Translations under genes and position numbers: made by a program | Notes under the pieces: model-generated | The model's input: only the letters and a program-made list of their open reading frames with translations | Told to the model about the DNA's origin: nothing | Database searches by the model: none | Part shown: in pieces, positions 1 through 2,308 of the stretch | How the letters are laid out: each line of letters starts with the position of its first letter | Numbering within the stretch: the stretch's first letter is position 1 | Assembly: GCA_000004695.1 (NCBI GenBank) | Contig: CH709167.1 | Span: forward strand, 1-2,308 | Source of the DNA: Dictyostelium discoideum | Lineage: Eukaryota | Length of the DNA stretch: 2,308 nt | Direction of reading: 5' to 3'

Positions 1-262
1 TTAATCTGATTTCGGACCCTCCGGATTTGAAATGGGAATTGGGTTTGGCATCAGCTTGAAGTTTGGAAGCAGATGGACTTTTAATCCATTTACGACTTCT
101 TGACAAAAGTTTGGAAGACCCAATTCTTTCCAAACTTGTTTGTGGTGGAACAGACGTCCACCTACTGGTAAGTTTACTTCTTGTTCTTCTGAAAACGGTT
201 GTTGGTACCGTTGGAAGACTTGGTATTGTTGCTACCTGATGCAACATTACTTGGTGATCCAT
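1..262 (-). CDS. Minus-strand open frame from the ATG at 262 to the window edge (87 codons, no stop): MDHQVMLHQVATIPSLPTVPTTVFRRTRSKLTSRWTSVPPQTSLERIGSSKLLSRSRKWIKSPSASKLQADAKPNSHFKSGGSEIRL…. It may be spurious.
   Basis: A stop-free run of 87 codons is unlikely by chance (about 0.5%). However, the composition is basic and S/R/K/P/T-rich, the codon usage is mixed, and the ATG lies only 20 bp from the nearest TATA-like element. The region has a repeated TTGGAAG(AC) motif at 61-70, 111-120 and 211-220, which may keep frames open. Confidence 0.2.
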   Translation of the reverse strand, partial: MDHQVMLHQVATIPSLPTVPTTVFRRTRSKLTSRWTSVPPQTSLERIGSSKLLSRSRKWIKSPSASKLQADAKPNSHFKSGGSEIRL

Positions 263-321
263 TTTTAAGAAAATAAAAACGTATAAATAGTGGCACTAAA
301 AACTAAAACAATTTGATTTAT
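261..321 (+). repeat. Copy 1 of a 61-bp exact direct repeat (atttttaagaaaataaaaacgtataaatagtggcactaaaaactaaaacaatttgatttat). With an 8-nt indel it extends to the shared 'ggaattcc' at 330-337.
   Basis: It is identical to 2105-2165. It contains TATAAATA at 282-289 and lies about 140-200 bp upstream of the ATG at 458. Confidence 0.9.
282..289 (+). promoter_or_regulatory. TATA box (TATAAATA), candidate core promoter for the gene starting at 458.
   Basis: It is a consensus TATA element about 170 bp upstream of the ATG on the coding strand. The intervening sequence is AT-rich with no ATG in a good context. Confidence 0.4.
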
Positions 322-457
322 TTTATTTGGGAATTCCTCCTATATATATTCAAGATACACACACACACAAATTTTATACAAATAATTATTTCTCTTTATT
401 AATTTTTAATATTATTTTTTTTTCTCATATTATAATTTTAGATATCAACAATAAAAT

Positions 458-574
458 ATGTCTACCACTGTTAATAATAATGAAGCCTCTAGTAGTAGTA
501 CCTCTGCCTCTAATAGCGCTGAATCCTTTGATTTAAGAATGAAATCAATGGAGGATCAAATCAACAACAATTGA
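458..574 (+). CDS. N-terminal segment in frame 2 (MSTTVNNNEASSSSTSASNSAESFDLRMKSMEDQINNN*), 38 codons, ending at a TGA at 572-574.
   Basis: Apart from 1031 and 2291, this is the only true ATG with good context upstream of the long ORFs. Its Ser/Asn-rich composition is typical of a yeast N-terminus. Frame 1 is simultaneously open from 532, so a single T gain at 'aattg' (to 'aatttg', 569-573) would fuse the two segments. Confidence 0.4.
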   Translation: MSTTVNNNEASSSSTSASNSAESFDLRMKSMEDQINNN

Positions 575-1092
575 ATAATCATACGACACCACCATCATCA
601 CCCAACATTACAACACCAATAACTTCAGCAGCAATAACCAACACAATAAAGAAATCATTAGGAAAAATTAAAACTGATGATACCGACCACCAGTTGTTAC
701 ATGGTAGCTTCTCTTCTGGTTGTAAAGTCTGTACAACTAATCAAGGTATCCTCTATGGTATTGAGGAAGAAAAAGAAAACCTGATGTTCAAATTCATTGG
801 ATCTTCACCAAACAAGCCAGCTGGAAGTACTTTTGCCAATACTAGCTCCAGAGAAGATGTTCAAGTTATGTGTATCAAGAGATATGGTATTATCGTGTCC
901 AAAGATATTGGTTCAACTATTTATCAATTGGCAAGAAGTAATAATACCGAAACCGAAACCGTCTTAGATGATCTCATTGAAACAGGAAAGTTCGACGAAG
1001 AACTATCAAGATTAGTCTCCTGTGTAACCGATGGAATTAATGGTATTATTTCAACTTGGAATGAAAGTAGAACAATTAGAGTTTTCCAATAA
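571..1092 (+). CDS. Main frame-1 segment of the hypothetical protein, 173 aa. Frame 1 is open from 532 and has no ATG of its own; the track start is TTG.
   Basis: This is the longest ORF in the window and has yeast-preferred codons. It is probably continuous with the 458 ATG segment after a 1-nt frame correction. I recognise no domain. Confidence 0.55.
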   Translation: MNNHTTPPSSPNITTPITSAAITNTIKKSLGKIKTDDTDHQLLHGSFSSGCKVCTTNQGILYGIEEEKENLMFKFIGSSPNKPAGSTFANTSSREDVQVMCIKRYGIIVSKDIGSTIYQLARSNNTETETVLDDLIETGKFDEELSRLVSCVTDGINGIISTWNESRTIRVFQ

Positions 1093-1387
1093 AGTCCGTG
1101 TTCGTTTATTCATGAAGTTATACAACAAGAAAATTCAACACGAGCTCGCTACCAGTGCAAATGCTGTCTACAATAATTCAATTGGGTGGAATGAATTCAA
1201 ATTGGCTGTACAACAAGAGATTTCAATTGGTGAACAATATAATCTCCAAAAGCTCAAGAAGATGTTAGTCATTTCATTTAATGTCCAAGGTAACGTAAGT
1301 ATTAGTGAACACTCTAAAGCTTTCATAAAAAACGTTAACCAATTAAGAAATACCCAAATCAGTTTCCAAATGACGCTGTCCTGTTAG
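1031..1387 (+). CDS. Frame-2 segment of the same hypothetical protein, 118 aa. Frame 2 is open from 1028.
   Basis: It overlaps the end of the frame-1 ORF by about 60 nt with both frames open. A one-base change in the T run at 1081-1085 ('gttttcc') would join ...TIRV to SNKVRV.... Confidence 0.5.
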   Translation: MELMVLFQLGMKVEQLEFSNKVRVRLFMKLYNKKIQHELATSANAVYNNSIGWNEFKLAVQQEISIGEQYNLQKLKKMLVISFNVQGNVSISEHSKAFIKNVNQLRNTQISFQMTLSC

Positions 1388-1524
1388 GATGGTATTTCGA
1401 GACGTTACCAATCCAAGTAAAGGATTCAGATGCAGCATCTACCATCGTTACTTCAGGAACCAATTTGATAGGAGGAATAGGTAGAAGTTATCAACAAGCA
1501 ATCGTTGGTAACATTAACCTCTGA
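1339..1524 (+). CDS. Frame-1 open stretch of 62 codons (PIKKYPNQFPNDAVLLGWYFETLPIQVKDSDAASTIVTSGTNLIGGIGRSYQQAIVGNINL) that bridges the two frame-2 ORFs. It may be coding, or it may be intron sequence.
   Basis: It is the only stop-free frame across 1388-1480 and has a protein-like composition. It also lies inside the candidate intron at 1295-1574. Confidence 0.25.
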   Translation, partial: PIKKYPNQFPNDAVLLGWYFETLPIQVKDSDAASTIVTSGTNLIGGIGRSYQQAIVGNINL

Positions 1525-1786
1525 TATCGGTAGAAACGAAACCGATGCTACTAACAAATTTTATTCCGTTCTAGATTCTTATGTTCCAGTGAAGGAAGTA
1601 AGAATAAACCAAATACAAAATTATAGATTCAATAATTCCAATAGTCAAGGTCGTGCAGGTGGTTCCAATAATCAAGATGAATCTGATGGTCAATATCTTA
1701 GCAATGGATTCAACAATGGTTCAAGATTTAATAATGGCCAAAGATTTGATAATAACTCAAGGTTCTCTGGTAATCCAAGGTTTTAA
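1505..1786 (+). CDS. C-terminal frame-2 segment (open from 1481), Asn/Gly/Ser/Arg-Phe-rich (…NGFNNGSRFNNGQRFDNNSRFSGNPRF*).
   Basis: This is a 93-aa track ORF whose TTG start is not a real initiation codon. It ends at a TAA at 1784-1786, followed by an AT-rich terminator-like flank. Confidence 0.45.
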   Translation: MVTLTSDIGRNETDATNKFYSVLDSYVPVKEVRINQIQNYRFNNSNSQGRAGGSNNQDESDGQYLSNGFNNGSRFNNGQRFDNNSRFSGNPRF

Positions 1787-1925
1787 TATTGGCCCAAGAA
1801 GTTCCAATAATTATGATAGAAACTTAAAAATTTAATTTATTAAATTATATTTTATATTAAATATATATATATATATATATTATGAATAACATTTATTTAT
1901 TTGAATTTCCCAAATATTTAAGATA
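1787..1925 (+). terminator. AT-rich 3' flank of the gene, likely the 3' UTR and polyadenylation region.
   Basis: It carries TATATA-type and A-rich elements downstream of the TAA at 1786 (aataattatgatagaaacttaaaaatttaatttattaaattatattttatattaaatatatat). No discrete hairpin terminator is expected in a eukaryote. Confidence 0.3.
1826..1880. repeat. Left arm of a perfect inverted repeat: aaaaatttaatttattaaattatattttatattaa followed by (AT)10.
   Basis: Positions 1826-1876 are the exact reverse complement of 2200-2250 (51 of 51 nt). The arm begins inside the 3' end of the frame-3 ORF at 1833-1835. Confidence 0.85.
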
Positions 1926-1932
1926 ATTTTTT

Positions 1933-1952
1933 AGAATGTTCTAGAACATTCG
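1933..1952. promoter_or_regulatory. Heat-shock element, four perfect contiguous inverted nGAAn units: aGAAtgTTCtaGAAcaTTCg. It is also an 18-bp perfect palindrome, GAATGTTCTAGAACATTC.
   Basis: The alternating GAA and TTC triplets at exact 5-bp phase match the Hsf1 trimer site consensus, which needs at least 3 units. The element lies about 175 bp upstream of the TATA box at 2126. Confidence 0.5.
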
Positions 1953-1958
1953 AAGAAT

Positions 1959-2083
1959 AAAAAATTTTCGAAAGAAAAGTAAAAATTTCGAACCGGCACA
2001 ATGACGCGATCATTGTGTAAGGTCGAAAAACTGAAAAATTCCGAACCGACACTATGCACAAAGTTGTGAAGGGTCGAAAACTC
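1959..2083. repeat. Imperfect tandem repeat of about 50 bp. One partial unit (1959-1980) is followed by two units (1981-2033 and 2034-2083), each starting AAAAATT(T)(C)CGAACC and ending GGTCGAAAA(A)CT.
   Basis: Units A and B align at roughly 70% identity. CG-containing motifs (TTCGAA, CGAACCG, GGTCGAAAAC) recur in a region that is otherwise almost free of CpG. Confidence 0.6.
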
Positions 2084-2104
2084 TTATTTTTTGAGTTTTG
2101 CGAA

Positions 2105-2165
2105 ATTTTTAAGAAAATAAAAACGTATAAATAGTGGCACTAAAAACTAAAACAATTTGATTTAT
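2105..2165 (+). repeat. Copy 2 of the 61-bp exact direct repeat. It extends to the shared 'ggaattcc' at 2166-2173.
   Basis: It is identical to 261-321. It contains TATAAATA at 2126-2133, about 165 bp upstream of the ATG at 2291. Confidence 0.9.
2126..2133 (+). promoter_or_regulatory. TATA box (TATAAATA) in repeat copy 2, candidate core promoter for a downstream gene starting at 2291.
   Basis: It sits in the same sequence context as 282-289. An ATG at 2291 with A at -3 lies 165 bp downstream. Confidence 0.4.
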
Positions 2166-2179
2166 GGAATTCCGACTAA

Positions 2180-2195
2180 GGGCGGGTGGGATGGG
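2180..2195 (+). other. G-quadruplex-forming motif GGGcGGGtGGGatGGG (G3N1G3N1G3N2G3).
   Basis: Four G3 runs with 1-2 nt loops form a GC island inside sequence that is more than 85% AT, between the TATA box at 2126 and the ATG at 2291. Confidence 0.45.
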
Positions 2196-2199
2196 ACTA

Positions 2200-2250
2200 A
2201 TATATATATATATATTTAATATAAAATATAATTTAATAAATTAAATTTTT
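2200..2250. repeat. Right arm of the inverted repeat: (AT)8 followed by ttaatataaaatataatttaataaattaaattttt.
   Basis: It is the exact reverse complement of 1826-1876. Together the arms bracket the HSE, the tandem repeats, the TATA repeat copy 2 and the G4 motif. Confidence 0.85.
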
Positions 2251-2263
2251 AATTTATATTATC

Positions 2264-2289
2264 ATATATATATATATATATATATATAT
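2264..2289. repeat. (AT)13 microsatellite immediately upstream of the ATG at 2291.
   Basis: The run is seen directly. Further (AT)n tracts lie at 1861-1882 and 2200-2215, and (AC)6 lies at 357-369. Confidence 0.9.
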
Positions 2290-2290
2290 T

Positions 2291-2308
2291 ATGAAATTTG
2301 GACGACAG
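2291..2308 (+). CDS. Possible 5' end of a downstream gene (ATG AAA TTT GGA CGA CAG = MKFGRQ…), truncated by the window edge.
   Basis: The ATG has A at -3, and GC content rises abruptly after a long AT-rich leader. A TATA box lies 165 bp upstream and the HSE about 340 bp upstream. Only 6 codons are visible. Confidence 0.2.

Follow-up and report, generated by a model that had tools for sequence, protein, structure and literature searches.

An identical 61-bp TATA-bearing repeat in a Dictyostelium discoideum contig attributed to the terminal repeats of two DIRS-1 fragments

Background

What is to be made of a fragment of the Dictyostelium discoideum genome that carries the same 61 bp, TATA box included, twice in one orientation and each time upstream of an ATG? 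The DNA that raises the question, here called the window, is a whole unplaced contig of D. discoideum AX4, 2308 bp in length with base counts of A850 T731 G370 C357. A repeat search of the window finds positions 261-321 (copy 1) and 2105-2165 (copy 2) to be 100% identical over 61 nt, as direct repeats 1844 nt apart. With a per-base match probability of ~0.285 taken from the window base counts, an exact 61-mer pair is expected ~1e-27 times in 2.3 kb, and the repeat is thus not a product of chance. Local alignment of the two copies shows the match resuming past an 8-nt gap (TTTATTTG, present in copy 1 only) and continuing into GGAATTCC in both copies, past which the two sequences are unrelated.

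The original prediction, drawn from the letters of this DNA, had reported the 61-bp identity, the GGAATTCC after both copies, the 8-nt indel in copy 1 and the unrelated sequence beyond, and repeat search and alignment agree with it on each of these. Its explanations were a very recent local duplication or gene conversion, or else a mobile promoter cassette, in front of two different start codons. Only the cassette proved right in kind: the segment belongs to a terminal repeat of DIRS-1, the long-known centromeric tyrosine-recombinase retrotransposon, both repeats of which have published promoter activity. The duplication or gene conversion is not borne out, the two copies being parts of two different DIRS-1 fragments and the segment being found in 18 copies of the repeat in ~77 kb of sequence from five loci.

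Identity of the 61-nt repeat

In a protein search with the conceptual translation of the frameshifted ORF, ~sixty D. discoideum proteins, many of them 335 aa long, match only the first 38 residues, at ~80-100% identity. The C-terminus of the DIRS-1 ORF1 protein P0020 (...GSPSNVASGSNNTKSANGTNNRFQKNKK) is also encoded in the window, on the minus strand at 174-257. Since the ORF1 N-terminus lies on the plus strand and the P0020 C-terminus on the minus strand, the window holds the two ends of one abundant gene in opposite orientations.

The source of this gene is seen in a complete DIRS-1 reference copy of 4825 bp, delimited by self-comparison of L001 (5552-10376), the genomic locus that contains the P0020 gene. 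Its inverted terminal repeats (ITRs), 5552-5864 vs 10347-10036, match in inverted orientation over 313 nt at 99.4%, and differ in a 29-nt outer extension of the right repeat and an 8-nt inner insertion in the left. An internal complementary region (ICR) at 9916-10003 matches both ends of the element, 9916-9949 vs 5551-5584 (34 nt) and 9947-10003 vs 10320-10376 (57 nt), and the genes comprise the 335-aa ORF1, a reverse transcriptase (PF00078), an RNase H (PF17917/PF17919) and a phage integrase/tyrosine recombinase (PF00589). The ORF1 ATG lies at element position 450, with the TATA box ~170 nt upstream. This layout of ITRs, ICR and genes is that of the published DIRS-1, which has 4814 bp, non-identical inverted LTRs and an 88-nt ICR composed of 33 + 55 nt (PMC7192593; PMC5633606); the abundant gene is therefore DIRS-1 ORF1.

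The 61-mer is the last 61 nt of the 313-nt core of the ~320-nt ITR, as defined by the L001 self-comparison, and a pattern search of the canonical ITR places the TATA box TATAAATA at ITR position 274. We put at about 95% the probability that both 61-mers of the window are the inner, TATA-box ends (ITR positions 253-313) of ITRs that belong to two separate DIRS-1 fragments, and the analysis found no evidence contradicting the identification as DIRS-1 ITR. Three more ITRs within L001 carry further exact 61-mers. BLAST and alignment of five loci, from three D. discoideum assemblies and D. cf. discoideum, gave the 18 ITR copies that span the segment, and every ITR examined bears the 61-mer or a near-identical version at the same ITR position; among 15 aligned copies the segment varies solely by single-base changes in A-runs. 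The copy number that the original prediction had thought worth establishing thus stands at 18 in five loci, all of them ITR segments. Extrapolated genome-wide from these loci and the published abundance of DIRS-1, the 61-mer would lie among hundreds of ITRs. DIRS-1 amounts to 3.3% of the genome (PMC5006619) and makes up about half of the centromeric DNA, mostly as fragments (PMC2665215).

Identity of the 61-mer as an ITR end also accounts for the limits of the match. It stops at 261 on the left because copy 1 is cut there, and on the right it is bounded by a fixed 8-nt difference between left and right ITRs. The copies read as direct repeats because the left and right DIRS-1 ITRs are mutually inverted and the element to which copy 2 belongs is itself inverted, and all similarity ends at the inner ITR boundary, beyond which different internal parts of DIRS-1 come next. 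TATA box, heat-shock elements, 8-nt left/right difference and ICR complementarity all fall in the repeats of the window where they do in the DIRS-1 ITR; these repeats do not merely resemble DIRS-1 but are DIRS-1 itself.

The feature is accordingly one that is already known, i.e. a promoter segment of the DIRS-1 transposon whose description dates from 1984-85 and which was taken up again in experiments of 2014-2020. The repeat is one which we take to be the DIRS-1 ITR ('LTR') of D. discoideum described by Zuker et al. 1984 and Cappello et al. 1985 (GenBank M11339).

Left- and right-type repeats

The 8-nt difference separates the ITR copies into two types. TTTATTTG is present in 6/6 left-type copies (one of them from D. 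cf. discoideum), where it stands before GGAATTCCTCC..., and in 0/11 right-type copies, which run GGAATTCCGACTAAGG..., some with one mismatch; one of the 18 copies has a different rearrangement and falls outside this split. Genome-wide, the 61-mer is accordingly expected to be followed by TTTATTTGGGAATTCCTCC in left-type and by GGAATTCCGACTAAGG in right-type ITRs. By this signature copy 1 is left-type and copy 2 right-type, the two derive from different elements, and neither local duplication nor gene conversion is needed to explain their identity.

Conservation along the ITR is uneven. The region of the 61-mer hardly changes from strain to strain or in the sibling species. The middle of the ITR (~140-250) varies and has for the most part been lost from D. 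cf. discoideum, and the stretches conserved between that species and D. discoideum are the inner ~75 nt and the outer ~135 nt. Small ITR variants are common to the copies within one assembly, e.g. to all five from locus L005, a pattern that fits recent amplification from few source copies per strain.

Promoter and replication roles of the DIRS-1 repeats

Published work shows promoter activity for both DIRS-1 repeats. For the left LTR, from which a 4.5-kb sense mRNA is made, the demonstration is that of Cohen et al. 1984 (cited in PMC3950715). In a GFP reporter the right LTR is active in one orientation, and it is the likely source of the ~4-kb antisense RNA lasDIRS-1, and heat shock induces a 900-nt antisense RNA, E1 (PMC3950715). 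The repeat is also said to contain a heat-shock promoter, according to the title of Zuker et al. 1984 as cited in PMC2175303. From this literature and the position of the TATA box, the 61-mer would carry the TATA element of the ITR promoter. In the left ITR it would start the genomic mRNA of 4.5 kb close to the inner edge of the repeat, tens of bases past the TATA box; in the right ITR it would start the antisense RNAs, namely the heat-shock-induced 900-nt E1 and the ~4-kb lasDIRS-1.

As a dispersed repeat with a TATA promoter that can read into downstream sequence, the DIRS-1 ITR is like the LTRs of retroviruses and LTR retrotransposons, solo LTRs included. However, the DIRS-1 repeats are inverted whereas those LTRs are direct, so that the second DIRS-1 repeat drives antisense and not read-out transcription; tyrosine-recombinase integration and the reliance on the ICR also set DIRS-1 apart from LTR elements. 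Many copies away from genes had been held to mark the 61-mer as a dispersed repeat rather than a promoter. Dispersed it is, with 18 copies in five loci, yet the literature makes it a promoter as well.

The same DIRS-1 ITR identity would allow the 61-mer to be kept for replication instead of, or besides, a promoter role, and this is a tentative but serious alternative. In the Cappello model the missing left ITR is rebuilt from a retained right-ITR template, which needs matching inner ends, much as retroviral R regions do. From the DIRS-1 mRNA the greater part of the left LTR and nearly the whole right LTR are missing, the left being restored from residual right-LTR sequence (PMC7192593). Retention of just the inner ~75 and outer ~135 nt between the two species, with the middle deleted or diverged, would also suit such a role. 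Against replication as the reason for the conservation stand the experimental demonstration of promoter activity for both LTRs (PMC3950715) and the TATA box ~170 nt upstream of the ORF1 ATG, a spacing that fits a core promoter. The promoter and replication roles of the 61-mer are not mutually exclusive.

Make-up of the contig

The window is a mosaic of transposon debris, i.e. centromere-type repeat DNA. By blastn to the reference copy, window 3-263 is inverted and corresponds to canonical DIRS-1 1628..1368 (L001 7179..6919) at 97% (96.9%) identity; 261-568 is in forward orientation and corresponds to canonical 253-560 (L001 5804-6111) at 99.0%; and 1824-2308 is again inverted, corresponding to canonical 4823..4352 (L001 10374..9903) at 96.3%. 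The forward stretch from 569 to ~1820 lies outside the DIRS-1 matches. To complete genomic DIRS-1 copies the DIRS-1 pieces of the window are 96-100% identical. The DIRS-1 coding sequence that the window itself holds is limited to ORF1 codons 1-37, the 3' part of ORF1 together with the beginning of the reverse transcriptase (RT) frame, and the 3' end of ORF3. An Rfam scan of the window found no family.

The leftmost piece, fragment X (1-260, minus strand), covers the 3' end of ORF1 together with the first part of the RT frame that overlaps it; ORF1 ends ...GSPSNVASGSNNTKSSNGTNNRFQKNKK* with its stop at 174-176, and the RT frame begins GGRLFHHKQVW.... In the longer locus L002 the leftward continuation of this fragment takes in RT and the tyrosine recombinase (YR) and reaches a right ITR. 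As published, DIRS-1 inserts into DIRS-1 and gives rise to fragmented centromeric clusters (PMC5006619; PMC2665215).

A 2.3-kb unplaced contig that is almost wholly repeats could also be an assembly chimera, with DIRS-1 reads and those of another repeat misjoined and the copies not truly 1.84 kb apart; leftover AX4 contigs of this sort were in fact built from unplaceable reads (PMC2665215). Such an origin is nonetheless very improbable, because the window matches, at 100% over 2306 nt, positions 7546-9851 of a locus on a 43.8-kb contig that belongs to a different D. discoideum assembly, GCA_054883475.1. All window junctions and frameshifts are present there, and inverted DIRS-1 goes on at both sides. 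The arrangement of the window is thus real, provided that GCA_054883475.1 is independent of the AX4 reference, and an assembly chimera is unlikely. A laboratory expression vector, considered in view of actin-type AT-rich promoters, was ruled out by the genomic DIRS-1 match and the 43.8-kb genomic contig.

Two departures from canonical DIRS-1 characterize the window: the ITR of copy 1 is cut and joined to an inverted ORF1 fragment, and the ORF1 that follows breaks off after codon 37, where a gag pseudogene of foreign origin adjoins it. Both rearrangements are private to the locus and define no new kind of element.

Copy 1 and its flanks

Copy 1 (261-321, plus strand) represents ITR 253-313 of a left-type ITR that is cut at position 253, with the TATA box TATAAATA at 282-289. 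ITR 1-252 is missing, so that 21 nt of ITR are left upstream of the TATA box and the heat-shock elements are absent. The junction with the inverted fragment X is head-to-head and has three common bases, ATT, within 258-263. On the inner side the left-ITR-specific TTTATTTG (322-329) is followed by GGAATTCC (330-337), the last ITR bases that are common to the right ITR. The DIRS-1 5' leader (338-457) and ORF1 codons 1-37 (458-568) come next on the plus strand, 338-568 being 99% identical to L001 as far as 6111; at 568, within a CAA-repeat, the homology to DIRS-1 stops. Copy 1 would thus stem from a left-type ITR that was severed at position 253 and fused head-to-head with another DIRS-1 fragment in inverted orientation, its own leader and 37 ORF1 codons remaining after it. 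With only 21 nt upstream of its TATA box, the copy 1 promoter probably has little activity or none.

The ATG at 458 is the authentic start codon of DIRS-1 ORF1, and its frame has 38 codons (458-574) and closes at 572-574. Of the supposed intervening gene, the ORF at 458 covers these 38 codons only, and the rest is a different sequence in another frame. An in-frame fusion protein of DIRS-1 ORF1 and the gag sequence was considered and excluded, the two parts lying in different frames and ORF1 stopping at 572-574.

The intervening gag pseudogene

The sequence between the two copies (569-1820, plus strand) is annotated as DDB_G0294302 and is a multiply frameshifted, gag-like pseudogene of the Ty3/gypsy type of LTR retrotransposon, out of frame with the ORF1 stub. 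It is cut 5' by that stub and 3' by the inverted DIRS-1 terminus. The region 569-~1820 matches only two loci, L003 and L004, both of D. cf. discoideum, at 73-80% nucleotide identity: window 611-1409 corresponds to L003 6816-7608 (80%), and window 574-1439 and 1667-1767 to L004 8216-9014 and 9092-9192 (73-79%). In L004 the order is that of an LTR element, with the gag-like sequence at 8001-9192, a zinc knuckle-type motif CFKCGREGHITKDC (CX2CX4HX4C) at 9350, a DSGA protease at 9641, RT/RNase H at 10217-11344 and an integrase at 11365-12918, and direct repeats of 348 nt, 97% identical to each other, enclose the whole. The window has no CX2CX4HX4C knuckle, DIRS-1 having cut the element before it. 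A Pfam search found no family at E <= 0.1 for the reconstructed ORF pieces of the window, and the minus-strand ORF was likewise without significant match. By position and colinearity with L004, from which the 'gag' label comes, 569-1820 is apparently the N-terminal part of a dead Ty3/gypsy-type gag.

The repeats had been linked to the frameshifts in the intervening gene. What lies between the copies is part of a retrotransposon gag that has decayed, and the homologues in D. cf. discoideum are broken too; the frameshifts are the ordinary decay of a dead transposon gene. Sequencing errors were excluded as their cause, since the frameshifts are identical in the second assembly. Unequal crossover between the two copies, direct repeats of 61 nt (+8) that are but two among hundreds of ITRs, was suggested earlier as a possible source of the frameshifts; it is possible in principle and finds no support, the second assembly having an identical arrangement, and no variant of the window locus was found. 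In the centromere study no tandem units were seen across integration or truncation borders, and such crossovers were judged rare (PMC2665215). Both DDB_G0294302 and ACTFIT_009742 are artefactual gene models, spliced around the frameshifts in the dead retrotransposon gag, and the ACTFIT_009742 model additionally fuses the dead gag to the DIRS-1 ORF1 start.

For the family of the remnant the associated integrase was compared. The integrase core of L004, the better-preserved relative, is ~24-37% identical to those of the D. discoideum families Skipper-1, Skipper-2 and DGLT-A and 38% identical to that of P. pallidum DGLT-A1, figures that were obtained with machine-read text of the published alignment, which contains errors. 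Skipper-2 is the former DGLT-P. Only a handful of relatives came out of the protein searches, that for the integrase included. Skipper-2 and DGLT-A adjoin tRNA genes, and a tRNA scan of L002-L004 found none. Like Skipper, the gag remnant lies in DIRS-rich DNA (PMC2665215). It may belong to a low-copy LTR family that is not listed for D. discoideum.

Copy 2 and the inverted DIRS-1 terminus

The right-hand part of the window (1821-2308) is the end of a second, inverted DIRS-1, here called element Z. Its complete right-type ITR occupies 1821..2173 on the minus strand, with the outer terminus at ~1821-1824 and the inner end GGAATTCC at 2166-2173. On the plus strand of the window this right ITR resembles a left ITR, 1851-2165 matching the left ITR of L001 (5552-5864) at 97.2%. 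Copy 2 (2105-2165, plus strand) is ITR 253-313 of this repeat; it is of the right type, being directly followed by GGAATTCCGACTAAGGGCGGG, and extends upstream for a further 254 nt (1851-2104) in the same repeat family. Its TATA box TATAAATA, at 2126-2133, is aimed into element Z, antisense to the DIRS-1 genes. A pattern search of the canonical ITR also reveals an array of the heat-shock-element sequence pattern, GAAtgTTCtaGAAcaTTC, at ITR 81-98, which corresponds to window 1934..1951. With a full ITR and heat-shock elements, copy 2 should still fire rightward, antisense into element Z.

The ICR of element Z (2200..2287, minus strand) forms an inverted repeat of 56 nt at 98% with the ITR: 2200-2255 is complementary to the outer end of the right ITR (1821-1876), and ~2252-2285 corresponds to the first 34 nt of the left ITR. 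The 56-bp stem of ITR end and ICR folds strongly (z = -9.7). The remainder of the window (2288..2308) is the 3' end of DIRS-1 ORF3 of element Z, on the minus strand and thus antisense to the window plus strand. The ORF that starts MKFGRQ at 2291 comes to only 16 codons (MKFGRQYLRNHQIFHQ*) once it is followed into the longer locus L002, and the canonical copy likewise gives 16 aa; its ATG overlaps the complement of the DIRS-1 ORF3 stop, the canonical frame-1 ORF ending at position 4371. The terminus of element Z is complete, and it looks like a true DIRS-1 insertion into the dead gag gene. Copy 2 would thus come from an inverted DIRS-1 whose right-type ITR is complete and whose insertion site was a dead LTR-retrotransposon gag.

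The two start codons that had been thought to lie behind the copies are consequently the DIRS-1 ORF1 start at 458 and that of a 16-codon antisense ORF at 2291, and the 61-mer, with its 18 ITR copies in five loci, is not confined to two sites before real genes. A host promoter recently duplicated locally, or gene-converted, in front of two unrelated genes has a negligible chance of being the explanation, even with 61/61 identity in AT-rich non-coding DNA and a TATA box in both copies, because the 61-mer stands at the same position in every DIRS-1 ITR examined, copy 2 lies within a full ITR, copy 1 leads into the DIRS-1 leader and ORF1, the 8-nt signature assigns the copies to different ITR types, and neither downstream ORF (the 38-codon ORF1 stub and the 16-codon antisense ORF) is a host gene.

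Implications

The reading of the two 61-mers as inner ends of DIRS-1 ITRs leaves one further consequence to be considered for the locus as a whole. It is a long shot that the truncated core at 261-337 fires and that the resulting read-through RNA, comprising the DIRS-1 leader, the dead gag and the inverted right end of DIRS-1, feeds DIRS-1 silencing. If it did, that RNA would hold both arms of the stem (1821-1876 and 2200-2255) together with antisense DIRS-1, unlike normal DIRS-1 transcripts, and the locus would, as a fixed source of double-stranded RNA, trigger the RrpC/AgnA small-RNA pathway by which DIRS-1 is silenced.

Beyond correct annotation the significance of the finding is slight. 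What the comparison of the copies does offer for the DIRS-1 family is a small pointer to where function lies in the ITR, namely in its conserved inner end and its outer third.

DIRS-1 fragments and their junctions

At 258-263 in the window two DIRS-1 fragments meet head-to-head, inverted position 1368 abutting forward position 253 of the element with three bases, ATT, common to both. Since this junction does not lie at an element terminus, it is a scar of deletion or illegitimate recombination and no insertion site. A different yet reminiscent junction occurs in another D. discoideum strain (locus L005, from 14890-14978 onward), where GGAAT comes after the inner end of the inverted terminal repeat (ITR; positions 225-313) and the 3' end of ORF1 then follows in inverted orientation.

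Self-comparison of locus L001, which carries the complete reference DIRS-1 copy, reveals that this copy is itself an insertion hosted by a second DIRS-1: its flanks at 5400-5553 and 10374-10500 recur elsewhere in L001, at 8651-8804 and 8802-8928 respectively, two stretches that overlap by 3 nt at the insertion point. The nested copy illustrates the known preference of DIRS elements for insertion into DIRS.

The inverted terminal repeat

A repeat search of the window located a 56-nt inverted repeat, 98% complementary, between 1821-1876 and 2200-2255, its arms being the outer end of the right ITR and the DIRS-1 internal complementary region. This pairing is an already known feature of DIRS-1. 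An RNA containing both arms is predicted to fold at -119 kcal/mol, versus -66 for shuffled sequences; the presence of both in one normal DIRS-1 transcript is not expected.

In an ITR alignment that took in window 1851-2173 and loci L001, L002, L003 and L005, D. discoideum and D. cf. discoideum share two conserved stretches: the outer ~135 nt, where the heat-shock elements lie, and the inner ~75 nt, which hold the TATA sequence and the 61-mer. Positions ~140-250 are deleted or diverged. The variable middle also holds an imperfect internal duplication of ~51 nt (window 1988-2085), of which repeat family D11 is a part, with units TTCGAACCGGCACAATGACGCG...GGTCGAAAAAC and TTCCGAACCGACACTATGCAC...GGTCGAAAAC. 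All five ITR copies of assembly GCA_054859385.1 share the private variants AAAAA-GTATAAATA and AAACT-AAAAC, and the copies are thus homogeneous within that strain.

The gag-like pseudogene and its family

Two public gene models cover window 458-1786, and both ACTFIT_009742 and DDB_G0294302 span frameshifts with invented introns; the former additionally joins the beginning of DIRS-1 ORF1 onto the gag pseudogene. Both are annotation artefacts and not genes.

The gag-like pseudogene (window 569-1820) is part of a Ty3/gypsy-type LTR element, with homologues in D. cf. discoideum at L004 7992-13252 and L003 6769-7619. The integrase of this element, taken from the L004 relative, has ~24-37% identity to those of Skipper-1, Skipper-2 and DGLT-A, and 38% to that of P. 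pallidum DGLT-A1. Relatives of the element are very few, in D. cf. discoideum, D. dimigraforme and a single D. discoideum fragment. The pseudogene may derive from a low-copy LTR family that is absent from the D. discoideum catalogue.

Follow-up and report, generated by a model that had tools for sequence, protein, structure and literature searches.

Results

The window, by which we mean the whole stretch of 2,308 nucleotides analysed here, is a mosaic of transposon pieces and forms part of a Dictyostelium discoideum transposon cluster. It comprises the whole of an unplaced contig of D. discoideum AX4, where the locus is covered by the partial gene model DDB_G0294302 (P0002), and the Candida or Debaryomycetaceae origin that a first-pass annotation had supposed is thus mistaken. 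Two identities were considered and dropped: a TRE5-A element, proposed from the sequence alone, once protein matches had identified DIRS-1, and a Candida gene, after the matches to Dictyostelium DIRS-1. An Rfam scan of the window gave nothing at the gathering score.

The starting point of the analysis was a series of open segments on the forward strand, namely frame 2 at 455-571, frame 1 at 532-1089, frame 2 at 1028-1384, frame 1 at 1339-1521 and frame 2 at 1481-1783. All five were found where the first-pass annotation had placed them. Four frame switches suffice to cross 458-1783, as compared to 16 on its minus strand and 10-29 (mean 18.3) in 500 dinucleotide-preserving shuffles of 458-1783, and the pattern therefore lies far beyond chance. 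This much of the earlier observation stands, as do the strings 'aattg' (569-573) and 'gtttt' (1081-1085), both of which are present, whereas its account of homopolymers, junction sites and compensation does not, as described below.

Three of the pieces in the window derive from the tyrosine-recombinase retrotransposon DIRS-1 (Dictyostelium intermediate repeat sequence 1), which forms clusters at the centromeres. Its published length is 4814 bp (PMC7192593), and the copy used here as a reference (L004 6552-11374) has 4823 nt, with 313-nt inverted terminal repeats, a 335-aa ORF1 that starts at position 7001 of L004, and a reverse transcriptase (RT) and a tyrosine recombinase, seen as PF00078 and PF00589 genes downstream of ORF1. 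Positions 1-313 of this copy match the reverse complement of its right end at 99% identity with an offset of 27 nt, the right repeat having 27 additional terminal nucleotides as compared to the left one.

The first piece, 1-263 on the minus strand, is an inverted internal fragment (element positions about 1628-1368; 97% identity to L004 8179-7919), and it includes, at 263-174 on the same strand, the final ~30 codons of ORF1 together with its stop, the translation of which (...SNVASGSNNTKSSNGTNNRFQKNKK and stop) agrees with the C-terminus of P0018, a protein of 335 aa. The second piece is in forward orientation, 261-568 matching DIRS-1 positions 253-560 at 99% (L004 6804-7111). It consists of the inner 61 nt of the left inverted terminal repeat (261-321, element positions 253-313), which contain a TATA-like TATAAATAG at 283-291, of the leader between the repeat and ORF1 (322-457), and of ORF1 codons 1-37 (MSTTVNNNEASSSSTSASNSAESFDLRMKSMEDQINN; 458-568), identified by both protein and nucleotide matches and corresponding to the first of the open segments. 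Dozens of D. discoideum proteins of ~335 aa, some of them fused to RT or tyrosine-recombinase domains, have an N-terminus that matches the product of 458-568 at 89-100% identity.

The third piece, again inverted, extends from 1824 to 2308 and matches DIRS-1 4823-4352 at 96%, starting at the outer terminus of the element. The 27 outer nucleotides of the right end occupy 1824-1850 (minus strand, element positions 4823-4797) and are followed by the right inverted terminal repeat at 1851-2165 (minus strand), which in this orientation reads like a left repeat (97% to DIRS-1 positions 1-313), such that the whole right repeat with its 27-nt extension is present (1824-2165). A heat-shock-element-like GAAtgTTCtaGAAcaTTC can be read from the sequence within it at about 1925-1945, and its inner part (2105-2165) forms a 61-nt direct repeat with 261-321 that is 100% identical. 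The remainder, 2166-2308 on the minus strand, is the internal sequence adjoining the right repeat and includes the internal complementary region (ICR) at about 2200-2295. Here, 2200-2255 pairs with 1821-1876 over 56 nt at 98% complementarity (inverted repeat I1), which fits the 55 nt over which, according to the literature, the end of the right repeat is complementary to the ICR (PMC7192593).

Between the second and third DIRS-1 pieces, 561-1823 shows itself, by homology, to be a gag remnant of a Ty3/gypsy-type LTR retrotransposon that is truncated at both ends. Its 5′ part (561-701, plus strand, frame 1; 95% to L005 8189-8326) corresponds to sequence that belongs to an LTR-like terminal direct repeat in the relatives, and 702-1823 (plus strand) is an internal gag coding remnant with homology to L002, L003, L007 and L006. 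Nucleotide identity is 73-80% to L002 and L003, 87-90% to L007 and 66% to L006. About 63-74 upstream gag codons of the relatives are missing. In L003, the gag homologue (10001-10891) lies directly upstream of zf-CCHC, RVT_1/RT_RNaseH and rve (integrase) genes, and the element is bounded by direct repeats (9992-10339 and 14911-15252, 97% identical) that start with TG and end with CA; this layout is found in the relatives, not in the window. The relative P0080 carries a CX2CX4HX4C zinc knuckle (RCYKCGKEGHISREC), and zf-CCHC is flagged in both L003 and L006. No such knuckle is present in the window, where gag homology ends at 1823, upstream of it, and because the homology stops before the knuckle we class the copy as a truncated remnant, not as a functional member. 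A Pfam scan of the conceptually joined protein found no family at E<=1. AlphaFold models were all-helical and too weak to reveal a retroviral capsid-like fold, with a pLDDT of 67 for window 1052-1360 and of 43 for P0080, and a Foldseek search of the PDB with the weak 1052-1360 model returned no match at E<=0.001.

At the left boundary of the remnant, aligning the window with both L005 and DIRS-1 ORF1 (three-way alignment A2) places the breakpoint at 561-568, 8 nt (TCAACAAC) that are common to both parents and thus constitute a microhomology; in BLAST, DIRS-1 homology stops at 568 and gag homology begins at 561. As judged from this alignment, junction 1 is a breakpoint between two elements that were joined out of frame, not a frameshift, and 'aattg' at 569-573, which had been taken for a homopolymer, is not one. 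On the right, L007 departs from the window exactly after 1823, and the alignment shows that an inverted DIRS-1, with its outer terminus complete, cuts the gag remnant off at 1823/1824; the first 27 nt of this DIRS-1 mark the boundary of the truncating insertion.

Inside the remnant, comparison with the relatives shows four indels, of +1, -1, -11 and +1 nt, that are private to this gag copy, none of them being present in any relative that covers the site in question. Frameshift 2 is a one-T insertion at 1049-1051 (plus strand, TTT where relatives have TT; alignment A1, columns 501-510: window TTATTTCAAC, L002 TTA-TTCAAC, L003 TCA-TCCAAT), and not, as had been proposed, a change in the T-run at 1081-1085. 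The L002 ORF 6864-7343 reads ...DGINGLIQLGMKVEQLVFSNKVRV across this site in one frame, as do P0075 and P0076. Frameshift 3 is a 1-nt deletion at 1361/1362 (plus strand; alignments A1 and A3), where the window has TCAG instead of TCAAG, TCAAA or TCAAT, the additional base being present in all of L002, L003, L007 and L006. Frameshift 4 is no homopolymer slip: it is an 11-nt deletion at 1482/1483 (plus strand) that removes the LNEE codons; alignment A3 has ATAGGTAGGTTAAATGAAGAAG in L007 and ...AAATTGAATGAGGAAG in L006 as opposed to ATAGGT-----------AGAAG in the window, and P0080, P0074, P0076 and P0077 all read ...RLNEEVI... or ...KLNEEVI... there. Frameshift 5, missed in the first-pass annotation, is a one-T insertion in TTTT at 1781-1784 (plus strand; alignment A3, L007 CCAAGA-ATTAATATTGG vs CCAAGGTTTTAATATTGG in the window). 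It creates the TAA at 1784-1786, beyond which gag homology goes on in frame 3. L007 reads ...CNPRINIGPRNSNNYDRS... over this site in one frame, and L003 has a 4-nt gap there.

The ancestral gag frame thus runs in frame 1 to 1050, in frame 2 at 1052-1361, in frame 1 at 1362-1482, in frame 2 at 1483-1783 and in frame 3 at 1785-1823. Because the fifth shift moves the coding homology to frame 3, the return to the starting frame, previously read as a signature of compensated frameshifts, loses this meaning. Undoing the four indels in 561-1823 restores 425 stop-free codons that are collinear in one frame with P0075 plus P0080 and with other relatives. Codon differences that are synonymous only outnumber those that change an amino acid, 73:55 against L002 and 79:52 against L003, and this excess shows that the reconstructed frame was once under selection.

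Discussion

Our analysis argues, with little room for doubt, that 458-1786 is not a single gene: a dead gag fragment has been joined to the start of DIRS-1, and the result is a genuine transposon pseudogene. The earlier interpretation had offered a choice between sequencing errors, an intron and a recently inactivated pseudogene without in-frame nonsense codons, and the last of these is right for 561-1823. Its advice against annotating three separate small genes was also sound, and the existing models P0002 (AX4) and P0001 are in fact one gene each. The proposed organism did not hold up, and neither did the unity of the gene, in which codons 1-37 come from DIRS-1 ORF1 and the remainder from an unrelated LTR-retrotransposon gag; nor is there a complete protein of ~440 aa, the gag piece being truncated at both ends. 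It is mildly unexpected for a dead copy to have no nonsense codon in 425 codons beside four indels (a chance of ~0.1, by a rough estimate).

Homopolymer errors of sequencing or assembly in an otherwise intact gene would be another explanation of the frame changes, and two of the four indels indeed are single Ts in runs of 3-4 T, on a source that is a small unplaced repeat contig. We nevertheless consider this very improbable. Window positions 3-2308 (2306 nt) are found with 100% identity and no gaps in assembly GCA_054883475.1, on a contig of 43.8 kb that reaches past the window on both sides. This second assembly, which we infer to be independent, fits by its species labels and number of genomes into the set of PMC12745789, assembled de novo from Nanopore plus Illumina data, and probably is that of AX2-214; given this independence the identity argues against sequencing error. 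Since AX2 and AX4 descend from a recent common ancestor in the laboratory, the identity confirms the sequence and says nothing of evolutionary conservation. Furthermore, one of the lesions is an 11-nt deletion and another the loss of a single base from AA, junction 1 is the boundary of two different elements, and with both ends of the gag coding homology truncated there would be no intact gene even once the sequence was corrected.

Equally hard to sustain is the idea that the locus is translated, either by programmed ribosomal frameshifting or as a domesticated, expressed DIRS-1::gag chimera. Programmed frameshifting does occur in retrotransposons, and for ORF2/ORF3 of DIRS-1 a +1 shift has been suggested (PMC5006619); a TATA-like box and the DIRS-1 leader still lie upstream, and the reconstructed frame is devoid of in-frame nonsense codons. 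Against this, such a reading would call for four or five shifts in a row in addition to a breakpoint, no shift site is common to the window and any relative, and the relatives read through each site in one frame. The gag of the window lacks both its N-terminus and its zinc knuckle, other gag copies are broken at different places, and among the annotated proteins found, the copy is confined to the lab lineage. If there is any transcription from the residual DIRS-1 promoter, translation would end after 38 residues, at the TGA of 572-574, and a gag-derived protein is not to be expected.

Short introns in place of the out-of-frame stretches, as assumed by both gene predictors (P0001 and P0002) and offered as the third option in the first-pass annotation, are the least probable explanation of all, because these stretches align as uninterrupted coding sequence in the relatives (LIQLGMKVEQLVFSNK in the L002 ORF; VSISEHSKAFIKNVNQLRNTQIK and LNEEVINKQSLV... 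in P0080 and P0074), have a composition like that of the flanking coding sequence instead of being extremely AT-rich, and are delimited differently in the two models. As gene-finder artefacts, DDB_G0294302 and its counterpart ACTFIT_009742 span real frameshifts with invented introns.

With the locus read as a transposon pseudogene, its history may be sketched as follows. Illegitimate recombination mediated by the microhomology, or else a template switch during reverse transcription, probably produced the left junction, and the right junction would represent a genuine integration of DIRS-1 into the gag element. The indels presumably accumulated neutrally after the death of the copy. The locus is ordinary genomic debris, and nothing about it will surprise the specialist. 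It illustrates how DIRS-1 clusters grow, by one element inserting into another and by microhomology joins, and it has a practical consequence for annotation, in that DDB_G0294302 and ACTFIT_009742 should be flagged as transposon-derived pseudogenes and not as hypothetical proteins.

In the relatives of the gag element, the LTR-like repeat ends with ...TTGTTACA, corresponding to window position 701. The two 348-nt direct repeats of L003 (9992-10339 equals 14911-15252) have an end that matches this position, and homology to L005 stops at the same point, where host repeats follow. Directly after the repeat, at 702-713 (plus strand), the window has TGGTAGCTTCTC, a putative primer-binding-site-like motif within the gag frame; a TGG signature is expected for a primer-binding site (PBS; PMC5006619). 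Of the two repeat copies of L003, the 5′ one has TGGTAGCTTCTCTACC following its terminal ...TTGTTACA, and the 3′ one does not. Upstream of the repeat, L002, L005 and L003 (on its 5′ side) have sequence in common that the 3′ copy of L003 lacks.

We compared the element with the dictyostelid Ty3/gypsy families Skipper-1, Skipper-2 (= DGLT-P) and DGLT-A (Spaller et al. 2016, PMC5006619), and it provisionally appears to be none of them, by its GPY/F motif and post-repeat sequence. The integrase GPY/F region of L003 (...VEGDNVYLQELNTGAHPIRKLDIRRAGPYTVPKL), the most complete of the relatives, differs from the motifs of Dd_Skipper-1, Dd_Skipper-2 and Dd_DGLT-A given in Fig. S1 of PMC5006619. The post-repeat TGGTAGCTTCTC (TGGTAGCTTCTCTACC in L003) is unlike the DGLT-A PBS TGGCGACATCGTCTTTC; for Skipper, a polypyrimidine tract next to the left LTR has been described (PMC5006619). 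ARAGORN found no tRNA genes in L001-L003 or L005-L007, and the loci of the relatives thus have no tRNA gene nearby, unlike Skipper-2 and DGLT-A, which are inserted next to tRNA genes. No AX4 protein matched the L003 integrase at E<=1e-20; the only matches were to proteins of wild isolates and sister species. It is conceivable, though we hold it to be somewhat doubtful, that these sequences represent a fourth lineage of Ty3/gypsy elements in the D. discoideum clade beyond the three families of PMC5006619, with a TGGTAGC PBS-like motif inside gag and with nothing but relics left in the lab strain. In such a lineage, the lab-strain relics would be this locus and the solo-repeat-like fragment L005 8001-8326, fuller copies would be held by cryptic sister species, and the gag ORF would begin at the very start of the terminal direct repeat. 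If this assignment is true, a relic lineage would be added to the D. discoideum transposon catalogue.

Taken against known systems, the DIRS-1 parts of the window (1-568 and 1824-2308) resemble the 4823-nt copy at 96-99% identity, with inverted terminal repeat, ORF1 start and ICR recognisable, and differ from an intact DIRS-1 in being three incomplete pieces of mixed orientation, the ORF1 piece of which ends after codon 37. The gag part is like that of dictyostelid Ty3/gypsy elements, as its relatives lie upstream of CX2CX4HX4C, RT, RNase H and DDE integrase and between direct repeats, and it resembles the Skipper elements (PMC5006619) in that its copies are degenerate and mostly found beside DIRS-1 sequence. 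A further parallel, by analogy of layout alone, is with a yeast element: in the relatives, the gag ATG lies close to where the terminal repeat begins, and the repeat is directly followed by TGGTAGC.... In Ty1 of Saccharomyces cerevisiae, the gag ORF (TYA) begins within the 5′ LTR, and the PBS (TGGTAGCGCC) is located inside the gag coding sequence. Ty1, however, is a copia-type element and belongs to a different superfamily, and L003 and L005 also have conserved sequence upstream of the repeat.

Coding signal and composition of the locus

The plus-strand stop-free stretches of a six-frame stop map (frame 2, 455-571; frame 1, 532-1089; frame 2, 1028-1384; frame 1, 1339-1521; frame 2, 1481-1783) reproduce exactly the open segments of the first-pass annotation, which had taken 458-1786 as one gene with four alternating frame changes (junctions 1-4). 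To traverse 458-1783 without encountering a stop, at least 4 frame switches are required on the plus strand and at least 16 on the minus strand; in dinucleotide-preserving shuffled controls (n=500) this minimum ranges from 10 to 29 (mean 18.3). The tiling of long open stretches is real and far above chance, and 458-1783 is or was coding.

The protein conceptually joined from these segments matched Dictyostelium alone; the earlier suggestion of a Candida or Debaryomycetaceae host was wrong. Residues 1-38 share 89-100% identity with the N-terminal ends of dozens of proteins of ~335 aa, some of them carrying a fused domain of the reverse-transcriptase (PF00078) or tyrosine-recombinase (PF00589) type, and correspond to ORF1 of the tyrosine-recombinase retrotransposon DIRS-1. 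Beyond them, a first search gave four protein matches only, and an exhaustive HMMER search ~10 more. A Pfam scan of the joined protein returned no family and an Rfam scan of the window no match; AlphaFold models were of too low quality to be informative, and nothing significant came out of Foldseek.

Nucleotide homologues of 561-1823 are found in D. cf. discoideum (L002 and L003, 73-80% identity), in short Logan contigs (L007-L009, 87-90%), in a wild D. discoideum (L006, 66%) and, for the 5′ part only, on a chromosome arm of a second assembly (L005, 95%). In L003 the homologue immediately precedes genes encoding zf-CCHC, RVT_1/RT_RNaseH and rve domains, and 348-nt direct repeats that start with TG and end with CA bound the unit as a whole; RCYKCGKEGHISREC is present in the related protein P0080. 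Together, these features identify 561-1823 as a remnant of a Ty3/gypsy-type LTR retrotransposon gag gene. The Logan contigs (SRR26869258, SRR28564541 and SRR26869257) carry a gag variant that lacks window 864-1256, is free of the indels seen in the window at junctions 3-5 and extends past 1823.

Junctions and the reconstructed frame

At junction 1, DIRS-1 homology ends at 568 and gag homology starts at 561, the 8 nt TCAACAAC being common to both parents in a three-way alignment with L005 and DIRS-1 ORF1; ~63-74 upstream gag codons of the relatives are absent here. Junction 1 is thus an element boundary and not a frameshift, and 458-1786 is not a single gene, but the start of DIRS-1 ORF1 and a gag remnant joined at 561-568. 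Junction 2, ~30 nt upstream of the 'gtttt' where it had been placed, is a T inserted at 1049-1051, giving TTT where L002 and L003 have TT; the L002 ORF 6864-7343 reads ...DGINGLIQLGMKVEQLVFSNKVRV... across it in one frame. At junction 3 (1361|1362) one nucleotide is deleted; an extra A is present in each of the four relatives that span the site. At junction 4 (1482|1483) a deletion of 11 nt has taken out LNEE; the 11 nt are kept in L007 and L006, and the related proteins P0074, P0076, P0077 and P0080 read ...LNEEVI... here. A fifth shift, previously unnoticed, is a T inserted in TTTT at 1781-1784, where L007 reads ...PRINIGPRNSNNYDRS... in one frame, as L003 supports. The TAA at 1784-1786 results from this insertion, and coding homology persists beyond it in frame 3 as far as 1823, the point at which L007 departs from the window and the DIRS-1 terminus starts. 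With an element boundary at junction 1 and an 11-nt deletion at junction 4, the reading of the junctions as homopolymer changes is not supported, and neither is that of compensated frameshifts, given the fifth shift and the homology continuing in frame 3.

Reversal of the four indels yields 1275 nt, or 425 codons, with zero stops. As the first-pass annotation had proposed to check, the corrected product is collinear with its homologues: P0075 plus P0080, which are neighbouring gene models in a single strain, and the relatives found in D. cf. discoideum, D. citrinum and D. dimigraforme. Within this frame, synonymous-only and amino-acid-changing codon differences stand at 73:55 against L002 and 79:52 against L003, and this predominance of synonymous-only differences shows that purifying selection acted on the gag frame during the family's active period. 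Every other copy examined is likewise broken, at other positions.

Alternative explanations of the frame changes

Sequencing error, one option originally offered, is very unlikely. An ungapped 100% match to window 3-2308 is found at L001 9546-11851. L001 belongs to a 43.8-kb contig, from assembly GCA_054883475.1, which reaches well past the window on both sides; from species labels and the count of genomes we infer that this assembly is probably from the de novo Nanopore and Illumina set of AX2-214 (PMC12745789), and its independence is assumed on that basis. Moreover, error would have to explain an 11-nt deletion and a transposon breakpoint. Introns, also considered originally, are assumed in the AX4 gene model P0002 ('hypothetical protein DDB_G0294302, partial [D. 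discoideum AX4]') and in its counterpart P0001 from the second assembly, but are refuted, since the supposed introns correspond to coding sequence in alignments with relatives. Both models (532-1786) span the frameshifts by inventing short introns, at positions that differ between the two (...DGIN|VRVRLF... in P0002, ...STWNE|IRVRLF... in P0001), and these introns are annotation artefacts. Programmed frameshifting is refuted, the shift sites being common to no relative.

The locus is an ordinary transposon graveyard, in which the start of DIRS-1 ORF1 was accidentally fused to a gag pseudogene that is truncated at both ends and bears four indels; further DIRS-1 pieces flank the whole. The earlier pseudogene option holds for the central part; the 5′ end of 458-1786 is DIRS-1 ORF1.

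DIRS-1 sequences around the remnant

Our DIRS-1 reference is a full copy at L004 6552-11374 (4823 nt, 313-nt inverted repeats), whose right repeat has 27 extra terminal bases; a length of 4814 bp has been published for the element (PMC7192593). Window 3-263 is the inverted 3′ end of ORF1 (DIRS-1 1628-1368, 97% identity to this copy), 261-568 comprises in forward orientation the final 61 nt of the left repeat, the leader and ORF1 codons 1-37 (253-560, 99%), and 1824-2308 is inverted from the outer right terminus onward (4823-4352, 96%). The first two fragments overlap by 3 nt at 261-263, where one ends at element position 1368 and the other starts at 253; this is a second illegitimate junction, joining DIRS-1 pieces. 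The 61-nt perfect direct repeat (261-321 and 2105-2165) arises because the same portion of the terminal repeat is present twice, and the 56-nt inverted repeat (1821-1876 and 2200-2255) is the known complementarity of the DIRS-1 right end to the internal complementary region (PMC7192593). Most of the window's many short direct and inverted repeats are due to (AT)n runs at 1860-1880, 2200-2216 and 2263-2290, in the DIRS-1 terminus and internal complementary region. Four alternating heat-shock-element units, GAAtgTTCtaGAAcaTTC, lie at 1925-1945 within the inverted terminal repeat; DIRS-1 repeats were reported to be heat-shock promoters in the 1980s. The shortened left repeat (261-321) keeps a TATA-like box without the heat-shock-element run.

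Relationship to known LTR retrotransposons

In L003, the most complete relative, the direct repeats lie at 9992-10339 and 14911-15252. The gag ATG is ~10 nt into the repeat, which encodes ~110 gag codons; the integrase ORF stops a few nt inside the 3′ repeat, and a primer-binding-site-like TGGTAGCTTCTC immediately follows the 5′ repeat, within the gag frame (window 695-713). Upstream of the repeat, ~250-280 nt are conserved in three copies (L005 7428-7709, L003 9511-9785, L002 8071-8310), and in L005 and L003 they include a TATA box together with an inverted repeat (AACCCTATCGGCTGAG...TATAAAA...CGATAGGGC); the L003 3′ repeat copy is without this stretch. One explanation is a true LTR of much greater length, with a rearrangement at the 3′ end of L003; the other is that the termini of this element are unusual in structure. 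At L005 8001-8326, in a tandem array of B-box/FNIP-repeat genes on the second assembly's chromosome arm, lies a solo-repeat-like 5′ gag fragment belonging to the same family, with 95% identity to window 561-701; its annotation is ACTFIT_010762, a protein of 143 aa, and it ends at the common ...TTGTTACA boundary, followed by host repeats.

A scan of L001-L003 and L005-L007 found no tRNA genes near the related loci, and a search with the L003 integrase no AX4 protein at E<=1e-20. Spaller et al. (PMC5006619) give three LTR families for D. discoideum: Skipper-1, DGLT-A and Skipper-2 (= DGLT-P), the last represented by 8 copies that are all degenerate. The GPY/F region of the L003 integrase (...RRAGPYTVPKL) is unlike all three motifs displayed in Fig. 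S1 of that study (PMC5006619), and the TGGTAGCTTCTC that follows the L003 repeat differs from the DGLT-A primer-binding site.

Follow-up and report, generated by a model that had tools for sequence, protein, structure and literature searches.

The window, by which we mean the whole 2,308-nt stretch of Dictyostelium discoideum DNA analysed here (assembly GCA_000004695.1, contig CH709167.1, positions 1 to 2,308), contains no host gene, and every segment of it is transposon debris. Judged from its sequence it is composed of a piece of a gypsy-type retrotransposon and of pieces of at least two, probably three, insertions of DIRS-1. One of the latter, 1824-2308, is the subject of this report. Another, on the plus strand at 261-568, starts within a left LTR that has lost its 5' side and retains the inner part, continues through the 5' leader and stops after 37 codons of ORF1/GAG (ATG at 458). 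It is 93.6-95.8% identical to L003:809-1120 and L004:8673-8981, two D. discoideum loci in which ORF1 follows downstream, and includes the first copy of a 61-bp segment (261-321). A third DIRS-1 fragment occupies the minus strand at 1-263; in it pol begins before ORF1 has reached its 3' end, and the fragment is 95.8% identical to L003:2188-1928. Its ORF1 ends in ..GSPSNVASGSNNTKSSNGTNNRFQKNKK* like that of L003, the start of its pol ORF reads ..VGGRLFHHKQVWKELGLPNF.., and the product shares 95% identity with P0003, a protein of AX4. Between 569 and 1823 lies, on the plus strand, a frameshifted gag of a Ty3/gypsy-type LTR retrotransposon of the Skipper/DGLT kind. It is collinear with L001:10216-11205 at 73-79% DNA identity, and in L001 the gag is followed by RT, RNase H and 517-aa integrase ORFs. 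BLASTN found no match to 569-1823 in the DIRS-1 loci L003 and L004. Mosaics of DIRS-1 and fragmented Skipper have been described for D. discoideum centromeric regions (PMC5633606).

The long ORF at 458-1835 was rejected as a single gene. It is a chimera of the 37 DIRS-1 ORF1 codons and the frameshifted gypsy-type gag, joined out of frame at a CAACAAC microhomology, and the apparent gene is split over several frames. A Pfam scan of the ORFs of the window gave nothing significant, and their protein relatives were Dictyostelium hypothetical proteins only. A composite query of DIRS-type peptides, on the other hand, retrieved more than 120 Dictyostelium proteins with RVT_1 (PF00078) or tyrosine-recombinase (PF00589) domains; L003 and L004 are the D. 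discoideum DNA around two RVT_1/PF00589 proteins of that search.

Within this mosaic the initial annotation had singled out 1826-1876 as the exact reverse complement of 2200-2250. This was confirmed and proved slightly understated. The perfect inverted repeat measures 53 nt instead of 51, 1824-1876 being complementary to 2200-2252 at 53 of 53 positions, and with one mismatch allowed it reaches 56 nt (1821-1876 and 2200-2255). The inner boundary of the match is abrupt, and 323 nt separate the arms. Perfect inverted repeats did not exceed 15 nt (means of 10.6-11.5 nt) in 300 dinucleotide-preserving shuffles, whether 1800-2308 or the entire window was shuffled. When 1815-2300 was folded as single-stranded DNA both arms were paired in the MFE and in the centroid structure, at a predicted energy of -84.6 kcal/mol compared to -38.0 ± 4.4 kcal/mol for shuffled sequences (z = -10.7). 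The HSE, the second copy of the 61-bp TATA segment and the G4 motif that had been described between the arms are all present, at 1934-1951, 2105-2165 and 2180-2195, respectively.

The identity of the region emerged from its alignment by BLASTN to L003:5145-4665, which runs on the minus strand as a single block with 93.5% identity over 490 nt. L003 carries an apparently complete DIRS-1 copy with ORF1, an RVT_1 gene and a tyrosine-recombinase (YR, PF00589) gene in this order (1010-4684); as a comparison copy it is slightly decayed, with 4590 bp versus 4814 bp of the reference and an internal stop in ORF1. The counterpart of 1824-2308 is situated directly downstream of the PF00589 gene, where the stop codon of the YR ORF (4682-4684) is followed by an 88-nt ICR. 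The reverse complement of this ICR consists of the end of the right LTR joined to the start of the left LTR, i.e. the circle junction, and the correspondence is exact within L003. The LTRs of L003 are inverted and 96.9% identical over 327 columns (left versus reverse complement of right); their outer ends differ, with tttatattatc.. on the left and ttaaaaatttaatttattaaattatattt.. on the right. Inverted, non-identical terminal repeats with an extension on the right only are therefore seen in the L003 pair, the window holding one right LTR and a left-LTR fragment that is unrelated to it. Likewise, a tyrosine recombinase, RT/RNase H and a GAG-like ORF1 were found via L003 and the protein P0058, the window copy displaying the YR end only.

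These features agree with the published dimensions of DIRS-1 (Tdd-1, GenBank M11339), an element of 4814 bp with the right LTR beginning at about position 4465 and an ICR of 88 bp, whose first 33 nt complement the left LTR at its 5' end and whose other 55 nt are the exact complement of the right-LTR 3' end (PMC7192593). The right LTR of the window has 350 bp, the length of reference positions 4465-4814 (PMC7192593). Shared with DIRS-1 are furthermore LTRs that are inverted, measure about 330-350 bp and carry a putative heat-shock/TATA promoter, an ICR immediately behind the YR ORF and shortly before the right LTR, an R/R' pair of 53 nt in the window versus 55 nt with L' adjoining, and the occurrence in multiple copies clustered with Skipper-type debris in the same organism group. 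The comparison of dimensions left differences in microsatellite lengths only. The assignment rests on new Dictyostelium assemblies together with these published dimensions. On this basis we consider it nearly certain that 1824-2308 represents the 3' end of a reversed DIRS-1 tyrosine-recombinase retrotransposon and that the inverted repeat is its R/R' pairing.

DIRS1-like elements in general have the layout lITR-lICR-rICR-rITR-rE, and their right ICR is theoretically 100% complementary to the right terminus (PMC3266345). [quoted passage not shown] 2011, PMC3266345). The absence of a duplication around the arms is consistent with their integration without a target-site duplication. DIRS1-like elements elsewhere differ by shorter ITRs of 66-316 bp and by other sequences (PMC3266345). 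The heat-shock promoter is a Dictyostelium feature.

Read in the order of the window, the DIRS-1 copy on the minus strand begins with R, the 3' terminus of the right LTR (1824-1876), which aligns to the end of the DIRS-1 copy at L003:5093-5145. Position 1824 is the 3' end of DIRS-1 in the window, where it abuts the gypsy-type gag DNA. The sequence of R differs from that of the start of a left LTR. The outer ~29 nt of R (1824-1852) make up the right extension rE, which has no counterpart in the left LTR. The right LTR as a whole extends over 1824-2173, and its antisense inward promoter reads left-to-right on the plus strand. On that strand are the HSE GAAnnTTCnnGAAnnTTC (1934-1951), made of four contiguous alternating GAA/TTC units, and the TATA box TATAAATA (2126-2133), which is part of the second copy of the 61-bp LTR segment (2105-2165, 100% identical to 261-321). 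According to our alignment of right ends (A1) a spacer of 26 nt (2174-2199, minus strand) connects the inner end of the right LTR with the ICR (2200-2295, minus strand). R', the ICR half that complements the right-LTR 3' end, is the right arm (2200-2252); it is internal and lies shortly before the right LTR. L', the half that complements the left-LTR 5' end, has 43 nt (2253-2295) and overlaps the YR stop codon. On the plus strand L' reads tttatattatc(at)n ttatgaa, as does the start of the left LTR at L003:558-590 except for the (AT) length. The ICR has 96 nt compared to 88 nt in the reference and L' 43 nt compared to 33 nt, because of longer (AT) runs only. A self-comparison of the window also displayed a direct repeat (1821-1886 versus 2230-2295) and a palindrome (2200-2285), both of which arise because L' resembles the end of the right LTR. 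The region closes on the minus strand with the last codons of the YR ORF, ..TVVQIS at 2292-2308, and its stop codon (2289-2291). The reverse complement of 2289-2308 matches L003:4665-4684, and the PF00589 protein P0058 has the same C-terminus, ...NTVVQIS. The copy is thus visible from its 3' end alone, with 17 nt of YR coding sequence inside the window and its own left LTR beyond it.

The opposite orientation, with the DIRS-1 sense on the plus strand of the window and the left arm as R', was considered and rejected. L' would then fall into a repeat motif of the gypsy gag (1788-1820), the LTR promoter would face outward, and the reversed BLAST block to L003 that runs into the end of the YR ORF contradicts it.

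A question within the DIRS-1 explanation, and not a separate identity, is whether the copy is a dead 3' fragment in a mosaic of the centromere type, so that the inverted repeat would be a relic without function at this site. The make-up of the window, in which three DIRS-1 pieces are combined with a frameshifted gag of gypsy type, speaks for this, as do truncated right ends in L003 and L004 and the proportion of about 40 intact DIRS-1 copies to 200-300 fragments (PMC3950715). Yet the arms are perfect at 53 of 53 positions and the block 1824-2308 continues uninterrupted to the edge of the window, as for a recent and possibly intact insertion. We regard a dead fragment as a real possibility, although one to which we give somewhat less than an even chance.

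The bracket of R and R' recurs at seven further right LTRs, which come from four Dictyostelium species; its arms there measure 48-58 nt and are 94-100% complementary. The copy of D. discoideum in L003 has arms of 53 nt (96%) with 323 nt between them, the same distance as in the window, and that of D. cf. discoideum in L007 has arms of 56 nt (96%) with 353 nt between them. Three copies of D. citrinum in L005 have arms of 53-56 nt (98-100%) at distances of 258-264 nt. The two copies of D. dimigraforme in L006 have arms of 58 and 48 nt (97% and 94%) and distances of 248 and 237 nt. All seven are located directly after a YR gene, in a sample that is biased since L005-L007 were fetched through YR proteins. 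The sequence is multi-copy, and the structure always occurs within DIRS-1. Truncated copies (L001; L003:15212-15572) retain the core and part of one arm only.

The arms are species-specific in sequence yet still complementary to each other. In alignment A1 99% of 402 cells pair; sliding the partner by 1-3 columns lowers this to 27-55%. At five paired positions both sides have changed (12 cells), and the covariation score was reached by none of 500 shuffles.

The HSE at 1934-1951 is perfect and unique in the window, with 0 expected from 200 shuffles, and precedes the TATA box (2126-2133) by ~175 nt. In the assigned orientation both point into the element, which agrees with the right LTR driving antisense transcripts (PMC3950715). 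Both LTRs of DIRS-1 act as promoters, and heat shock induces the E1 antisense transcript from the right end (PMC3950715); the share of the right LTR that is included in the mRNA differs between PMC3950715 and PMC7192593. HSE and TATA box are parts of this known heat-shock-responsive LTR promoter. The stress-responsive promoter that the initial annotation had seen in the module would accordingly be the heat-shock LTR promoter of DIRS-1, with the HSE found here and the inducibility taken from PMC3950715. Among the compared copies the heat-shock promoter seems to be confined to D. discoideum and D. cf. discoideum. The foldback and cruciform readings had also been offered as a mechanism for the copying of the promoter segment. 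No such mechanism is needed: the 61 bp are LTR sequence that the left and the right repeat have in common, and their two copies follow from the pair of LTRs in DIRS-1 and from the presence of several insertions in the window. It was rightly noted that the copy at 261-321 has no arms; it belongs to a 5'-truncated left LTR, and left LTRs lack arms because only right LTRs adjoin an ICR.

The HSE, TATA box and G-tract that the arms enclose, with nothing else recognisable downstream in the window, might also suggest a host regulatory palindrome, a cruciform or an AT-rich fragile site that evolved in place for a neighbouring gene. However, the window is free of host genes and full of transposon debris, the same structure exists at many loci of four species and always within DIRS-1, and the promoter is the known LTR promoter (PMC3950715). 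We consider such a palindrome very improbable on these grounds. As for the cruciform or fragile site proposed before, the DIRS-1 anatomy makes neither necessary. A spacer of 323 nt is far too long for efficient cruciform extrusion, and a cruciform is therefore unlikely.

Still less probable, to the point of being negligible, is a 425-bp MITE-like or foldback element with the arms as its termini that captured a stress promoter and moved as a unit. Long perfect arms, the multi-copy sequence and the strong pairing of the arms in single-stranded DNA would fit, since MITEs and foldback (FB) transposons have long inverted repeats around a short AT-rich segment and form strong single-strand hairpins. 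But in MITEs and FB elements both arms are termini and a target-site duplication is present, while in the window one arm is internal to a retrotransposon of 4.6-4.8 kb. The homology runs 56 nt past the right arm to the end of the window (2253-2308), and in L003 it extends into a 4.6-kb element with GAG, RT and YR genes. No direct repeat flanks the arms at 1824/2252 or 1826/2250 (..gaaac|ttaaaaa versus ..ttttaa|tttat), and the short unit was not encountered as independent copies in unrelated contexts in the YR-biased sample, where the seven other two-armed copies each follow a YR gene. The truncated copies with core and one partial arm are equally at odds with a mobile 425-bp unit. A target-site duplication is not expected for tyrosine-recombinase elements (PMC3266345). 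Of the original proposal, the transposon origin, the multiple copies and, by its sequence, the heat-shock promoter hold; the arms are real, too, but they do not delimit a unit, because the right one is internal.

We return to the DIRS-1 right end and its spacer (2174-2199), which is absent from left LTRs and hence specific to the right end. Its sense strand, with respect to DIRS-1, is rich in C; the antisense or cDNA strand is rich in G, and there GGGCGGGTGGGATGGG (2180-2195) conforms to the motif G3N1-2G3N1G3N2G3. Nine of 11 spacers keep all four C3 tracts, and the species variants differ in the loops only. The four G3 tracts are kept in four species, and all five between-species substitutions fall within the four loop positions. 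In 123.5 kb of fetched Dictyostelium DNA there were 10 canonical G4 motifs, and all of them were the DIRS-1 right-end spacer. The single-stranded cDNA intermediate and the heat-shock/lasDIRS-1 antisense RNAs have the polarity of this antisense strand as well. The spacer may be a selected G-quadruplex (antisense) or i-motif (sense) with a part in DIRS-1 replication or antisense regulation, but with few independent lineages compared we hold this to be rather doubtful. The spacer was discarded as an analogue of a polypurine tract, because its purine-rich strand is the antisense strand and not the plus-strand RNA. The genome-wide G4 paper on D. discoideum does not mention DIRS or transposons, and the spacer is likewise absent from the G-quadruplex literature examined. 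A full-text literature search with substrings of the module matched only an unrelated human G4 paper.

How such a right end would be used follows from the accepted replication model of DIRS elements, which is reportedly due to Cappello in 1985 and to Poulter and Goodwin in 2005 and was tested by Malicki et al. In outline, the missing sequence of the left LTR would be rebuilt using the right LTR. Next, the termini L and R would pair as neighbours with the ICR (L'R') of the same strand, and the ICR would act as splint and template by which the exact ends are restored and the circle is closed. The tyrosine recombinase would finally integrate the circle without a target-site duplication. Transcription of DIRS-1 starts close to the inner left-LTR end, and the cDNA intermediate of the element is single-stranded, mostly linear, antisense and without the left LTR (PMC7192593). 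Deletion of the ICR abolishes retrotransposition, but leaves cDNA synthesis intact (Malicki et al. 2020, PMC7192593). That the ICR is required, that the LTRs act as promoters and that heat shock is an inducer is thus known from the literature, while the identity, order and dimensions of the parts, the recurrence of the bracket, the compensatory changes and the predicted pairing come from the present analysis. The scheme is reminiscent of the R regions of retroviruses and LTR retrotransposons, in which the pairing of repeats also regenerates complete ends from a sub-genomic RNA. Yet retroviral R is a direct repeat used for template jumps, whereas the repeats of DIRS-1 are inverted and their pairing with the ICR splints the ends for circularisation.

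We infer that the copy in the window was made by this ICR-splint route and that its perfect arms reflect a fairly recent insertion. In every replication cycle R would be re-copied from, or matched to, R', which would explain both the perfect arms of young copies and the joint change of the arms between species. Separate selection on each arm would then not be needed.

The pairing of R with R' and of L with L' in DIRS-1 is already known, and the structure in the window is neither a new MITE nor a regulatory palindrome. The complementarity was reportedly described by Cappello et al. in 1985 and is said to have been the defining oddity of DIRS-1 ever since. The perfect 53-nt inverted repeat is fully accounted for by this textbook anatomy. 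The conserved G-tract spacer beside the ICR may merit a small follow-up. The compensatory R/R' changes in four species are what is expected if the ICR is the splint and the template for the ends of the element.

The spacer that lies between the right LTR and the ICR of the reversed DIRS-1 3' end (window 2174-2199; columns ~114-140 in our alignment A1 of DIRS-1 right ends from the window and other loci) carries its G-tracts at 2180-2195. Further copies were found at L001:4562, in D. discoideum at L003:4771 and 10597, in D. citrinum at L005:406, 12047 and 14561, in D. dimigraforme at L006:5554 and in D. cf. discoideum at L007:8936. All four G3 tracts were present in 9 of 11 spacers from four species, and the differences between species were confined to the loop bases, which read AT/A/G, AT/A/A, AT/G/T or TG/A/G. 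In the 123.5 kb of Dictyostelium DNA analysed, ten canonical G4 motifs occurred, and every one of them was this DIRS-1 spacer. DIRS is not mentioned in the paper mapping G4 in D. discoideum.

The same alignment revealed differences between species in the LTR. A perfect heat-shock element (window 1934-1951; columns ~361-385) was found in the LTRs of D. discoideum and D. cf. discoideum, a degenerate one in the three D. citrinum LTR copies, and in both D. dimigraforme LTR copies it was deleted. Because the element is perfect, degenerate or deleted depending on the species, heat-shock control of DIRS-1 may be lineage-specific. Furthermore, a tandem duplication of ~51 bp within the LTR (window ~2000-2100, units 2013-2029 and 2064-2080; columns 237-287), which includes the 'ccgaac..gtcgaaaa' or TTCGAA-like repeats, was confined to the D. 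discoideum copies (window and L003) and missing from those of D. cf. discoideum, D. citrinum and D. dimigraforme.

The final 23 nt of this DIRS-1 copy (window 1824-1846, minus strand) read aatttaataaattaaatttttaa. A 5-bp A/T hairpin is possible in the part of it equivalent to reference positions 4792-4805, which is where Poulter and Goodwin, as cited in PMC7192593, placed a small 3' hairpin as a possible self-primer. Since A/T palindromes are frequent in this DNA, the match provides weak evidence.

Two junctions within the window look like microhomology-type rearrangements rather than recombinase-made ends. At 561-568, DIRS-1 ORF1 is fused at codon ~37, out of frame, with a gypsy-type gag, CAACAAC being common to both; at 260-263, a reversed DIRS-1 internal fragment joins a truncated left LTR with an overlap of 3 nt. 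A gypsy-type element at L001:10001-15261 has a gag homologous to window 569-1823. Its integrase ORF ends at 14918 and is immediately followed by a second gag start with an ATG at 14920. The gag N-terminus lies within a 300-nt direct repeat (10015-10314 and 14928-15227, 91%). These features suggest either that elements lacking a conventional LTR are arranged in tandem or that the gag start is part of an LTR. In the same locus, an array of 186-nt tandem repeats (3819-4188 and 5239-5791) is split by ~1 kb of DIRS debris (4189-5238), which includes a fragment of the RT thumb, an LTR that is inverted and lacks R, and a YR C-terminus.

Finally, further DIRS-1 ends were seen at other loci. At L003:12701-13118 (minus strand) a left LTR is followed by ORF1, and its outer end is R-type (ttaaaaatttaatttattaaattatattttatattaa..), like a right-LTR terminus, instead of the L-type start. 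A 50-nt stretch of L-type LTR start, together with 31 nt of filler, lies upstream of it. This left LTR looks to have been copied from a right LTR through the whole right extension, or to be a recombinant. Two right-end arrangements occur at L006:8992-9217 and L006:5803-5941. In one, the R', spacer and LTR of another copy begin 2 nt beyond the right end, as if DIRS-1 had inserted into a resident ICR where L' meets R'. In the other, the next element begins with its L-type start ~15 nt beyond the right end, giving an almost head-to-tail tandem similar to a circle junction. Both arrangements are relevant to the target choice and the multimeric intermediates of DIRS-1.

Follow-up and report, generated by a model that had tools for sequence, protein, structure and literature searches.

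Known heat-shock promoters of DIRS-1

The terminal repeats of DIRS-1 in Dictyostelium discoideum are known to harbour an active heat-shock promoter (PMC2685390). Upon heat shock or other stress a 900-nt antisense transcript named E1 is formed and the right repeat has promoter activity, and axenically growing cells do not express E1, DIRS-1 being kept in check by RNAi (PMC3950715). Both repeats drive the expression of GFP above the level of the actin15 promoter, the stress-induced E1 being assigned to the right repeat (PMC4482531). The retrotransposon's internal complementary region (ICR) has been described as an 88-bp segment, 33 bp being the complement of the left-repeat start and 55 that of the right-repeat end (PMC7192593). 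A heat-shock promoter in the terminal repeat is already named in the cited title of Zuker et al. (1984, PNAS 81:2660), and by the title of Cappello et al. (1984, MCB 4:591) the promoter of DIRS-1 is active in S. cerevisiae; Cohen et al. (1984, MCB 4:2332) and Rosen et al. (1983, Cell 35:243) are cited as other sources on the heat-shock promoter of the Tdd-1/DIRS-1 repeat. DIRS-1 accounts for 3.3% of the D. discoideum genome and for about half of its centromeric DNA (PMC5006619), and fragments of Skipper accumulate together with DIRS-1 in the centromeres (PMC5633606; PMC5006619).

The window analysed here, i.e. the whole stretch of DNA under study, is an entire unplaced contig of D. discoideum AX4 of 2308 bp and consists of retrotransposon debris, the features of which are collected in Table 1. 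Locus L001, within a 43.8-kb contig of D. discoideum assembly GCA_054883475.1, has the same sequence at positions 9546-11851 (100% identity), and the context of the window, a DIRS-1/Skipper cluster, can therefore now be recovered. Since fragments of DIRS-1 and a gag fragment are joined in it, the window is a piece of a nested transposon cluster, and the scrambled cluster around the present copy is probably centromeric. A short palindromic array in this window is, very probably, the heat-shock element of a promoter that is built into the DIRS-1 terminal repeat, in this case the right repeat of a copy on the minus strand. The feature as such is already known since 1983-84, and its identification here is the re-finding of a textbook trait of the founding tyrosine-recombinase retrotransposon; possibly the only novelty is the lineage-specific spread of the element among the DIRS-1 repeats of Dictyostelium.

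Table 1. Features of the 2308-bp window, with positions counted from its first nucleotide
Feature	Position	Strand	Remarks
Inverted internal DIRS-1 fragment	1-263	-	96.6% identical to L002 7179-6919
TATA-segment copy 1, inner 61 nt of a 5′-truncated left terminal repeat	261-321	+	100% identical to 2105-2165
DIRS-1 5′ leader (322-457) and first 37 codons of ORF1 (ATG at 458)	322-568	+	match to L002
Frameshifted gag fragment of a Ty3/gypsy-type (Skipper-like) LTR retrotransposon	574-1820	+	collinear with L008 and L007
DIRS-1 right terminal repeat (ITR/LTR), ~345 nt, outside-in	1821-2165	+	94-97% identical to six repeat copies of L001/L002
Outer terminus of the right repeat, segment R	1821-1876	+	inverted repeat, 56 nt, 98% complementary to 2200-2255
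Heat-shock element, four perfect units and one one-mismatch unit	1928-1952	.	tTTTt aGAAt gTTCt aGAAc aTTCg
Two tandem imperfect palindromic units of ~51 nt, CGAACCGGCACAATGACGCGATCATTGTGTAAGGTCGAAAA and CGAACCGACACTATGCACAAAGTTGTGAAGGGTCGAAAA	1986-2087	+	between the heat-shock element and the TATA box
TATA box TATAAATA of the repeat promoter	2126-2133	+	predicted transcription rightwards, antisense to the DIRS-1 body
DIRS-1 internal complementary region (ICR)	2200-2288	-	R′ 2200-2255, L′ 2256-2288
Stop codon (2289-2291) and last five codons (...VVQIS, stop) of the tyrosine-recombinase ORF	2289-2308	-	frame -3

A perfect four-unit heat-shock element

Positions 1933-1952 of the window (aGAAtgTTCtaGAAcaTTCg / AGAATGTTCTAGAACATTCG) comprise four perfect, contiguous nGAAn units in alternating orientation, and direct reading of the sequence thus bears out the mismatch-free four-unit array that had been described there in an earlier note on this DNA. 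The 18-mer at 1934-1951 (GAATGTTCTAGAACATTC) has zero mismatches to GAAnnTTCnnGAAnnTTC, provides the one zero-mismatch match in the window to the pattern GAANNTTCNNGAANNTTC, and is identical to its own reverse complement, in line with the 18-bp perfect palindrome that the same note had claimed. The array is slightly longer than first noted, as a fifth unit with one mismatch (tTTTt) is present at 1928-1932. A heat-shock element is expected to contain at least three contiguous and alternately oriented nGAAn units and to be positioned upstream of a core promoter, and both are seen here: the array exceeds this number of units and TATAAATA is found 174 bp past the element, where a spacing of about 175 bp had been given. 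All that the earlier note describes in the sequence is in fact confirmed. In the early literature, the 1983-85 authors of DIRS-1 are said to have matched bases of its heat-shock promoter to the Pelham consensus CTnGAAnnTTCnAG, and the element in the window includes two overlapping near-matches to this consensus. The 18-mer is absent from published papers in a full-text search, and a search of the window against Rfam identified no family.

Up to two mismatches being allowed, the number of matches to the element expected is 0.23. The DNA around the element has a GC content of 16-30% and many simple repeats, and in such AT-rich DNA the array could in principle be a functionless match produced by chance or by low complexity. 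However, 200 dinucleotide-preserving shuffles of the window gave 0 exact matches, and the D. discoideum loci L001 and L002 (12.7-13 kb) have 3 matches against an expectation of 0.12-0.13. Moreover, most copies of the repeat keep the element although the remaining parts of the repeat differ by 5-15%. On the basis of the shuffles, the excess over expectation and the retention among copies we rejected a chance match, the probability of which is close to nil.

The element lies in the right end of a DIRS-1 copy

By its sequence, the segment 1821-2308 is a DIRS-1 3′ end in reverse complement and comprises the right repeat, the spacer, the ICR and the end of the recombinase ORF. The right repeat is the 3′ end, on the transposon's own strand, of this copy, which is on the minus strand and the body of which is to the right of the window. 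Positions 1852-2165 are 94% identical to positions 5556-5871 of L002, where the copy of the repeat is directly upstream of the leader and of ORF1 (P0007) and includes agaatAttctagaacattcg, with four perfect units retained. As this matching repeat directly adjoins the upstream side of ORF1, the element can be placed inside the DIRS-1 terminal repeat. Downstream of P0007, L002 has ORFs with the RVT_1, RT_RNaseH and Phage_integrase domains. Three further right-end copies are 88-95% identical to the window over positions 1824-2308. The left and right copies of the repeat agree up to position 2165 (equivalent to position 321 in the truncated left repeat), after which the left copies proceed into the leader and the right copies into GGAATTCCGACTAAGGGCGGGTGGGATGGGAC.

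A right repeat of DIRS-1 is expected to be a repeat of ~330-350 bp that recurs in inverted orientation upstream of ORF1, to adjoin an ICR composed of a 33-nt and a 55-nt part, and to be accompanied by a tyrosine-recombinase ORF that ends just inside the ICR, and each of these is found at the present locus, where the repeat has a length of ~345 nt. The pairing of R with R′ in the window (1821-1876 with 2200-2255) agrees with the published 55-nt R/R′ pairing (PMC7192593). The L′ part of the ICR corresponds to the start of the left repeat and has a (TA)n run of variable length; the left-repeat start of L002 (5565-5590) matches positions 2251-2295 of the window. We also note that the copies of this (TA)n run (window 2262-2288; L001 ~7140; L002 ~4310 and ~9535) differ by 10 to 16 nt, and if the ICR templates the repair of repeat ends, such length variation should carry over to the start of the left repeat.

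The tyrosine-recombinase ORF, only the last codons of which are in the window, extends past its right edge and comprises 282 aa on the minus strand of L001 (11832-12680). It matches the Pfam family Phage_integrase (PF00589) with an E-value of 9.3e-10 and a score of 39 against a cut-off of 27.1. L001 ends 840 nt past the right edge of the window, and the full architecture of DIRS-1 is seen in the copies of L002 and L006.

The earlier note had assigned the element to the promoter of an unseen heat-inducible host gene starting at the ATG at 2291. This ATG is indeed present (2291-2293), and the motif, the TATA box and the ATG occur in the right order and at plausible distances. However, the ATG overlaps the complement of the recombinase stop codon and consequently starts no gene: the plus strand read from it gives only MKFGRQYLRNHQIFHQ followed by a stop, a frame of 16 codons, and when the gene was sought beyond the window in L001, no plus-strand ORF was found to begin at this ATG, the downstream plus-strand ORFs being at most 82 aa in length. 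The opposite strand has the 282-aa recombinase ORF, and the whole block from 1821 to 2308 is a repeated transposon end. Where the promoter of a host heat-shock gene would be followed by a protein-coding gene in the sense orientation, the recombinase ORF is here found in antisense, and on this ground the promoter of a host gene was rejected and deserves practically no credence. Thus, the earlier reading was right in kind, as the array is a heat-shock promoter element upstream of a TATA box, and wrong on the target, as there is no host gene. These observations call for some caution in annotation, as most cases in the D. discoideum genome of a perfect heat-shock element with a TATA box behind it point to a DIRS-1 repeat and not to a chaperone gene, and the ‘ATG’ that comes after both may be a transposon stop codon seen from the opposite strand.

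Promoter parts and predicted transcription

The TATA-box segment GTATAAATAGTGGCAC is identical in the repeats of D. discoideum, D. cf. discoideum, D. citrinum and D. firmibasis, and a variant, GTATAAAAGGCG, is seen in D. dimigraforme. The tandem palindromic region between the heat-shock element and the TATA box folds, as single-stranded DNA, better than shuffled sequences (z = -2.95), and its palindromes have CACAATGA...TCATTGTG cores with CGAACC/GGTCG flanks. These ~51-nt palindromes are missing from the repeats of D. citrinum and D. firmibasis, and one divergent unit is present in D. dimigraforme. They could constitute a further regulatory site.

For the heat-shock element of the DIRS-1 repeat promoter, we envisage that under stress a trimer of the heat-shock factor would bind to the four or five inverted nGAAn units and that the bound factor would in turn activate the TATA-box promoter 174 bp downstream. 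The binding step follows the general model of heat-shock factor action, a search for literature on the heat-shock factor of Dictyostelium having given nothing useful. Transcription would likely start near the inner end of the repeat, at about 2155-2165; such a start fits the sense DIRS-1 mRNA, from which ~300 nt of the left repeat are missing (PMC7192593). In the present copy, the transcript would then cross the ICR and proceed into the recombinase ORF in antisense. This promoter is expected to yield E1, the 900-nt antisense RNA already known to be induced by heat or stress.

Transposon fragments in the remainder of the window

The left part of the window is made of further pieces of DIRS-1. 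The minus strand of positions 1-263 encodes the last 29 codons of ORF1 (...NGSPSNVASGSNNTKSSNGTNNRFQKNKK) with the stop codon at 174-176 and the start of the next ORF (GGRLFHHKQVWKELGLP...), and the corresponding segment of L002 (7179-6919) reaches from the end of ORF1 (P0007) into the beginning of the RT ORF. Positions 261-568 are 95.8% identical to L002 5810-6111, which runs from the end of the left repeat through the leader to the start of ORF1. MSTTVNNNEASSSSTSASNSAESFDLRMKSMEDQINN is identical to the N-terminus of P0007, and the first 37 residues of P0007 (335 aa) and P0009 (283 aa) are the same as those of the window ORF beginning at 458, while the C-terminal end of these two proteins, NGSPSNVASGSNNTK.ANGTNNRFQK.K, is encoded on the minus strand of the window at 174-263.

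In the first copy of the TATA segment, TATAAATA is found at 282-289 and the portion of the repeat due to carry the heat-shock element is missing. The duplication of the TATA segment in the earlier note was correctly recognized, the two copies being identical throughout their 61 nt, and nothing resembling the element is found upstream of copy 1, as had also been stated there. The idea of two differently regulated promoters with a common core, on the other hand, has to give way to two copies of one transposon repeat: copy 1 owes its lack of the element to the truncation of its repeat at 261 and not to a designed regulatory difference.

The gag fragment downstream of these pieces is collinear with L008 7216-8192 (73-79% nucleotide identity) and with L007 6816-7608 (80%). 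In L008 this gag is the first ORF of a Ty3/gypsy-type element of D. cf. discoideum, and a CX2CX4HX4C finger, a DSG protease motif, RT/RNaseH and an rve integrase come after it. The gag frame in the window has at least four frame changes and is ended at 1820 by the terminus of the DIRS-1 repeat (junction 1820/1821). A Pfam search with the ORF pieces of the window found no significant match. The fragment fits Skipper, to which it is assigned tentatively. A frameshift-corrected translation matches only Dictyostelium proteins, including DDB_G0294302, partial (D. discoideum AX4). The ‘frameshifted gene’ DDB_G0294302 is a chimera: 37 codons from the start of DIRS-1 ORF1 give way at about 569-573 to a decayed gag ORF with which they are fused.

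The gene models of two assemblies get past the frameshifts of this chimera by means of invented introns. The first ~110 gag codons (MSTNNNNINNIINNENV...) of L008 recur after the integrase ORF (6990-7260 and 11920-12260), and either the LTR contains the start of gag or a second copy abuts the first. In L001, at 6590-6740, the terminus of a right repeat (ATTAAAAATTTAATTT...) is inserted in another repeat just 3′ of the heat-shock element (...GAACATTCGAAGA / ATTAAAAATTT, with the slash at the junction), an instance of DIRS-1 inserted into DIRS-1.

The element among repeat copies and species

The exact 18-mer is present in about 10-11 of the 14 repeat copies of D. discoideum and D. cf. discoideum. 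Among the seven copies of D. discoideum (L001 and L002, ~26 kb), five are exact over the 18-mer, a sixth is altered at an N position and the last is degraded (GATTGTTCTAGAACATGAG); in D. cf. discoideum (L006-L008), the exact 18-mer is found in 6/7 copies and a 1-nt insertion in the remaining one. The element is thus near-fixed among the copies of the D. discoideum clade. The broken elements are located at L002 ~9205-9225 (GATTGTTCTAGAACATGAG) and at L007 11320-11340 (GAATGTTCTTAGAACATTC), the 1-nt insertion in the latter shifting the register, and these two copies could act as natural negative controls for occupancy or induction.

For a comparison across species, orthologues of DIRS-1 ORF1 (65-71% identity) were taken together with their flanks, and 23 repeat copies were aligned; the sample is small, each species being represented by 3-7 repeat copies from one or two loci, and neighbouring copies may share recent ancestry. 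Three blocks of the repeat are conserved in all species: the first, CCCAAATATTTAAGA, lies upstream of the element, the second is the TATA-box region and the third the inner end, CAATTTGATTTAT. The element itself occupies a variable island among these conserved blocks (window 1928-1952; L003 ~5675-5700; L004 ~5700-5715; L005 ~9270-9310). In all five copies of D. citrinum, it is substituted by TGAATGCCGAAACGACATTCAG, in which the outer half-sites are kept, the central TTCTAGAA is replaced and the units have no valid spacing. In D. dimigraforme, ~24 nt are deleted at the position of the element (5/5 copies), and the three copies of D. firmibasis all have GAAttTTCtgGAG, a weaker element of three units with one mismatch. 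Nowhere in the loci of D. citrinum, D. dimigraforme and D. firmibasis is there an array of three perfect units.

Conservation in the orthologous promoters of related species, which might be expected of a heat-shock element, is therefore not observed; this bears on the age of the element and not on its working in D. discoideum. Its absence from the repeats of D. citrinum and D. dimigraforme implies that it is not needed for the basic promoter or for retrotransposition. From the alignment, the element is either young or easily lost. One might go further and suppose that the perfect four-unit element is a recent gain or sharpening specific to the DIRS-1 lineage of D. discoideum and is tied to the expansion of DIRS-1 or to its antisense/siRNA control, which we consider rather unlikely, the link between gain of the element and expansion being a correlation only. 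If it were true, a stress promoter gained in both inverted repeats could have aided the expansion of DIRS-1, or alternatively, the gained promoter could have aided an antisense/siRNA control that lets the host tolerate DIRS-1. The differences in the element across species could also give a handle on how transposons acquire the stress regulation of their host.

The distribution of the element also bears on the proposal that the palindrome is mainly a structural or recombination site, bound by the DIRS-1 tyrosine recombinase or another dimer, with an incidental resemblance to a heat-shock element. Perfect palindromes are common among the sites of recombinases and dimers, and in one case (L001 6718/6725) a DIRS-1 terminus has been inserted in another repeat, ~5 bp 3′ of the element there. 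However, the palindrome-less repeats of D. citrinum and D. dimigraforme are still found in several near-identical copies beside full-length ORF1 and RT/recombinase ORFs. Further, in the left repeat of L002 a G-to-A change breaks the palindrome and leaves all four nGAAn units intact, as expected for a heat-shock element. The DIRS junction is formed by the repeat termini and the ICR and not 110 nt inside the repeat (PMC7192593), and promoter activity on heat shock has been published (PMC2685390). Judged by the position of the junction, the palindrome-less repeats, the change in L002 and the published promoter activity, a recombinase site is very improbable and was rejected, and the heat-shock element of the DIRS-1 repeat promoter remains our preferred reading.

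Comparison with known systems

The closest described system is the ~350-bp inverted terminal repeat of DIRS-1 (Tdd-1) itself, with which the present locus has in common the organism, the repeat, the TATA box, the ICR and the end of the recombinase ORF. Nothing essential differs from the DIRS-1 promoter as described, the present copy being located in a rearranged cluster beside a Skipper-like gag fragment.

Canonical heat-shock elements, such as those of Drosophila hsp70 and of yeast SSA/HSP82, likewise have at least three contiguous inverted nGAAn units upstream of a TATA box. In contrast to these, the DIRS-1 element is part of a transposon repeat and not of a chaperone gene, and its four units are all perfect and together palindromic. 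The spacing of 174 bp between the element and the TATA box is longer than in the classic Drosophila promoters.

A further parallel is that of ONSEN (ATCOPIA78) of Arabidopsis, a heat-activated LTR retrotransposon in which the heat-shock elements of the LTR are bound by HsfA2. In both cases, the terminal repeat of a retrotransposon co-opts the heat-shock pathway of its host by means of a heat-shock element. ONSEN, however, belongs to Ty1/copia, has direct LTRs and is transcribed in the sense direction, whereas the repeats of DIRS-1 are inverted, and as a consequence the same element drives sense RNA at one end of the transposon and antisense RNA at the other.
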